Notes: a model not told the origin generated them from the sequence alone. Positions 1-64,000 are shown, counted from the first letter of the stretch. The stretch is DNA of 64,000 nt from Rhodobacterales bacterium (GCA_965221505.1 CBDCSI010000002.1:522052-586051), one strand, 5' to 3'. Made by a program: numbers and translations.

Positions 1-2380
1 CGGCGCGCTCGGGAAGCGCGGTGGAGTCGACGATCATGGCGTTGAGGCCGCCGGTCTCCGCGACCAGCGGCGCCTCCGGCGGCGCATGCCGCGCCATCGA
101 CCGCTCGATCGAGCGCGCGGTCTCGGTGGAGCCGGTGAAGCCCACGCCGGCAAGGCGCGAATCCCCCACGAGCTTCGCGCCCACGACGGAGCCCGGACCG
201 GGAAGAAACTGCAGCACGTCCCTGGGAACGCCCGCCTCGTGCAGGAGCGAGACGGCACGTCCGGCGATGAGGCAGGTCTGCTGCGCCGGCTTCGCGAGAA
301 CCGCGCACCCCGCCGCCATGGGCGCCGCAACCTGTCCGGTGAAGATCGCGAGCGGGAAGTTCCAGGGCGAAATCGCAACCCACGCGCCCTCCCGCGCGAC
401 GAGTCCCCGGCGCTCGTAGCGGCGCGCCTCGCCGGCGTAGTAGCGAAGGAAGTCGACCGCCTCCCGGATTTCTCCGACCGTGTCCGGCCAGGTCTTTCCG
501 GCCTCCCGGCAGGCGAGCGACATCAGCTCCGGCGCCCGCCGCTCGTAGAGTTCTGCGGCCCTCTCCAGGATCGCCGCCCTCTCCGCTGCCGGCCTCGCCG
601 ACCACGCGGCTTGCCCGACCAGAGCGGCTTCGAACGCCGCATCGACGTCGGCCTCGTCCGAAAATGCGACCTCTCCCACCGCCTCCTCGGGCCGGGCGGG
701 ATTGAATACCGTACGGGACTTCCGCGGCCGCTCGGTCGGGTGCGCGAGCGCCGGGCCGGCCCGCCACGAGCGCCGGTCGGACTGGCTTCGTCTCTCCTGC
801 AGCGCATCGGCCGTCGGAAAATCGTCGATGTCCCAGCCGACCGAGTTCCGGCGCGCCTCGCCGAAGATCTCCGAGGGCGGAATCACCCGCGGATGGGCAT
901 AGGCCGGCGCAAACCCCTCCAGCACTCCGACGGGGTCCCGGGCGACTTCCCCGGCCGGCGTTCCGCTGTCGGCGATCTGCTGCACGAACGAGCTGTTGGC
1001 GCCGTTCTCCAGCATGCGACGCACCAGATACGCCAGCAGGTCGTGATACTCCCCGACCGGCGCGTAGATGCGATGCCGACGCCCGGACTTCCGGCGTAGG
1101 ATCTCGTGCAGCGACTCGCCCATGCCGTGAATCCGCTGAAACTCGAAAGACGCGTCGGACGGCGCCATGTGCAGGACCGCGGAGAGCGTATGCGCGTTGT
1201 GGCTGCCGAACTGCGGATATACCCGGTCCGTCATGCCGAGCAGGCGCTTGGCGCAGGCGAGGTAGGAGACGTCCGTGGCGGACTTGCGGGTGAAGACGGG
1301 AAACCCCTCCAGCCCGAGCACCTGGGCGCGCTTGATCTCCGTGTCCCAATACGCCCCCTTCACGAGCCGGACGCAGAAGCGCCGGCCGGCGCGTCCGGCC
1401 AGGTCGTACGCGTATTCGAGCACCGGCATGGCGCGCTTTCCGTAGGCCTGGACGACCATGCCCAGACCTTCCCACCGGCCGAGTTCCTCCCGCGCCAGCA
1501 CGGCTTCGAACACGTCGAGCGAAAGTTCGAGCCGCTCGGACTCCTCGGCGTCGACGCTCACCCCGAAGTCCGCCTCCGCCGCAACCGCGCAGATCGCGGC
1601 GACCCGGTCCGCCATCTCCGGGACCACCGTCTCGCGCTTGCCCGCCTCGTAGCGCGGATGAATCGCGGAGAGCTTGATCGAGATGCCCGAGTTGTCGTGC
1701 AGCGCGCCGCGGCGCGTTCGCCCCGCGAGGGCCCGCGCGAGCTCGAGATACCGCTCCATGTGCCGCCGGGCGTCGGCCTCCGTCCGGGCGCCCTCGCCGA
1801 GCATGTCGTAGGAATGGGTGTAGCCGCGCGACTCCCAGGACTCGGAGCGGCGGAAGGAGGACTCGATGTCGCGCCCGTGCACGAACCGGTCCGCCACCAG
1901 GCGCATCGCGGCCAGTACCCCGGTGCGGATCGCCGGCCGCGCGACGGGACCCAGCCATGCGCCCGCGCCGCCCTCGTTGCCGGCGAGACCCCGCGCCGCC
2001 CGGAGGCCGAGCGCCGCCGCCCGGGCGGTCGACTTCGGCGAGCGGCGCTTCGTCCAGTCGCCGGCGAGAACCTTGTCCGCGATCAGGTCGTCCCGGGTCG
2101 CGGCGTCCGGCACCCGAAGCAGCGCCTCCGCCAGACACAAGAGCGCGGTGCCTTCGTCGGTGGCGATTCCGTAGCGGGACAGGATCGATTCGAGCAGTTG
2201 CGGCTGCCGTTCGCGCCGGGCCTCCTCCACGAGCCGGGCGGCGTCTTCGGAAATCTTCGCCCGCTCCGAAGCGTCGAGGGCGAGGAGGGCAAGGCGGTCC
2301 CGCAGGATGTCGGCTTCGTCGGCCAGCCAGGCCTGCCGAATCGCGGTCCGGTCAGCCGTCCCGATGTGGCAGTCGGACAA
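1..2380 (-). CDS. putA: Bifunctional proline dehydrogenase / P5C dehydrogenase PutA; C-terminal part runs off the left edge
   Basis: Absent from the ORF track because it has no stop in the window. Reverse complement of 1-60 reads ETGGLNAMIVDSTALPERA (ALDH domain). The same open frame gives SYDMLGEGARTE (~1800-1850) and RLVKGAYWDTEIKRAQ (~1320-1370). The only in-frame start candidate near the 5' end is TTG at 2380-2378, so the start is approximate. Confidence 0.8.
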   Translation of the reverse strand, partial: MSDCHIGTADRTAIRQAWLADEADILRDRLALLALDASERAKISEDAARLVEEARRERQPQLLESILSRYGIATDEGTALLCLAEALLRVPDAATRDDLIADKVLAGDWTKRRSPKSTARAAALGLRAARGLAGNEGGAGAWLGPVARPAIRTGVLAAMRLVADRFVHGRDIESSFRRSESWESRGYTHSYDMLGEGARTEADARRHMERYLELARALAGRTRRGALHDNSGISIKLSAIHPRYEAGKRETVVPEMADRVAAICAVAAEADFGVSVDAEESERLELSLDVFEAVLAREELGRWEGLGMVVQAYGKRAMPVLEYAYDLAGRAGRRFCVRLVKGAYWDTEIKRAQVLGLEGFPVFTRKSATDVSYLACAKRLLGMTDRVYPQFGSHNAHTLSAVLHMAPSDASFEFQRIHGMGESLHEILRRKSGRRHRIYAPVGEYHDLLAYLVRRMLENGANSSFVQQIADSGTPAGEVARDPVGVLEGFAPAYAHPRVIPPSEIFGEARRNSVGWDIDDFPTADALQERRSQSDRRSWRAGPALAHPTERPRKSRTVFNPARPEEAVGEVAFSDEADVDAAFEAALVGQAAWSARPAAERAAILERAAELYERRAPELMSLACREAGKTWPDTVGEIREAVDFLRYYAGEARRYERRGLVAREGAWVAISPWNFPLAIFTGQVAAPMAAGCAVLAKPAQQTCLIAGRAVSLLHEAGVPRDVLQFLPGPGSVVGAKLVGDSRLAGVGFTGSTETARSIERSMARHAPPEAPLVAETGGLNAMIVDSTALPERA

Positions 2381-2518
2381 TCTGGATACTCCGCTAGGTC
2401 GCGCACCGCTTGCGTCGGCCGCCGTCCGGTGCGACCCTTGCCCCGGTCGGCCGTGCGGAACTGATCTGTCCTGCAATCATAATTCAATCGGCCGGCGTTC
2501 GGCAGAGGAGAACGGACC

Positions 2519-2986
2519 ATGACAAACGGACTGAAGGCCTTCGCGCTCGGCGTCGCCGCGCTCGTCTGGACCGCCGGGGCAGAGGCCGCCGGCACCGCCG
2601 AACCCACGGTCACGGTCGACGCGGCGACGCTCTACGAAGAGGGTGTCGCCGCGGCGGAGGCCGAGGACTGGACGGAGGCCGTGCTGCTCTTTTCCGAAGC
2701 GGCGTCCCTGGATCCGGAGTCGGCCGACGCGCTCAACATGCTGGCCTACAGCCAGCGCCATCTCGGCGACGTCGACACCGCGATCCGGAACTACAACCTG
2801 GCGCTGGCCCTCGACCCGGATCACGAGGGCGCGAGGGAGTATCTCGGCGAAGCGCTGCTGACGATCGGGGATCTCGACGGCGCGAAGCAACAGCTCGAGG
2901 CGCTGCGCGGCATCTGCCCGGAGGGCTGCGAGGCGCTGGAAGAACTGCACGAAGCGATCGAGGCCTTCGAAGCGGCGAATTCCTGA
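2519..2986 (+). CDS. Secreted tetratricopeptide-repeat (TPR) protein
   Basis: 155-aa ORF with GAGGAG upstream of the ATG. N-terminal signal-like sequence LKAFALGVAALVWTAGAEAAG, followed by TPR-like helices (ALNMLAYSQRHLGDVDTAIRNYNLALALDP). Confidence 0.7.
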   Translation: MTNGLKAFALGVAALVWTAGAEAAGTAEPTVTVDAATLYEEGVAAAEAEDWTEAVLLFSEAASLDPESADALNMLAYSQRHLGDVDTAIRNYNLALALDPDHEGAREYLGEALLTIGDLDGAKQQLEALRGICPEGCEALEELHEAIEAFEAANS

Positions 2987-3001
2987 TCCGGGCGAGAGCC
3001 G

Positions 3002-5236
3002 TCAGGAGAAGCGAAGCGTCTTCGGAAACCGCGGCGGGATCTTCCGGCCGGCGCCGGCGCGCTTGCCGACCCAGTCCTCCAGCTTGCGCAGGGTCTGCGT
3101 CCGGTTCGCCGGATCCTTCCAGGACAACCCCGCCACCGAGTCGAACACCCTGGCGTCGGCGAGCTCGCCGTCCCTGATTCTCTGCAGGATCACCCCCCTG
3201 CCCCGCGGCTGCACCGGCACCTCCTCCAGGTCGAAGATCAGGAGCTTCCGGTTGTCGCCGACGCAGGCGACCATGTCTCCGCCGGAGACCGGCGCACAGG
3301 CCACGGCGCGCGCCGGCGCCCTGACGTTGAGCGCCTGCTTGCCGCCCTTCCGACCGGGTGCGGTCAACAGCTCCTCGACCGGCGCCACCAGTCCGCGTCC
3401 GTCGCTGGCCGCCAGGAGGTAGCGCTGGCCTTCGCGATAGGCGATCAGGCTCACCACGTCCTCGTCGTTCGGCAGGTCGATGGCCAGCCGCACCGGCTCG
3501 CCCAGCCCCCGCCCGCCGGGAAGCCGGTCGCAGGCGAGCGTATAGAACCGTCCGTTGGTGCAAAACGCGAGCAGCTTGTCCGTCGTCTCGGCGTGGAGTC
3601 GGATCTGTTCCTCGTCGCCGTCCCGAAAGCGAACCTCGGCCCCCTCGTCGAGATGGCCCCGCATGGCGCGAATGGAGCCGAGCCTCGAATAGATCACCGT
3701 GACCGGCTCGCGCTCCACCATGGCCTCGATGGGGACGGGTTCGCTCGCCGCCGGCGCCTCGGCGATCGCCGTCCGGCGGCCGGACAGCCCCGTCTCCGCA
3801 AGGGTCGACCGGAGCGCGCGAATCTGGCCCGCGACCGAGTTCCACTGCAGGTCTTCCGACGCCAGCAACCGCTCCAGATCCTCCCGCTCGCCGAGCAGCG
3901 CCGTGCGCTCCTCCCGGATCGCCATCTCCTCCAGACGCCGGAGATTCCTGAGCCGCATGTTCAGGATCGCTTCCGCCTGCACGTCGGAGAGCGAGAACTC
4001 GGCCGTCATGATTTCCTTCGGACGGTCCTCCGTGCGCAGGATCTCGATGATTCGGTCCAGATTGAGGAACGCCTGCAGGTGCCCCTCGAGAATCTCGACG
4101 CGGCGGGCGATTCGGTCCAGCCGGTGCCGGGCGCAGCGCAGCAGGACTTCCCGGCGATGGTCCAGGAAGGCGCGGAGCGCCTCGCGCAGGGAGAGGACGC
4201 GGGGCGTCCGCCCGTCGATCAGGACGTTGAGGTTGAGCGGAACGCGGACCTCGAGGTCGCTCTGGCGGAACAGCGCTTCCATCACGACGCCGGCGTCCAC
4301 CTGCCGGCTGCGCGGCTCCAGCACGATGCGCACGCGCTCGTCCGACTCGTCGCGAATGTCGGCGAGCGGCGGAATCTTCCGGCCCGTGACCAGCTCCGCC
4401 AGTCGCTCGACCAGACGCGACTTCTCGACCTGGTAGGGAATCTCGGTGACGACGATGCGCCAGGCGCCGCGTCCGGCGTCCTCCCGCTCCCAGCGGGCGC
4501 GGAGCCGGAACGCCCCCCGGCCGGCCTCGTACGCCTCCCGGATCGAATCCGGCGGCTCGACCAGCACGCCGCCGGTCGGAAAGTCCGGGCCGGGAACCAA
4601 CTCCAGCAGTTTTCTCGAAGTGGCGTTCGGGGCCTTGACCAGATGCAAGAGCGCGTCGCACAGCTCCAGCGCGTTATGCGGCGGTATCGAGGTCGCCATG
4701 CCGACGGCGATGCCCACGGCGCCGTTCGCGAGGAGCGCCGGGAACGCCGCCGGGAGCACGACGGGCTCGTCCTCCTCGCCGGTGAAGTTCGGCCGGAAGT
4801 CGACGGCGTCGTCCTCGATCCCGTCGAGCAGCATCGCCGAGACCGGGGTGAGCCGGGCCTCGGTGTATCGCATCGCGGCCGCGTTGTCGCCGTCGATATT
4901 GCCGAAATTGCCTTGCCCCTCGACCAGCGGATACCGCACGGCGAAGGGCTGCGCGAGGCGGACCAGCGCGTCGTAGGCGGCGCCGTCGCCGTGCGGGTGG
5001 TACTTGCCGATCACGTCGCCGACGATGCGGGCGCATTTCTTGAAGGGCTGCCCCGGTCGCAGGCGCAATTGGTGCATGGCGAACAGGATTCGCCGCTGCA
5101 CGGGCTTCATCCCGTCCCGGACGTCCGGTAGCGCCCGGTCGCGGATGGTCGCTACCGCGAAGGAAAGAAAATTTTCGCTGAGGCTGTCATGGAGGTCGCG
5201 CTCCTCCAGCGTCTCGAACTCGAGCGTGGGTTGCAT
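3002..5236 (-). CDS. parC: DNA topoisomerase IV subunit A
   Basis: Motifs [29 protein letters not shown] and MRYTEARL. Its size (~745 aa) fits ParC rather than GyrA. Start taken at the internal ATG (MQPTLEF, 5236); the track's longest ORF extends to 5314. Confidence 0.85.
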
Positions 5237-5313
5237 CGACGCTCCGCAGGGACTATCGGCAGGGCGGCCCCGGTGGCCGGGGGCGAGAATACAGGCGGGA
5301 GGGAACGGCGGCA

Positions 5314-6150
5314 ATGTCGGAGAAGACGCAGAGAACCGTACTGATCACCGGATGCTCCTCGGGCATCGGCGAGGTTTCCGCCCGGACGCTCCGCGAGCGC
5401 GGCTGGCGGGTGTTCGCGACCTGCCGGAAAGAAGCCGATTGCGAACGCCTGCGGGCGGAGGGACTGGAGAGCTTTCCGCTCGACTACGAGGATCCGGACT
5501 CCGTCGCAAAAGGGTTCGAGACCGCGACGGAACGCTGCGACGGTCGCCTCGACGCGTTGTTCAACAACGGGGCGTACGCGATCCCCGGCATGGTCGAGGA
5601 CATCACGCCGGCTGCCCTCAGAGCCACCTTCGAGGCCAATTTCTTCGGCTGGCACGACCTCACGCGCCGCGTGCTCCCCGGCATGCGGGCGCGGGGTTCG
5701 GGCCGGATCGTCCAGAACTCGTCGGTGCTCGGCTTCGTGCCGCTTCCGCTCCGGGGCTCCTACGTCGCGACCAAATACGCCGTCGAGGGCCTGACGGACA
5801 CGCTCCGGCTCGAGCTCCGGGGCACCGGCGTGCACGCGATCCTGATCGAGCCCGGCCCGATCGCGACCAAGTTCAACGAGAACGCCATCCGGCAGTTCCA
5901 CAACTGGATCGACCTCGACGGCACCGACTTCCGGGAGCAGTACGAGCGGCGCCTCCTGCGGCTGCGTTCCTCGAAGCCGACGCCCGGCACGCTGCCGTCG
6001 GAGGCCGTGGCCGCGAAGCTGGTGCATGCGCTGGAGAGCCGGGTCCCGCGTCCCCGCTACTACGTGACCCGGCCGACCTACCTGCTCGGCGGATTGCGGA
6101 GAATCCTCTCTACCCGCGCCCTCGACGCCCTGCTCGCCAAACGCGCGTAA
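5314..6150 (+). CDS. Short-chain dehydrogenase/reductase (SDR)
   Basis: TGCSSGIG cofactor motif and [10 protein letters not shown] (YxxxK). GGGAGGGAA lies upstream of the ATG. Confidence 0.85.
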
Positions 6151-6152
6151 GC

Positions 6153-6171
6153 CCGGACGCGCCCCGTCCGG
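6153..6171 (+). terminator. Candidate stem-loop just after the SDR stop codon
   Basis: CCGGACG-cgccc-CGTCCGG: perfect 7-bp stem with a 5-nt loop. There is no clear U-tract, so it is weak. Confidence 0.3.
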
Positions 6172-6307
6172 CGATCGTTCGGTAGTATGGAGCCGGATCG
6201 GGCAGGACGGCATGCGCGCCCGGAACCGGTCGGCGACCCCGCAGGTCGCCGGCGCCGCCGCGCAGTCGTCCGGCTGTCGCCGCAGAATTCCAGGGGAGAC
6301 GCGAGAC

Positions 6308-6490
6308 ATGCAGTGGGTCGCAATCATCGGTCTGCTCGCGGTGCTCGGGGTGCTGGCGGCGGGCGTCGCCCAGTTCGCCGTCGGCAAGGGTGACCCGCAC
6401 CGGTCGAACCGTCTCATGCGTTGGCGCGTGCTGGCACAGGCGGCCGCCATCCTCCTGGTGCTCGTCGCGCTCGCGATTTCGGCCGCCTGA
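6308..6490 (+). CDS. Twin-transmembrane-helix small protein (HIG1-like)
   Basis: 60-aa product MQWVAIIGLLAVLGVLAAGVAQF...RWRVLAQAAAILLVLVALAISAA with two hydrophobic helices. GGGGAG precedes the internal ATG. The longer track ORF (from 6212) has an Arg-rich, unlikely N-terminus. Confidence 0.6.
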   Translation: MQWVAIIGLLAVLGVLAAGVAQFAVGKGDPHRSNRLMRWRVLAQAAAILLVLVALAISAA

Positions 6491-6514
6491 TAGGCGCTCC
6501 GGAGGAGTCTGCGA

Positions 6515-7081
6515 ATGGTCGTATTGAACCGCATCTATACCGGCCTCGGCGACGCCGGCGAAACCGCGCTCGGCTCCGGCCTGCGCGTGAAGAAGACGGC
6601 GCTCCGGGTCGAGGCCTACGGCACCGTGGACGAGGCGAACGCCGCCCTCGGACTCGCGCGTGCGCGGGCGGAGGGAGACCTGGCCGAGGCGCTCGCCCGC
6701 ATCCAGAACGACCTCTTCGATCTCGGCGCCGACCTTTGCGTCCCGCCGGACGCGAACCCCGCGTCCAGACCCGCCCTGCGAATCGCGACCTCCCACTTCG
6801 AACGCCTCGAGGGCGAAATCGACGAGATGAACCGGGACCTCGCGCCGCTTCGCTCCTTCGTCTTGCCCGGCGGGAGCGAACTCGCCGCGGCGTTGCATCT
6901 GGCGCGAACCGTCGCCCGACGCGCCGAACGCCGCTGCTTCGCCCTCGCCGAGAGCGAGCCGGTCGGCGCCGAAGCCCTGCGCTACCTCAACCGGCTCTCG
7001 GACTGGCTCTTCGTCGCGGCCCGCGTCGCCAACGACAACGGAGCTTCGGACGTCCTCTGGGAGCCCGGCGGAAACCTCTGA
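6515..7081 (+). CDS. PduO-type ATP:cob(I)alamin adenosyltransferase
   Basis: N-terminus IYTGLGDAGETAL...RVEAYGTVDEANAALG is typical of the family. GGAGGA lies upstream. Confidence 0.85.
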   Translation: MVVLNRIYTGLGDAGETALGSGLRVKKTALRVEAYGTVDEANAALGLARARAEGDLAEALARIQNDLFDLGADLCVPPDANPASRPALRIATSHFERLEGEIDEMNRDLAPLRSFVLPGGSELAAALHLARTVARRAERRCFALAESEPVGAEALRYLNRLSDWLFVAARVANDNGASDVLWEPGGNL

Positions 7082-7238
7082 ACTCCGGCGCTCCGGGCGC
7101 AACCGGGCCGTCGGTGCCGATACCGCCGGACGGGCGTCGCGCGTCTCCCGGCTTTCGCTGGCGTCTCGGACCCCGCCGAAGCCGGGTCGGGCGGCGCGGC
7201 GCGGACGTCCGCCGGCGAGACTCGACAGGAGTCTTCCC

Positions 7239-8219
7239 ATGAGCGACAGGGCGCGGGACGGCGCCGCCCGCATTCCCGACTTCGAGAGCGTACTCGAAGC
7301 GCGCGAACGGATTTCCCCCATCGTTCACAGGACGCCGGTTCTGACGTCGCGCGCCCTGGACCGCCTGACCGGCGCCTCCCTGTACTTCAAGTGCGAGAAT
7401 TTCCAGAAGACGGGCTCCTTCAAGGTGCGCGGAGCGGCGAACGCGGTTCTCGGACTGTCCGGCGAGCGGGCGGCGAAGGGGGTTGCGACCCACAGCTCCG
7501 GCAATCACGGCCTGGCGCTCAGCTTCGCGGCCGGGTTGCGCGGAATTCCCTGCCGCGTGGCGATGCCCCGCACCGCGCCGGCGGTCAAGCGGCTCGCCGT
7601 GGAAGGATACGGAGGCCAGATCGTCGAATGCGAAGCCTCGACCGCATCCCGCGAGGCGGCGCTCGAACGCGTGTGCGCCGCGACCGAAGCGGAGTTCGTG
7701 CATCCCTATGACGACCCCCGCGTCATCGCCGGGCAGGCCACTTGTTCGGCGGAATTCCTGGAGCAGGCCGGACCGCTCGATATCCTGATCGCGCCCATAG
7801 GCGGCGGAGGCATGGTCTCGGGCGCTTGCCTGGCGGTCTCGGCTTGGTCGCCGGAGACGAGCGTATGGGCGGCCGAGCCGGAGCAGGCGGACGACGCGTT
7901 CCGCAGCCTCCGGGCCGGCCGCATCGTCGCGGACGACGCGCCGGAGACCGTGGCCGACGGATTGAAGGTGCCGTTGCGGGCGTTGACGTGGCACTTCGTG
8001 TCGCGCCGCGTGGCCGGCATCCTTACCGTATCGGAATCGGAAATCGTCGACGCCATGCGTCTCCTGTGGACGCGAACGAAGCTGGTGGCGGAGCCGTCCT
8101 CGGCCGTGCCGCTCGCCGCGATCCTGAAGCGACGGGACGTCTTCGCCGACAAGCGGGTCGGGGTCGTCCTGACCGGCGGCAACGTCGACCTCGATCGGCT
8201 GCCCTGGATGCGGAACTGA
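7239..8219 (+). CDS. PLP-dependent serine/threonine dehydratase-family enzyme (3-hydroxyaspartate dehydratase / ammonia-lyase-like)
   Basis: FKCENFQKTGSFKVRGA (PLP-lysine motif) and a GGGGM glycine loop. Length 326 aa. Confidence 0.85.
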   Translation: MSDRARDGAARIPDFESVLEARERISPIVHRTPVLTSRALDRLTGASLYFKCENFQKTGSFKVRGAANAVLGLSGERAAKGVATHSSGNHGLALSFAAGLRGIPCRVAMPRTAPAVKRLAVEGYGGQIVECEASTASREAALERVCAATEAEFVHPYDDPRVIAGQATCSAEFLEQAGPLDILIAPIGGGGMVSGACLAVSAWSPETSVWAAEPEQADDAFRSLRAGRIVADDAPETVADGLKVPLRALTWHFVSRRVAGILTVSESEIVDAMRLLWTRTKLVAEPSSAVPLAAILKRRDVFADKRVGVVLTGGNVDLDRLPWMRN

Positions 8220-8233
8220 GAAGGAGCGGGCCC

Positions 8234-9400
8234 TTGCGCATATCGGACGACTGGAGCGGTCTCGAGGTCGGCTACGACGTCCCGGCCCTCCCCGGCATGG
8301 ACGAGGACGAGATCCAGACCCCCTGCCTGATTCTCGACCTGGACGCCCTGGAGCGGAACGTCCGGAAACTGGGCGCCTATGCGAAAGCGCACGGCATGCG
8401 TCACCGGGCGCACGGGAAGATGCACAAATCGGTGGACGTCGCCAGGCTCCAGCAGGAGGCCGGCGGCGCGGTCGGCGTCTGCTGTCAGAAGGTCAGCGAG
8501 GCGGAGGTCTTCGCCCGGGGCGGGATCGAAGACGTCCTTCTCACCAACCAGGTTCGCGACCCGGCCAAGATCGACCGGCTCGCGCGCCTGCCGACTCTGG
8601 GCGCCCGAACCGCGGTCTGCGTCGACGACGCGGCGAACGCGACAGAGTTGTCGGACGCGGCCGTCCGGCACGGCACGACGCTGGATTGCCTGGTCGAGAT
8701 CGATTGCGGCGCCGGCCGCTGCGGGGTCGCCGACGTCGCCGCCGTCGTCGAGATCGCACGTGCGGTCGACGCCGCGCCGGGACTGCGATTCTCCGGCCTC
8801 CAGGCCTATCACGGCTCCGCACAACACCTCGAATCCCACGAGGACCGCAAGGCGTGGATCGAAGCGGCGATCGTTCGGGTGCGGGATGCGGTCGCAGGAC
8901 TCGAAGCGGCGGGACTGCACGCGGAGCTGGTTTCGGGGGGCGGAACCGGAAGCTACCGCCTCGAGTCGAACTCCGGCGTCTACAACGAACTGCAATGCGG
9001 ATCCTACGCGTTCATGGACGCCGATTACGGCCGCATCCGGGACCCGAACGGCGACCGGTTCGACCAAGGCGAATGGGAATACGCCCTGTTCGTCCTGACC
9101 GGCGTCATGAGTCACGCCAAGCCGGATCGGGCGATCTGCGACGCCGGCCTCAAGTCGCTGTCGGTCGACAGCGGGCTGCCCTTCGTCTACGGGCGCGACG
9201 ACGGTCTCCGGTACGTCCAGTGTTCCGACGAACACGGCGTGATCGAGGATCCCGGCGGCGCGCTCGCGATACGGGACCGGCTTCGGCTCGTGCCGGGACA
9301 TTGCGACCCGACCTGCAACCTGCATGACTGGTACGTCGGCGTCCGCAACGGCAAGGTCGAGACCCTGTGGCCGGTATCGGCGCGAGGCAAGGCATACTGA
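8234..9400 (+). CDS. DSD1-family (alanine-racemase fold) PLP enzyme: D-threonine / beta-hydroxyaspartate aldolase or D-3-hydroxyaspartate dehydratase-like
   Basis: RAHGKMHKS matches the family's PLP-lysine region. TTG at 8234 is preceded by AAGGAG (8221-8226). The upstream part of the track ORF (from 7742) is a shadow of the preceding gene. Confidence 0.8.
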   Translation: MRISDDWSGLEVGYDVPALPGMDEDEIQTPCLILDLDALERNVRKLGAYAKAHGMRHRAHGKMHKSVDVARLQQEAGGAVGVCCQKVSEAEVFARGGIEDVLLTNQVRDPAKIDRLARLPTLGARTAVCVDDAANATELSDAAVRHGTTLDCLVEIDCGAGRCGVADVAAVVEIARAVDAAPGLRFSGLQAYHGSAQHLESHEDRKAWIEAAIVRVRDAVAGLEAAGLHAELVSGGGTGSYRLESNSGVYNELQCGSYAFMDADYGRIRDPNGDRFDQGEWEYALFVLTGVMSHAKPDRAICDAGLKSLSVDSGLPFVYGRDDGLRYVQCSDEHGVIEDPGGALAIRDRLRLVPGHCDPTCNLHDWYVGVRNGKVETLWPVSARGKAY

Positions 9401-9464
9401 GCCGTCCGGTCGCCGGACCGGTTTCGCCGACGGCCTGCCGGCGGCGGCCCCGCGGATCTTTCGA

Positions 9465-10769
9465 TTAGCGGCCCGCTTGCGCCTCGGCCAGCGCGCGCGG
9501 CTTCGGGCCGCCGGTCGCCCAGTCGAGCAGTTCGACCGTGTGTACGACCGGGATCGACGTCCCGGAGGCGATCTGGATCATGCAGCCGATATTGCCGGCC
9601 GCCACGACCTCCGGTCGGGTGCGCAGGACGTTCCGCACTTTCCGCGTCCGCAACTCGGACGCGATCTCCGGCTGCAGGAGGTTGTAGGTGCCGGCGGAGC
9701 CGCAACACATATGGGACTCGCCCGGCTCCACGACGGTGTAGCCGGCTTCCGCGAGCAGGGACTTCGGCTGCTGCCGGACCGCCTGCCCGTGCTGCAGCGA
9801 ACACGCGGCGTGGTAGGCGACCCGAAGGCCTGTCGCTTTCGCCGGCTCCCGGAGACCCAGTTCGGCCATCACTTCGGTGACGTCCCGGGCGATCGCCGCA
9901 ATCCGCCCGGCCGACTCCGCTTCCGGCTCGTTGCGGAACATGTGGCCGTAGTCCTTGACCGTGGTGCCGCAGCCGGACGTGTTGACCACCACGGCGTCGA
10001 GCCCCGCCCTGTCCGACTCGCGGGACCATGCGGCCACGTTGCGGCGGGCGAACCCGTGGCTCTCCCGGCTCCGTCCCATATGGTGCGCCAGCGCCCCGCA
10101 GCAGCCCGCGCCATCGGCCACCACCACCTCGCAGCCGTGCCGGGTGAGAAGCCGTACGGTCGCGTCGTTGATGTCGGTGTTGACTCCCCGCTGCACGCAG
10201 CCGGTCATCAGCGCGACGCGCATCCGCCGCTCGCCGAACGCCGGGAACGTCTGCGGACGGTCGTTCGGGCTCGGCGACGGCATTTTCTTCGGCGCCATCT
10301 CCAGCATCGCGCGCAGGCGGGCGTCCGGCGCAAGCGACCGGAAGGGTCGCGCGAGTCTCGCGAGCCCCATCGCCAGCCGAAAGCGCGTCGGATAGGGAAG
10401 GATCCGGCCCAGGAGCCAGCGCAAGCCCCGGTCGTGCCAGGGCCGGCGGAAGTTCTCCTCGATATAGGCGCGGGCGTGATCGACCAGATGCATGTAGTGC
10501 ACGCTGGAGGGGCAAGTGGTCATGCAGGCGAGACAGGACAGGCAGCGGTCGATGTGCAGGACGGTCTTCGGGTCTGGCTTGCGCCCGGTCTCCAGCATTT
10601 CCTTGATCAGGTAGATCCGCCCGCGGGGACTGTCGAGTTCGTCGCCCAGGACCTGGTAGGTCGGACAGGTGGCGGTGCAGAATCCGCAATGGACGCAGCT
10701 GCGCAGGATCTCGTTGGATCGCGCGGTCGCCGGATCCCGGAGCTGCTCGGCCGTGAATTCGGTCTGCAT
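9465..10769 (-). CDS. glcF: Glycolate oxidase iron-sulfur subunit
   Basis: Two ferredoxin-type clusters, CVHCGFCTATCP and CLSCLACMTTCP, plus C-terminal CCG domains. Confidence 0.9.
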   Translation of the reverse strand: MQTEFTAEQLRDPATARSNEILRSCVHCGFCTATCPTYQVLGDELDSPRGRIYLIKEMLETGRKPDPKTVLHIDRCLSCLACMTTCPSSVHYMHLVDHARAYIEENFRRPWHDRGLRWLLGRILPYPTRFRLAMGLARLARPFRSLAPDARLRAMLEMAPKKMPSPSPNDRPQTFPAFGERRMRVALMTGCVQRGVNTDINDATVRLLTRHGCEVVVADGAGCCGALAHHMGRSRESHGFARRNVAAWSRESDRAGLDAVVVNTSGCGTTVKDYGHMFRNEPEAESAGRIAAIARDVTEVMAELGLREPAKATGLRVAYHAACSLQHGQAVRQQPKSLLAEAGYTVVEPGESHMCCGSAGTYNLLQPEIASELRTRKVRNVLRTRPEVVAAGNIGCMIQIASGTSIPVVHTVELLDWATGGPKPRALAEAQAGR

Positions 10770-10778
10770 GACAGCCTC

Positions 10779-11945
10779 CTACGCGGCCATTCGGCCCGGA
10801 TTGAGAATCCGGACGGGATCGAACTTGTCGCGCAGCGCCTCGCCGAACGCGGTTACGCGCGGAGACTGGGGCTGAAACACCGGCACCGAAGCGCGGACCG
10901 CCTCCGGCGCGCGAACGAGCGTCGCATGCCCGCCTGCCGGCGGAAGCGTCCCGCGTACGGCGTCGGCCGAGGCGTCGGCCGGATCCGGCAGACACGCCCA
11001 GACGAGTCCGCCGCCCCAGTCGAGACCGGTCTCCGCTCCGAGCTCGTCCCGCAGCCGACGCACGACCGCGGGCGCGTCCCCCGGACGGACGGACAGTCGC
11101 CATAGCGGGCGCTCGGAGCCGGCAAAATCCTCGACGTCCCGGATCCGCCGCCAGAGACGGTCGTGCTCGTCGCCCTCCACGACATGGCTGGAGACTCCGG
11201 CATGCATCGCCCGAAGTCCTTCGAGGCGATAGTCGACCTGATCCGCCAAACCCTCCACGCGCAACAGGGTCGACGGGTCGTCTCCCGGAAGCCGCGCGGC
11301 GCCGGTCACCTCGTACGGCGAGCCGAGCGCGCGGGACATGGCGGCCACCGCATCCTCCGCGTCCAGGCATTCGAGCGCCAGCGTCGCCGACCGTTCCGGT
11401 CGCGGCAGCACCTTGAGACAGACCTCGGTGAGCACCCCCAACGTTCCCCAGGATCCGCAGAGCAGCTTGACGAGGTCGTAGCCGGTGACGTTCTTCATCA
11501 CCCGCCTGCCGCTGGCGACGATGCGCCCCGTGCCTTCCACGAACCGAACCGCCAGGAGGCTGTCCCGGCACGCGCCCGCCTGAACCCGGCGCGGCCCGGA
11601 AACGTTGCACGCCACGACCGCGCCGACGGTGGGTTCGCCCGCGCTCCCGAGCAGCGCCCGGTGATCCATCGGTTCGAACGCAAGCCGCTGGCCCTCCGAG
11701 GCCAGCGCCCGCTCCACGGTCCCGACCGGCGTTCCGGCGGCGGCTTCCAGCGTCAGCGCCCCCGGATCGTAGAACGTGATTCCCGTAAGCGAATCCAGCG
11801 CCAGCGTCTCGGCCGCCTGAACCGGCCGTCCCAGAGCGCGGCGCGTTCCGCCGCCGCGAATCTCCAGCGGCACCGCGCGTTCCGAGGCGGATCGGACGGT
11901 CTCCGCGACCTCCGCCTCCGTCGTGGGCGCCACCGCGGGATTCAT
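10779..11945 (-). CDS. glcE: Glycolate oxidase FAD-binding subunit
   Basis: FAD-binding PCMH-type protein sited between glcD and glcF. Length 388 aa. Confidence 0.85.
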   Translation of the reverse strand: MNPAVAPTTEAEVAETVRSASERAVPLEIRGGGTRRALGRPVQAAETLALDSLTGITFYDPGALTLEAAAGTPVGTVERALASEGQRLAFEPMDHRALLGSAGEPTVGAVVACNVSGPRRVQAGACRDSLLAVRFVEGTGRIVASGRRVMKNVTGYDLVKLLCGSWGTLGVLTEVCLKVLPRPERSATLALECLDAEDAVAAMSRALGSPYEVTGAARLPGDDPSTLLRVEGLADQVDYRLEGLRAMHAGVSSHVVEGDEHDRLWRRIRDVEDFAGSERPLWRLSVRPGDAPAVVRRLRDELGAETGLDWGGGLVWACLPDPADASADAVRGTLPPAGGHATLVRAPEAVRASVPVFQPQSPRVTAFGEALRDKFDPVRILNPGRMAA

Positions 11946-12090
11946 CGCCCTACCCGCTCGTTCCGGTCTACGGTCGACGCGTCGGGAAACCCGCGGGTCT
12001 CGCGGCGGAAGGGCGCTCGACCCGGCCGCGCAGGGCGAAACCGCCCGTTCGACGGAATGCGCGCCATGCCGAGCCTGCGCGACGCCGGCG

Positions 12091-13551
12091 CTAGCCGACT
12101 GCCGAAGCCGGCTCCGCCCCGCGCCTCGAACGGGAGGCGTCGAGCGGAAAGACCTTGGCCGGATTGAGCCGCCACTCCGGGTCGAAGCAGTCCTTCACGT
12201 TCATCTGCACGTCCAGGTCGACCGGCGAGAATTGCGATCGCATCAGTTCGCGCTTCTCGACCCCGACCCCGTGCTCGCCCGACAGGCATCCGCCGGCTTC
12301 GACGCAACGGGTCAGGAGGTCCGCGCCGAACGCCTCCGCCCTCTCCAGCTCGCCAGGACGGTTCGCGTCGAACAGGATCAGCGGATGCATGTTGCCGTCG
12401 CCGGCATGAAACACGTTCGCGCATTGCAACCCGTATTGCCGGCTGAGTTCCGCGGTCTGCTTCAGCATCGAGGCGAGCTGGCCGACGGGCACCGTGCCGT
12501 CGAGACAGATGTAGTCGTTGATGCGTCCCATGGCGCCGAACGCGGCCTTGCGCCCCATCCAGATTTGGGCGGATTCCTCCGCGCCCCGGCTTCTGCGCAA
12601 CTGCACCGGGTCGAAGGTCCGGGCGATCTCGATCACCCGCGCGAGCTGCTCCTCGATCTCCCGCTCCGAGCCTTCGACCTCCACGATGAGCAGGGCTTCC
12701 GTGTCCGGGTAGTCCGCGCCGCAGAAGTCCTTGACCGAGGCGATGCAGAGACGGTCCATGTACTCGATCGCGACCGGAAGCACGCCGGAGCGAATGATCG
12801 CCGCCACGCACTCCCCCGCCGTCTCCGGCGCGTCGAACCCGATCAGCACCGGCGAAGCGCCTTCCGGCTTCGGCAGAATGCGAAGCACCGCTTCGGTCAC
12901 GACTCCCAGCTGGCCCTCGGATCCGCAGACCAGCCCGAGCAGGTCGTAGCCCGGCGAGTCGAGATACGGCCCGCCCAGTTCAACCGTCTCGCCGTCCGCC
13001 GTCACCATCGTCACGCCGAGTAGGTTGTTGGTCGTCACGCCGTATTTGAGGCAGTGGGCGCCGCCGGAATTCATGGCGATGTTGCCCGAAATCGCGCAGG
13101 CGAGCTGGGAGGAGGGGTCCGGAGCGTAGAAGAACCCCTCGCCCTCGACCGCCCCGGTCACCGACAGGTTGGTGATTCCGGCCTCGACGCGTACATAGCG
13201 GTTGTCGGTGTCGACCTCGAGAATCCGGTTGAGCCGCGCGGTGCCGATTATGACCGAGTCGGACGTCGGCAGGGCTCCGCCGGAGAGGGACGTACCGGAT
13301 CCCCTGGGCACGACCGGCACGCCGAACCGGTGACACGCCTTCATGGCGAGGGCGACCTCTTCATGGGACCGGGGAAGCGCCACCGCGAGCGGAGGGCAGC
13401 GGTAGGCCGTCAGGGCGTCGCATTCGTACGCACGGGTCTCCGCCGGATCGGAAATCACGGCGCCCGGAACCGCAGCCTCCAGCGCGGCGACGATCTCCGC
13501 CCGCCGCTCCAGAACGAGGGGGTCCGGCTCTGGCATCCCGATTCTCGACAT
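12091..13551 (-). CDS. glcD: Glycolate oxidase subunit GlcD (FAD-linked oxidase)
   Basis: AYECDALTAYR..., GSGTSLSGGALP and a C-terminal GEHGVG motif. Start set at MSRIGMPEP (13551); the longest ORF reaches 13614. Confidence 0.88.
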   Translation of the reverse strand: MSRIGMPEPDPLVLERRAEIVAALEAAVPGAVISDPAETRAYECDALTAYRCPPLAVALPRSHEEVALAMKACHRFGVPVVPRGSGTSLSGGALPTSDSVIIGTARLNRILEVDTDNRYVRVEAGITNLSVTGAVEGEGFFYAPDPSSQLACAISGNIAMNSGGAHCLKYGVTTNNLLGVTMVTADGETVELGGPYLDSPGYDLLGLVCGSEGQLGVVTEAVLRILPKPEGASPVLIGFDAPETAGECVAAIIRSGVLPVAIEYMDRLCIASVKDFCGADYPDTEALLIVEVEGSEREIEEQLARVIEIARTFDPVQLRRSRGAEESAQIWMGRKAAFGAMGRINDYICLDGTVPVGQLASMLKQTAELSRQYGLQCANVFHAGDGNMHPLILFDANRPGELERAEAFGADLLTRCVEAGGCLSGEHGVGVEKRELMRSQFSPVDLDVQMNVKDCFDPEWRLNPAKVFPLDASRSRRGAEPASAVG

Positions 13552-13869
13552 GGGCCTATCCCCTCGCACGTTACACGCGTACGGAAACGCCGGGGCCTCG
13601 GCGGGCCTCCCCACGAGGATTCGACGCTTCGGTCGAGGATACCACGCCGTTCCGATCCGGGGAAACCCGGCCGCGCGCTCGGGACTGCGTCAGACGAACC
13701 GTCCAGGAGGAGGGGCCGACGCAGGCGCCGACGCTGCCGACCCGCCCTTTCCCCGTATCCTTGCGACGCAGACGAGACGAACCGGTTCGATCGCCGTTCC
13801 GCGTCGGGTCGTCCACGGCATGCGCCCCGTCTTGCGGCTTGCGGACGTTGCAGACGGAGCGTCGCGTCG

Positions 13870-13896
13870 AATCGTTTCAAACGGCGTGAAACGATT
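13870..13896. repeat. Perfect 10-bp inverted repeat AATCGTTTCA-n7-TGAAACGATT
   Basis: Read directly from the sequence. It is AT-rich in a GC-rich, ORF-free spacer between glcD and the RiPP precursor gene. Confidence 0.9.
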
Positions 13897-13935
13897 ACCC
13901 TTCGTTGCGAGGTTTTACAGTCGTATCAACGGGAT

Positions 13936-13967
13936 AATCGCTTCACCAGACCGGAGTATCGTTTCAC
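13936..13967. repeat. Two further direct copies of the same half-site (AATCGCTTCAC, TATCGTTTCAC), 21 bp apart
   Basis: Read directly from the sequence. Offsets from the first arm are 66 and 87 bp, which is close to helical phasing. Confidence 0.8.
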
Positions 13968-14298
13968 GGCGGCATCGAGCCGGGACGTTCTCCGCCGCCT
14001 CGCGGACGATTCCGTCCCAGGCAGGGAGAGTGTCCGCCGAACTGTCGCGCCCGAAGCGAATTCTTCGACCGACCGGCGCGCGCTCACGCGGATCGTGGAC
14101 AACGGCGGCCCGGAACTTCGGGCTTGGCGCCGGCGCAGGGCCTCCGTCAAGCGCCGCGTAACCTCGGCAGGCAGGCACGCTGCAGCCTGAAGAGACCGGG
14201 TCGGTTTGTCCCGGACGAGACCTTCGGCTTACCCCGGTCAGGAACCCCGATCCCGTCTCAGACGCTCCAGTTCCGCAAACGAGGCCTCGGGAGCGCCC

Positions 14299-14568
14299 TT
14301 ATCTGCAAATGCACACGTAACAGCTGCCGCATTCGCCTCCCGACATCCGGTCCATGTGCTCTTCCTTGAGTTCCGGCGACGGCGGAAGCACGAAGTTGGC
14401 GACTCCGTTCCCGTCCTCGTGGACCTTTACCTCGAAGCTCTCCGGCAAGTCGATGTCGCATTCGTCCTCGACGACCGCCTTGGGGTCGGCGACGAAGCGG
14501 GCCCGAAAATCTTCGTCCTCCTCCGCCCGACGCAGCAAGTGGTCCCGGATTTCCTCATACTTCTTCAT
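14299..14568 (-). CDS. NHLP (nitrile-hydratase-like leader peptide) family RiPP precursor; predicted core ECGSCYVCICR after a Gly-Gly site
   Basis: 89 codons. Leader MKKYEEIRDHLLRRAEEDEDFRARFVADPKAVVEDECDIDLPESFEVKVHEDGNGVANFVLPPSPELKEEHMDRMSGG has the NHLP layout. AAGGAG lies 6 nt before the ATG. The core is Cys-rich and uses A/T-ending codons. Confidence 0.8.
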   Translation of the reverse strand: MKKYEEIRDHLLRRAEEDEDFRARFVADPKAVVEDECDIDLPESFEVKVHEDGNGVANFVLPPSPELKEEHMDRMSGGECGSCYVCICR

Positions 14569-14580
14569 TTCGCTCTCCTT
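14569..14580 (-). promoter_or_regulatory. Shine-Dalgarno (AAGGAG) and 6-nt spacer of the precursor gene
   Basis: Reverse complement of 14566-14580 reads AAGGAGAGCGAAATG, the last three bases being the start codon. Confidence 0.7.
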
Positions 14581-14733
14581 CACGCGCCATGGCGACGAAT
14601 CCGTAGTGTGGTAGGAGACGGCAGGCGAGTCAACGAACGCGCAGTCCCAAGCCTGCCTCTCCGCCGCCAGACTTGGCGACGAGCGCAGGCGCCCGGACGC
14701 GGAGTCGAGAGCTCGGGCGCCTTCGTCGGCTCG

Positions 14734-14988
14734 TTCGAAGGTCGGCGGTTCGCGCGCCGGCCCGAGCGGCGGCAACCCCCGGTACACGTCGCCGAACGGC
14801 GCGATCCGGGCGCGTACGGCTTCGGCAAGGCTTCGGGAACGCGGCTCGCGTCCGACGGCCTCACGCAGAGCGCGCCGCGCTTCCTCTTCCATGGAGCGGC
14901 AATGCGCGGCGGCCCGAACGCGCAACCGCGTCTTCAGATCGTCGTCAGGGCTGCGGGTGGTAACGCTTGCCCCGGTCTCTTCCCGCAC
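14734..14988 (-). pseudogene. FitA/VapB-like ribbon-helix-helix antitoxin remnant; no stop of its own and no toxin partner
   Basis: DDDLKTRLRVRAAAHCRSMEEEARRALREAV...LAEAVRARIAPFG...PAREPPTF resembles RHH antitoxins. The frame reads through ~55 unrelated codons into the precursor ORF (track ORF 14299..14988). Confidence 0.5.
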
Positions 14989-15429
14989 TCCTGCGATCGC
15001 CGTTTCGGCGACGATAGCGGTACGATCGAGGACGCGTTCCGCTTTGCCGACCGTTCCGTTCCGGCGGATCGCCGCTGCTGCCCCGGTCGCCGCCGGCCGG
15101 CTCTGCGCTGCCGGGAGGAACGGTCTGCCTTCAGAGCGGCAACCGAACGGAAGACGAACCGGAGGACGACGTCTTCCGCCTTCGCTCCGAGCATACGGGG
15201 GGGTCGTTCCGGCCTCCCGAGCGAACCGGACCGGCCCCGGATGAAGTATCGGATCCTACGGCCCCTTGCGCATGGCCCCAATTCGAACCGGAGGTCCAAC
15301 GGCGCTATACCGCTTCTTGAGGATGCGCCGTCCCCGGCAGAACCGGACACGATCCGGCGGCTGCGCGCAGACGATACGCAGCGGGCGTCCGGGCAAGGCG
15401 TCCGAGCCGGTCGATAGAGGAACACGCCG

Positions 15430-16500
15430 ATGCGATCCCTGCATTTCGGTTCCGCGATGGTGGATACCATCGCTCTCGTCGCCACCGAGGACATCGAGCG
15501 CCTGACGCTCACGAACGAGGGGATCTCCTTCCTGATGGTGGAGACGGGACGGAAACTCCCGGCCGAATCCATCACCACCCATATCGGCGGCGGCGCGTGC
15601 AATACCGCCGTCTGCCTGCGCCGGCGCGGATGGCAAAGCACGGTCGTCGCGAAGGTCGGGACCGGCCTGAACGCCGCCGCCGTGCGGCAGCACCTCGTAC
15701 GGTGCGACGTCGAGTCGCAATTGATCGAGTGCGACTCCGCCACCGGCAGCGCCGTCATGGTCGCAAGCCACGACCGGAACGCCTCGATCTTCGTCCATCG
15801 GGGCGCCAACGAACTGCTGTCGGTCGCAGACCTTCCCGAATTCGACGGGTTCGACCTGGTATACGTCGCCCCGCTCTCGAGCGGGTCGGCGGACTGCTTC
15901 CCCGAAATCGTCCGGCGCGCGAAGGCCGCCGGAGCGCGTACCGCCGCCAACCCGGGAATTCGGCAACTGCAGTCCCGCAGCGAGGCGTTTCTGGGTGCGC
16001 TGCCGGACATCGACCTGCTCTCCGTCAACCGCCCGGAAGCGGACGCTCTGGTTCCGGCCCTGATGCGCGAGTCGCCGGGCGCGACAGACTTTCTGCCGCC
16101 GTCGGACCCTCCCGCTCTCGTCCGCCGGGGCTTGCGCTCGCAAGGGTGCGAGCTGGGACTCGCCGCCTTCATGCACCGGCTCCGTTTGATCGGCCCAAAG
16201 TGGATTTCCCTGACGGACGGGAACGACGGCGCCTATCTCTGCGGCGAGGAGGGCGTTTTCTGGCAGCCGAACGTGCCGACCACGGTTGCGGGCACGGCCG
16301 GCGCGGGCGACGCTTTCTGCTCCACCGTCGCCGCCTGCCTGATGGAGGGCATGAGTGCGGAGGATGCCCTCCTCGACGCCGCGTTGAACGCATCCGCCGT
16401 CGTCAGCGTGGTCGACACCACTGCCGGACTGCTGAAGCAGGGCGAGACCAAGTTCCGCCGAGCCGCGTATACGGGACCGCGAGCTCGGAGAATCGCCTGA
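15430..16500 (+). CDS. PfkB-family carbohydrate kinase
   Basis: GGGACNTAV near the N-terminus and GTAGAGDAFCSTV near the C-terminus. Length 356 aa. Confidence 0.8.
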   Translation: MRSLHFGSAMVDTIALVATEDIERLTLTNEGISFLMVETGRKLPAESITTHIGGGACNTAVCLRRRGWQSTVVAKVGTGLNAAAVRQHLVRCDVESQLIECDSATGSAVMVASHDRNASIFVHRGANELLSVADLPEFDGFDLVYVAPLSSGSADCFPEIVRRAKAAGARTAANPGIRQLQSRSEAFLGALPDIDLLSVNRPEADALVPALMRESPGATDFLPPSDPPALVRRGLRSQGCELGLAAFMHRLRLIGPKWISLTDGNDGAYLCGEEGVFWQPNVPTTVAGTAGAGDAFCSTVAACLMEGMSAEDALLDAALNASAVVSVVDTTAGLLKQGETKFRRAAYTGPRARRIA

Positions 16501-16689
16501 GCCGGCTGGCCGTCCTGAATTCCCAGCGTCCGCAGTCCGGTCACTCGCAGAGGGCGCGTCTGCCGGCAGCGAAGAATTGCGCTCAATGTCCGGGCGTTTG
16601 AGTTCCGAACCACGCGATAACGGACTCGGTCCTTCCGTTCCTGGTTGGCTACCCGCTGGCTGGGTCAACTCGAGTATTCGGTTGGCCGC

Positions 16690-17160
16690 TTGCCGACCCG
16701 ATGCCGAGAACGCAGAACCTGACGCCCACGGCGGCATCAGCTGGCGCAATTGATCCTCCGAGAGCGAATCCGCCCAGCGAACGGGTGGATAGTAACCGCC
16801 GCCTCCCGGAACGCGCCTCGCATGCCTTGGCGGCACTGGCCCAGAGTATTGCGGGTGTCCCCACTTCCGAGGATCGGAATCCACACCCCGCGGTCTCCAT
16901 GGCATACCGACCGGCGTAGCAACTGCCGAGGCGCATGTAGAGACATTCCAAGCCGCGGACAGCGGAATCTCCAGATGACGACGAGGGACGCTCGCCGCCC
17001 TGCAACGGCCGTCCGGCAATGCGCTCGACGGCTGCACGGAGTCAGACCGACTGCCTGGAGGACCGGGCCCGTCAGAGCGCCGGATACCAAGGTTGCGGAA
17101 TCGATACCGCACAAGACGACACGGTGCGGCAACGCACGGGAGAGAAGGGCCGAGATAGGA
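16690..17160 (-). pseudogene. P4-like tyrosine integrase remnant: catalytic domain only, at least 2 frameshifts
   Basis: Integrase boxes occur in the right order but in three frames: RRHLEIPLS (RxHxVPLS), GCGFRSS (HGFRSS), EAAVTIH (EAALAH) and VRWADSLSEDQLRQLMPPWA (YxRxDL..RRxLMxxWA, Tyr apparently lost). The N-terminal half is missing. Confidence 0.5.
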
Positions 17161-17230
17161 CGAAATTTGCAGGAAAGTCGTGTGAGTTATATTATCTCTG
17201 CGTGAATCGAGATTATGCAAGGTCGAAGCG

Positions 17231-18505
17231 ATGCTCTTGCGCTTCTCCGTGGAGAATCACCGCTCGATCGGCGAGCAACAGGAATTGGTGCTTGCGGCGT
17301 CGACGCTGAAGGACCGTTCCGACGGGCTGATACCCTGCTATGCCGCAGTCAGCGGCACGGTGGTTCCCGCTGCCGTAATTTACGGGGCCAACGCGTCCGG
17401 GAAGACAAGCGTGATCGACGCGCTATACACAATGAGAAAATGGGTTCTGCGGTCGCAGGACCGGGTGGAACCGAAAGGTGGAATACCCCGGAATGCGTAC
17501 CGTCTCGATCCAGCTTTCTCCGACAAACCGTCCCGCTTTGGAGTCGATTTCCTTCTTGACGGCGTCCGGTATGTCTACGGATTCGAGGCCACCGATGACG
17601 CGTTCACGTCGGAGTGGCTGTACGAAGTCCCTCGATCGCACGGCAGACGACTGTTCGAGCGAGAGGGTCAGCGATTCCATTTCGGACGGCAGCTCAGGGG
17701 GCCGAACAAAAGCGTCGCCGTACGCACCGGGTCCAACAGCCTGTTCCTGTGGGCCGCTGCCCAACGCGGCCATCCGCGTCTCTCTCCGATTCATGCGTAT
17801 TTTCGGGAAATGACCTTCCCTGTGTCGAGTTCCGCAAGACCGCTCGAAATGTCGTCCCGAGTCCTGCGAGATCCGCCGGACCATCGAGTGCTCGCCTTCC
17901 TCAAGTCGATCGGTACCGGTATCGTCGGATACCGAAGGAGACGATCAGCGACACCCGAGAAACGAGGCCTTCGACCGGAGGTCCCTGCGGCCCTCGACAG
18001 GGCTGCAGGCGTCGCCCTCTCTATGCCGCAGGATCGAGAGGATACGCGTCTGGGAGTCGAACTGGCCCGTCGAGCCAGAAGCGGGGCCCAGGTACGGCTG
18101 GATACGGAATCCGAGAGTTCCGGAACCCTTCGCCTTCTCGTCCTCCTGGATCAGGCATTCAGGGCACTGGACTCCGGGCGTCCGATGATTGTCGACGACC
18201 TGGACACCCACCTTCACACCTATGTCGTCGAAACGGTACTCGGGCTCTTCTGTTCCCTGGATCGAAATCCCAACGGTGCGCAATTGATCGCCACCACCCA
18301 CGACACGAACCTGATGAATTCCGCTCTCCTGAGACGCGATCAGATTTGGTTTACGGAGCGGACATCCGACGGGGCCACTGTTCTGTTTCCGCTTACCGAC
18401 TTTCGAACGCGTAAGGGCGACAACGTCGAATACGGGTACCTGCAGGGTCGATTCGGAGCGGTTCCCGGAAACGGCAACTTATCGACGCTGAGAGACTCGA
18501 TATGA
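17231..18505 (+). CDS. AAA-family ATPase (COG1106 / AbiLi-like, abortive-infection type)
   Basis: Walker A GANASGKTS and Walker B-like PMIVDDLDTHLH. C-terminus ATTHDTNLM...DQIWFTER is typical of AAA_21-type ATPases. Local GC looks low. Confidence 0.8.
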   Translation: MLLRFSVENHRSIGEQQELVLAASTLKDRSDGLIPCYAAVSGTVVPAAVIYGANASGKTSVIDALYTMRKWVLRSQDRVEPKGGIPRNAYRLDPAFSDKPSRFGVDFLLDGVRYVYGFEATDDAFTSEWLYEVPRSHGRRLFEREGQRFHFGRQLRGPNKSVAVRTGSNSLFLWAAAQRGHPRLSPIHAYFREMTFPVSSSARPLEMSSRVLRDPPDHRVLAFLKSIGTGIVGYRRRRSATPEKRGLRPEVPAALDRAAGVALSMPQDREDTRLGVELARRARSGAQVRLDTESESSGTLRLLVLLDQAFRALDSGRPMIVDDLDTHLHTYVVETVLGLFCSLDRNPNGAQLIATTHDTNLMNSALLRRDQIWFTERTSDGATVLFPLTDFRTRKGDNVEYGYLQGRFGAVPGNGNLSTLRDSI

Positions 18506-18597
18506 GTCGTCTCGATCACGGATCAGACACGTCAGGACGCTCCGCCCGAAAGGGTAAGCCGAGTCCCGCCTCGCGTCGTTCTGCGCGAGAAGGATAG
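18502..18597 (+). pseudogene. 31-codon ORF overlapping the ATPase stop (ATGA); possible truncated RloB/AbiLii-like partner
   Basis: MSRLDHGSDTSGRSARKGKPSPASRRSAREG*. The basic N-terminus resembles RloB-family starts. It ends 12 nt before the 3' end of the convergent endonuclease gene. Confidence 0.3.
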
Positions 18598-18609
18598 CAG
18601 AGCCCCACC

Positions 18610-19398
18610 TCATGTCGACGTTCTTGTAGGGTCTTCGCCTCGTACGAGTCTGTAATGCCGTTCCTCCACGACACGTACCTCATCGCCCAGCCGGGCCAGT
18701 TCGAACAGTGCCACACAGCCGTCGCCCATGAACTGCACAGACACCGCGCGGCACGTAAGGTGGGGAAATCTCTGCTCGGAAAAGCGAATGTCCTGCGTCG
18801 TCTGCACTACGCTGACCTGATCCGTACCGCCCTTTGCCTGAACCGGAATGACGACACGCTGTCCGTCCTTGTCGATTCCGACATACAGTTCGTCTATTTC
18901 AATCTGACCCAACCCCGTTACCGTCGTCCGCAGGTGATTCTGAAGGCTGTAGGTCGTCAGCCCGAGGAAAACGTCGATCAACCGATTGTACCGAACGATC
19001 GCAAGGAGCGACTGCTCGTCATTCAACGCATACTCTCGGATCAGCCCCGGCGTGGCATCCGGAATGCGAACCACATCGAGTCCCTCTTGCGGGACTACGC
19101 GTGTATTGGCCACAAGCCTGAAGCGATATCGCCCAAACCCGGCGCCTTCGATTATCCACTCGCGATTCCGGACTTGAGTATGACGAATCTTCTCGGGTAG
19201 CCTCTTCCTGTATCGATACGCGTATACGACGTCTCCAATATTCTTGACTGGCGGTATACCCAGAGCGGCAGCGCCCTCCGAAAGTTCGTCACGCGAAAAC
19301 TCGAACTCCGTAAGACCCTCGTCAAAATTTTCGAAAAACACTTTCTCAATGAGCGCGTCATATCGCCGTTGAGAATCAGACATGGGCAACGAATCCAC
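18610..19398 (-). CDS. Putative type II restriction endonuclease (partner of the upstream C5-methyltransferase)
   Basis: Overlaps the methyltransferase 3' end in the same operon. Candidate PD-(D/E)xK-like region EIDELYVGIDKDGQRVVIPVQAKGG. Alternative ATG start at 19383. Family not recognised. Confidence 0.6.
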   Translation of the reverse strand: MDSLPMSDSQRRYDALIEKVFFENFDEGLTEFEFSRDELSEGAAALGIPPVKNIGDVVYAYRYRKRLPEKIRHTQVRNREWIIEGAGFGRYRFRLVANTRVVPQEGLDVVRIPDATPGLIREYALNDEQSLLAIVRYNRLIDVFLGLTTYSLQNHLRTTVTGLGQIEIDELYVGIDKDGQRVVIPVQAKGGTDQVSVVQTTQDIRFSEQRFPHLTCRAVSVQFMGDGCVALFELARLGDEVRVVEERHYRLVRGEDPTRTST

Positions 19399-20707
19399 CG
19401 ATGCGCTCGCGTTCGATATCCTCTTGCTTCCGTTTTTTTACGCCGCTCCTCCGATCTCGGCGCCCGGGCGGCGGCGCGACGCCAAAATACCCCGCCGCGT
19501 GAGAACGGTCCAACGAGAGGAGCGACGCATCCCCTAGACGGATCGGCTCTTCCGGTCTGTCGGGAAGACATCCCAACGCCTCGGCAACGCTACCCGCTAC
19601 GGCTCTCGCTAGCGGCGGGGGAACCGCGTTCCCGATCTGTCGTGCGCCGTGCCACTTCGTGACATGAAAACGAAACCAATCCGGAAAGCCGTGCAGCCTC
19701 GCCATTTCGCGCACGGTTATGCACCGATCGAATTTGTAGTGTATCGGTCGAGGACTGGTAAAGGCGCCTCTCGCTCCGTCCGTTCCTGCCCGCAGCGTGT
19801 TGGACACGCCTGCTTCGGCGAGCCTATAGAACCTGCTGATCGGCTCCACCGTCCCTGGCTCAGTTTGGCCAAACCGCATATGCGAAATAGCCGTGTGCGC
19901 TGTCCTGGCGCTCGACGTCATGACGCCGGAGTCCCAATCTCGTATGTAACCGAGGTGCCACGAATCGTCCGTAAGGCACCGAAGTCGGGCCGCATAGGGT
20001 GACGGCTCGCCGTAGTCCCGCGTAGCGACAGCGTCGGACCGTTTAAGCGCCTCGAAGCGATCTGCGTCCGGGAGATCGCCAATGGCGTCCTCACAGCATA
20101 CCCCGTCGGGCAAGCCTTCGTCGGAGCTTCGCCTTCCTGCAATGTTGGTCGACGGAGTAGGGTACTCCGGTATGGCTTCGCCTTTCCTCGCACCGAGTAT
20201 GAACAGTCGCTCCCGACTCTGCGGCGTGTCAAAGTGCCCCGCGTTCAGGACTTGCCACGGAAGCCGTACGTCGTAACCGAACTTCGCAAACTCGCCCAGG
20301 AACTCGTCCAGGAACATCCGATGTTTGCCGACGGTCAAGCCCTTTACGTTTTCGAACACGAACGCCCGCGCTTGAAGATCGACCACAATACGGACGAATT
20401 CGCGAACCAATCGATTGCGGGGGTCGTCCAGCGCGCGCTGCCCGATAAGCGAAAATCCCTGACAAGGGGCGCCGCCGAAGACGCAATCTATGCTGCCTCT
20501 CTCGACCCCTGCTGCCGCCAGGATTTCTTCCCCGGACACGCTCTCGATCGCGTTGGGGATCATCGCAGTTTGAGGAAAGTTGTATTTGTGGGTCGCGCAG
20601 TGCACAGGGTCCACTTCTACGGCGGCCGCTATATCGAAACCGGCCTGTTCGAAACCCAGGCTCAACCCGCCCACGCCGCAGAACAAGTCTATCCCGATCG
20701 GTCTCAT
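19376..20707 (-). CDS. DNA (cytosine-5)-methyltransferase
   Basis: Motif I DLFCGVGGLSLGF, motif IV GGAPCQGFS, motif VI ENVKGL, motif X RQIGNAVPPPLA. Confidence 0.9.
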   Translation of the reverse strand: MRPIGIDLFCGVGGLSLGFEQAGFDIAAAVEVDPVHCATHKYNFPQTAMIPNAIESVSGEEILAAAGVERGSIDCVFGGAPCQGFSLIGQRALDDPRNRLVREFVRIVVDLQARAFVFENVKGLTVGKHRMFLDEFLGEFAKFGYDVRLPWQVLNAGHFDTPQSRERLFILGARKGEAIPEYPTPSTNIAGRRSSDEGLPDGVCCEDAIGDLPDADRFEALKRSDAVATRDYGEPSPYAARLRCLTDDSWHLGYIRDWDSGVMTSSARTAHTAISHMRFGQTEPGTVEPISRFYRLAEAGVSNTLRAGTDGARGAFTSPRPIHYKFDRCITVREMARLHGFPDWFRFHVTKWHGARQIGNAVPPPLARAVAGSVAEALGCLPDRPEEPIRLGDASLLSLDRSHAAGYFGVAPPPGRRDRRSGVKKRKQEDIERERIGGFVAHV

Positions 20708-21861
20708 CCCCTGCCTTTCGCCCTTCTAATATTCCTTCGACGGAGTAATGACAGTTCTCAGTCTCTGCAATTCGCGACTGATGACGACAGACAAAACTCC
20801 CGATTCGCGAGAAGCGGCGTTCGAGACCGGCGGTTGCGCGTTGCGAAGCTGCGAGCGCCTCGCCCGACGCATCAAACGCTCGCCTAGTCTCTCTCGCGTT
20901 CCTCGCTCCCTTTTCAGTTAGGTTCGAACAGTCGAGAGTCCACTTGGGCAATCTCGCCTCAATACCGTCATGACCGTTCCGAGACCGGCCGTGAGCGGAG
21001 ACTGTCCAGCACCTACGCCCTCTCCAGGGAACGCCGACTTCCCGCTCCCCGATCCGACGATGCTGTCTGGCGACTTCCTCACCTCCTCGCTTCCCGGACC
21101 GTATCGCGATCCCTCCTTGGGGTCAATCCGGGGGCGCCGATCCGGCCGGCTCCTGGTCATGGGTAGAACTCGCCCTGTCACGATTCAGCCTGGGAACTGG
21201 CCTTCTCGGCCTCGCCAAGTCTCGTCTTCCTGCCGGACGAAATCGACTGTACCGGGAAGCCGCCCGAGCATGGGACGGCGTTTGCGCAAAATGAGCCCTC
21301 TCAGCGGGGCACCCTCTGTTCGACCCACAGGACCTACGCGACGGCAGAGGCCATTTGGGTGCGCGGTCGCGGACCGCACCGGCCGCAGAGCACGGCCGAA
21401 GGGGAACATTCACGTATCTCAGCGGGGCAGAACGCTGAGTTCGGTCGGGGTTCCGCATCTGGATGAGAGCGAACGAGTGCGGACCACGCCGACGCTCCGA
21501 CTCTCGTTGCGGATGCGCAGCCAGAGCGATCAGCGCTCCATTGACAAGAGATTCGCGACAGACGGGCCGGCCGGACCGAGGGCGCAAGCGAAGACGGTCC
21601 GAGCGTCTCCCGCTCCAAGCCGGGGAACGCGACGACCTCGCAAGAGACCGGCTGATTCCCAACGCCGGACCAGTCCCTCGTCCGTCGACGGTCAACCCTG
21701 CCGCGACCCTCTTCCCTGCAGAAAGCGGCAACGGAATCTTCGACAGCGGTTCCGTCCTGCATCCGCGAGCGAGCGGCCCTATCATGCTGCAACTGCGCGA
21801 GGCGTACGCACTGCTGACTGGCGCCGGACAGGTTCGAGTGTCGCTCGGAGGAAAAAGATTC

Positions 21862-22824
21862 ATGTTTGTCGTCTGTGGGGAGGCGCTCTGGGACCTGTTC
21901 GCGACGGAACGGGAAGACGGCCTGACGTTCGAAGCGGTCATCGGCGGATCGCCGCTTAACGTCGCGCTGGGCCTTCGCAGGCTCGAAGTCCCGTCTGCGT
22001 TGCTCACAGGCCTCTCGACCGACCGGCTCGGCGAGCGAATTCTCGACGTTCTGAACCGCGAGCGGGTGGACACCAGTCTCCTGGTGAAAATGACCAATCC
22101 GACCACCCTGTCGCTGGTCGACGTAGGAAAGGACGGCTCGCCGGCCTACGCGTTCTACGGCGAGGCGGCGGCCGACCGCTCGCTTCGGAGCGAGGATCTG
22201 CCGCCCTTGCCGCCGGAGGTCTGGGGCCTGCATGCCGGATCCTATTCCCTGGCCGTAGATCCGGTCGGCTCCAGCCTCCTGGGTCTCATGCGGCGCGAAG
22301 CGGGACGCCGCCTGATCACGATCGATCCGAACGTCCGTCTGAACGTCGAGCCGGACGTTTCCGTCTGGTGCGAGCGCATCGAGGATTTCGCGGCAAGCGC
22401 GGATCTGGTCAAGGCCAGCGTCGAGGATCTCGAACTGCTCTATCCGGGCGTACCGCACGACCGGACCGTCCGTCGCTGGCTGGATGCAGGCGTCACGCTC
22501 GTAGTGCTGACGCAGGGCCTCGAAGGGGCGACGGCGTTCGGGCCGTTCGGCCGGGTCGAGGCAGGAGGCAGGTCGGTCGAAGTGGTCGACTGCGTCGGAG
22601 CCGGGGACGCGTTCCAGGCAGCCTTGATCGCCGGGTTGGAGGCACGCGACGCGACAACTTCCGAAGCGTTGCGGTCGCTCGGCGGGGACGAAATGGCGGC
22701 CCTGCTGAAATTCTCCAACGCGGCCGCCGCCATCGCCTGCAGCCGGCGCGGCGCAAACCTGCCGACGCACGCGGAAGCGGCGCGATTCGCGCTGGATTCG
22801 AACCGACGTCCATCTCGCGTGTAA
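21862..22824 (+). CDS. frk: Fructokinase (PfkB family)
   Basis: MFVVCGEALWDLF...IGGSPLNVALGL and DCVGAGDAFQAAL. GGAGGA lies 9 nt upstream of the ATG. The track ORF start at 21463 is an upstream shadow. Confidence 0.8.
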   Translation: MFVVCGEALWDLFATEREDGLTFEAVIGGSPLNVALGLRRLEVPSALLTGLSTDRLGERILDVLNRERVDTSLLVKMTNPTTLSLVDVGKDGSPAYAFYGEAAADRSLRSEDLPPLPPEVWGLHAGSYSLAVDPVGSSLLGLMRREAGRRLITIDPNVRLNVEPDVSVWCERIEDFAASADLVKASVEDLELLYPGVPHDRTVRRWLDAGVTLVVLTQGLEGATAFGPFGRVEAGGRSVEVVDCVGAGDAFQAALIAGLEARDATTSEALRSLGGDEMAALLKFSNAAAAIACSRRGANLPTHAEAARFALDSNRRPSRV

Positions 22825-22863
22825 ATCGGATCCGCCGCGCCGCGCCGGACGGCGGCACTCCAA

Positions 22864-24333
22864 CTACGACGCCAGATACCGCCGAATCGCCTCCTCGGAA
22901 CCGTGCTCCCACACGCACGCCAGCGCCTTGACGAACGCGTGCGCAAAGCGCTCGTTCTCGCCCGTATCGCCGTAAATCTGACGCAGGCCGAGCCACTTCG
23001 ACGGATCGTCCCGCGCCTGTCGCGCACGCTCGACCAGCGATTCCCACCGTGTATCGTTGGGTTCGATCGTCGCGCCGGCCTCGTCGAACCCGGCGCAATA
23101 CCGGCACCAGAGCGCCGACGACAGCGCAAGCCCTTCGACCGGACCGCCCGCAGCCAGATTGTCCCGCACGGAAGGAACGACGAACTTCGGCTGCCGGTCG
23201 GAGCCGTCCTGGCACAGTCGCCGAACGGTGTCCGCGATGCGCGGATTGGAGAACCGCTCCCGAATTCGGGCCTCGTATGCGACCAGGGATACGCCCGGAA
23301 CCGCACCGGTAATCGGAACGATCTCGTCCCGCTCGACCCGGGCGAGAAACGCGCCGATCGAGGTGTCCGCCATGGCATCATGGGCGTATTCGATGCCGCG
23401 CAAGGCGGCCGGATACGCCATCACCGCATGCCCGCCGTTCAGGATGCGGATCTTCATGTTCTCGAACGGCGTCACGTCCGGCACGAACTGGACGCCGACC
23501 CGCTCGAGGTCCGGACGCCCGGCGGAGAAACGGTCCTCGATTACCCATTGCCGAAACGGTTCGCAGAACACCGGCCTCGAATCGTCCACGCCAAGCCGGT
23601 CCCGGAGGTCGGTCCGCCGCGCCTCGGTGGTCGCCGGCGTGATCCGGTCGACCATGGCGTTCGGAAATCCCACCCGCTCCGCGATCCAGTCCCCGAGCCC
23701 GCGATCCTGACCGGCGGCGATTCCGACCACCGCGGCCCGTGCCGCTTCGCCGTTGTGCGGAACGTTGTCGCAGGACATGACCGTAAAGGGCATCGCTCCC
23801 GCCTCGCGGCGGGCCCGAAGCGCGGCGACGACCATCCCGAATACCGTTGCTGGCCAGCCGGGCGCGGCAATGTCGGCAAGGATCTCCGGGTGTTCGGCAT
23901 CGAATGCGCCCGTCCCGGAATCCTGGTAGTAGCCTCCCTCCGTCACCGTCATGGAAACGATCCGGATTGCGGGGTCCTCGAGCGCTTTCAGAACGGCGAC
24001 CGGCCCGCCCCCGACCGGCAGGAAACCGGCAAGGGAACCGACGACCCGCACGGATTCCTGCGTTTCGTCCTGTTCGACGAGCGAATAGAGCCACTGCTGC
24101 GATTCCAGCCCCTCCCGCATTCGCGCGTCGGCGGGCATGACGCCTGCCCCGAGAACCGCCCAGTCCGTGCTTCCCCCGCAAGCGAGGAGCTCGTCCAGGT
24201 AGGCGGCCTGGTGCGCCCGATGGAAGTTCCCCACCCCGAAATGCAGGATGCCCGGGATGAGGGAGGCCCGGTCGTAGGCCGGGACGGAAATTTCGCCGGG
24301 CAATTTCGGCAGCGCCGTCTCCGAGAGTCGCAT
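22864..24333 (-). CDS. mtlK: Mannitol 2-dehydrogenase (long-chain mannitol dehydrogenase family)
   Basis: ILHFGVGNFHRAHQAAYLDELL and family-typical length (489 aa). Directly downstream of smoS. Confidence 0.85.
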   Translation of the reverse strand: MRLSETALPKLPGEISVPAYDRASLIPGILHFGVGNFHRAHQAAYLDELLACGGSTDWAVLGAGVMPADARMREGLESQQWLYSLVEQDETQESVRVVGSLAGFLPVGGGPVAVLKALEDPAIRIVSMTVTEGGYYQDSGTGAFDAEHPEILADIAAPGWPATVFGMVVAALRARREAGAMPFTVMSCDNVPHNGEAARAAVVGIAAGQDRGLGDWIAERVGFPNAMVDRITPATTEARRTDLRDRLGVDDSRPVFCEPFRQWVIEDRFSAGRPDLERVGVQFVPDVTPFENMKIRILNGGHAVMAYPAALRGIEYAHDAMADTSIGAFLARVERDEIVPITGAVPGVSLVAYEARIRERFSNPRIADTVRRLCQDGSDRQPKFVVPSVRDNLAAGGPVEGLALSSALWCRYCAGFDEAGATIEPNDTRWESLVERARQARDDPSKWLGLRQIYGDTGENERFAHAFVKALACVWEHGSEEAIRRYLAS

Positions 24334-24336
24334 GGT

Positions 24337-25110
24337 TCAGTTCATCCAGTTGCCGCCGTCGACGTTATAGGTCTGGGCGACGATATAATCCGCGTCCGAC
24401 GAGGCCAGAAACACTGCCATCCCGGCCAGATCCTCGGGAACGCCCATCCTTCCGTACGGTACCTCGGCGCCAACCCGGCGTTTCTTCTCGCCGATCTCGA
24501 GACCCTCGTACTTCGCGAACAGCGCGTCGACCTGCGCCCACATATCCGTGTCCACCACCCCCGGCGCAATGGCGTTCACGTTGATGCCGTGGCGAATGAG
24601 GTCCAGCCCGGCCGATTGCGTAAGGCTGATCACGGCCGCCTTGGTCGCGCAATAGGCCCCAACCAGCGCTTCGCCTCGCCTTCCCGCCTGGCTTGCCATG
24701 TTGACGATCTTTCCGCCGTGGCCCTGCGCGATCATCTGTCGCGCGGCGGCCTGCAGCGTGAACAGCGTTCCGGCGACGTTGACTTCGAACAGCCGGACGT
24801 AGCTCTCTCTCGTAATCTCGACGATCGGCGCGAGGTCGAACACGGCCGCGTTGTTGACGAGGACGTCGAGCTTTCCGCTGTGCGCGACCACGTCGGCGAT
24901 ACACTGATCGACGCTTTCCTGCCGGCTGACGTCCAGCTCCAGCGCGTAGGCGGCGTCCCCGAGGCTTGCCGCGGTCGCCCGGGCCGCCTCCGCATCGATG
25001 TCGGCAACCGCCACGGTCGCGCCCTCCTCGACGTAGCGGGCCGCAAACGCCCTGCCAATGCCCGACGCGGCCCCGGTGATTAAGGACGACTTTCCCTGAA
25101 GGCGCTTCAT
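24337..25110 (-). CDS. smoS: Sorbitol dehydrogenase (SDR, SmoS/PolS type)
   Basis: From MKRLQGKSSLITGAASGIGRAF to YNVDGGNWMN it follows Rhodobacter-type SmoS along its whole length (recalled from memory, not searched). The longer track ORF starts are unlikely. Confidence 0.85.
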   Translation of the reverse strand: MKRLQGKSSLITGAASGIGRAFAARYVEEGATVAVADIDAEAARATAASLGDAAYALELDVSRQESVDQCIADVVAHSGKLDVLVNNAAVFDLAPIVEITRESYVRLFEVNVAGTLFTLQAAARQMIAQGHGGKIVNMASQAGRRGEALVGAYCATKAAVISLTQSAGLDLIRHGINVNAIAPGVVDTDMWAQVDALFAKYEGLEIGEKKRRVGAEVPYGRMGVPEDLAGMAVFLASSDADYIVAQTYNVDGGNWMN

Positions 25111-25589
25111 CGCACGGCCTCCGCCGGCCCCAAGGTTCTGCACATCGCTCCCTCCTCGTCTTGCGAAGTCCACGCGACCCGGGCGTAAGTGTAGAACTGC
25201 ACGCCTGAACGCGCACCCCGAAGACCCGAAGTCTCCACGCCAGTGCCGCAGCAGGTCTGCAGAATCACCGCATCCGGAGGCGGGTCAGACCGCCTCAACT
25301 ACAAACGCGACCCGCCCGAGCCAACTCGATGCAGCGGATTCGGGAACGTTTCGTGCCTAAGCCAAACGTTGCCAGACACCCTCGTCCGGCTCCGCCGATG
25401 GGTGCCCCGTCGGCCATCGAGCCACAACAGGGAGGAATTGGCCTGCACAACCGATTCCTGCCGCTTCGCTACGGCCTGAAATCGACGATCGCGTCCACAC
25501 GACGCCCGCTCCCCAAAATAACATGCGGATCGCGTACAGGCCAAGCTGGTCGGTTGACGAGAGCGGATTTCAACTACTATCCTCTCGTC

Positions 25590-25904
25590 ATGAGATCCGT
25601 CGGGCTAAAGCGTCTCAACAATCGGTTGAGCAAGTATGTTCGTCTCGCGGCGTCGGGCGAGACGATTCTCGTAACAGACCGGGACCGCGTGCTGGCGGAG
25701 CTCGTCCCACCGAGGGAGATACGGGAACCGGCTCTAGCCGATGCCTCCCTGGACGCCGCGGTGCGATCAGGCGTTCTGGCCGGGCCGGCCCTGTCCGGTA
25801 GTGCGCCGCCGCCTAGACCGGAGCCGGTTGCAACGCTGGAAGAGATTCTTGCGGAGCTGGATGAGGATCGGCGTGACCGGTGTTCTATCTCGATACGTCG
25901 GTAG
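25590..25904 (+). CDS. Type II antitoxin, Phd/YefM-like (VapB role)
   Basis: MRSVGLKRLNNRLSKYVRLAASGETILVTDRDRVLAELVP. Overlaps the downstream PIN gene by 25 nt. Confidence 0.75.
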   Translation: MRSVGLKRLNNRLSKYVRLAASGETILVTDRDRVLAELVPPREIREPALADASLDAAVRSGVLAGPALSGSAPPPRPEPVATLEEILAELDEDRRDRCSISIRR

Positions 25905-26275
25905 CTCTCGCCCACCTCCTCGCTGAGAATCGCCAACCTCCGGATACTCTGTGGGAGAAAGCGCTTGTATCCAGCCGGCTTCTCGAATACGAACTATGGA
26001 CCCGGCTACACGGCCGTGGCTTGGCGGCGTCCCATGGCGAGGCGGCGCGCTGGCTGGTCAGACGAGTAGCGTTGCTGGAACTCACCCAGCCGGTACTTTC
26101 GCGTGCACTGTCCGCCTTTCCTGTGACGCTCCGAACCCTTGATTCCCTGCACCTCGCGTCGTGCTCCTATCTGGCAGATCGCGGTTACCTGATATCCCTC
26201 GCGAGCTACGACCGGCGGATGAACACGGCCGCCATTGCTATGGGGATTCCGCTCGTCGAACCGGAAGCAACGTAG
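25880..26275 (+). CDS. vapC: PIN-domain toxin VapC
   Basis: GTG start. FYLDTSVALAHLL (first acidic residue), then LDSLHLASC. Length 131 aa. Confidence 0.8.
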   Translation: MFYLDTSVALAHLLAENRQPPDTLWEKALVSSRLLEYELWTRLHGRGLAASHGEAARWLVRRVALLELTQPVLSRALSAFPVTLRTLDSLHLASCSYLADRGYLISLASYDRRMNTAAIAMGIPLVEPEAT

Positions 26276-26478
26276 GCTGAAAGCTGGCCAGCGGTAGCGT
26301 GTTGCCCCTCCACGCGCATCTCCGAATTCGTTGCCGGATGTGTACGCACAAGGCCTGCCGACATCCGCTTGGGAGGGCGACGGCATGAATTCGATACTGC
26401 GTCGGCGTGTTCGCGGGTACTTCGGACCGAAGCGCCGTCTCGGGCTTTGAACGCTCGGCCCAATCGATCGGGATGAGG

Positions 26479-26910
26479 TCAGGCAGGTTTCTCGAACCTG
26501 TCGCGAGCAGGGACTTTCGCACCGTCAGTCTGCGCCACGACTAGAATTTCGGTATCGGTCGTCGAGAGTCTGGTTTCGCAACACGCTTCTGCATAGAAAA
26601 GAGATGCCGGTATCCAGCGCCGCAACTTGCCACATTCGTCCAAGGGCCGGTTCCCGATCACAGTAGACCTCGCCAACATTCGCGTGACGGCCGTTTCGCG
26701 AACGCACGCCATACCGTCGCAGGCGCCAGCCAGTCGTCCCAACTCGGCAGCAATGACGCCCGGATCCAGACGTGGGACGATCGCGTCAGCCGTTCTCTTT
26801 GCGCCGACATGTCGGCCCGGATCATTGGGATCGGTTATTTCTCTCGCGTGAATTTGCAGGGGATGCTCCGGCTGCGGTCCCCCGAATTCTCCGGGTACCG
26901 GGGACAGCAT
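26479..26910 (-). CDS. Hypothetical protein (family not recognised)
   Basis: 143-aa ORF in a stretch that looks low in GC. Its composition is not Arg/Pro-shadow-like. No motif recognised. Confidence 0.35.
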   Translation of the reverse strand: MLSPVPGEFGGPQPEHPLQIHAREITDPNDPGRHVGAKRTADAIVPRLDPGVIAAELGRLAGACDGMACVRETAVTRMLARSTVIGNRPLDECGKLRRWIPASLFYAEACCETRLSTTDTEILVVAQTDGAKVPARDRFEKPA

Positions 26911-27133
26911 GAGCGGGAGGCCGGCTTGCTACGGAACGAAGGCGAGCTTCGCCCCGGGTTTCCGTTTCCGTTCGGACCGGATCTCATTCGGGGTCGAAAT
27001 TCGGACCGACGAGGACAGGGATGCGGTACTGCTCAAAACTCTCTGCCCCCGTGTTCGATAACGGGATCGGTATGCGCAGCCAAGAATCCTGCCAGTCAGG
27101 TTGGCCCTTGGACGCCACGCTTCCGGCCAAGCG

Positions 27134-28765
27134 TCAGGTGCGGACATCCGGTTCCATCCGGCCCGTGCGCTCCCGAATCCCCGCCAGAGTCCCCGCCGCG
27201 GCGGCCAGATCGGCGATCGCGGCCTGCGGCTCCATTCCGTGACGAGCCGGATCCGGTTCCGCTCGTTCCAGGTAGACCCGAAGGGTGGCGCCGCCCGTGC
27301 CGGTGCCGGACAGCCGATACGCGACGCTCCGACCGCCAGAGAACCGAATTCGGATCCCCTGCCGCTCCGAGACAGCGCCGTCGACCGGGTCAACATAGGC
27401 AAAGTCCTCGGCGCCCTCCACGACCAGCCCTTCGATCTCCGTTCCCCGAAGCCGCGGCAGACGCTCCCGGAGCGAGTCCACGAGCGCATCGGCGACGTCC
27501 AGATCGACGTTCTCGTAGTCGTGCCTCGTGTGATAGTCGCGCCCGTGGACGCGCCAGTGCTCGCGCAGGATCTCCGCCACGCCGCAGTTGCGTACCGCCA
27601 AGACGTTCAACCACAACAGCACCGACCAGAGTCCGTCCTTCTCCCGGACATGATCGGAACCCGCGCTGAAGCTCTCCTCGCCGCAAATCGTCGCGAGACC
27701 CGCTTCGAGAAGATTCGCAAAATGCTTCCAGCCGGTCGGCGTCTCGTAGGCCGGTACTCCGAGGCGCTCCGCTACCCGATCGACCGCCCGGCTCGTCGGC
27801 ATGGATCGCGCGACCCCCTTCAACCCGTCCGCATATCCCGGCGCGACATGGGCGTTCGAGGCCAGCACGGCAAGACTGTCCGAGGGCGATACGTAGCATG
27901 CCTTCCCGACGATCATGTGCCGGTCCCCGTCGCCGTCGACCGCCGCGCCCAGGTCCGGCGCCGAATCGGACGACATGAACCGCAGCAAGTCGCCCGCGTG
28001 CACGGGGTTCGGATCCGGCGCCACGCCGCCGAAGTCCTCCAGCGGCTCGGTCCGGATCGCCGTGCCTGACCCGGCGCCGAGCCGCTCTTCGAGAATCGCC
28101 CGGGCATAGGGGCCCATGACCGCGTTCATCGCGTCGAACCGCATCCGGAAGCCGGACGCGAACAGCCGGCGGATCGCCTCGAAATCGAACAGGCGCTCGA
28201 GCAGGTCGGCATAGGCCTCGACCGGATCGACGATCTCCACGGTCGAATCGCCGACGCGGGTCTCGCCGAGCCGGCCCAGTTCGACGTCGCGGGTCTCCGC
28301 CGTCCGATATGCCTCGATCCGGCAAGTGCGGTCGTAAATCGCTTCCGTAACCGCGCGCGTCGCCGGTCCGCCGTTCGCCAGGTTGAACTTGACGCCGAAG
28401 TCCGCATCGGGACCGCCGGGATTGTGACTTGCGGACAGAATAATGCCGCCGTTCGCGCTCCTACGCCGGATCATGTCGGAAGCCGCGGGGGTCGAGAGCA
28501 ACCCGTTCCGGCCGACGATCAGCCGGCGGACGCCGTTCGCCGCCGCCATGCGAATGACGGTCTGGCAGGCGCTGCGCCCGAAGAACCGTCCGTCCCCCCC
28601 GAGAACCAGCGACTTGCCGGATAGTCCTCCGACGGCGTCGAAGATCGACTGGACGTAGTTCTCCAGATACCCGGGCCGCATGAATATGCGGGTCTTCCGC
28701 CGCAGTCCGGACGTGCCGGGATTCTGACCCGGAACGGGCTTCGACGGGACGACGACCGGGATCAC
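27134..28765 (-). CDS. pgm: Phosphoglucomutase (alpha-D-glucose phosphate-specific)
   Basis: Phosphoserine loop SASHNPGGPDADFG and metal loop DGDGDRHM. Length 543 aa. Confidence 0.92.
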   Translation of the reverse strand: MIPVVVPSKPVPGQNPGTSGLRRKTRIFMRPGYLENYVQSIFDAVGGLSGKSLVLGGDGRFFGRSACQTVIRMAAANGVRRLIVGRNGLLSTPAASDMIRRRSANGGIILSASHNPGGPDADFGVKFNLANGGPATRAVTEAIYDRTCRIEAYRTAETRDVELGRLGETRVGDSTVEIVDPVEAYADLLERLFDFEAIRRLFASGFRMRFDAMNAVMGPYARAILEERLGAGSGTAIRTEPLEDFGGVAPDPNPVHAGDLLRFMSSDSAPDLGAAVDGDGDRHMIVGKACYVSPSDSLAVLASNAHVAPGYADGLKGVARSMPTSRAVDRVAERLGVPAYETPTGWKHFANLLEAGLATICGEESFSAGSDHVREKDGLWSVLLWLNVLAVRNCGVAEILREHWRVHGRDYHTRHDYENVDLDVADALVDSLRERLPRLRGTEIEGLVVEGAEDFAYVDPVDGAVSERQGIRIRFSGGRSVAYRLSGTGTGGATLRVYLERAEPDPARHGMEPQAAIADLAAAAGTLAGIRERTGRMEPDVRT

Positions 28766-28912
28766 GCGTCAGCCGAGCCGCCGCCCCGGCGGAAAAGCGC
28801 GCGGCGTCGCAGCCGCTCTCCTACAGGGACCGGGTGCCGATCGGCGCGCTTGTCCGGCCGGCGCGACAGACCGCGGCGGAAGCGGTGCGAGCGCGAGCGG
28901 GCCGGGCAGGCG

Positions 28913-29830
28913 TCAGCGCGGGACATTCCGCCCCGACTTTCTTCCCGCCGGCAACCCCGCCTGCAGCACCAGGGGAACGGCAAGGGTGCATAGCACGAAC
29001 AACCCGGTCAGGAGTTTCAGGTCGGAGGGCTTGAGACCCAGCGCAAGCGCCACGGCGACCACCTGAAAATACGCCAGCGACCCCACGACCGGCGCCGCGA
29101 GCTGGCGGACCAGCGTGCTCCGCCCGACCAACGCCTCGCCGAGGATGGTCGACGCGAGTCCGACGATCAGTACGCCGACGCCCATATTGACGTCGGCATA
29201 GGCCTGATGCTGGGCCATGACGGCGCCGCCCAGCGCGCTGAACCCGCCCGCCACGGCGATGCCGGCGACCACGTAGGCATGGGTGGGAATGCCCTGCGCG
29301 CGGGCCATGGCCTGGTTGGCGCCCACGCAGCGCAGCGCAATTCCGAGCTCGGTGTTGAGAAACCAGTAGAGGACGACGAGGAACGCCAGCACCAGAGCGA
29401 GAACCAGCGCGAACTGGGCGTACGGCGCGCCGCCGTCGGCGTCCAGCGCGAGGGTAAAGATCGAGTCGTTGTCGAACAGCGACGTGTTGGGCTTGCCCAT
29501 CACCCGGATGTTCACGCTGAACAGCATGGTCAGCACGATGATCCCGGCGAGCAGCGAGGGCACCCGCAGGTACAGGTGAATCAGCGCCGTCGCGGCGCCT
29601 GCCGCAAATCCGAACAGGACCGCCGCAGCGAGGCTGACCACCGGACCGTAGCCCGACACCATGAAAGCGGCCGCGATCGCCGCGCCGAACGGAAACGCCC
29701 CCTCCGAAGTGAGGTCGGGCAGCCCCAGCATCCGAAACGGGATCATTACCGCAAGCGCCGGAAACGCGAAGATCGCCCCCTGCGCCAGGCTCACCGTGAA
29801 CAGGTTGAGATAGACGTCGACGAATCCCAT
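28913..29830 (-). CDS. ABC transporter permease (COG4120-type)
   Basis: 305-aa polytopic membrane protein in an operon with the ATPase and binding protein. Confidence 0.8.
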   Translation of the reverse strand: MGFVDVYLNLFTVSLAQGAIFAFPALAVMIPFRMLGLPDLTSEGAFPFGAAIAAAFMVSGYGPVVSLAAAVLFGFAAGAATALIHLYLRVPSLLAGIIVLTMLFSVNIRVMGKPNTSLFDNDSIFTLALDADGGAPYAQFALVLALVLAFLVVLYWFLNTELGIALRCVGANQAMARAQGIPTHAYVVAGIAVAGGFSALGGAVMAQHQAYADVNMGVGVLIVGLASTILGEALVGRSTLVRQLAAPVVGSLAYFQVVAVALALGLKPSDLKLLTGLFVLCTLAVPLVLQAGLPAGRKSGRNVPR

Positions 29831-29839
29831 CGGGCGCGC

Positions 29840-30619
29840 TCAGGACAGCAACATCTTGTCGTCGGTGACGCCGAACCGCGCGACGAGGTCGGCGACGGTT
29901 AGCTCCGCCTTCACGTCCGCGGCCGCGTCGAGCGCCACCCGGCCCTCGTGCATCATCACCAGCCGGTTCCCGAACCGGAGCGCATGCTGCATGTTGTGGG
30001 TCACCATGATGGTGGTGATAGCTTCCCGGGCAACGAGTTCCGCCGTCAGCCGGAGCACGAGATCGGCCGCGCGCGGGTCCAGCGCCGAGATGTGCTCGTC
30101 CAGCAGCATCAGCCGCGGCGCGCGGAGCGCCGCCATGATCAGGGCGAGGGACTGGCGCTGTCCGCCGGAGAGGGAATCCACCTTTTCCGACAAGCGTCCT
30201 TCCAGTCCGAGACCGAGAACCGAGACCCGCTCGCGAAAGAACTCCCGGTTGCGCCGGTTCAACCCCAGGCGGAATCCCTTCCGTTTGCCCCGCCAGGAGG
30301 CGACGGCGAGGTTTTCCTCGATGCTGAGACCCGGAGCCGTGCCGACCGTCGGATCCTGAAACACGCGCGAGATCAGCCGCGCCCGCTTGTGGACCGGCTG
30401 GCGCCCGACGTCGCGCCCGTCGATCAGGATCTCTCCCGAATCGATCCCGACCACCCCGGCGATCGCGTTCAGAAGCGTGCTCTTGCCCGCCCCGTTGCTG
30501 CCGATGACGACGGCGAAATCGCCGTCGCGTAGCGCGATGTCTATGCCCCTGAGCGCTACCCGCTCGTTTGCGGTGCCGGACGAGAAGACCTTGCTCGCAT
30601 CGCGGACGCGAACCGACAC
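29840..30619 (-). CDS. ABC transporter ATP-binding protein (COG1101-type)
   Basis: Walker A GSNGAGKST, signature LSGGQRQS, Walker B LMLLDEH. Confidence 0.88.
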   Translation of the reverse strand: MSVRVRDASKVFSSGTANERVALRGIDIALRDGDFAVVIGSNGAGKSTLLNAIAGVVGIDSGEILIDGRDVGRQPVHKRARLISRVFQDPTVGTAPGLSIEENLAVASWRGKRKGFRLGLNRRNREFFRERVSVLGLGLEGRLSEKVDSLSGGQRQSLALIMAALRAPRLMLLDEHISALDPRAADLVLRLTAELVAREAITTIMVTHNMQHALRFGNRLVMMHEGRVALDAAADVKAELTVADLVARFGVTDDKMLLS

Positions 30620-30639
30620 CGCCCCTTATCCGTGGGCGC

Positions 30640-31620
30640 CTACATCACGCATCCGCAGTCCTCGAAAGCCTCCGGAATGGGACGGTCCAGATCGTCGAAC
30701 CCCTTCGCGCTCAAGAACACGCCGTGGTCCTCGGCCGTCGGGCGGTAGATCGGCAACTCGGACGGCTTCGCCCCGTTCAGGATCCGGGCCGCCAGGAGGC
30801 CGGCCTGACGGCCGACGTCCCGCCACGAGACCGACACCGCCGCCAGCACGTGGCCGTCCGCTACGCCGACGGGGCCGGAGTTGATGACCGGAATCCCGTT
30901 TCGCCTGGCCGACGCCGCGACCGCCGCGAGCGCCGGCTGCAGCATGCTCGACGGAATGAGGTAGATGAAGTCCACCCCCTTCAGCGCCTCGACCCGGTTC
31001 GGAATGTCGTTGGTGGTCTCGACGCTGACCGCGCGAAGCGCGATTCCCGCCCGTTCCGCCGCCGCCTCCGCATAGGTGACGTTGACCCGGTCGTTGGCGT
31101 CGCCCGGATTGAACAGGATTCCCATCGAGGCGACGTCGCCGAGGATCATCTTCGCCTTGTCGATCACGGTATCCATGTCCTGGAGGTTGGAGGCGCCGAC
31201 GAACCGGTCGCTTCCCCGCTCCCAGGACTCCACCAGCCCCGCGTCGACCGGATCCGTGACGGGGGCGAACACGATCGGCAGCGACTTGTCGCGGATCGCG
31301 CGCCTGGACGCCTGGGTGATCGGAGTGGTCACCGTCAGCAGCACCTCGGGGTCCGACGCCTCCAGCGCCGTGAGTACCTGAGCCGCCAGCGACGGATCGA
31401 AATTCGTGTCCTGATAGACGAACTCTACCCCGGCGCCCTCTTCGAATCCCTCGCTCGCCAGACCCTCCTTGAATCCGTCGACGACCGACTGGAGCACCGG
31501 ATGCGGGCCGAGGCTCGCGATCGCGACCCTCCGGTCTTCCGCCTGGGCCGGGAGAAGGAGGAACGCCGCCAGAACCGGCGCCGCAGCGACGGCCCGAAGA
31601 ACGCGTATCGGTCGAATCAT
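30640..31620 (-). CDS. ABC transporter substrate-binding protein (COG2984 / ABC_sub_bind type)
   Basis: Start at MIRPIRVLRAVAAAPVLAAFLLLPAQA (signal peptide). The upstream part of the track ORF (to 32280) is a shadow. Confidence 0.8.
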   Translation of the reverse strand: MIRPIRVLRAVAAAPVLAAFLLLPAQAEDRRVAIASLGPHPVLQSVVDGFKEGLASEGFEEGAGVEFVYQDTNFDPSLAAQVLTALEASDPEVLLTVTTPITQASRRAIRDKSLPIVFAPVTDPVDAGLVESWERGSDRFVGASNLQDMDTVIDKAKMILGDVASMGILFNPGDANDRVNVTYAEAAAERAGIALRAVSVETTNDIPNRVEALKGVDFIYLIPSSMLQPALAAVAASARRNGIPVINSGPVGVADGHVLAAVSVSWRDVGRQAGLLAARILNGAKPSELPIYRPTAEDHGVFLSAKGFDDLDRPIPEAFEDCGCVM

Positions 31621-31685
31621 TTCATGCTCCCTTCTGTCGGATCGGACGGCGCCGACGGAGACGGGACCGCGCCCGGTTCGCTCCG

Positions 31686-32480
31686 CTACGCGAGTTCCAG
31701 CGTCTCGCCCCGTTTGCCTGCCGCACGCCGGACAGAATACCAGATCGAGTCCAGCATTTCGGTACCGGACACGCCGACCGCGGGCTGGCGCTTCTCGATC
31801 CGAAGCGTACCGCCCTCCATGTCTCGCGCCTCGACCTCGGCCACCGCGCAGTCCAGCGCCGGGTCGCAGATGAGTCGAGCCTCGCATTCGTCGAGACCGG
31901 TCGTGATCAGCGCACAGGTGACCATGGTGTTGACGTTGCGCGGATAGAGACGCGCGATGCCGCGAACCGGTCCCTCGTAGATTGCGGTCTCCCGGTCGAT
32001 GCCGCCCGGATCGATGCCGCTCGCGGCAAAGTCTATGTTGTCCGGGTGTTTGCGGAAGGTAATCCGAACGCGACTCCATCGTCCCGACCGCGTCGCCAGT
32101 TCGTCCCCGCCCGGTAGCGCTCCCCTCGGCAGGAACAGACCGGTTCCGGCACCCTCGGCCGCTGCGACGAGCCGGGCGCGAAGCCCGTCCGAGGCCAGGG
32201 CGGTCACCGAAAGCGGCATATAGCTTGCGCGCGCGAGGAACGCCGCGCCGTACCGCTCGGAGACGACGGGATGCGCGCACTCGACGATCAGGTGGGCGCC
32301 GCGAGCCGGAGCCTCTTCCAGGTCTTCGAGCGTCAGGGCCGGGTCCAGGCCTGCCAGCGCCTCCGGCCTGCGGTTGTAGACGAACGCGGTCTCGAAGCGT
32401 CCGCCGCTCCGTTCGATGCGCTCAACGACGGATCGGCCGATATAGCCGAAGCCCACGACTCCGATCCGAACCGCACTCAT
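31686..32480 (-). CDS. L-aspartate dehydrogenase-like protein (NadX / DUF108 family)
   Basis: N-terminal Rossmann motif RIGVVGFGYIGRSV. Length 264 aa and overall similarity to the aspartate dehydrogenase family. Confidence 0.65.
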   Translation of the reverse strand: MSAVRIGVVGFGYIGRSVVERIERSGGRFETAFVYNRRPEALAGLDPALTLEDLEEAPARGAHLIVECAHPVVSERYGAAFLARASYMPLSVTALASDGLRARLVAAAEGAGTGLFLPRGALPGGDELATRSGRWSRVRITFRKHPDNIDFAASGIDPGGIDRETAIYEGPVRGIARLYPRNVNTMVTCALITTGLDECEARLICDPALDCAVAEVEARDMEGGTLRIEKRQPAVGVSGTEMLDSIWYSVRRAAGKRGETLELA

Positions 32481-32679
32481 CGAATGCCCTCCGGGACGAC
32501 CGGACCGTATGCCGGCAGGGCACCGACGCGAAACGCTACCCGTCGCGGCGGCCGGAGTATATCGGGACGGACCGTAGCCGGTTCTGAGTACGATGCGACC
32601 GGTCGCCGCGCGGTATCGTTCCCGTAAGTGCGGGGCCTCCCCGCGCGTACGAACCCGTCAAGTCCGGTCAGGCAACGTC

Positions 32680-34341
32680 ATGGCGCCTCGCAACCCCTCC
32701 CCAGATTCGCTCCAGGCGTCCTGGAAAGTCGTCGATCGAGCCGCCGCGAGACTTCGGGAACGGCATCTCCGTGACCTGTTCGCGGAGGATCCGGATCGAT
32801 TCCGGAAACTGTCCTTCCGACTCGACGATCTACTGGTCGACTTCTCGCGGGAGCGGCTGGACTCCGAGGCGCTGTCGGACCTCGTCTCCCTCGCCTCAGC
32901 CGCCGGCGTCGAAGCGCGGCGCGACGCAATGTTCGACGGCGCCGAGGTCAACGAAACCGAGGGGCGAGCCGCGCTGCACACCGCACTCCGCGCCAACCGG
33001 CGAGACGACGCCCCGAGACGCCTGCCCGAAGCGCCGGCCCAAATCCGCCAGTCGCTGGAGCGGTTCCTCGCATTTGCGGAGAGCGTTCGCACGGGCGAGA
33101 CCCACACCCTCGACGGCAGGACGTTCGCCCATGTCGTCAACCTCGGGACCGGCGGATCGGATCTCGGGCCGGCCATGGCCGTTCAGGCGCTCGCTCCCTG
33201 GCACGACGGACCCCGCACGGAGTTCGTCTCCAACGTGGACGGGGCGCATCTGGCGGACGTGCTGAAGCGGCTCGATCCGGAGCGCACGTTGTTCGTCGTG
33301 GCGTCCCGGACCTTTACCACGGCGGAAACCCTGACCAACGCCCGCTCCGCGGTCGCCTGGCTTACGGCGAGCCTCGGCGACAGGGCGGCCGGCGCGCACC
33401 TGGCGGCGGTCACCGCCAATCCCCGGAAAGCCGCCACCTTAGGGATCGACGGGTCCCGGACGTTCGAGTTCTGGGACTGGGTCGGCGGACGCTATTCCGT
33501 CTGGTCGTCCGTCGGCCTGCCTCTCGCCGTCGCCGTCGGCGCCGACCGGTTCCGGGAGTTCCTCGCGGGCGCCCGCGCCATGGACCGGCACTTTTGCGAG
33601 GCGCCGCTGAGCCGGAACCTGCCGGTGCTGATGGCGCTGGTCGGGATCTGGCGGCGAAACGCCATGGGCTGGCCGACGGTGGCGCTGGTTCCCTACGACC
33701 AGCGGCTGGCGCGCTTGCCGGCCTACGTACAACAGCTCGAGACCGAGTCCAACGGCAAGCGCGTCGGCCTCGACGGCGCCGCGGCGGCGCGACCCACGGC
33801 GCCCGTCGTCTGGGGAGAGCCCGGCACCAACGCGCAGCATTCCTTCTTCCAGCTGATTCACCAGGGAACCGACACGATTCCGGTGGATTTTCTTCTGGCG
33901 GCCCGGCCCCAGGAGCCGCCCGGCGAGCATCATCCCCAGCTGATCGCAAACGCGCTGGCGCAGTCCGCCGCGCTGGCCTTCGGAAGGACGGAAACGCAGG
34001 TCCGGGCGGAGACGGCGGCGGAGGGACACCCGGCAGACAGGGTCGAGCGGCTCGTGCCGCATCGGGTCTTTCCCGGCAACCGGCCCTCGACGACCCTGAT
34101 CTACCGCCGGCTCGACCCGTCGACGCTCGGCAGGCTCATCGCTCTCTACGAACACAAGGTCTTCGTTCAGGCGGCGATCTGGGGAATCAACGCCTTCGAC
34201 CAATGGGGCGTCGAACTCGGAAAGTCGCTGGCCGCACGCATCCTGCCTGCGGTCGAGGGCGGAGATCCCGGCTTGGAGCTGGATCCGGCCACGAGCGGGC
34301 TGCTCGCGCATCTCTCGGATTTCGGACCGGCGGACGGTTAA
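32680..34341 (+). CDS. pgi: Glucose-6-phosphate isomerase
   Basis: WVGGRYSVWSSVGL, FDQWGVELGK and the PGI N-terminus (LFAEDPDRFRK). Start at ATG 32680. Confidence 0.92.
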   Translation: MAPRNPSPDSLQASWKVVDRAAARLRERHLRDLFAEDPDRFRKLSFRLDDLLVDFSRERLDSEALSDLVSLASAAGVEARRDAMFDGAEVNETEGRAALHTALRANRRDDAPRRLPEAPAQIRQSLERFLAFAESVRTGETHTLDGRTFAHVVNLGTGGSDLGPAMAVQALAPWHDGPRTEFVSNVDGAHLADVLKRLDPERTLFVVASRTFTTAETLTNARSAVAWLTASLGDRAAGAHLAAVTANPRKAATLGIDGSRTFEFWDWVGGRYSVWSSVGLPLAVAVGADRFREFLAGARAMDRHFCEAPLSRNLPVLMALVGIWRRNAMGWPTVALVPYDQRLARLPAYVQQLETESNGKRVGLDGAAAARPTAPVVWGEPGTNAQHSFFQLIHQGTDTIPVDFLLAARPQEPPGEHHPQLIANALAQSAALAFGRTETQVRAETAAEGHPADRVERLVPHRVFPGNRPSTTLIYRRLDPSTLGRLIALYEHKVFVQAAIWGINAFDQWGVELGKSLAARILPAVEGGDPGLELDPATSGLLAHLSDFGPADG

Positions 34342-34370
34342 ATGCGAGCGGCGGCTCGACGAGAGACCTG

Positions 34371-34426
34371 TCCGCCGGCATTGAGTGCACGGAGCGTTTC
34401 CGCCGGCATTGAGTGCACGGAGCGTT
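34371..34426. repeat. Perfect 28-bp tandem duplication (TCCGCCGGCATTGAGTGCACGGAGCGTT x2)
   Basis: Read directly from the sequence. Lies between the pgi stop and the next SDR gene. Confidence 0.95.
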
Positions 34427-34578
34427 CCCGGATCCCTCCGGGCCGGCGGGCGTGGCGGGATTCTGCGCTATAGTCGGCAGCCTTCGCTTCCGCGGCCGCC
34501 ACGCGCCCGGAATCGCCGCCCAGGCCACCGGCCGGCGCCGGACGCGACCCGGACACACGAGCTGCGGGAACCCCTCGG

Positions 34579-35316
34579 ATGCGTCTCGAACGAAAGACGG
34601 CGTTGATCACGGCGGCCGGGGCCGGAATCGGCCTCGCCACCGCACGCAGGTTTGCCGCCGAAGGCGCGAAGGTGACCGCCACCGACATCGACGCGGAGTC
34701 GCTCTCGCAACTCTCCGGGGAAGGGATTCCGACGCGCCGGCTGGACGTGACCGACACCCCGTCCGTTCTCGCCCTGGCGGAGGAAATGGGAGCGGTCGAC
34801 GTGCTGTTCAACTGCGCTGGATACGTCCACCAGGGAACGCTGCTCGACACCGACCCCGAGACTTTCGACCGATCGATCAACCTCAACGTCACGAGCATGT
34901 ACCGTGTCACGCGGGCCTTCCTTCCCTCCATGCTCGCGGCCGGGGGCGGCAGCGTCATCAACATGGCGTCCGTGGTCTCGTCGGTGGTCGCGGCGCCCAA
35001 CCGTTTCGTCTACGGAATCACCAAGGCGGCCGTGATCGGGATGACCAAGTCGATCGCTGCGGACTACGCCACGCAGGGCATCCGCTGCAACGCCATCTGT
35101 CCGGGAACCGTCGACACGCCGTCGCTGCGGAGCCGGATTCGGGACCTGGGCGGGGACTACGAGGAGGTTCGCGCCCGGTTCGTCGCCCGCCAGGCGGTTC
35201 GCCGGCTCGGCGAACCGGAGGAAGTGGCCGCGCTGGCCGTGTATCTCGCCAGCGACGAGAGCGCATTCGTAACCGGCCAGGCCGTCGGGATCGACGGCGG
35301 CTGGAGCAATACGTGA
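34579..35316 (+). CDS. SDR-family oxidoreductase (2-keto-3-deoxy-sugar-acid dehydrogenase-like)
   Basis: TAAGAGIGLA and YGITKAAV (YxxxK). Length 245 aa. Confidence 0.85.
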   Translation: MRLERKTALITAAGAGIGLATARRFAAEGAKVTATDIDAESLSQLSGEGIPTRRLDVTDTPSVLALAEEMGAVDVLFNCAGYVHQGTLLDTDPETFDRSINLNVTSMYRVTRAFLPSMLAAGGGSVINMASVVSSVVAAPNRFVYGITKAAVIGMTKSIAADYATQGIRCNAICPGTVDTPSLRSRIRDLGGDYEEVRARFVARQAVRRLGEPEEVAALAVYLASDESAFVTGQAVGIDGGWSNT

Positions 35317-35325
35317 GGAAACCCG

Positions 35326-36171
35326 ATGAAACTCCTTCGATACGGACCCCGAGGACAGGAAAAGCCGGCGCTTCTGGATCGCGACGGCGTCCTGCGCGAC
35401 CTGAGCGCACAGGTGGACGACATCGCCGGCAGCGCCCTGTCGCCGGCGTCCCTGACCCGGCTCGCCACGCTCGATCCCGCCGGGTTGCCCGCCGTCGAGG
35501 GTTCGCCCCGCATCGGCCCCTGCGTCGGCCGCGTCGGCAAGATGGTCTGCGTCGGCCTGAACTACGCGGATCACGCGGAGGAGTCGGGCCTGCCGGTGCC
35601 GCCCGAGCCGGTCCTGTTCTCCAAGGCGACGAGCGCGATCTCCGGTCCCTTTGACGACGTGATCTTGCCCAGGGGTTCGGTGAAGTCCGACTGGGAAGTC
35701 GAACTCGCGATCGTGATCGGCACCGAGGCGCGCTACGTCAGCGAGGCCGACGCGATGGATTACGTGGCCGGATACTGCATCGTCAACGACATCTCTGAGC
35801 GGGAGTTCCAGATCGAACGCGCCGGGCAGTGGGTGAAGGGCAAGTCGGCGGACACTTTCGCGCCCATGGGCCCCTGGCTGGTGACCCGGGACGAGATTCC
35901 GGACCCGCAAAACCTCTCCATGTGGCTAGAGGTCGACGGCCGACGCTTTCAGGACGGCTCCACCCGGACCATGGTCTTCGGCGTCCGGCACATCGTTCAC
36001 TACGTCTCGCAATTCATGAGCCTGCAGCCGGGAGACGTGATCCCGACGGGAACGCCGCCCGGCGTCGGCATGGGGCTGAAGCCGCAGCAGTATCTTCGCG
36101 CCGGCCAGGTAATGCGGCTCGCGGTCGAGGGTCTCGGCGAACAGCGCCAGCGCGTGGTCGCCTGGAGCTGA
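35326..36171 (+). CDS. Fumarylacetoacetate hydrolase (FAH) family protein
   Basis: KMVCVGLNYADHAEE and the DWEVELAIVIG pattern typical of FAH-fold hydratases/hydrolases. Confidence 0.85.
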   Translation: MKLLRYGPRGQEKPALLDRDGVLRDLSAQVDDIAGSALSPASLTRLATLDPAGLPAVEGSPRIGPCVGRVGKMVCVGLNYADHAEESGLPVPPEPVLFSKATSAISGPFDDVILPRGSVKSDWEVELAIVIGTEARYVSEADAMDYVAGYCIVNDISEREFQIERAGQWVKGKSADTFAPMGPWLVTRDEIPDPQNLSMWLEVDGRRFQDGSTRTMVFGVRHIVHYVSQFMSLQPGDVIPTGTPPGVGMGLKPQQYLRAGQVMRLAVEGLGEQRQRVVAWS

Positions 36172-36710
36172 GCGGGGCCGAAGCGGCCGGCAAGAACGGA
36201 CCGGCGTCCCCGTCGGAGGGCCGAAATCGGCATCGGAAGCGTTCTCGCCTGTCTGCGGGCGGGTTCGTCGCCTCCACCGGACCCGGTTGCGCGGTTCGGA
36301 TTCCGCGTCGGCGAATCGCAGGCGGATCCGGCGCGACCAGGCCGACGGCACTAGAGAGCGGGAGTCACGGGCGGTCCGGTGCTCCCGCGACATGCGGAGA
36401 GTTTCCGGTGCTCTCGGCCCTTCGATTTCGGTCGAGGACGAGTGCCTTCCTACCCGGTCCGGCTCGTTGCGACTCCGCGTCCCGTCCGTCGGCGCGCAAG
36501 AATTGTTCCCGCAACACCGAGCGGTAGGCGTCGAACCGCGCCCATTTTCCGCACGTCTTGCGGTTTCGTCGCGCGACTATCGCGAGGCCGTGCGATGCGC
36601 TTGATCTCGATGTATGGTCGTGTTCGCGTCAGCAAGCGCACGAGCGCGCCGGCAGGATCGCGGCGGCGCTCGCCTTCCCGTCTGGGCAGAAACAGAAGGA
36701 GGATGGACGG

Positions 36711-37025
36711 ATGGAGACGGCCTGCATGTTGGGGATCTTTGGGGCGTACGCCGATTTTTGCGGGTATGTCGGGGACACTATCTCTCCGCGACCGGTCCCT
36801 GAGTATGTATTCGATGAAGCGATCGAGTTCGTGAATCACTGCAGCGAGAAGGGATACATTCTCGAAGGCAACGCGGAAACAGTGAGGGAAAATTTTCGGA
36901 ACTTGGCATCGCTAACGCGAGAGTTTCTGGCCTTCGTGGAGTTGACGAACATCGTTGACAACTGCAAGAAAATCCATGCGGCCATTAGTTCTATTCAGGA
37001 GATCGAGTTGGAGCTAAACCAATGA
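36711..37025 (+). CDS. Hypothetical protein, 104 aa
   Basis: AAGGAGGA lies 8 nt upstream of ATG 36711. This looks like the lowest-GC stretch of the window by eye. No family recognised. Confidence 0.5.
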   Translation: METACMLGIFGAYADFCGYVGDTISPRPVPEYVFDEAIEFVNHCSEKGYILEGNAETVRENFRNLASLTREFLAFVELTNIVDNCKKIHAAISSIQEIELELNQ

Positions 37026-37491
37026 TCCTCCGACGCATGCCGCGAATCACGAACGACGTCGCGCTCGTCGAGCTTCAGGCGCATTTCGCGGCGTAGCGAG
37101 AGGGCGCCATGCGGGGGTTGCTCGGAGCGGCGACGGGTCGGGCTGATTCGGCCGCCGGTCGCCAGGCGTCCATTGCCGGAATGTCGCTTGCCGAATTCGT
37201 CGACGACGGTTTCCGCGACGATTTGCCTGTCCGCTCTTGCGTTCTGTACGCCATCCCTGAGTTCCCTCGCCAAGGCGGACCCCGAGACGATCGACATTCC
37301 GGATCGCAAGCTCCGAGCCGACGGTTTTCCGTCTCCTGTAACTCGGCGTCCTTGGGCGTTGCTGGCGAAGTTGGTAGCCAGGGCGCTCGGAGCGCTCCCG
37401 AACCCTGCGCGGAGGAAGAAACGGGTCGTAGACGACCCCTGACTACGGAGAAAGCGGGCCGTCCATTCGGGTTTCATGTGAAACGGTCGTC

Positions 37492-37734
37492 ATGAGCGCA
37501 ACGGAAGCCAAGGACTATTCGGACGCGGACGCAAGGCTTGCCGCCGTGGAAAAGCGCATGAATACCCGGCAAGCGGAATACAGGAGCGACGTCGCAGCAC
37601 TGAGGGCAGACCTGAAGACCGACATCGCGAACCTGGCGAGGGACGACGCAGACCGTCACTCCCGGCTGATCCTCTCCATCGCGACGATGCTGGCAGGAAC
37701 GATCGCGATTCTCGGAGTTCTGATGCGAATCTGA
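37492..37734 (+). CDS. Small C-terminally membrane-anchored coiled-coil protein (DUF1640-like)
   Basis: 80 aa. Coiled-coil repeats RSDVAALRADLKTDIANLARD, followed by the hydrophobic tail LILSIATMLAGTIAILGVLMRI. Confidence 0.5.
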   Translation: MSATEAKDYSDADARLAAVEKRMNTRQAEYRSDVAALRADLKTDIANLARDDADRHSRLILSIATMLAGTIAILGVLMRI

Positions 37735-38193
37735 CCCGTGTTGCCGCTGGCGGCGCGAGGGCGACAAGAGCGCTCCCGAAAGCGATTTCAGCCCTGAGGG
37801 TGGGTTGGTCGGCAGTCGTCGCACCCACCCGGAAGACCGTAGCGGCCTTTTCGCCGATCCTGCGCCAGACCGAACTTCACCCGGGCATGCCCGCGGTTTT
37901 CGCTTGTTTTCGGAGAGTTTGCATCGATACGAGGTGGTGCGCCAATGGAATCGTTCCGCATGGTTCGACGCCGAGCCGGAGAAGCGCCTCGCCAGGAATT
38001 GGGAGCCGTGCGAGAAGCGTGAGGGGAGGGTCCGGTGGGTTTGCGCAACCGACTTCGTTGCAGGTCGGTTGGGTGAGAGCGGCCCCCTCTGGCCCGGTCG
38101 CGAGGCGATTGGCCCATCTGCTGTAGCCGGGCGAGATGGGTTCCCGACCAGATGCTATAAGGCCTCCCCAGTACAGGATCTGAGGACAACCGT

Positions 38194-38463
38194 GTGTTCG
38201 CGAAATTCTCCGAAGACGCGATTTCGCTGTCCGACCTGGGGGTCGATCCCGGCCGTGTCGTCAAGCATGTGACGGACCTGCGCCGGCCCGTGCTGCTCAC
38301 CCGTCGCGGGCGCGGCGTGGCCGTGATGCAATCGGTGGCCGACTACGAGGCGGCTTCCGAAGAGCGCGAATTCGTTCGGGCGGTCGTTGCCGGTCTCGTC
38401 GACAATGAGGCAAGCCGTGCGCTGTCGATCGAAGACGCCAGAACCCGGCTCGGTCTGAAGTAA
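38194..38463 (+). CDS. Type II antitoxin, Phd/YefM family
   Basis: GTG start. ISLSDLGVDPGRVVKHVTDLRRPVLLTRRGRGVAVMQSVADYEA is a typical Phd/YefM N-domain. Confidence 0.75.
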   Translation: MFAKFSEDAISLSDLGVDPGRVVKHVTDLRRPVLLTRRGRGVAVMQSVADYEAASEEREFVRAVVAGLVDNEASRALSIEDARTRLGLK

Positions 38464-38801
38464 ACCGAACCGAGATCGCCGATTCCGCGCTGGCCGACCT
38501 GGAGTCGAACCGGACCTGGTACGCCGGAATGCACGTGCCCGAGTTGGGCGAGCGCTCGAGCGACGAATTCGTCGCGAGCGTCGAGGCGCTCGCCGTTCGT
38601 CCCGACCCGGAGCGTATCGTCCCCGCATCCGAACCGGCCTCGCACCACACCGTGCGCACCGTCCGAGCGAAACGAACCCGCGAGCACCGATGCCGAATCG
38701 AGGCGCAGGAGTCCGGTCGACGGCCCGAATCGACGGGGCATCGCGACGAACGCGTACTGTCGTGCGGCGGGCGTCTGTTGACAAGAACCGGAACGCGATA
38801 G
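38460..38801 (+). pseudogene. ParE/RelE-like toxin, apparently degenerate
   Basis: The frame overlapping the antitoxin stop reads VNRTEIADSALADLESNRTWYAG...FVASVEALAVRPDPERIVPA. The codon at the expected start position is GTA, and no ATG/GTG/TTG occurs before an internal Met at 38529. The C-terminal half is poorly toxin-like. Confidence 0.4.
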
Positions 38802-38885
38802 AGACTGCTTTCTTTCGGGGAACGCCCTTCGTTTCCGGCCCCGCCGGACGCAAGTCCGCCCCACCATCATGACGGGAGACCTCGC

Positions 38886-39875
38886 ATGCTTTCTTCACGC
38901 ATCGCCCGCCGCGCGCTTCTCGGCGCAGCGGCCGCCACGGGCCTGACCCTCGCCGCCGGCGTCGGGGCGGCCGACACCCTGAAGGTCGCAGCCATCTACA
39001 CGCTACCGGTCGAGCAGCAGTGGATCAGCCGCATTCACAAGGCGCTGAACGCGGCCGCCGCGCGCGGCGAGATCGAATACACCTTCTCGGAGAACGTCGC
39101 CAACACCGACTACGAACGCGTGATGCGGGAATACGCCGAGGCCGGCCAGCAGCTGATCGTCGGCGAAGTCTTCGGCCTCGAACGGGCCGCCCGCAAGGTG
39201 GCCGCCGACTACGAGGACACGGCCTTCCTGATGGGTTCCTCCTTCGGTCCGTCCGGCAATAATTTCGCCGTTTTCGACAACTGGATTCACGAACCCAGCT
39301 ACCTCACCGGCATGATCGCCGGCGCGGCGACCGAGTCGAACGTCATCGGCATGGTCGGCGGATACGCCATTCCGGAAGTGAACCGCCTGATGAACGCCTT
39401 CAAGGACGGCGCCCGCGAGATGAACCCGGACGTCCGCTTCCTGGTCAATTTCATCGACAGCTGGTACGACCCGCCGAAGGCGAAGGAAAGCGCGTTCGCC
39501 ATGATGGACGCGGGCGCCGACATCATGTACGCCGAACGCTTCGGCGTGTCGGACGCGGCCGTCGAGCGCGGCGTGAAGGCGATCGGCAACGTGATCGACA
39601 CCGCCGGCGACTATCCCGAGACCATCATGGCCTCGGCCCTCTGGCACATGGAACCCACCATCGACCGCGCCATCGCGGCGGTGGCCAACGGCACCTTCGA
39701 GGCGGCCGATTACGGCCAGTACAGCTTCATGGTGTACGGCGGCGGCTCCCTGGTCGTGGACGAGAGCCTGGTTCCGGAGGACGTCCTGGCCGCAGTACGC
39801 GAGCGCGAGCAAGAGATCCGGGACGGACTGTTCCGCGTGAACGTCAACGACGCCGCGCCCGTTTCCGACGGTTGA
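38886..39875 (+). CDS. BMP-family (basic membrane protein / nucleoside-binding) ABC substrate-binding protein
   Basis: Signal peptide (RRALLGAAAATGLTLAAGVGAA) and the BMP-type pattern GEVFGLE...MVGGYAIPEVNR. Confidence 0.85.
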   Translation: MLSSRIARRALLGAAAATGLTLAAGVGAADTLKVAAIYTLPVEQQWISRIHKALNAAAARGEIEYTFSENVANTDYERVMREYAEAGQQLIVGEVFGLERAARKVAADYEDTAFLMGSSFGPSGNNFAVFDNWIHEPSYLTGMIAGAATESNVIGMVGGYAIPEVNRLMNAFKDGAREMNPDVRFLVNFIDSWYDPPKAKESAFAMMDAGADIMYAERFGVSDAAVERGVKAIGNVIDTAGDYPETIMASALWHMEPTIDRAIAAVANGTFEAADYGQYSFMVYGGGSLVVDESLVPEDVLAAVREREQEIRDGLFRVNVNDAAPVSDG

Positions 39876-39919
39876 ACCGACCCGGGGCCGGACCGGCCTC
39901 CGGTCCGGGCGCCCCTCGC

Positions 39920-41437
39920 ATGGCGGGCGCCGTGCTCGCCATGCGCGGGATGACAAAGCGATTCGGCCCGCTGGCAGCGGCCGACTCCATCGATCTCGAC
40001 CTGAATCGAGGCGAAGTGCTGGCGCTCCTCGGCGAGAACGGCGCCGGCAAGACCACGCTCATGAACATGCTGTTCGGCGAATACACTCCGGACGCGGGGG
40101 AGGTCCGGGTCCGGGACGAATCGGGCAACGAAACCGTCCTGCCGCCGGGCCAGCCGCAGGCGGCGATCGAAGCGCGGATCGGCATGGTCCACCAGCACTT
40201 CACCCTGGCGGAGAACCTCCCCGTTCTCGACAACATCCTTCTCGGAACCGAACGCCTGGCCAGCCTCCGGCTCTCCCGCAAGGGCGCCCGCAAGCGGCTG
40301 CAGGGCCTGATGGAGGCTTCGGGCCTGACGGCGCCGCTGGACGCGCGCATCCGCGACCTCTCGGTGGGCGAGCGGCAGCGGGTCGAGATCCTGAAGGCGC
40401 TCTACCGGGACGCCCGGATCCTGGTGTTGGACGAGCCCACGGCAGTGCTGACCCCGCAGGAAGCGGACAGCCTGTTCGTCGCGCTCCGCGAACTGGTCGA
40501 TTCCGGCCTTTCCGTGATCTTCATCTCCCACAAGCTGCGCGAGGTGCTGGCGTTTTCCGATCGCATCGTGGTTCTCCGACACGGCCGCAAGACCGGCGAG
40601 ATGCCCACGTCGGAAGCGGACGCCAACCGAATCGTCCGGATGATGGTCGGCGAGGAGCATGCCGGCGTCGAACGAACGCCGGGGACGCCGGGCGACCCGG
40701 CTCTCGCCCTCGACGGCATCGAAGTCCTTCCTTCCCGTTCCGGCGGCGCGCTCGCCGGGATTTCCTTGACGCTCCGCAGCGGCGAAATCGTCGGGATCGC
40801 CGGCGTGGCCGGTAACGGACAGAGCACGCTGGCGCAGGTGATCTCCGGCATTCGGCGGCCCGACGCCGGCAGCATCCGGATCGGCGGCCGCGAAGTCCGC
40901 AACCTGACGCCGGCCCGAGCCTTGCGCGAGAACATCGGACGCATCCCCGAAGACCGGCACCGGGACGGCATCGTGCCGGAAATGACGGTGGCCGAAAACC
41001 TGGTCATCGAACGGCTCGACTCGCCCGAAGTACAGAACTTCGGCGTGCTGCGCCGGGGCGCCGTCGACGCCCACGCGAGGGCGGCGATCGAGGAACACGA
41101 CATCCGCGGCCCCGGACCCGACGCCCGCGCGTCGCTGCTCTCCGGCGGCAACATCCAGAAACTGATTCTCGCCCGCGTGCTGGAGGCCGCGCCCGGCATC
41201 GTCCTGGCCAACCAGCCGACCCGGGGCCTCGACGTCCGGGCCGCGGGCGAGGTCTCCCGCCGACTGATCGAGGCGCGCGACCGGGGCGCCGGGGTCCTGC
41301 TGATCTCCGAGGACCTCGACGAGATCCTGGCGCTCTCGGACCGCATCCTCGTCATGCATGCCGGCCGCATCGCCGAGACCCCGTCGCGCAACCGCGCCGA
41401 AATCGGCGCCCTGATGGCGGGTGGCGCGGCCTCATGA
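39920..41437 (+). CDS. ABC transporter ATP-binding protein (two fused ATPase domains)
   Basis: Walker A GENGAGKTT, LSVGERQRVEI and a second domain with LSGGNIQK. An alternative TTG start at 39872 overlaps the upstream stop. Confidence 0.88.
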   Translation: MAGAVLAMRGMTKRFGPLAAADSIDLDLNRGEVLALLGENGAGKTTLMNMLFGEYTPDAGEVRVRDESGNETVLPPGQPQAAIEARIGMVHQHFTLAENLPVLDNILLGTERLASLRLSRKGARKRLQGLMEASGLTAPLDARIRDLSVGERQRVEILKALYRDARILVLDEPTAVLTPQEADSLFVALRELVDSGLSVIFISHKLREVLAFSDRIVVLRHGRKTGEMPTSEADANRIVRMMVGEEHAGVERTPGTPGDPALALDGIEVLPSRSGGALAGISLTLRSGEIVGIAGVAGNGQSTLAQVISGIRRPDAGSIRIGGREVRNLTPARALRENIGRIPEDRHRDGIVPEMTVAENLVIERLDSPEVQNFGVLRRGAVDAHARAAIEEHDIRGPGPDARASLLSGGNIQKLILARVLEAAPGIVLANQPTRGLDVRAAGEVSRRLIEARDRGAGVLLISEDLDEILALSDRILVMHAGRIAETPSRNRAEIGALMAGGAAS

Positions 41438-42524
41438 CCCGCCCGGGATCCGCGCCGTGATCGAAGTCGTTCCCCGCGAGGCGTCGCGCCGGTGGACGAC
41501 CGCGCTCCTGCCGGTGGCTGCAGGCATCGGCGCGCTGCTCCTGGCCGCCGTTCCGCTCGCCTTCGCCGGCGCCCCGATCCTGGCGGCCTACGCCCAGATG
41601 GCGGCGGGCGTCTTCGGCTCGATGTTCACGGTGACGGAGACCCTGACCCGCGCGACGCCGCTGATCTTCACCGGACTGGCGGCCGCGATCGCGTTTCGTG
41701 CGCGGCTGTGGAACATCGGCGGCGAGGGCCAGCTCTATCTCGGCGCCCTCGCGGCGGTCTGGATCGGCACCGGCATGATCGACGGGCCTTCCTTCCTGAT
41801 GATCCCGCTGGTGCTGGCCGCGGGCGCCCTGGCAGGCGCCTTCGGGATGCTGGGGCCGGCCTTCCTCAAGACCCGCTTCGGCGCCGACGAGGTGGTGACC
41901 TCGCTACTGCTCAACTTCATCATCCTGATCCTGGTCCAGATGATGCTCGAAGGGCCGTTCCAGGATCCGATGGGACTGGGATGGCCGCAGTCGGAACCCA
42001 TTCTGGACTCGGCCGCGCTGCCCACGCTGGTGGACCGCATGCGCCTGCACGCCGGCTTCCTCTTGGCGATCGCCGCCGCGCTCGTCGCCCATTTCGTGCT
42101 GGCGTATACCGTGTGGGGTTTTCGCATCCGCGCGGTCGGCGACAACGCCGCCGCAGCCCGGCATGCCGGGATCGGGGTGAACCGCACGCTTCTCGGCGTG
42201 GCCGTCGCCTCCGGCGCCTGCGCCGGCCTCGCCGGCGTCTCCGAGGTGGCGGGCCTCAAGGGCTACCTGACCTCCGACCTCTCGCCGGGCTTCGGCTACG
42301 CCGGGATCGTCGTGGCCATGCTCGCCGGCCTCTCGCCGCTCGGCGTGATCGCCGCGAGCCTGTTCGTGGCCAGCGTGTTCGTCGGCGCCGATTCGATGTC
42401 CCGTGCCATGGGCGTGTCCAGCTTCCTGGCCGATCTCACGGTTTCCATGTCGCTGATCTGCATGCTGGTGGCGGGATTCTTCGCCCGCTTCAAGCTGCGC
42501 CGACGAAGGCCGCGGGCGCCATGA
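41421..42524 (+). CDS. ABC transporter permease
   Basis: Polytopic membrane protein in the BMP operon. An alternative GTG start lies at 41457. Confidence 0.82.
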   Translation: MARPHDPPGIRAVIEVVPREASRRWTTALLPVAAGIGALLLAAVPLAFAGAPILAAYAQMAAGVFGSMFTVTETLTRATPLIFTGLAAAIAFRARLWNIGGEGQLYLGALAAVWIGTGMIDGPSFLMIPLVLAAGALAGAFGMLGPAFLKTRFGADEVVTSLLLNFIILILVQMMLEGPFQDPMGLGWPQSEPILDSAALPTLVDRMRLHAGFLLAIAAALVAHFVLAYTVWGFRIRAVGDNAAAARHAGIGVNRTLLGVAVASGACAGLAGVSEVAGLKGYLTSDLSPGFGYAGIVVAMLAGLSPLGVIAASLFVASVFVGADSMSRAMGVSSFLADLTVSMSLICMLVAGFFARFKLRRRRPRAP

Positions 42525-43465
42525 TCGACATTCTGCAGATCTTCCTGAGCGAGAGCTTCTGGGCGGCGAGCCTGCGCATCGCCAGTCCGCTGATCTTCGG
42601 CGTTCTCGGCGCGCTTCTCTGCGAGCGGGCCGGCGTGCTCAATCTCGGGATCGAAGGCATCTTCGTGGTCGGCGCCATGACCGGCTGGATGACGGTCTGG
42701 CTCGGCGCGCCGCTTGCCGTCGGCGTCATGGCCGCGGCCGCCGCCGGCGCCCTGTTCGGACTCCTGCACGGCGTTTTGACGGTGCCGCTCGGCCTCTCGC
42801 AACACGTCTCCGGCCTCGGCATCACGCTGTTCGCCAGTTCGCTGGCGTCCTTCGCCTATCGCACCGCGCTGCCGCAGGTGAGTTCTCCGCCCCGGATCGA
42901 ACCCTTCCGCGCGCTCGACGTTCCGCTCCTCTCCGACCTTCCCTTCTTCGGCCCGGTGCTCTTTCAGCAGACCGCCCTCACCTGGCTCGCCCTGTTGATG
43001 GTCGGCGTCGTCTGGTGGGTGATGGACCGTACCCCGCTCGGCGTGGCGCTCAAGGCGGTCGGGGACAATCCGGACGCGGTGAACGCCCAGGGACTCTCCG
43101 TCATCCGCCTTCGCATGGGCGCGGTGGTCGCCGGCTCGGCGCTGATGGCGCTCGGCGGGGCCTTCCTGACCATGTCCGCTTTCGACGCGTTCTTCTTCGG
43201 CATGGTGAACGGTCGCGGTTGGATCTGCATCGCCTTGGTGATCTTCGCCAGCTGGCAGCCGGGCAAGGCGCTCCTCGGCGCCCTCTTGTTCGGGATGTTC
43301 GACGCCCTCCAGGTCCGGCTCCAGACCGAAGCCGGCGCCTGGATCCCGCCCCAGGTCTTCCTGATGATGCCGTTCGTCCTGTCGATCGCGGCGCTCGTCA
43401 TCGTCGCCCGGCGCGCCGACTACCCCCGGGCGTTGCTTACGCCATGGTTCAAGGGACAGAGGTGA
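42521..43465 (+). CDS. ABC transporter permease
   Basis: ATG 42521 overlaps the upstream TGA (ATGA). MIDILQIFLSESFWAASLRIASPLIFGVLG. The track merges it into a longer shadow ORF that starts at 41492. Confidence 0.82.
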   Translation: MIDILQIFLSESFWAASLRIASPLIFGVLGALLCERAGVLNLGIEGIFVVGAMTGWMTVWLGAPLAVGVMAAAAAGALFGLLHGVLTVPLGLSQHVSGLGITLFASSLASFAYRTALPQVSSPPRIEPFRALDVPLLSDLPFFGPVLFQQTALTWLALLMVGVVWWVMDRTPLGVALKAVGDNPDAVNAQGLSVIRLRMGAVVAGSALMALGGAFLTMSAFDAFFFGMVNGRGWICIALVIFASWQPGKALLGALLFGMFDALQVRLQTEAGAWIPPQVFLMMPFVLSIAALVIVARRADYPRALLTPWFKGQR

Positions 43466-43469
43466 CCCG

Positions 43470-44753
43470 ATGACCGATCTCCTGATCAAGAACGCCACCC
43501 TCCCCGACGGGCGCACGGGCCAGGACATCGCCTGCTCCGGAGGGCGCATCACGGCGGTCGAGCCGGGTATCGAGGCGGAGGCGGGCGAAACGCTCGACGC
43601 CGGCGGGCGGCTGGTCTCGCCGCCGTTCGTCGATCCCCACTTTCACATGGACGCCACGCTTTCGCTCGGCCGCCCGCGCCTGAACGTCTCGGGAACCCTG
43701 CTCGAGGGAATCGCGCTCTGGGGCGAACTCAAGCCCATCCAGACCGTCGAGGAGATCGTCGAGCGGGCGCTTCGCTACTGCGACATCGCCGCCTCGATGG
43801 GGATCGGCGCCATCCGGACCCATGTCGACACCTGCGACGACGAACTCAAGGGCGTCGAGGCGCTGCTGGAAGTCCGCCGGAAGATCGCGCCCTATATCGA
43901 GCTTCAGCTCGTCGCCTTCCCGCAGGACGGCGTGTTCCGGTCGCCGAACGCATGGGAAAACACCGTACGGGCGCTGGACATGGGCGTCGACGTCGTGGGC
44001 GGCATCCCTCACTTCGAGCGCAGCATGGCGGACGGCGCGCGCTCCGTCGCCGCGCTCTGCGAGTTGGCGGCCGAGCGCGGACTTGCGGTCGACATGCACT
44101 GCGACGAGACCGACGATCCGCTCTCGCGCCATGTCGAGACGCTCGCGTACGAGACCCGACGGTTGGGCCTGCAGGGCCGGGTGGCCGGCTCCCATCTGAC
44201 CTCGATGCACTCGATGGACAACTATTACGTCTCGAAGCTCATTCCCCTGATGGTCGAGTCGGGAATGCACGCCATCGCCAATCCGCTGATCAACATCCTG
44301 ATCCAGGGTCGGCACGACAGCTATCCCAAGCGGCGCGGCCTCACGCGGGTCCGGGAGTTGCGCGACGCCGGCGTCACGGTCGGATTCGGGCAGGACTGCA
44401 TGATGGATCCCTGGCACAGTCTCGGCAGCGCCGACATGCTCGACGTCGCGTCCATGGGCCTACATGTGGGACAGCTCTCGTCGATGGAGGACATGCGCTG
44501 GTGCTTCCGGGCGGTGACGGAGAACTCGGCCCGGATCATGAACCTCGAGGGCTACGGCATCGCGAAGGGATGCGACGCCAATCTGGTGCTTCTGCATGCG
44601 AGGGATCCGATCGAAGCCATTCGCATTCGCGCCGCGCGCCTTGCGGTGATCCGAAAGGGGCGGGTCATCGCCCGGACTCCGGCCCCGGTTGCGACGCTTA
44701 AACTGGACGGGCGGCCCGACCGGGTCGATCCGTCGCTCGAGCGACAGGGGTAG
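43470..44753 (+). CDS. codA: Cytosine deaminase (amidohydrolase superfamily)
   Basis: VDPHFHMD metal motif and HCDETDD. Length 427 aa. Last gene of the BMP transporter cluster. Confidence 0.8.
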   Translation: MTDLLIKNATLPDGRTGQDIACSGGRITAVEPGIEAEAGETLDAGGRLVSPPFVDPHFHMDATLSLGRPRLNVSGTLLEGIALWGELKPIQTVEEIVERALRYCDIAASMGIGAIRTHVDTCDDELKGVEALLEVRRKIAPYIELQLVAFPQDGVFRSPNAWENTVRALDMGVDVVGGIPHFERSMADGARSVAALCELAAERGLAVDMHCDETDDPLSRHVETLAYETRRLGLQGRVAGSHLTSMHSMDNYYVSKLIPLMVESGMHAIANPLINILIQGRHDSYPKRRGLTRVRELRDAGVTVGFGQDCMMDPWHSLGSADMLDVASMGLHVGQLSSMEDMRWCFRAVTENSARIMNLEGYGIAKGCDANLVLLHARDPIEAIRIRAARLAVIRKGRVIARTPAPVATLKLDGRPDRVDPSLERQG

Positions 44754-44785
44754 CGTCCCGGCGAGGTCGGGCATCGACGGAGTCC

Positions 44786-45976
44786 TTATCGGGCCGACCT
44801 GTCGCCGAACGTCCGTCCGGGGCACAGTCCCGGCACGTGCGACGCCCAGTCTTCCTTTTCGATCGCCGCCAGGTTGCGGGGGTTCTCGAGGCGCCAGCGT
44901 CGGCATTTCTGGCGCAGGTTCCCGTCCGGGGATACGCCCAGTCTCCTGCGGTACGCATCGGCAATTCGTGCGGTTTGGTGCGGGCCGAAGTCCACGGTCA
45001 CGGAAACCGGCGCGCCTTCGATGAATGCTCTTGCCCTTGCCCGGCCCTCGGGGTCGAACCGGTCGCGCACCAGCGTGGAGACGAAGCCCTCGACTCGTTA
45101 CTGCCGCTCTCCGAGACAGCGCGCCGCCTCCCGAAGAGCCGGGGCATCCGACCGCGTGAACGCCACTACGGACCGCCCTTCCGCCGCCTCTTCCGGCGGC
45201 TGCCTGCAAAGAGCCCAACGCACGAATACGTCCAGTCCGTTGCCGGCGCCGATCAGATTGGCGACCGCCCGGCACAGGTTTGCGCTGACTCCCTCGCCGA
45301 TTCGCTCCTCGACGTGTCGAACGTCTCCTTCGCGATCGAGCCGCACGGCCGCCTCTCGTGAACCACGCAGGCCAGACACCAGCATCCGCGTCACCCGCCG
45401 CTCGAACGGCTCCGGCCGAGACGGTCCGCCCGGTTCCGATTCGATCGAGGACGGCGCGACCGGAACCGACAGGTCGACCGCGAAGCTGTCGTGTCCGTTC
45501 CGACCCCATCCTACGCGGTCGACGAACGAGACCGCCTTTCGGTCGAGATCCGCGCGAAACGCGCTTCGGGGCCGGGATACCGAACAGGCGGCGGCCAGGA
45601 GGAGATTGCGCGATTCCTCGAGGAGACCTACTCCAGTGGAGAGCGACATCGGGTTTTCGTCGCCGCCGCTCGGCAAGCGAACGCGAACCAAGTCGAATCC
45701 GGCCAGCGACAAGTCCGCGAGCACTGTCGACGAGGGCCGATTCTCCACGCGCCCGACGGAGTCCGCGAGTTGCAGGAGTCTGGTTGCGTAGTCCGCGAAT
45801 TCGGTCGACGCGGGCACGAGGACGGACTCTCGCTCGTCTTCACGCAGGCACCACGCGTCTCCCTTGCTTCCGCGCAAGGGTCCGAGCCGGTCCCATCCGT
45901 AGGCGGACAGATACGCACGAACGTCTTGCGGGCTGACGCCGCGGGCGAGCGCGATGTCCGTGGCTCGAACGTTCAT
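44786..45976 (-). pseudogene. Conserved-hypothetical-like gene interrupted by one in-frame TAA (track ORFs 45098..45976 and 44786..45070 share a frame)
   Basis: The stop occupies 45098-45100. The downstream ORF's first codon (GTG at 45070) lies in the same codon register. Across the junction it reads ...LGERQ*RVEGFVSTLVRDRFDPEG... Confidence 0.6.
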
Positions 45977-46454
45977 GCAGGCTATATCCGTACGCGCGTC
46001 GCCAGCGGCACGATCCGTGACGGGCCGAGCCGGTCTATCGGGCGACGCGACGCCCCGCGCCGGGGAACGATTCGTCGCATCTCGATCTCCGTGCCGTCAC
46101 CTACAGACGAGCCGACCGATCACGAGCGACGCTGACGTTGACGTCGAGCAGACGGCGCCAAGTCTTCTATCGGTCGTGAAGTTGCCCTGAGAGTCCAGAG
46201 TATCGGGGTGCGTGAGCGGTGTCATACCGTCGAGTCGCTCCGGGATCGCGAGGGGTAGAATTTCGGGGATCCGTGCCGGACGGTTCGCGTCAGCCGGAGA
46301 CGGCGACGGAGCGACAGCGGGACGGCTTGCGCGATACACTCGACATGCGCCGACACCCTGGGTGGAAGGAATTCTCGCCGGCAGCGGCGGTGGGTGAAGC
46401 GCATGAAGGGCGTCGCGCCGGACTGTCCAGAGCAGGGACAACCCACAGGAATTT

Positions 46455-46483
46455 GACGAGCGAGCCGCCGTGCTCGCCTCGTC
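46455..46483 (+). promoter_or_regulatory. Imperfect stem-loop directly upstream of the fic ribosome-binding site
   Basis: GACGAGCGAGC-cgccgt-GCTCGC(C)TCGTC: an 11-bp stem with one bulged base. It ends 6 nt before GAGGTGA and 14 nt before the ATG. Confidence 0.35.
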
Positions 46484-46497
46484 GTCTGAGGTGAATC

Positions 46498-47595
46498 ATG
46501 TATGTCTGGGAACGTCCCGAATGGCCCGGCTTCGCCTGGGACGAAGGAAGGCTCCTGGAGCCGCTGGCGACTGCGCGGCTGAAGCAGGATCGGCTGCTCG
46601 GAAGGATGTCCAACCTCAGCCACGAGCTGAAGCTCGAGGCGCAGCTTGAGGCGCTCACGGAAGAAATCGTGAAGAGCTCGGAGATCGAAGGCGAGATCCT
46701 TTCCCGCGACAGCGTGCGTTCCTCAGTCGCGCACCGTCTCGGCATCGATGCTCCCGCCGTCCTGCCGGTCGATTGTCGAACGGAAGGCATCGTCGAGATG
46801 ACTATCGACGCCATGGAGAACTATCGGGATTCGCTCACGTCGGAGAGACTCTTCGGCTGGCAGGCGGCGCTCTTCCCCACCGGGTACGCGGGGATGCACA
46901 GGATCAGGACCCGTGCCTGGCGCGACGATACGGAGGGACCGATGCAGGTGGTATCGGGACCGATCGGCCGCCGGCGCGTGCACTTTCAGGCGCCTCCCGC
47001 CGAGCGCGTCGACGCCGAAATGGAGAGGTTTCTGGGTTGGTTCGACCGTCGGAACCGGCCCGAGGGACTGCTGCGGGCCGGTCTTGCGCATCTCTGGTTC
47101 GTGACCGTCCACCCGTTCGAGGACGGCAACGGCCGAATCGCTCGGGCGATCGCGGATCTAGCGCTGGCGCAATCGGAGGATTCGGGACAGCGCTTCTACA
47201 GCATGTCGAGTCAGATCCGACGTAACCGCTCCGACTACTACCGCATGCTCGAGCGCTCGCAGAGGTCCGCTCTCGACGTGACCAACTGGCTGGTATGGTT
47301 TATCGGCTGTTTCTCGCGCGCGATCGAGTCCTCGGAGGCGACGTGTGCCCAGGTTCTCCGCAAATCCGAATTCTGGCGACGCCGTTCGCGAGAACCGTTC
47401 ACCGCGAGACAACATCGAGTACTCAATCGATTCCTGGACGGATTCGAAGGGAAGTTGACCGCCAGGAAGTGGGCAGCGATAGGCAAGTGCTCGATTCCGA
47501 CTGCACAGCGCGACATCGCCGATTTGGTCGAGCGAAACGTACTTCGACGCAGCCTGGGCGGCATCAGGAACACGAGCTACGACTTGGTTGAGTAG
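46498..47595 (+). CDS. Fic family protein (class II, N-terminal DUF4172-like region)
   Basis: Active-site motif HPFEDGNGRIARA. An internal inhibitory-helix motif (S/T)xxxE(G/N) is present as SSEIEG. Confidence 0.9.
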   Translation: MYVWERPEWPGFAWDEGRLLEPLATARLKQDRLLGRMSNLSHELKLEAQLEALTEEIVKSSEIEGEILSRDSVRSSVAHRLGIDAPAVLPVDCRTEGIVEMTIDAMENYRDSLTSERLFGWQAALFPTGYAGMHRIRTRAWRDDTEGPMQVVSGPIGRRRVHFQAPPAERVDAEMERFLGWFDRRNRPEGLLRAGLAHLWFVTVHPFEDGNGRIARAIADLALAQSEDSGQRFYSMSSQIRRNRSDYYRMLERSQRSALDVTNWLVWFIGCFSRAIESSEATCAQVLRKSEFWRRRSREPFTARQHRVLNRFLDGFEGKLTARKWAAIGKCSIPTAQRDIADLVERNVLRRSLGGIRNTSYDLVE

Positions 47596-47835
47596 CCGCG
47601 CGAGCGTTCACCGAGCGATATTGCGCATCGCCGAGTTGCTGGCGGGAGTGGAACCAGACCCGGCTCCTGATCGTACGCAGCGACGAAAGAACAACCGACC
47701 GGAGTCGAGCCGAAAGGCCCTCTCGGCCTGCCCCAAGGCCGCATTCCCGGTCATCCTCGAAAAGGCGGACGCAGGCAAGAATCGGAATATCGCTCGTCCA
47801 GTACTTGTACGCTTCATCGTCCGCGCGGAAAGGGT

Positions 47836-49026
47836 TTATCCCTTCGACGCTTTCGCCTGTCTGCCCCTGGCCGCTTCACCGGAAACGTAAGGGCGAGACG
47901 CGTCCGCAAACCGCCGGAAGGTGTCGAGTCGGGATACGCAGAGAAGCTGGAGGGCCTCACGGTAGAGCGTGCGTCCCTCGAGGGTGCTGCAGACGAGAGC
48001 CACGGCGAAGCGCTTTCCGACGCGGGCGATCTGCATGCTGTAGATATCTCCCCCAGTTCCGCTGCCTCGAATTGCCCTAGGCCGCCCCAACTCGGCTTCA
48101 TACTCGGCTCGGAACTGATCTCGAGGCATGCAGCCAACATCGTACATACGACGCAACACGATCGGCGCGCTGACGTTGAACCTGCGGGCCAGTCGTTTCA
48201 GCGCGACCCTCCGGTCCTCTCCCGCGCGGCATTCGTCAATGAACGGCTCCAGTGGCACGAGCACCTGTGCGGCGACGCGGCTGCACCATGCCTCGCCCGC
48301 ATGTGAAGGCTGCACATGAGGTCCGGAATCCCACAACGCCGATTGCCCGAGCCACAAATGCGCCAATCCGTGGACGAGGGTGAACAATTGCGCCGCCTTG
48401 GCGTCGGCAGCGTTGACGAACACGAGCGGCGCGCGCTCGTCGACCAGGGCAACTCCCCGAAACTCGGCTGGATCGAGCGCTCGGTGCGTGTTGTTGCCGA
48501 CGATTCCCGATACCATGACCAACACGCCGAGCGCATCGGCCGCGTCGATCGTGTGGCGAAAGACGTCGAGCCAGTTCGGAAGAGCGCATCGTTCGTCGAG
48601 ATCGAGACGGAGCGCGGAGCGAATGTCCGCTGCCACGCGCTCCACGTCGCTTGCCGGCGTCGCCGAGCCGACGAACGGAATCGGGTCAAGCCCTTCGAGA
48701 CATGCGTATTCCCGATACCAGTCCTGGCGACGCTCGCAGAGGTAGACGGCGTCGAGCAAGTCAGGGCTCGGGCGCCCCGGCGCTCCGCCGTCCGCGACCC
48801 GGAAGTCGGGGATCGGAACGGGCTCGTCCGGCGGTTCCGGTAGAAACAAATAGCCGACCGGCACACGGACAGTCCTGGCGAACCGATCCAGCTGCTTGAG
48901 CGTAGGCCGGATCTCGCCCGCCTCCCACTGAACGTATTTCGGGAACCGGCGGGTCAACGCATCGACATCGATCCCGGCTCTTCGGCGCGCCCAGCGCAAC
49001 AACGTTGGCCGGATCTGAACCCGCAT
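47836..49026 (-). CDS. XRE-type HTH fused to an ImmA/IrrE (DUF955) metallopeptidase-like domain, with a variant HGxxH motif
   Basis: N-terminus IRPTLLRWARRRAGIDVDALTRRF...LKQLDRFARTVRVPVGYLFLPEPP. Peptidase motif region is FTLVHGLAHLWLG. GGAGGGGGA precedes ATG 49026. Confidence 0.75.
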   Translation of the reverse strand: MRVQIRPTLLRWARRRAGIDVDALTRRFPKYVQWEAGEIRPTLKQLDRFARTVRVPVGYLFLPEPPDEPVPIPDFRVADGGAPGRPSPDLLDAVYLCERRQDWYREYACLEGLDPIPFVGSATPASDVERVAADIRSALRLDLDERCALPNWLDVFRHTIDAADALGVLVMVSGIVGNNTHRALDPAEFRGVALVDERAPLVFVNAADAKAAQLFTLVHGLAHLWLGQSALWDSGPHVQPSHAGEAWCSRVAAQVLVPLEPFIDECRAGEDRRVALKRLARRFNVSAPIVLRRMYDVGCMPRDQFRAEYEAELGRPRAIRGSGTGGDIYSMQIARVGKRFAVALVCSTLEGRTLYREALQLLCVSRLDTFRRFADASRPYVSGEAARGRQAKASKG

Positions 49027-49459
49027 TATCTCCCCCTCCGGCGGCCGAAATGCCGGGAATCGAAGGCCGACCGCCACTTGCAGTACCGGCGGCCGAAGGA
49101 GGTCTCTACACGACGGGCGTGCTTGCGCTCGTCGTCCCGATACCGAATTACGACGAGTGTACCGGTCACAAGGGTCATCACGTGTCTCCGTCTGCCGCCA
49201 GCGGTCCCAAACGACGCCTCACCGCGAATGATATCCGCAGCTCGATTCCGAATCGGACCGCTTCGCTTGAGAAGGGATCTCTCGCGGAGCGACGTCTCGA
49301 AGCGAGTCCGGGGTCGACCCGCGACCGCTTCACGTCAGGTGGGTGGGGGCGACAGTCGACCCGTCCGCGTGTCGCGCGGGAACCCTTGCGGTCCGGCAGT
49401 CGGGGACGTTTCCCCGCCCGGGCACTCGTTGCCCGAAGCGGACTGCGGCGATGCTGTCC

Positions 49460-50296
49460 TCAGTCGGAAACGCTCGCCCCCTCCCAGCAATGCGCAATCC
49501 CGACATCCCTCGCCCGGCGCCACGCCCCGCGAACGGTGTCGAACTCTGCCTGATGCTCCCTTTCCAACCGGACCGGCAGCTCGAGAAACAGCGTATCTCG
49601 CACGGAACGGTTGGCCTCGTCAGACAACGCCTCGACCAGCGTTTCGTAGAGCTGGTCGTCCAGCGAAGGCTCCCGGTTCGCCGAGGTGATCAACGGCAGC
49701 GAAGGCGCCGGAGGCGTCCACGAGAGCCTTCGCAGTCCGTCCAGATGCGTGTTCCGATCCGCCTCCTGAATTGCCAGCGTCACGCAATCGATGGCGGCAA
49801 GATCGGCCCGTCCCTCCGCCACCATCCGCAAGGACTCCGCGTGGGTGCCCGAAACCTTGGCCCGGGAGAAGAACGGCATGGGAAGTCCCTCCATGCCCAG
49901 CGCCCAGACGAGCGACGTATGGCCGGAGTGGGAACGGACGCCGTTCACCGCCACCGTCGCGCCGTCGAAGTCCGCCAGCGACTCGCCTGCCGCGTCCGCG
50001 CGCGCGACGATCGCGCTGCGATAGGTCTCGCTCTCGCATCCGGGTGCGCTGTAGCACGGTAAGGCAAAGATCCGGCAGACCCGTTCGAGACCGAGCGCCC
50101 AGGGCAGGCTGCAAGCCTGGGCAAGGAGCAGATTCGGGTCCCTCCAGACGTCCTCCGCGCTTCGGGAACGCTCCAGCGCGACCGAATCCGGACCGATCAG
50201 GCCGCGCTCCCGGAGACGCTCGGACCAAGCGTGCCAGAGCAGGTCGTTCGCGACACGGGCGGAGCCCGTATCGTACATCGGAAGCGATACGATCAA
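49460..50296 (-). CDS. PhnD/SsuA/transferrin-fold substrate-binding-like protein without an obvious signal peptide
   Basis: MIVSLPMYDTG... start and periplasmic-binding-protein type 2 character. Overlaps the desaturase stop by 4 nt. Confidence 0.65.
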   Translation of the reverse strand: MIVSLPMYDTGSARVANDLLWHAWSERLRERGLIGPDSVALERSRSAEDVWRDPNLLLAQACSLPWALGLERVCRIFALPCYSAPGCESETYRSAIVARADAAGESLADFDGATVAVNGVRSHSGHTSLVWALGMEGLPMPFFSRAKVSGTHAESLRMVAEGRADLAAIDCVTLAIQEADRNTHLDGLRRLSWTPPAPSLPLITSANREPSLDDQLYETLVEALSDEANRSVRDTLFLELPVRLEREHQAEFDTVRGAWRRARDVGIAHCWEGASVSD

Positions 50297-51255
50297 GCGT
50301 TCGACTCGGGCGAAGGGACCGTTGCCTGCGCCCCGGCGGCTGACTCAATGCCCGTCGCCCGGCGCAGGAACGGATGCGGAATCGGTTCGCGCCGTCGCAA
50401 GAAGAAGCGGCGGAAGACCTCGCGGTAGCCCCGATAGGCGTAACCGCCGTTTTCCTCCAGGATGCGCGACCGGTTCACCCGGAAATACTCCGGCAGGCGG
50501 TACCAGGCGAGACTCGGCCGCTCGTGATGCGGCGCGTGAAGGTTGTTGTTCAAGAACAGGAGCTGGAACACGGGCGACGCCTCGATCACGGCGGTCCGGG
50601 TCGGCACGGCCTCGCTCGCCCGGTGTTCCGCGTAGGTGCGCAGCATGAGGAGCGAGAATCCCGGATACGCGACCGCGGCCGCATAGAGCACCGGATGGAT
50701 GCCGCAGACGGCCCAGACCCAGACCAGGACCGGCACGACGCCGGCGACGTGGTGCAGCCAGGCGGACAGCCGTCCGGGTTCGCCCGCGCGCGCCTCCCGC
50801 CAGTCGTTGCGGATCAGCCCCCAGGTCCCGAGCGCCGGGCCGAACAGGAAACGGCCGAGCAGCGTCGCGTTGGCTTCGAGCAACAGTCGCAGGGGCCAGG
50901 AAAGCGATTCCCAGTCCCGCTCGGCGAGGTACCAGCTCTCCGGATCGTCGAAGGGATCGGTCAGGTTCTCGTTCTTGTGATGCTTCAGGTGGGTGTCCCG
51001 AAACCGCCGGTAGGGAATCAGCAGTCCGACGGCCGGATAGACCAGCGCCTCGTTCCACCCCCGGGAGCGCGTCGGATGGCCGTGCAGGGCTTCGTGCTGA
51101 AGACTCGAATGCAGGGTGACCAGCGGTATCAGGATCGGGATCGCGATCCAGGGACCGAGCGAATCCCAGTACCAGGTAGCCAGCCCCCACCCGGCGTAGC
51201 AACCGGCCAGAACACACCATGTGGGCCACTCGGAGAGCGCGCGACGCTGGGACAT
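50293..51255 (-). CDS. Membrane fatty acid desaturase family protein
   Basis: Three histidine boxes: HEALHGH, HLKHHKNEN and HAPHHERP. Confidence 0.88.
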   Translation of the reverse strand: MSQRRALSEWPTWCVLAGCYAGWGLATWYWDSLGPWIAIPILIPLVTLHSSLQHEALHGHPTRSRGWNEALVYPAVGLLIPYRRFRDTHLKHHKNENLTDPFDDPESWYLAERDWESLSWPLRLLLEANATLLGRFLFGPALGTWGLIRNDWREARAGEPGRLSAWLHHVAGVVPVLVWVWAVCGIHPVLYAAAVAYPGFSLLMLRTYAEHRASEAVPTRTAVIEASPVFQLLFLNNNLHAPHHERPSLAWYRLPEYFRVNRSRILEENGGYAYRGYREVFRRFFLRRREPIPHPFLRRATGIESAAGAQATVPSPESNA

Positions 51256-51344
51256 CCGAGACGTGATCCTCCCGACCGAACAGGGCAGACGTCGTCCGCC
51301 GGAGGCAATTGCACCTGTAGCAGATTCTCCGGGCTGCGGCCCAT

Positions 51345-51356
51345 CGATTCGAATCG
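51345..51356. promoter_or_regulatory. Perfect 12-bp palindrome CGATTCGAATCG about 90 bp upstream of the desaturase start
   Basis: Read directly from the sequence. Only an operator candidate. Confidence 0.3.
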
Positions 51357-51471
51357 GCGGCCGTTCCCCCGATCGGGGAGGCAGGTTCGTTCGACGCCCA
51401 CACCGCCGTCCGGATCCGCCCGGCGTCGTCCGTTCCGGGAATCCGCAGGCAGGCAGCTGGCCGTGCGCGAA

Positions 51472-52401
51472 TCAGCGGCTCCCTCCAACGCCCCTCTCTG
51501 CCAGGATCCTGGCAAGGGCGACCGAAGCGAGCCGTGCGGCCGGCGCGTCGCTCCGGCTGGTGATCGTGACTGGAATTCGGCCGCCGAGCACGACCCCCGC
51601 GGCACATACGGAACGAAACCAGATCAGCGTCTTCGCCAGGACGTTGCCAACCTCGACGGTCGGCACCACCAGCGCGTCGGCCAGACCCGCGGGGTCGGGC
51701 AGCGACTTGATCCGGGCCGCCTCCGGCGAAATCGCCCCGTCCATCGCCACCGGCCCGAACGCGTCGGCGTCGATCCCGGCCGACCGGGACCACTCGACGA
51801 GCTTCCGCGCCAGCACCGTAGCCGGCATGCCGGGCAGAACCTCCTCAGAGGCGGCGAGCAACGCCACCCTCGGGCGCGGCCGTCCGACGGCGGCGAACAC
51901 GTCTACGAGGGCTTCCAGGATCGACTTTCCGATCTCGACGTCCAGCCGCAGGTTCAGCGCGCCGTCGGAGATCGCGAGCGGGCGATCGAACTCCGGATGG
52001 GTCAGGAGCCAGACATGGAGCAGGCGCCCCCCGGTCCGAATGCCGGGCTTCGCCCGGAGCAGGGCGCCGAGGAGAACGTTCGTGTGGATGTGGCCCTTCA
52101 CGACCATGCCGACCGACGCATCGCCCGCGAGGGACGCGACGGTCTCGCCGACCGCCTCCTCTCCGTCGGCCTCCGTCCGCTCGACCCCGGAGACGTCCCA
52201 GCCGATTTCGTCCGCCGCGGCGAGGATCCCGGCGCCCGGTCCCACCAGGACGGGCTCGAGCCAGCCTGCCTCCGTCGCCAGTCGCACCCCTTCGAGGGCA
52301 TGCGCGACATGCGCTCCCGCGATCAGCGCGCGGGTCGGCGGACCTCCGGCCGCGCGTTCGCCGAGCCATTTGGGAAACTCGATCGGGCGGGTGCTCAACA
52401 T
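51472..52401 (-). CDS. Phosphate acetyl/butyryl-transferase family protein
   Basis: MVVKGHIHT..., LLTHPEFDRPLAISDGALN and ITSRSD are typical of PTA/PTB. GGAGG precedes ATG 52401. The upstream part of the track ORF is unlikely. Confidence 0.8.
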   Translation of the reverse strand: MLSTRPIEFPKWLGERAAGGPPTRALIAGAHVAHALEGVRLATEAGWLEPVLVGPGAGILAAADEIGWDVSGVERTEADGEEAVGETVASLAGDASVGMVVKGHIHTNVLLGALLRAKPGIRTGGRLLHVWLLTHPEFDRPLAISDGALNLRLDVEIGKSILEALVDVFAAVGRPRPRVALLAASEEVLPGMPATVLARKLVEWSRSAGIDADAFGPVAMDGAISPEAARIKSLPDPAGLADALVVPTVEVGNVLAKTLIWFRSVCAAGVVLGGRIPVTITSRSDAPAARLASVALARILAERGVGGSR

Positions 52402-52561
52402 CGGCGACCTCCAGGACGGCTGAACCGCACCGTAAACGGTTCCGGGCCGGCTTCCCCGGCCGTGCGTGCGCCTCAACGATAACCCAGGACGCGCGTCCGG
52501 TTCGAATCCGCGTTCGATTCGGACTATGCTGCGCGTGCCGCAACATACAGGAGGGAGTCCC

Positions 52562-53383
52562 ATGCGCGTCACCGTGGTTCAGATGAACTCGCAGGACGAC
52601 AAGTCCCGCAATCTCGCCGAGGCGCGACGGCTCGCCGCCGAGGCGGTCGAGGCGGACGGGCCCGACCTGATCGTGTTTCCCGAGATGATGTCTTTCCTCG
52701 GCGGGAGCGAAGACGAGCGTCTCGCGGCCGCGGAAGACATCCCCGGCGGCGATACCTGGAAGACCCTGCAGGCCATCGCCAAGGAGCACGGCGTCATGGT
52801 CCACGGCGGCAGCTTCTACGAGCGTATCCCCGACACGAGGCAGTCCTACAACACGACGGTGGCTTTCGGGCGGGACGGAACCGAACTGGCCCGCTACCGG
52901 AAGATTCATCTCTTCGACATCACCGCGCCGGACGGAACGGAGTACCGGGAGTCGGATACGGTCGGACGGGGAAGCGATCTCGCCGTGTACGAGGCGGAGG
53001 GCGTCCGGGTCGGCTGCACCATCTGCTACGACCTGCGATTCGGCGAGTTGTACCGCGGCCTCGCCGGACAGGGAGCGGACCTGATCATGGTTCCTGCCGC
53101 CTTCACGCTGCAGACCGGAAAGGACCACTGGGAGATCCTGCTCAGGGCGCGCGCCATCGAGACCCAGACCTACGTCGTCGCCGCCGGACAGACGGGTACG
53201 TTTCCAACCCCGGAGGGACCGCGCAGCTGCTGGGGCCATTCCATGATCGTGGACCCGTGGGGGTACGTCGCTGCACAGATCGGCGAAGGTACGGGATTTG
53301 CGACGGCAACCGTCGATCCCGGCTACCTGCAAACCGTGCGGCAGCGCATTCCGATGGAGTCGCATCGGGTTCTCGGCCGGTAG
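52562..53383 (+). CDS. Carbon-nitrogen hydrolase (Nit / omega-amidase-like)
   Basis: E-K-C triad context: VFPEMM, YRKIHLF, CTICYDLRF. AGGAGGGAG precedes ATG 52562. Confidence 0.85.
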   Translation: MRVTVVQMNSQDDKSRNLAEARRLAAEAVEADGPDLIVFPEMMSFLGGSEDERLAAAEDIPGGDTWKTLQAIAKEHGVMVHGGSFYERIPDTRQSYNTTVAFGRDGTELARYRKIHLFDITAPDGTEYRESDTVGRGSDLAVYEAEGVRVGCTICYDLRFGELYRGLAGQGADLIMVPAAFTLQTGKDHWEILLRARAIETQTYVVAAGQTGTFPTPEGPRSCWGHSMIVDPWGYVAAQIGEGTGFATATVDPGYLQTVRQRIPMESHRVLGR

Positions 53384-53630
53384 GCTCCGCGTCCGCCGGG
53401 AAAGGGCACCGATCCGACGCCGGATTCCGCAAGGGTACCGGGGAGTCCGATCGAGCGGCAGGTCCGCACGTTCCGGCCGTCCGCGGGCGGCTTCGGTCCT
53501 TGGGCGGAGCGCCGACAAGCGTTCCTCCCTGCCGGCAGCGTCGCCGGACGCAGCCGCAGCGTGTTCCGTATCGAATCCGCGAGCCGCTCGGCAACCCTCG
53601 GACTCCACCCGCACGGACGGAGCGAACGCA

Positions 53631-54407
53631 ATGCGCGCACAGATTCTCTCGGACCTTCACCTGGAGTTCGAAGGAAACTCCATTCCTCCCCTTGCGCCGG
53701 GAGCGGAGATCGTCCTCTTCGCCGGCGATCTCGCACCGGTCCACGCGCGGCGTATCGGCATGATGGCGCAGCGTTGGGACGACGCCCGGCACGTCCTCTT
53801 CGTCCCCGGCAATCACGAGTATTACGGAAGCGAGATCGATCGGGCCCGGCGCACGCTCGCCGAGGACTGCATCGCCCACGGCGTGACGCTCCTCGACCCA
53901 GGCGCGGTCACCATAGGAAGCACGCGCTTCGTCGGCGCCACGCTCTGGACCGACTTCCGACTCGACGGCGGCCCGAGCGCCGAGGTCTGGGCGCATCTGG
54001 ATGTGAGCCGGGGGCTGAACGACTTCCTCGGAGCGATTCGTCACGGGGATTCGCCGTTCACCACACGGGAATCCGCCCGCCGGCATGCTGCGGATCTGGC
54101 CTTTATCGAACGAGAACTCGAAGCTGCGCAAGACGCCGGGCAGAACGCGGTCGTCCTCACCCACCATGCGCCCAGTCCGATTTGCGTCCGGCCGCAATTT
54201 GCGGGTGACCGGCTGAACGCGGGGTTCGCGTCCGATCTCGACTCCCTGATCCGGCACTACCGGCCGCTGATGTGGATTCACGGCCATATGCACGCGCGCG
54301 TCGAGGAAACCGTCGGCCGCACCCGGATCCTGGCCAACCCGGCCGGATACGGAGCCGCCGAACAGGCGGATTTCGACCCGGCGCTGGTCGTCGACCTCCC
54401 CGACTGA
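53631..54407 (+). CDS. Metallophosphoesterase (calcineurin-like)
   Basis: LSDLHLEF, AGDLAP, GNHEYY, LTHHAP and HGHMHA motifs. Start at ATG 53631. Confidence 0.85.
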   Translation: MRAQILSDLHLEFEGNSIPPLAPGAEIVLFAGDLAPVHARRIGMMAQRWDDARHVLFVPGNHEYYGSEIDRARRTLAEDCIAHGVTLLDPGAVTIGSTRFVGATLWTDFRLDGGPSAEVWAHLDVSRGLNDFLGAIRHGDSPFTTRESARRHAADLAFIERELEAAQDAGQNAVVLTHHAPSPICVRPQFAGDRLNAGFASDLDSLIRHYRPLMWIHGHMHARVEETVGRTRILANPAGYGAAEQADFDPALVVDLPD

Positions 54408-54447
54408 GTCCGGCGAACCGGACGCGTACCGCGGGAAGCGCTCGCCG

Positions 54448-55278
54448 TCAGCGCCCGAGCCGAACCGGCGTCCGGGTCGAGAAATACCCCGGAAACGCCC
54501 GCACCGCCTCCAGGTCGAGGTCGACGAAGAGAAGGTCTTCCTCCGCGCCCAGGGTGTGAATGAAGCCGGCGGTCGAATCGATCCCTTCCGGCTTGTCGCA
54601 GAACCATTCCCAGAGCGCGTCCATGTCCCGCACCGGCGGCGGAACGCAGGCGGTCGAGAACCCGCCGGCCGGCGGAAAGACGGAATCCCGAAACCGGCGG
54701 TCGGGCCGGCCGACGTTCACCCCGAACACCGGCACCGAGTATTCCATGTGCCGACCGATCACCGTATGGGGAAAGGCCTCGCTCAGGGCGAACCACAACG
54801 CCGGGTTGAAGATCATGTCCGCGTCGCGCCGGCACTGCGCCTCCACGCCGTCGTGGAAGAACGCGAAGTCGGCGCAGATGACGATCCCCATCTTGCCGAG
54901 ATCCGTCTCGAAAACCGGAAACGCATCCCCCGCAACCACGCCGCGATCGACCTCGACCGCCGTGGGGTAGTTCTTGGTCTGCCGTCCGAGCACCGTTCCC
55001 TCGTTCGAGATCAGCGTGCTGGTGTTTTGCCAGCGCGGCGGCTCGCCCTCGGCGAGACCGGCGATGACGTGCAGGTTCCTCTCTCGCGCCGCCGCACGAA
55101 TCTCCTCGAGTCCCGCGAGCGGATAGAGCTCCGGAAAGCAGGCCAGATCGGCGCCCCCGGACGCGGCCTCCTCCAGGAGTTCCAGGGCGTGCGGGACATC
55201 GATCCCCTGCCACTTCTCCTCCCAGTTCGCCGCCCGGGACGTGGCCTGAATTGCCGCGATCCGAATCTCTTGCGCCAT
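54448..55278 (-). CDS. Carbon-nitrogen hydrolase family protein
   Basis: CFPELY, RQTKNYP and IVICADF (E-K-C triad). Confidence 0.82.
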   Translation of the reverse strand: MAQEIRIAAIQATSRAANWEEKWQGIDVPHALELLEEAASGGADLACFPELYPLAGLEEIRAAARERNLHVIAGLAEGEPPRWQNTSTLISNEGTVLGRQTKNYPTAVEVDRGVVAGDAFPVFETDLGKMGIVICADFAFFHDGVEAQCRRDADMIFNPALWFALSEAFPHTVIGRHMEYSVPVFGVNVGRPDRRFRDSVFPPAGGFSTACVPPPVRDMDALWEWFCDKPEGIDSTAGFIHTLGAEEDLLFVDLDLEAVRAFPGYFSTRTPVRLGR

Positions 55279-55308
55279 CGGCTTCCTCCTCTGCGCTCCC
55301 GGCGCCGA

Positions 55309-56211
55309 CTATCGCCGCCGCCGGATCCGGGGGTCGAAAAAGTCCCTGAGCCCGTCGCCCAGGAGATTGAACCCCAGCACCGCAATCATGATCGTCAAAC
55401 CCGGAAAGATCACCTGGTGGGCGCCGAGTTCCATGAACTGCCGGCCCTTGCCGAGATCCGCCCCCCAGCTCGGATTGGGCGGCTGTACGCCGAGGCCGAG
55501 AAAGCTGAGCGCCGCTTCGGTCAGAAGCGCTTCCGACAGCAAGAGCGACGACTCCACCAGAACCGGCGCGGCGATGTTCGGCAGGATGTGGGTCCGCAGG
55601 ATCCGCGTGTTTCGGGCGCCGAACATCCTGCCGGCGAGGACGAAGTCCCGGGTCTTCACCGAAAGCGTCGGCGCCCGCGCCACCATCGCCACCCGGGGTA
55701 TGTAGAGCACCGCGATGGTGAGGATCAGGTTCGGCAGGCTCGGTCCGAGATACGCCACCAGCGCGATCGCGAGCAGGATGGCCGGAAGCGCGAACATGAC
55801 GTCGAACACGCGAAGCGCCGCGCTGTCCGTGAAGCCGCCGAGATAGCCGACCAGCATTCCGAGCGGAAGCCCGACGGCGACCGCGAACAGGACGGACGGA
55901 ATCGCGACGGCGAGACTGTTCCGGCTGCCGAGCACGACCCGGCTGAACAGGTCCCGTCCCTGGAAGTTGGTTCCGAACGGGTATTCCCAGCTCGGGCTCG
56001 CCAGCATGGCCCCGGCGTTCTGGTTGGCTCCGTAGGGCGCGATCGCCGGAGCGAAGACCGCCACGAGGATCAGCGTGCAGACGATGACGAGTCCGATCAA
56101 CGTGGCGGGGTCCCGGCGCAGGTGCCGCAGAAACCGTCGCCCGGACGAGAGGCGCGATCGCCCGACCCCGACCGGAGGTCCGGCGTTCGTTCCCTGGCGG
56201 ACTCCTGCCAT
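55309..56211 (-). CDS. Peptide/nickel-type ABC transporter permease (DppC/OppC-like)
   Basis: ATG 56211-56209 shares 1 nt (position 56211) with the upstream TGA stop (56213-56211), within the ATGA tetranucleotide. Typical N-terminus RRDPATLIGLVIV. The track ORF extends into a shadow. Confidence 0.85.
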   Translation of the reverse strand: MAGVRQGTNAGPPVGVGRSRLSSGRRFLRHLRRDPATLIGLVIVCTLILVAVFAPAIAPYGANQNAGAMLASPSWEYPFGTNFQGRDLFSRVVLGSRNSLAVAIPSVLFAVAVGLPLGMLVGYLGGFTDSAALRVFDVMFALPAILLAIALVAYLGPSLPNLILTIAVLYIPRVAMVARAPTLSVKTRDFVLAGRMFGARNTRILRTHILPNIAAPVLVESSLLLSEALLTEAALSFLGLGVQPPNPSWGADLGKGRQFMELGAHQVIFPGLTIMIAVLGFNLLGDGLRDFFDPRIRRRR

Positions 56212-57161
56212 CAATCGAGCCGGACGCGCGGGTCGACCAGCGCGACCAGCAGATCCGCGATCAGGATCACCAGCGCGACGCCGAGGGAGAGGAACAGCAC
56301 GGTGCCCTGGATGATCGGGTAGTCGCGATTCTCGATCGCGCTGAGGACCAGCCGCCCCAGTCCCGGAATTGCGAAGACTTCCTCCAGGATCACCGCGCCG
56401 CTGACCAGGAAGGCGGACCAGATCCCGATCGCGGTAATGATCGGAATCAACGCGCTCTTGAACGCGTGGACGAAGACGACGACCCGCTCCGACATCCCCT
56501 TCGCGCGCGCCGTGCGCACGTAATCCTCCTCCAGCACTTCGAGGACGGAGGACCGGGTGTACCGCAGAATGACGGCGCCGATGCCGAGGCCCAGCGCGAG
56601 CGCCGGCCAGAACATCCGCGAGAGGCTCTCCAGGGGGTCTTCCAGCAGGGGAACGTATCCGAGCGTCTGGGTCTTCGGGAAGTAGATCGCGCCGAGCACG
56701 ACGATGAGGGTGCCGGAGAAGAAACTCGGCGTGGAAATCCCGAGCAGCGCGAACACTCGTGCCACCAGGTCGACCGCGGTTCCCTGGCGCACGGCGCTGA
56801 GCACGCCCAGCGGCACGCCGACGAGGATCGCGATCCCCATGGACATGACGCCGAGCTGGAAGGTGATCGGAAACCGGGACAGGATCTGCTCCATCACCGG
56901 CCGGCCGTGAATGAACGAGAACCCGAAATCCCCCTGGACGATCCGGCCCAGCCACCAGACGTATTGTTCGAGCAGCGGACGGTCGAGACCGAGTTCGCGC
57001 AGCACCCGGAGCCTGGTCTCCTCGTTGTTGGCGGCGGTGACCCCCATCATCTGGGTCACGATGTCGCCGGGAATGATGCGGATGAGGGCGAAGGTCAGAA
57101 AGGTGACCCCGAGCACGACGGGGATCAGAAGCAGAAGCCGCCGCAGAACGTACCGGCTCAT
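56211..57161 (-). CDS. Peptide/nickel-type ABC transporter permease (DppB/OppB-like)
   Basis: MSRYVLRRLLLLIPVVLGVTFLTFALIRIIPGD is the canonical family N-terminus. Confidence 0.88.
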   Translation of the reverse strand: MSRYVLRRLLLLIPVVLGVTFLTFALIRIIPGDIVTQMMGVTAANNEETRLRVLRELGLDRPLLEQYVWWLGRIVQGDFGFSFIHGRPVMEQILSRFPITFQLGVMSMGIAILVGVPLGVLSAVRQGTAVDLVARVFALLGISTPSFFSGTLIVVLGAIYFPKTQTLGYVPLLEDPLESLSRMFWPALALGLGIGAVILRYTRSSVLEVLEEDYVRTARAKGMSERVVVFVHAFKSALIPIITAIGIWSAFLVSGAVILEEVFAIPGLGRLVLSAIENRDYPIIQGTVLFLSLGVALVILIADLLVALVDPRVRLD

Positions 57162-57382
57162 CGGACCGGACCCTGCCCTACGGCGTCACGGGCGGGGACG
57201 CGAAGCGCGGCACGATTCCGTGCGGTCCCCGGATTGCGGCCGATCCCGTGCCGGGCAGTCTCCGGAGATCGACCCGCAAGGGTGCGGCGGAGCCGGGGCC
57301 GGCCCGCCGCACCCGATTCGCGCGCGCGGCGCACGGGCCGCGCGTTCAGCGGCGCATGCCGCGCCGGCTCAGCCGATCCGGG

Positions 57383-58945
57383 TCACGAATCGCCGAGCCA
57401 CAGATAGCGGACATGGTCGTAGGTGCCGCTCGGCATCGACTGGTAGTCGTTGACGTAATCCCGGACGTATTGCCAGTTCACCGGCTTGGTGTACGGATAG
57501 AGCATGTAGACCTGGTCCGCCACTAGATTCTGGACCGCCTTGTAGATCTCGATCCGCTTCTCGAGGTCCAGCTCGACTTTCCCCGCGTCCAGGAGAGCGT
57601 CCAGTTCCGCGTCCGCAAACTTGCCGAGATTGATCGGCGAGGTCGAGTAGTAGATCTGGTAGACGTCCGAATGCGGGTCCGGTTGCCAGACCAGCGACAC
57701 GATCGACAGCTGGTGTTTCACGTTGATGTAGTTGTCCAGCTGCTGGTTGAAATCGGGAATTCGCTCGATCGTGAGGTCGATCCCGATTCGCGCCCACTGC
57801 TCCTGCAGGATCTCCGCCGTCTGGACGTCCAGCGGCAGGTTCACCTGCATCGTCAGTTCCAGCCCGTCCGTGTAGCCGGCTTCGGCGAGAAGCGCCTTCG
57901 CCCCTTCCGGGTCGTATTCGTGATACGGCAGCGGCGGGTCCGAATCCGCACACCAGCCGTAGGGCACCTTGCCGCAGGAGATCTTCGTTCCGACTTCGCC
58001 GAACCCGAAGAGCACCGTGTCGATCACCTCCTGGCGGTCGGTGCCGAGGCTGAGCGCCCGCCGCACCCGCAGGTCGGCCGTGGGCCCTTCGGCGGTGTTG
58101 ATGCCGAGTCCGGACTCGTTCACCGCCCCGGCCGGCTCGATCAGCCGGGCGCCCTCTACGTCGCGCAGCACCGGTATGAATTTCGGATCCCGCAGAATGA
58201 CGATGTCGGCGTTGCCCTGCCGGAAGGCCGAGATCTGGGTCTGCGGATCCGGAATCAGGTCGAACACGACGGTTTCCACGCAGGGATATCCCTCTTCCCA
58301 GTAGTTCGGGTTCGCCTGCAGCCGCACGTGGGAGTCCGGCACGTACTCGTCGAGCATGAAGGCGCCGGTGCCGGACGCGTTCTCGTTCAGGTTGTTCTCC
58401 GGCGTGAAGTCGTAGGGAACGATCGCCGTGTACCAGGCCGTGGAAACGACGCTGAGAATGGGCGCGAAGGGCGAGTCGAAATCCATCCGCACGGAGTGGC
58501 TCCCGGTCGCCTCGATCGACTGGATCGATCCCAGCTGGTTCGCCCATGGAGACCCGAAGTCGGGATCCAGGAGCCGCTCGAAGGTGTACACCACGTCCCT
58601 CGCTTCGAACTCGCGCCCGTGATGGAACGCGACGCCGCGCCGCAACTCGAAGGAGATCGAGAGATTGTCTTCCGAGACCTCGTAGGCGGTCGCCAGTCCC
58701 GGATTCAGGTTGCCGTCCCGGTCCAGGATCAGGAGCGTGTCGTAGATCAGCCCGAAGATCAGGCTCGGCGCGTATTGTGCGTTCGCGCCGGGGGTCAGGT
58801 CCGCGGGTTCGGGATCGAAGGGAATCGTGAAGGTCCCGCCCCGTACGGGACAGGCCTCGTCCGCTTGCGCCGGCGCCGCAGCCAGTCCCGCCGCCGCGAG
58901 GACGGCGAGCGCGACGGCCGTGCCGGTTCGTCTGAGATCGTTCAT
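57383..58945 (-). CDS. Family-5 (peptide/nickel) ABC substrate-binding protein
   Basis: Signal peptide ...LAVLAAAGLAAAPAQA. Length 520 aa and SBP_bac_5-like sequence. Confidence 0.85.
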   Translation of the reverse strand: MNDLRRTGTAVALAVLAAAGLAAAPAQADEACPVRGGTFTIPFDPEPADLTPGANAQYAPSLIFGLIYDTLLILDRDGNLNPGLATAYEVSEDNLSISFELRRGVAFHHGREFEARDVVYTFERLLDPDFGSPWANQLGSIQSIEATGSHSVRMDFDSPFAPILSVVSTAWYTAIVPYDFTPENNLNENASGTGAFMLDEYVPDSHVRLQANPNYWEEGYPCVETVVFDLIPDPQTQISAFRQGNADIVILRDPKFIPVLRDVEGARLIEPAGAVNESGLGINTAEGPTADLRVRRALSLGTDRQEVIDTVLFGFGEVGTKISCGKVPYGWCADSDPPLPYHEYDPEGAKALLAEAGYTDGLELTMQVNLPLDVQTAEILQEQWARIGIDLTIERIPDFNQQLDNYINVKHQLSIVSLVWQPDPHSDVYQIYYSTSPINLGKFADAELDALLDAGKVELDLEKRIEIYKAVQNLVADQVYMLYPYTKPVNWQYVRDYVNDYQSMPSGTYDHVRYLWLGDS

Positions 58946-59173
58946 CGGGCTTCCTCCGCTTGTAGTCGTCGTTCGTTCGATGCAGCTCCGTTGCCGCTAC
59001 AATCGACGCAGATTATGCCTCATGGTATCGGTTGCGGCCCCAAGCCGCCAAACAGTCCCTCGGCGGTTCCGCCCGAACTGCGGTTCAGGCGCCCGGCGGC
59101 TCCCGACGCGGTGCAGGACCGACCGGGCCGGCGCCAGGGAACGGCCTGACGCCGACGCTCCGACGGACGGCCG

Positions 59174-60187
59174 ATGGATCCGATCCTTTCCGTGCGAAAC
59201 CTTACGGTCCGCTTCGAGACCGAGGAGGGTCCGAGCGTCGCGGTAAACGAGCTTTCCTACGACCTGCGCGAGGGCGAAATCCTCGGCGTCGTCGGCGAGA
59301 GCGGCAGCGGCAAGAGCGTGCATGCGCTCTCGATCATGCGGCTGGTCTCGCCGCCGAACGGCCGGATTGCGGGCGGAGAGATCCGCTATCTCGGACAGGA
59401 CCTGCTCACGCTTTCCGAACGCCAGATGCGGGACGTCCGGGGCCGGGAGATCGCCATGATCTTCCAGGATCCGGGCTCCTCCCTCCATCCGGTCTTTTCG
59501 GTCGGCTTCCAGATTCGCGAAGCGCTGCACCGGCATCAGGACCTTCGCGGCGCCGCCGCGGAACGCCGCGCGGCCGAGCTTCTGGACCGGGTCGGCATCG
59601 CGGACGCCGCGGAGCGCCTTCGCGCCTATCCGCACGAACTCTCGGGCGGCATGCGGCAGCGGGTCATGATCGCCATGGCGCTCGCCGGCAACCCCCGGGT
59701 GATCGTCGCCGACGAGCCGACCACGGCGCTCGACGTCACCCTCCAGGCCCAGATCGTCGACCTGATCCGGCGGCTGCACCGCGAGCTGGGGCTGACCGTG
59801 ATCTGGATCTCCCACGATCTCGGCGTCGTCGCCGGTCTCGCGGAAACCGTGAACGTCATGTACGCCGGCCACCTGATGGAACGCGGGCCGGTTGCGAACA
59901 TCTTCCGCCGTCCGCGACACCCCTACACCCGCGGCCTGCTCGCGTCGATCCCGCGCGCCGACCGGAAGCCGGGAGATCGACTGAACCCCATTCCCGGACG
60001 CCCGCCCGATCTCGCGCAGTTGGGACCCGGCTGCCCCTTCGCGCCGCGTTGCGAGCGGGCCGTGGCGCGCTGCGCGGCGGAGACGCCCCCGCTCGAGACG
60101 ACCGGGAGCGCCGCACACCGGGTCCGCTGCTGGCGGTGGCGGGATCTCGAATCGCGTCGAGAGGAAGCCGGGGCGATCCATGCCTGA
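59174..60187 (+). CDS. Peptide ABC transporter ATP-binding protein (DppD/OppD-like)
   Basis: [17 protein letters not shown] and a C-terminal oligopeptide-type extension with a Cys motif (CPFAPRC). Confidence 0.88.
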
Positions 60188-61172
60188 TTCGGCGAGGCTG
60201 CTGGACGTCCGCGGCCTTCGGAAGCACTTTCCGATCCGGCGCGGATTCCTGCTTCCGCAAAAGGTCGGCACCGTCAAGGCGGTCGACGGCGTGAGCTTTC
60301 ATATCGACGAAGGCGAGACCCTGGCGCTGGTGGGGGAGAGCGGCAGCGGCAAGAGCACCGTCGGACGCACCCTGCTCAGACTCGTCGAGCCGACGAGCGG
60401 AGAGATCGCGCTCGAAGGCGCCGACTTCCGCCGTCTCGAGGGCGGCGCGCTGCGCCGTGCGCGGCAGCGCATCCAGATGATCTTTCAGGATCCCTACGCC
60501 TCGATCAATCCGCGCCTTTCCGTCCGCCGCGTCGTCGGCGAGCCGCTGGAGATCGCCGGGGAGCTGAGCCGCGCGGAAATCGACCGACGCGCGGGAGAGC
60601 TTCTCGAACGGGTCGGTCTCGACGCGCGCATGGGCGACCGGTATCCGCACGAGTTCTCCGGCGGGCAGCGGCAGCGCGTCTGCATCGCCCGCGCCCTCGC
60701 GCTCAATCCGCGCCTGATCGTCTGCGACGAGGTGGTCGCCTCGCTCGACGTGTCGATCCAGGCCCAGATCCTCAACTTGCTCAAGGAGTTGCAGGAGAAG
60801 TTCCGCTACGCCTATCTCTTCGTCTCCCACGATCTCGGCGTCGTGCGCCATGTGAGCGACCGCGTGGCAGTCCTGTATCTCGGCAAGCTGATGGAGATCG
60901 CGGAGGCGGACAGAATCTTCGCGGAACCCCTGCACCCGTATACGGACGCGCTGCTCTCGGCGATTCCGGTTCCGGACCCGGAAGCGGAAGCGAGCCGCCG
61001 GCAGATACTCCTCGAGGGCGATGTCCCCAGCGCCGCACGGCCGCCCTCGGGATGCGTGTTTCGGACCCGCTGCCCGAGGGCGCTGCCGAAGTGCGCCGAG
61101 ACCGTTCCGGAATTCCGCGAGGTGCGGCCGGGGCATTTCGCCGCCTGCCACCGGATCGGCGAGAGCGCCTGA
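60180..61172 (+). CDS. Peptide ABC transporter ATP-binding protein (DppF/OppF-like)
   Basis: [18 protein letters not shown] and C-terminal GCVFRTRCP. Confidence 0.88.
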   Translation: MPDSARLLDVRGLRKHFPIRRGFLLPQKVGTVKAVDGVSFHIDEGETLALVGESGSGKSTVGRTLLRLVEPTSGEIALEGADFRRLEGGALRRARQRIQMIFQDPYASINPRLSVRRVVGEPLEIAGELSRAEIDRRAGELLERVGLDARMGDRYPHEFSGGQRQRVCIARALALNPRLIVCDEVVASLDVSIQAQILNLLKELQEKFRYAYLFVSHDLGVVRHVSDRVAVLYLGKLMEIAEADRIFAEPLHPYTDALLSAIPVPDPEAEASRRQILLEGDVPSAARPPSGCVFRTRCPRALPKCAETVPEFREVRPGHFAACHRIGESA

Positions 61173-61244
61173 CCGACCCGCGGGGACGACTCCCCCTTGC
61201 CCCCTGACTCCGAAACAGGACGGTCGAACGATCCGGCCTGAAGG

Positions 61245-62260
61245 TCAGGCGCGTAGCCCTGCGTCTCCGACCCCGGCCAGCATCTCGACCCGGTCCGGAT
61301 CGGCGCGCGCGAGCCGACGCTCCGGGCGGCCCGACAGCATGGCCCGAAGATCGTCGCAGACCATCTCTCCGATCAGCCGCCGGCCGTCCCGAACCGCCGC
61401 CGCCCGGTGCGGAGAGAGGACGACGTTGTGCGTCGCCCGGAGCGGGTGGTCTTCCGCCAGCGGTTCGCCCGGAAAGACGTCGATCGCAAACCGCAGCCGT
61501 CCGCTCGCCGCTTCCGCTTCCAGCGCATCGAAATCCACCAGATGGGCCCGGCTCAGCAGCACCACCAGCGTGTGGTCCGCCATGCCCGCAAACGTGTCGG
61601 CGCCGACCTGACCGGCATTCCCGGTCGTCGGAGCGGCGGTCACGAAGACGCAACGCGCCCAGCCGGCGAGCTCGTCGAGCCCGCACAACTCCGCGCCGTG
61701 CGACTGCGCCAGCGCTTCGCTCACCCAAGGGTCGTAGGCCCGAACGGTAGCCCGGAACGGGACCAGCAGACGGACGAGTTCCCGAGCGATCTGGCCGAAT
61801 CCGACGAAGCCGACCCGGGCGCCGAACAGCGAGAAATCCTCCGGAGCGCAGTCGTCCAGCCAGCGCTCCTCGCCGGCGCGGAACGACTCGTGTTCCCGGA
61901 CCAGCCCGCGTGCGCCGGCCAGCGCCATGGCCAGGCCCATTTCGGCCACCGTCGAGCGAAACCCGGGAGCGCAGGAGAGAACCTCGACCGAACGCGCCCG
62001 GCAGGCTTCGTAGTCGATCGTGTCAGGAAAGTTGCCGGCGACCTCGATCACGGCCTGAAGCCTCGCAGCCCTCTCCAGAATCCCGGCGTCGACCCGCGGC
62101 GCACCCGAAATCAGCACGGAGGCCCGAGGCAGGGCCTCCTCGAACACGGGGGGCGGAATCGGTTCGTCCATCCCCCAGACGACGTCGAACGCGCCGTGGA
62201 GGAATTCCAGGTTCGCTGCAGAGAAGAGTTCCGGGACTTGCCGCCAGTGCGGGTCGAGGA

Positions 62261-62279
<19 letters not shown>
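61245..62279 (-). CDS. D-isomer-specific 2-hydroxyacid dehydrogenase family protein
   Basis: NAD motif VGFVGFGQIAREL and a C-terminal HRAA region. Length 344 aa. Confidence 0.82.
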
Positions 62280-63346
<1,067 letters not shown>

Positions 63347-64000
63347 TCATCCCTCCAGCGTCAGGGTGCCGTCGGCGCGCCGGTAGACCGGGGCCGGATC
63401 CATGATGTAGCCGCCGAACCGGTCAGGCTCCCCGTCCCTGAACCCGAGGATCTTGAGGCCGTCATGGTCGACGATTCGTGCGGCGTATCGCTCCGCTTCC
63501 GTATCGAGCGCACCGCCCTCGGCCAGGCGCCACGGGCCCCGAGGGTGGCCGGCGACGAGATAATGCGCACCGCGGCCGAACGAGGTCCGCCGCGAGCGGG
63601 CCTGGTGCCGCGGAGACATCGAGAACAGGCAGTACCAGGTGCCGCCGGACTCGAACACCTGCGGAACCTCCAGCTCGCCCCAGCCGCCGACGAATTGCGG
63701 CGGCCGAAGCGCCCACGTCTCCAGGTCCGGCGAGACGGCAAATCCGATACAGCCCGCGTCGTTGACGTCCTCCCGGTCCGGGACCCTCGCCGTGAAATAC
63801 ATCAGCCAGCCGTCGCCGCCGGGTTCTCTCATCACCCAGGGGTCGCGCATCGCACGGTCGTGCCAGCGTCCGTTCCATTCCGCTTCGTAGCGCTCGGCGA
63901 ACTCGCCGGTCAGGTCCAGGCAGAGCCCGTCGCCGACCCGCGCCCAACTGCGAAGGTCGCGGCTGACCGCGTGTCCGATTCGCTGGATCTTGCCGTCCTC
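63347..64000 (-). CDS. GH32/GH68-clan glycoside hydrolase-like protein (beta-fructofuranosidase-like); N-terminus runs off the right edge
   Basis: RDPWV motif and an ELEVPQVF (EC/EV-P-like) region. The frame stays open upstream of the track's Met to position 64000. Confidence 0.55.
   Translation of the reverse strand, partial: EDGKIQRIGHAVSRDLRSWARVGDGLCLDLTGEFAERYEAEWNGRWHDRAMRDPWVMREPGGDGWLMYFTARVPDREDVNDAGCIGFAVSPDLETWALRPPQFVGGWGELEVPQVFESGGTWYCLFSMSPRHQARSRRTSFGRGAHYLVAGHPRGPWRLAEGGALDTEAERYAARIVDHDGLKILGFRDGEPDRFGGYIMDPAPVYRRADGTLTLEG

What the first reader, a model, noticed from the sequence alone, without database searches (positions are those of the whole stretch)
14299..14568. Orphan NHLP-leader RiPP precursor with an 11-residue, four-cysteine core (…MSGG | ECGSCYVCICR)
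This 89-codon ORF has a strong AAGGAG Shine-Dalgarno 6 nt upstream of its ATG. Its leader follows the layout of nitrile-hydratase-like leader peptides. It starts with an acidic helical segment (RRAEEDEDFRARFVADPKAVVEDE). Next comes LPESFEVKVHED...NFVLPP, then an acidic linker that ends in Gly-Gly. The C-terminal core is C-x2-C-x2-C-x-C plus one Ser and one Tyr. It is encoded with A/T-ending codons (GAA, TGT, TAC, ATT, AGA) that look foreign to this genome. NHLP precursors are normally clustered with a YcaO/cyclodehydratase, LanM-type synthetase or radical-SAM maturase, and with a C39-peptidase ABC exporter that cleaves after GG. None of these is recognisable anywhere in the 64 kb. The neighbours are glcDEF, a decayed RHH antitoxin, a PfkB kinase and a decayed island. 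So this is either a precursor matured in trans, a member of an undescribed pairing, or a recently stranded relic. A core this short and cysteine-dense could also suit metal binding or disulfide/thioether chemistry.
Basis: partly seen in the sequence, partly recalled or inferred. Interest (0 to 1): 0.8.

Follow-up and report, generated by a model that had tools for sequence, protein, structure and literature searches.

The report
Stand-alone NHLP-leader RiPP precursor gene
This is a real, intact gene for a "nitrile-hydratase-like leader" precursor of a modified peptide natural product, sitting alone in a strain-variable gap between housekeeping genes; lone precursors far from their processing enzymes are already well documented for this family, so the find is a new but ordinary member.

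Summary
The 89-codon ORF (14299-14568, minus strand) exists as described. AAGGAG lies 6 nt before the ATG. The product is MKKYEE…MSGG|ECGSCYVCICR. It passes the curated NHLP leader model (TIGR03793, 65.5 bits against a cutoff of 50.9) and matches solved NHLP leaders. It keeps almost every conserved leader position, and similarity stops at Gly77-Gly78.

Pfam scans of about 60 ORFs found no YcaO, LanM/LanC, radical-SAM, MNIO or C39-ABC gene in the 64 kb. tblastn with relatives' cluster proteins found no remnants either.

Its nearest relatives (38-53% identity, leader only) are sponge-symbiont-type "srp" proteusin precursors. Most of these sit beside an NHLM export cassette and a fused TOMM YcaO cyclodehydratase. 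Several relatives are also stand-alone, and two of them share a chromosome with full clusters.

A collinear relative (GlcD 83% identical) carries a DUF6508 gene where the window has the RHH antitoxin plus the NHLP gene. The gene is therefore accessory DNA. No database peptide shares the core.

Most likely the peptide is matured in trans: Cys to thiazol(in)e by a YcaO, then cleavage after GG and export by a C39 ABC transporter. The window's genome could not be searched, so a stranded precursor is not excluded.

Verdict: new member of a known kind, low-to-moderate interest.

The parts
14299..14568 (-). 89-codon NHLP-leader RiPP precursor gene, including the TAA stop at 14299-14301
   Evidence: Translation. 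TIGR03793 65.5 bits against a 50.9 cutoff. PDB 8TB1 NHLP leader E 5e-8. Positional GC 0.65/0.35/0.81.
14335..14568 (-). Leader region, residues 1-78, ending in the double-glycine site M75-S76-G77-G78. Hydrophobic residues sit at -4 (M75), -7 (M72) and -12 (L67).
   Evidence: The HMM match ends at residue 78, model position 77 of 77. In a 79-sequence alignment the leader keeps A15, D18, F21, R22, D28, P29, P42, V49, H50, E51, L61, P62, P63, L67, G77 and G78, and conservation collapses after G78. DNA similarity to the closest relative (L001) is 75% over 14374-14571 only.
14302..14334 (-). Predicted core peptide ECGSCYVCICR (residues 79-89): C80, S82, C83, C86, C88
   Evidence: Direct reading. 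No other peptide among the 1389 family hits shown or the 43 genome loci has this core.
14575..14580 (-). Shine-Dalgarno AAGGAG, 6 nt upstream of the ATG
   Evidence: Direct reading of the sequence.
14854..14988 (-). FitA/VapB-like RHH antitoxin ORF. The GTG start is at 14988 and the RHH domain at 14854-14970. It is in the same frame as the NHLP gene with no intervening stop, and no toxin gene is adjacent.
   Evidence: Pfam FitA-like_RHH 47.6 bits, model positions 1-39 of 39. The ORF list shows a 229-aa GTG ORF at 14299-14988. No PIN or other family on neighbouring frames.
13552..15429 (.). Variable intergenic slot between glcD and PfkB that holds the RHH plus NHLP pair
   Evidence: blastn collinearity with relative L047: PfkB 16433-15430 matches L047 7948-8951 and glcD 13551-12134 matches L047 10001-11418. 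In between, L047 has a 1.05-kb segment with a DUF6508 gene instead.

Best explanation
The ORF is a genuine, intact precursor peptide of the NHLP (nitrile-hydratase-like leader, 'proteusin'-type) RiPP family. It lies in a small accessory DNA segment, together with an orphan RHH antitoxin, inserted between conserved glcD and PfkB genes of a high-GC, probably alphaproteobacterial genome.

Proposed mechanism:
- Shown: the 78-residue leader is a folded NHLP domain.
- Inferred: the leader docks onto a modifying enzyme encoded elsewhere in the genome. The most likely enzyme is a fused TOMM cyclodehydratase (leader-binding domain plus YcaO), as found next to its closest relatives.
- Inferred: that enzyme converts some or all of C80, C83, C86, C88 (and possibly S82) into thiazol(in)e or oxazoline rings.
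- Inferred: an NHLM-type C39-peptidase ABC exporter then cuts after G77-G78 and exports the 11-residue product.

The maturation and export steps would have to act in trans, because none of these genes lies within 64 kb.
For: Gene identity:
- TIGR03793 scores above its cutoff.
- It matches the solved NHLP leaders 8TB1 and 9CJX and the NHase alpha C-terminal region.
- The SD and coding-type GC pattern are present.
- Conserved leader positions are retained, with an abrupt loss of conservation after GG.

Docking and cleavage motif:
- The segment L67-K-E-E-H-M72-D-R-M75-S-G-G corresponds to the L(X)4L / LxEEQLExIxAG segment of relatives. That motif is required for the YcaO MprC to act on an NHLP leader, and conservative replacements are tolerated (PMC12455567).
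- Hydrophobic residues at -4, -7 and -12 fit double-glycine leaders (established knowledge).

Relatives:
- 30 of 43 loci carry the unknown 365-aa gene and 24 carry the fused TOMM cyclodehydratase; the two ABC genes are in most (34 by the length filter) and a HlyD-like gene in 26.
- In the scanned example L002, the fused TOMM cyclodehydratase scores TIGR03882 134 bits plus TIGR03604 278 bits, NHLM_micro_ABC1 scores 864.7 bits and ABC2 scores 679 bits; both ABC models are the best matches, though ABC2 falls just under its curated cutoff of 709.4.
- Cys-rich cores (LCCCG, LCCCW) of this clade are reported to give azole RiPPs (bioRxiv 10.1101/2023.06.09.544420).

Precedent for trans action:
- Remote precursors are a stated family trait (PMC2887384).
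- L005 is stand-alone while L006 and L013, on the same chromosome, have the exporter cluster.
- L007 is an array of at least 3 NHLP genes with no maturase nearby, while L010, about 200 kb away, has the exporter set.

Core composition: with one Ser and four Cys it suits cyclodehydration better than lanthionine formation.
Against: - No maturase or exporter is shown to exist in this genome. The window's contig could not be retrieved.
- None of the best 120 of more than 7705 srp-type YcaO relatives lies on a contig of the window's length, 1,749,871 nt. This is a weak negative because only 120 are listed.
- The gene is a database singleton. Its closest relative is 51-53% identical with a different core and is also stand-alone.
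- The gene is absent from the syntenic locus of the nearest relatives, so recent acquisition without partner genes is possible.
- No promoter-like or terminator-like site was detected.
- No expression or peptide data exist.
Confidence: 0.5

Rival explanations
1. Stranded precursor. The gene arrived, or was left, in a variable slot without any cognate maturase or exporter in the genome. It is still intact but makes no mature product, or only an unprocessed 89-aa protein.
For: - Nothing related to RiPP processing lies in the 64 kb, not even remnants.
- The gene is absent at the collinear locus of relatives L047, L048 and L050.
- It is paired with an orphan antitoxin that lacks its toxin and its own stop codon, which suggests a degraded mobile segment.
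- It is a singleton core in all databases searched.
Against: - The leader is fully intact, with near-complete retention of family-conserved residues and the double-glycine motif.
- Leader GC3 (0.83) is close to the host gene level (0.86).
- A strong SD is retained.
- None of these would be expected to persist for long without selection.
Confidence: 0.25
2. The precursor is matured in trans by a different enzyme class: radical-SAM (proteusin-type epimerase or C-methyltransferase, or thioether-forming), LanM, MNIO, or an undescribed enzyme, rather than a YcaO.
For: - NHLP leaders are known to serve several maturase classes, namely TOMM, LanM and others (PMC2887384; halogenases and lanthionine synthetases in the title and abstract of PMC12537861).
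- Relatives with non-Cys cores (L004, L010, L033) have the exporter plus an unknown 365-aa protein with no Pfam or NCBIfam hit, and no YcaO.
Against: - Only one Ser and no Thr limits lanthionine chemistry.
- The closest Cys-rich relatives pair with YcaO.
- No such gene is in the window.
Confidence: 0.15
3. An essentially unmodified double-glycine peptide. The leader serves only for C39-ABC export, and the 11-mer acts as a disulfide-bonded or metal-binding peptide (CxxC…CxC).
For: - The double-glycine motif resembles that of class II (unmodified) bacteriocins (PMC2887384).
- Four Cys in 11 residues could form two disulfides or a metal site (inference).
Against: - No precedent was found here for an unmodified NHLP product.
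- No exporter is nearby.
- An 11-residue peptide is very short for a class II bacteriocin.
Confidence: 0.05
4. The real product is the 229-aa GTG ORF (14299-14988) that fuses the RHH antitoxin to the NHLP domain, or the ORF is a chance frame.
For: There is no stop codon between the RHH and the NHLP frame.
Against: - The NHLP homology starts within 5 residues of the ATG at 14568, as in all relatives, which begin there.
- A strong SD precedes that ATG.
- Similarity to L001 begins exactly at the ATG.
- The 64-codon spacer has GC2 of 0.64, which is noncoding-like.
- A chance ORF is excluded by the HMM E-value of 2.9e-18.
Confidence: 0.03

Closest known systems
NHLP leader peptide family RiPP precursors (TIGR03793; Haft, Basu & Mitchell 2010, PMC2887384)
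   Same: - About 78-residue leader homologous to the C-terminal part of the nitrile hydratase alpha subunit.
- It ends in Gly-Gly and is followed by a short hypervariable core rich in Cys/Ser.
- It scores above the curated cutoff.
- Location away from processing genes is a described trait of the family.
   Different: - The core ECGSCYVCICR is not found in any other member retrieved.
- No NHLM export cassette or maturase lies within 64 kb.
- It sits next to an orphan RHH antitoxin.
srp ('sponge-derived RiPP proteusin') precursors with LCCCW / LCCCG cores, from phylogenetically diverse sponge symbionts (Nguyen et al. 2021, as cited in bioRxiv 10.1101/2023.06.09.544420 and PMC12426817)
   Same: - These are the closest leader relatives (38-50% identity).
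- They have Cys-dense, very short cores after an (A/G)G site.
- They share the LxEEx(L/M) segment before the cleavage site.
- The genomes holding the relatives are almost all MAGs of sponge-symbiont-type lineages.
   Different: - The srp core is 5-6 residues (L-C-C-C-W/G), strongly conserved, and embedded in a conserved cluster of HlyD-like, ABC1, ABC2, YcaO, FAD oxidase and methyltransferase genes.
- The window peptide has an 11-residue C-x2-C-x2-C-x-C core, no terminal Trp and no cluster.
MprE precursors and the MprC/MprD proteusin cyclodehydratase system (PMC12455567; structure PDB 8TB1)
   Same: - Best solved-structure match (E 5e-8 over residues 11-78).
- An NHLP leader feeds a YcaO that prefers Cys and installs 2-6 azolines on diverse cores.
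   Different: - Mpr precursors are encoded with their enzymes.
- Identity is modest.
- The window peptide has L(X)4M instead of L(X)4L.
Dispersed Nif11/NHLP precursors processed in trans (for example the N11P family with an unlinked LanM, discussed in PMC2887384)
   Same: A precursor gene located far from a single shared maturase and exporter.
   Different: - Those are Nif11-type leaders with LanM chemistry, usually in multi-copy families.
- Here there is a single NHLP copy, and the enzyme is unknown.

Membership tests
NHLP leader peptide RiPP precursor family (TIGR03793) | Scores at or above the curated cutoff of the family HMM over the whole leader | tested here: met
   65.5 bits against a 50.9 cutoff, E 2.9e-18, residues 5-78 on model positions 3-77 of 77.
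NHLP leader peptide RiPP precursor family (TIGR03793) | Homology to the nitrile hydratase alpha subunit but without the catalytic metal-binding segment | tested here: met
   - It aligns only to NHase alpha positions 114-165.
- The 89-aa protein has no CTLCSC-type motif; compare the true NHase alpha in L045.
NHLP leader peptide RiPP precursor family (TIGR03793) | [quoted passage not shown] | tested here: met
   - G77 and G78 align with family columns that are 81% and 92% Gly, and conservation collapses after them.
- The core has 4 Cys and 1 Ser in 11 residues.
NHLP leader peptide RiPP precursor family (TIGR03793) | Co-occurrence in the genome with the NHLM export cassette (TIGR03794, TIGR03796, TIGR03797) and a maturase | not testable with these tools
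   - These genes are absent from the 64-kb window.
- The rest of the genome could not be retrieved.
- The family definition allows distant location (PMC2887384).
srp sponge-derived proteusins | Conserved LCCCW-type core (terminal Trp brominated) | tested here: not met
   The core is ECGSCYVCICR, with no Trp. Relatives carry LCCCG, LCCCGI, LCCCL or LCCCW.
srp sponge-derived proteusins | Precursor embedded in the conserved cluster (exporters, YcaO cyclodehydratase, oxidase or halogenase) | tested here: not met
   No cluster genes or remnants are in the window.
TOMM / linear azol(in)e-containing peptide precursor | A cyclodehydratase (YcaO with a leader-binding partner) that acts on the peptide | not testable with these tools
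   None is in the window and the genome is unavailable. The inference rests only on relatives' context and on core composition.
Class II lanthipeptide (LanM) precursor with NHLP leader | LanM gene present, and a core with Ser/Thr to dehydrate plus Cys | tested here: inconclusive
   There is no LanM or LanC domain in the window. The core has only one Ser and no Thr, so at most one ring could form. Genome-wide status is unknown.

The most novel reading that the evidence does not exclude
The RHH plus NHLP pair is a small mobile 'precursor-only' cassette. Sponge-type symbionts would exchange such cassettes to feed new cores into resident, horizontally shared srp/TOMM machinery, a form of natural combinatorial biosynthesis by transfer of precursors alone. 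Alternatively, the C-x2-C-x2-C-x-C core is the substrate of an enzyme class not yet linked to NHLP leaders.
Probability: 0.1. Interest if true: 0.55.

Novelty: new member of a known kind. Interest (0 to 1): 0.25.

Why it matters
If the peptide is made, ECGSCYVCICR would be a new, very compact, poly-thiazol(in)e (or otherwise Cys-modified) proteusin-type product. It comes from an uncultured, probably symbiotic alphaproteobacterium.

It adds a concrete case of a precursor gene travelling separately from its enzymes. That is relevant to genome-mining tools such as antiSMASH and RODEO, which rely on clustering and would miss it.

Beyond that it does not change what is known. The leader family, the orphan arrangement and the likely chemistry are all described already.

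Tried and rejected
- Retrieving the window's own contig. Exact-product look-ups failed for the precursor, P0001, GlcF and the called GlcD P0277.
I searched 5.8 G proteins with a profile of 12 srp-type YcaO proteins and looked for hits on a 1,749,871-nt contig. None was among the 120 listed of more than 7705 hits, which is inconclusive.
- The genome-contig scan did not contain the window's genome. It returned only 38-51% relatives.
- The JGI metagenome scan with exact 8-mers of the peptide found no relative.
- The full HMMER search of 1.84 G representatives found nothing closer than about 49% identity and no shared core.
- Decayed-cluster hypothesis. tblastn of 214 relatives' cluster proteins against the window hit only generic ABC ATPase and GlcD/GlcE FAD domains, so it is rejected for this 64 kb.
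- Alternative coding on overlapping or antisense frames, and toxin remnants next to the RHH: no Pfam hit at E ≤ 0.1.
- No sigma-70 promoter or intrinsic terminator consensus around the gene. This is uninformative in a 67% GC genome.
- No Rfam family in the window, and no meaningful flanking direct or inverted repeats.
- The foreign-codon argument is not significant.
- Flank comparison with the closest relative L001 shows similarity confined to the leader-coding part, with no shared cassette.

Full report
**Observation**

The minus strand of 14299-14568 encodes MKKYEEIRDHLLRRAEEDEDFRARFVADPKAVVEDECDIDLPESFEVKVHEDGNGVANFVLPPSPELKEEHMDRMSGGECGSCYVCICR, followed by TAA. AAGGAG lies at 14575-14580, six bases (AGCGAA) before the ATG.

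The ORF is not a chance frame of a 67% GC genome:
- Its positional GC is 0.65/0.35/0.81.
- Leader GC3 is 0.83, against 0.86 for 22 confident genes of the window.
- It scores 65.5 bits (E 2.9e-18) on NCBIfam TIGR03793 'leader_NHLP', above the curated cutoff of 50.9. The match runs from residue 5 to residue 78 and from model position 3 to the last position, 77.
- Pfam sees the same region as the C-terminal part of nitrile hydratase alpha, at 26.7 bits, just below the cutoff.
- The best solved-structure matches are the NHLP leaders 8TB1 (E 5e-8) and 9CJX, followed by true nitrile hydratases.

**Leader and core**

I aligned the peptide with 78 short relatives taken from a full HMMER search of 1.84 billion representative proteins. 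That search gave 1389 hits at E ≤ 1e-3 and none at E ≤ 1e-30.
- The window peptide keeps almost all strongly conserved positions: A15, D18, F21, R22, D28, P29, P42, V49, H50, E51, L61, P62, P63, L67, G77 and G78.
- It deviates only conservatively: F25 for L, N58 for H, M72 for L.
- Conservation disappears right after G78. This is the signature of a leader followed by a hypervariable core, as described for the family (PMC2887384).
- The segment L67-KEEH-M72-DR-M75-SGG places hydrophobic residues at -12, -7 and -4 from the cut site, as in double-glycine leaders (established knowledge).
- The same segment corresponds to the L(X)4L / LxEEQL segment that an NHLP-specific YcaO (MprC) needs, with conservative substitutions tolerated (PMC12455567).
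- The 11-residue core ECGSCYVCICR is unique. No peptide in the genome loci, the 5.8-billion-protein word search (3 hits only), the representative search or the JGI metagenomes shares it.

The codon argument is weak. Four of 11 core codons end in A/T (p about 0.05 against background, p = 0.21 against the leader), TAC was miscounted, and only AGA is rare.

**Surroundings**

I scanned about 60 ORFs covering the 64 kb against Pfam. In window order they are:
- putA, a TPR protein, parC-like, an SDR, cobalamin adenosyltransferase and a D-serine-dehydratase-like gene.
- glcF, glcE and glcD, then the NHLP gene, then a FitA-like RHH antitoxin.
- PfkB, then a 59% GC island with an AAA_21 ATPase, an unknown protein and a C5 DNA methylase, then a second PfkB.
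- Mannitol dehydrogenase, an SDR, a PIN toxin, PGM, sugar and Bmp ABC transporters, PGI, FAA hydrolase and Phd/YefM.
- An amidohydrolase, Fic/DUF4172, an M78 peptidase, desaturase/PTA, CN hydrolases and an Opp system.

There is no YcaO, LanM/LanC, radical-SAM, MNIO or C39 ABC gene. tblastn with 214 proteins from the clusters of relatives hit only generic ABC ATPase domains and the FAD domains of GlcD/GlcE, so there are no decayed cluster remnants either. Overlapping and antisense frames have no family hits. Rfam gives nothing. Promoter and terminator consensus scans give nothing.

The RHH ORF (GTG at 14988) matches its Pfam model end to end. It has no partner toxin and no stop codon before the NHLP stop, so a 229-aa in-frame ORF exists on paper. 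Three observations favour the 89-aa product: the SD, the start of homology at the ATG in all relatives, and the noncoding-like GC2 of the spacer.

**Relatives and what they are clustered with**

A scan of 185,579 species genomes returned 43 loci at 31-56% best-segment identity (38-51% for the full-length leader matches), not including the window's own genome. Nearly all are MAGs of lineages typical of marine sponge symbionts, such as Ca. Foliamicus, Ca. Porisulfidus, Ca. Palauibacter, Vicinamibacterales, Longimicrobiales, Nitrospirales, Binatia and Dehalococcoidia. Most carry tiny cores after AG: LCCCG, LCCCGI, LCCCL or LCCCW. This is the published 'srp' family, the sponge-derived RiPP proteusins. 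It is described as having an LCCCW core, azole formation, bromination of the terminal Trp, wide distribution across phyla and very high transcription (bioRxiv 10.1101/2023.06.09.544420; PMC12426817).

Clustering all flanking ORFs and scanning representatives shows a conserved neighbourhood:
- A HlyD-like adaptor (TIGR03794, 89 bits, sub-threshold).
- NHLM_micro_ABC1 with a C39 peptidase (864.7 bits).
- NHLM_micro_ABC2 (679 bits).
- A fused TOMM cyclodehydratase (TIGR03882 plus TIGR03604).
- A FAD_binding_4 oxidase, CMAS-type methyltransferases, an MMPL protein and a GlnE-like protein.
- A 365-aa protein with no Pfam or NCBIfam hit, found in 30 loci.

So the window's leader belongs to a clade whose normal partners are a YcaO cyclodehydratase and the classical NHLM exporter.

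**Are stand-alone precursors unusual in this clade? No.**
- L001 holds the closest relative (P0002, 51-53% identical, core SCGEGEGLCLPGVCKIIG). It sits among purine-biosynthesis, DUF433 and TRAP-transporter genes.
- L005 is flanked by a Calx-beta adhesin and IS21 IstB, while L006 and L013 on the same chromosome (OZ242003.1) have the exporter set.
- L007 is an array of at least three NHLP genes next to a histidine kinase, while L010, about 200 kb away on the same chromosome (OZ242017.1), has the exporter set.
- L009, L022 and L025 are also stand-alone.
- The founding paper lists remote location of precursors as a family feature. [quoted passage not shown]

**Synteny**

The GlcD of the window has relatives at 77-83% identity. 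Contig L047 (83%) is collinear with the window from PGM through SDR, mannitol dehydrogenase and both PfkB genes to glcDEF, at 69-77% nucleotide identity. It differs in two places:
- Between PfkB and glcD it has a 1.05-kb segment with a DUF6508 gene, where the window has the 1.9-kb RHH plus NHLP segment.
- Between the two PfkB genes it has 565 bp, where the window has the 5.4-kb methylase/ATPase island.

L048 and L050 also lack any NHLP gene upstream of glcD, and tblastn finds none in these loci. The precursor is therefore accessory DNA in a variable slot. It is not a conserved resident of this locus.

**Interpretation**

Firmly shown: this is a genuine, intact NHLP-family precursor gene with a new core, alone within 64 kb, in a variable slot. 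The rest is inferred. Approximate weights for the whole chain:
- Trans maturation by a TOMM-type YcaO (Cys to thiazol(in)e), then cleavage after G78 and export by an NHLM C39 ABC transporter: about 0.5. This is the best-supported mechanism because it is what the closest Cys-rich relatives are wired for, the docking and cleavage motifs are intact, and the core (four Cys, one Ser) suits cyclodehydration.
- Stranded precursor without enzymes in the genome: about 0.25.
- Another or a new maturase class: about 0.15.
- An unmodified disulfide or metal-binding peptide: about 0.05.
- The RHH fusion or a non-gene: 0.03 or less.

They cannot be separated without the rest of the genome, which I could not reach. 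An indirect attempt through contig lengths of YcaO homologues was inconclusive.

**Novelty and score**

This is a new member of a known kind. The leader family, the likely chemistry and the orphan arrangement are all described. What is new is only the particular core and the genomic setting beside an orphan antitoxin. Interest is 0.25.

Noticed in passing
window 16433-21858: A low-GC (about 59%) 5.4-kb island lies between the two PfkB genes. It holds an AAA_21 (AbiEii/OLD-like) ATPase (17231-18505), an unknown 262-aa protein (18610-19398) and a C5 cytosine DNA methylase (19376-20707). The collinear relative L047 has only 565 bp there, so this is probably a mobile restriction-modification or defence module.
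   Followed up: partly
window 14854-14988 (ORF continues in frame to 14299): The FitA/VapB-like RHH antitoxin has a full-length domain match but no adjacent toxin and no stop codon of its own. On paper it reads through into the NHLP gene as a 229-aa ORF. The nearest PIN-domain gene is 11 kb away (25877-26275).
   Followed up: partly
L002, L012, L033 and 27 other loci (for example L002:16199-17326, L033:11870-12964): A roughly 365-375-aa protein is the most widely conserved neighbour of these sponge-symbiont NHLP precursors (30 loci). It is present even where no YcaO is, and it has no Pfam or NCBIfam hit. It is a candidate uncharacterised component of the srp-type clusters.
   Followed up: partly
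L002-L039 (YcaO genes, alignment A2): The fused TOMM cyclodehydratases of these clusters are 59-66% identical across very different phyla (Vicinamibacterales, Gemmatimonadota, Nitrospirales, Gammaproteobacteria, Binatia). They have more than 7705 database relatives at E ≤ 1e-30. This is consistent with the reported spread of the srp cluster across sponge microbiomes by horizontal transfer.
   Followed up: partly
L007:7550-10270: A tandem array of at least three (possibly six) roughly 90-110-aa NHLP-type precursor genes in a Dehalococcoidia MAG has no maturase or exporter within 8-10 kb. An exporter locus (L010) lies about 200 kb away on the same chromosome.
   Followed up: partly
window 25877-26275, 38161-38801, 46495-47595, 47836-49218: The window is rich in toxin-antitoxin and defence-type genes. 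It has a PIN toxin, a Phd/YefM antitoxin followed by a 130-aa ORF with no family hit, a Fic/DUF4172 protein and an M78 (IrrE-like) peptidase. These lie mostly in patches of lower GC (62-65%).
   Followed up: no
proteins P0127, P0133, P0172 and others: Many of the best family hits are 150-400-aa proteins with 2-4 separate NHLP/NHase-alpha-like stretches. These could be tandem leader-domain repeats or gene-call fusions of precursor arrays. Their nature was not examined.
   Followed up: no
L001:17062-20291; L005:6214-9798; L007:3-3521; L022:10355-15892; L025:2390-6229: Stand-alone precursors in relatives often lie next to giant Calx-beta, cadherin or fn3 repeat proteins; the L001 neighbour, uncharacterised here, is called at 7439 aa. 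These are 'eukaryote-like' adhesins typical of symbionts. Whether the association is more than chance was not tested.
   Followed up: no
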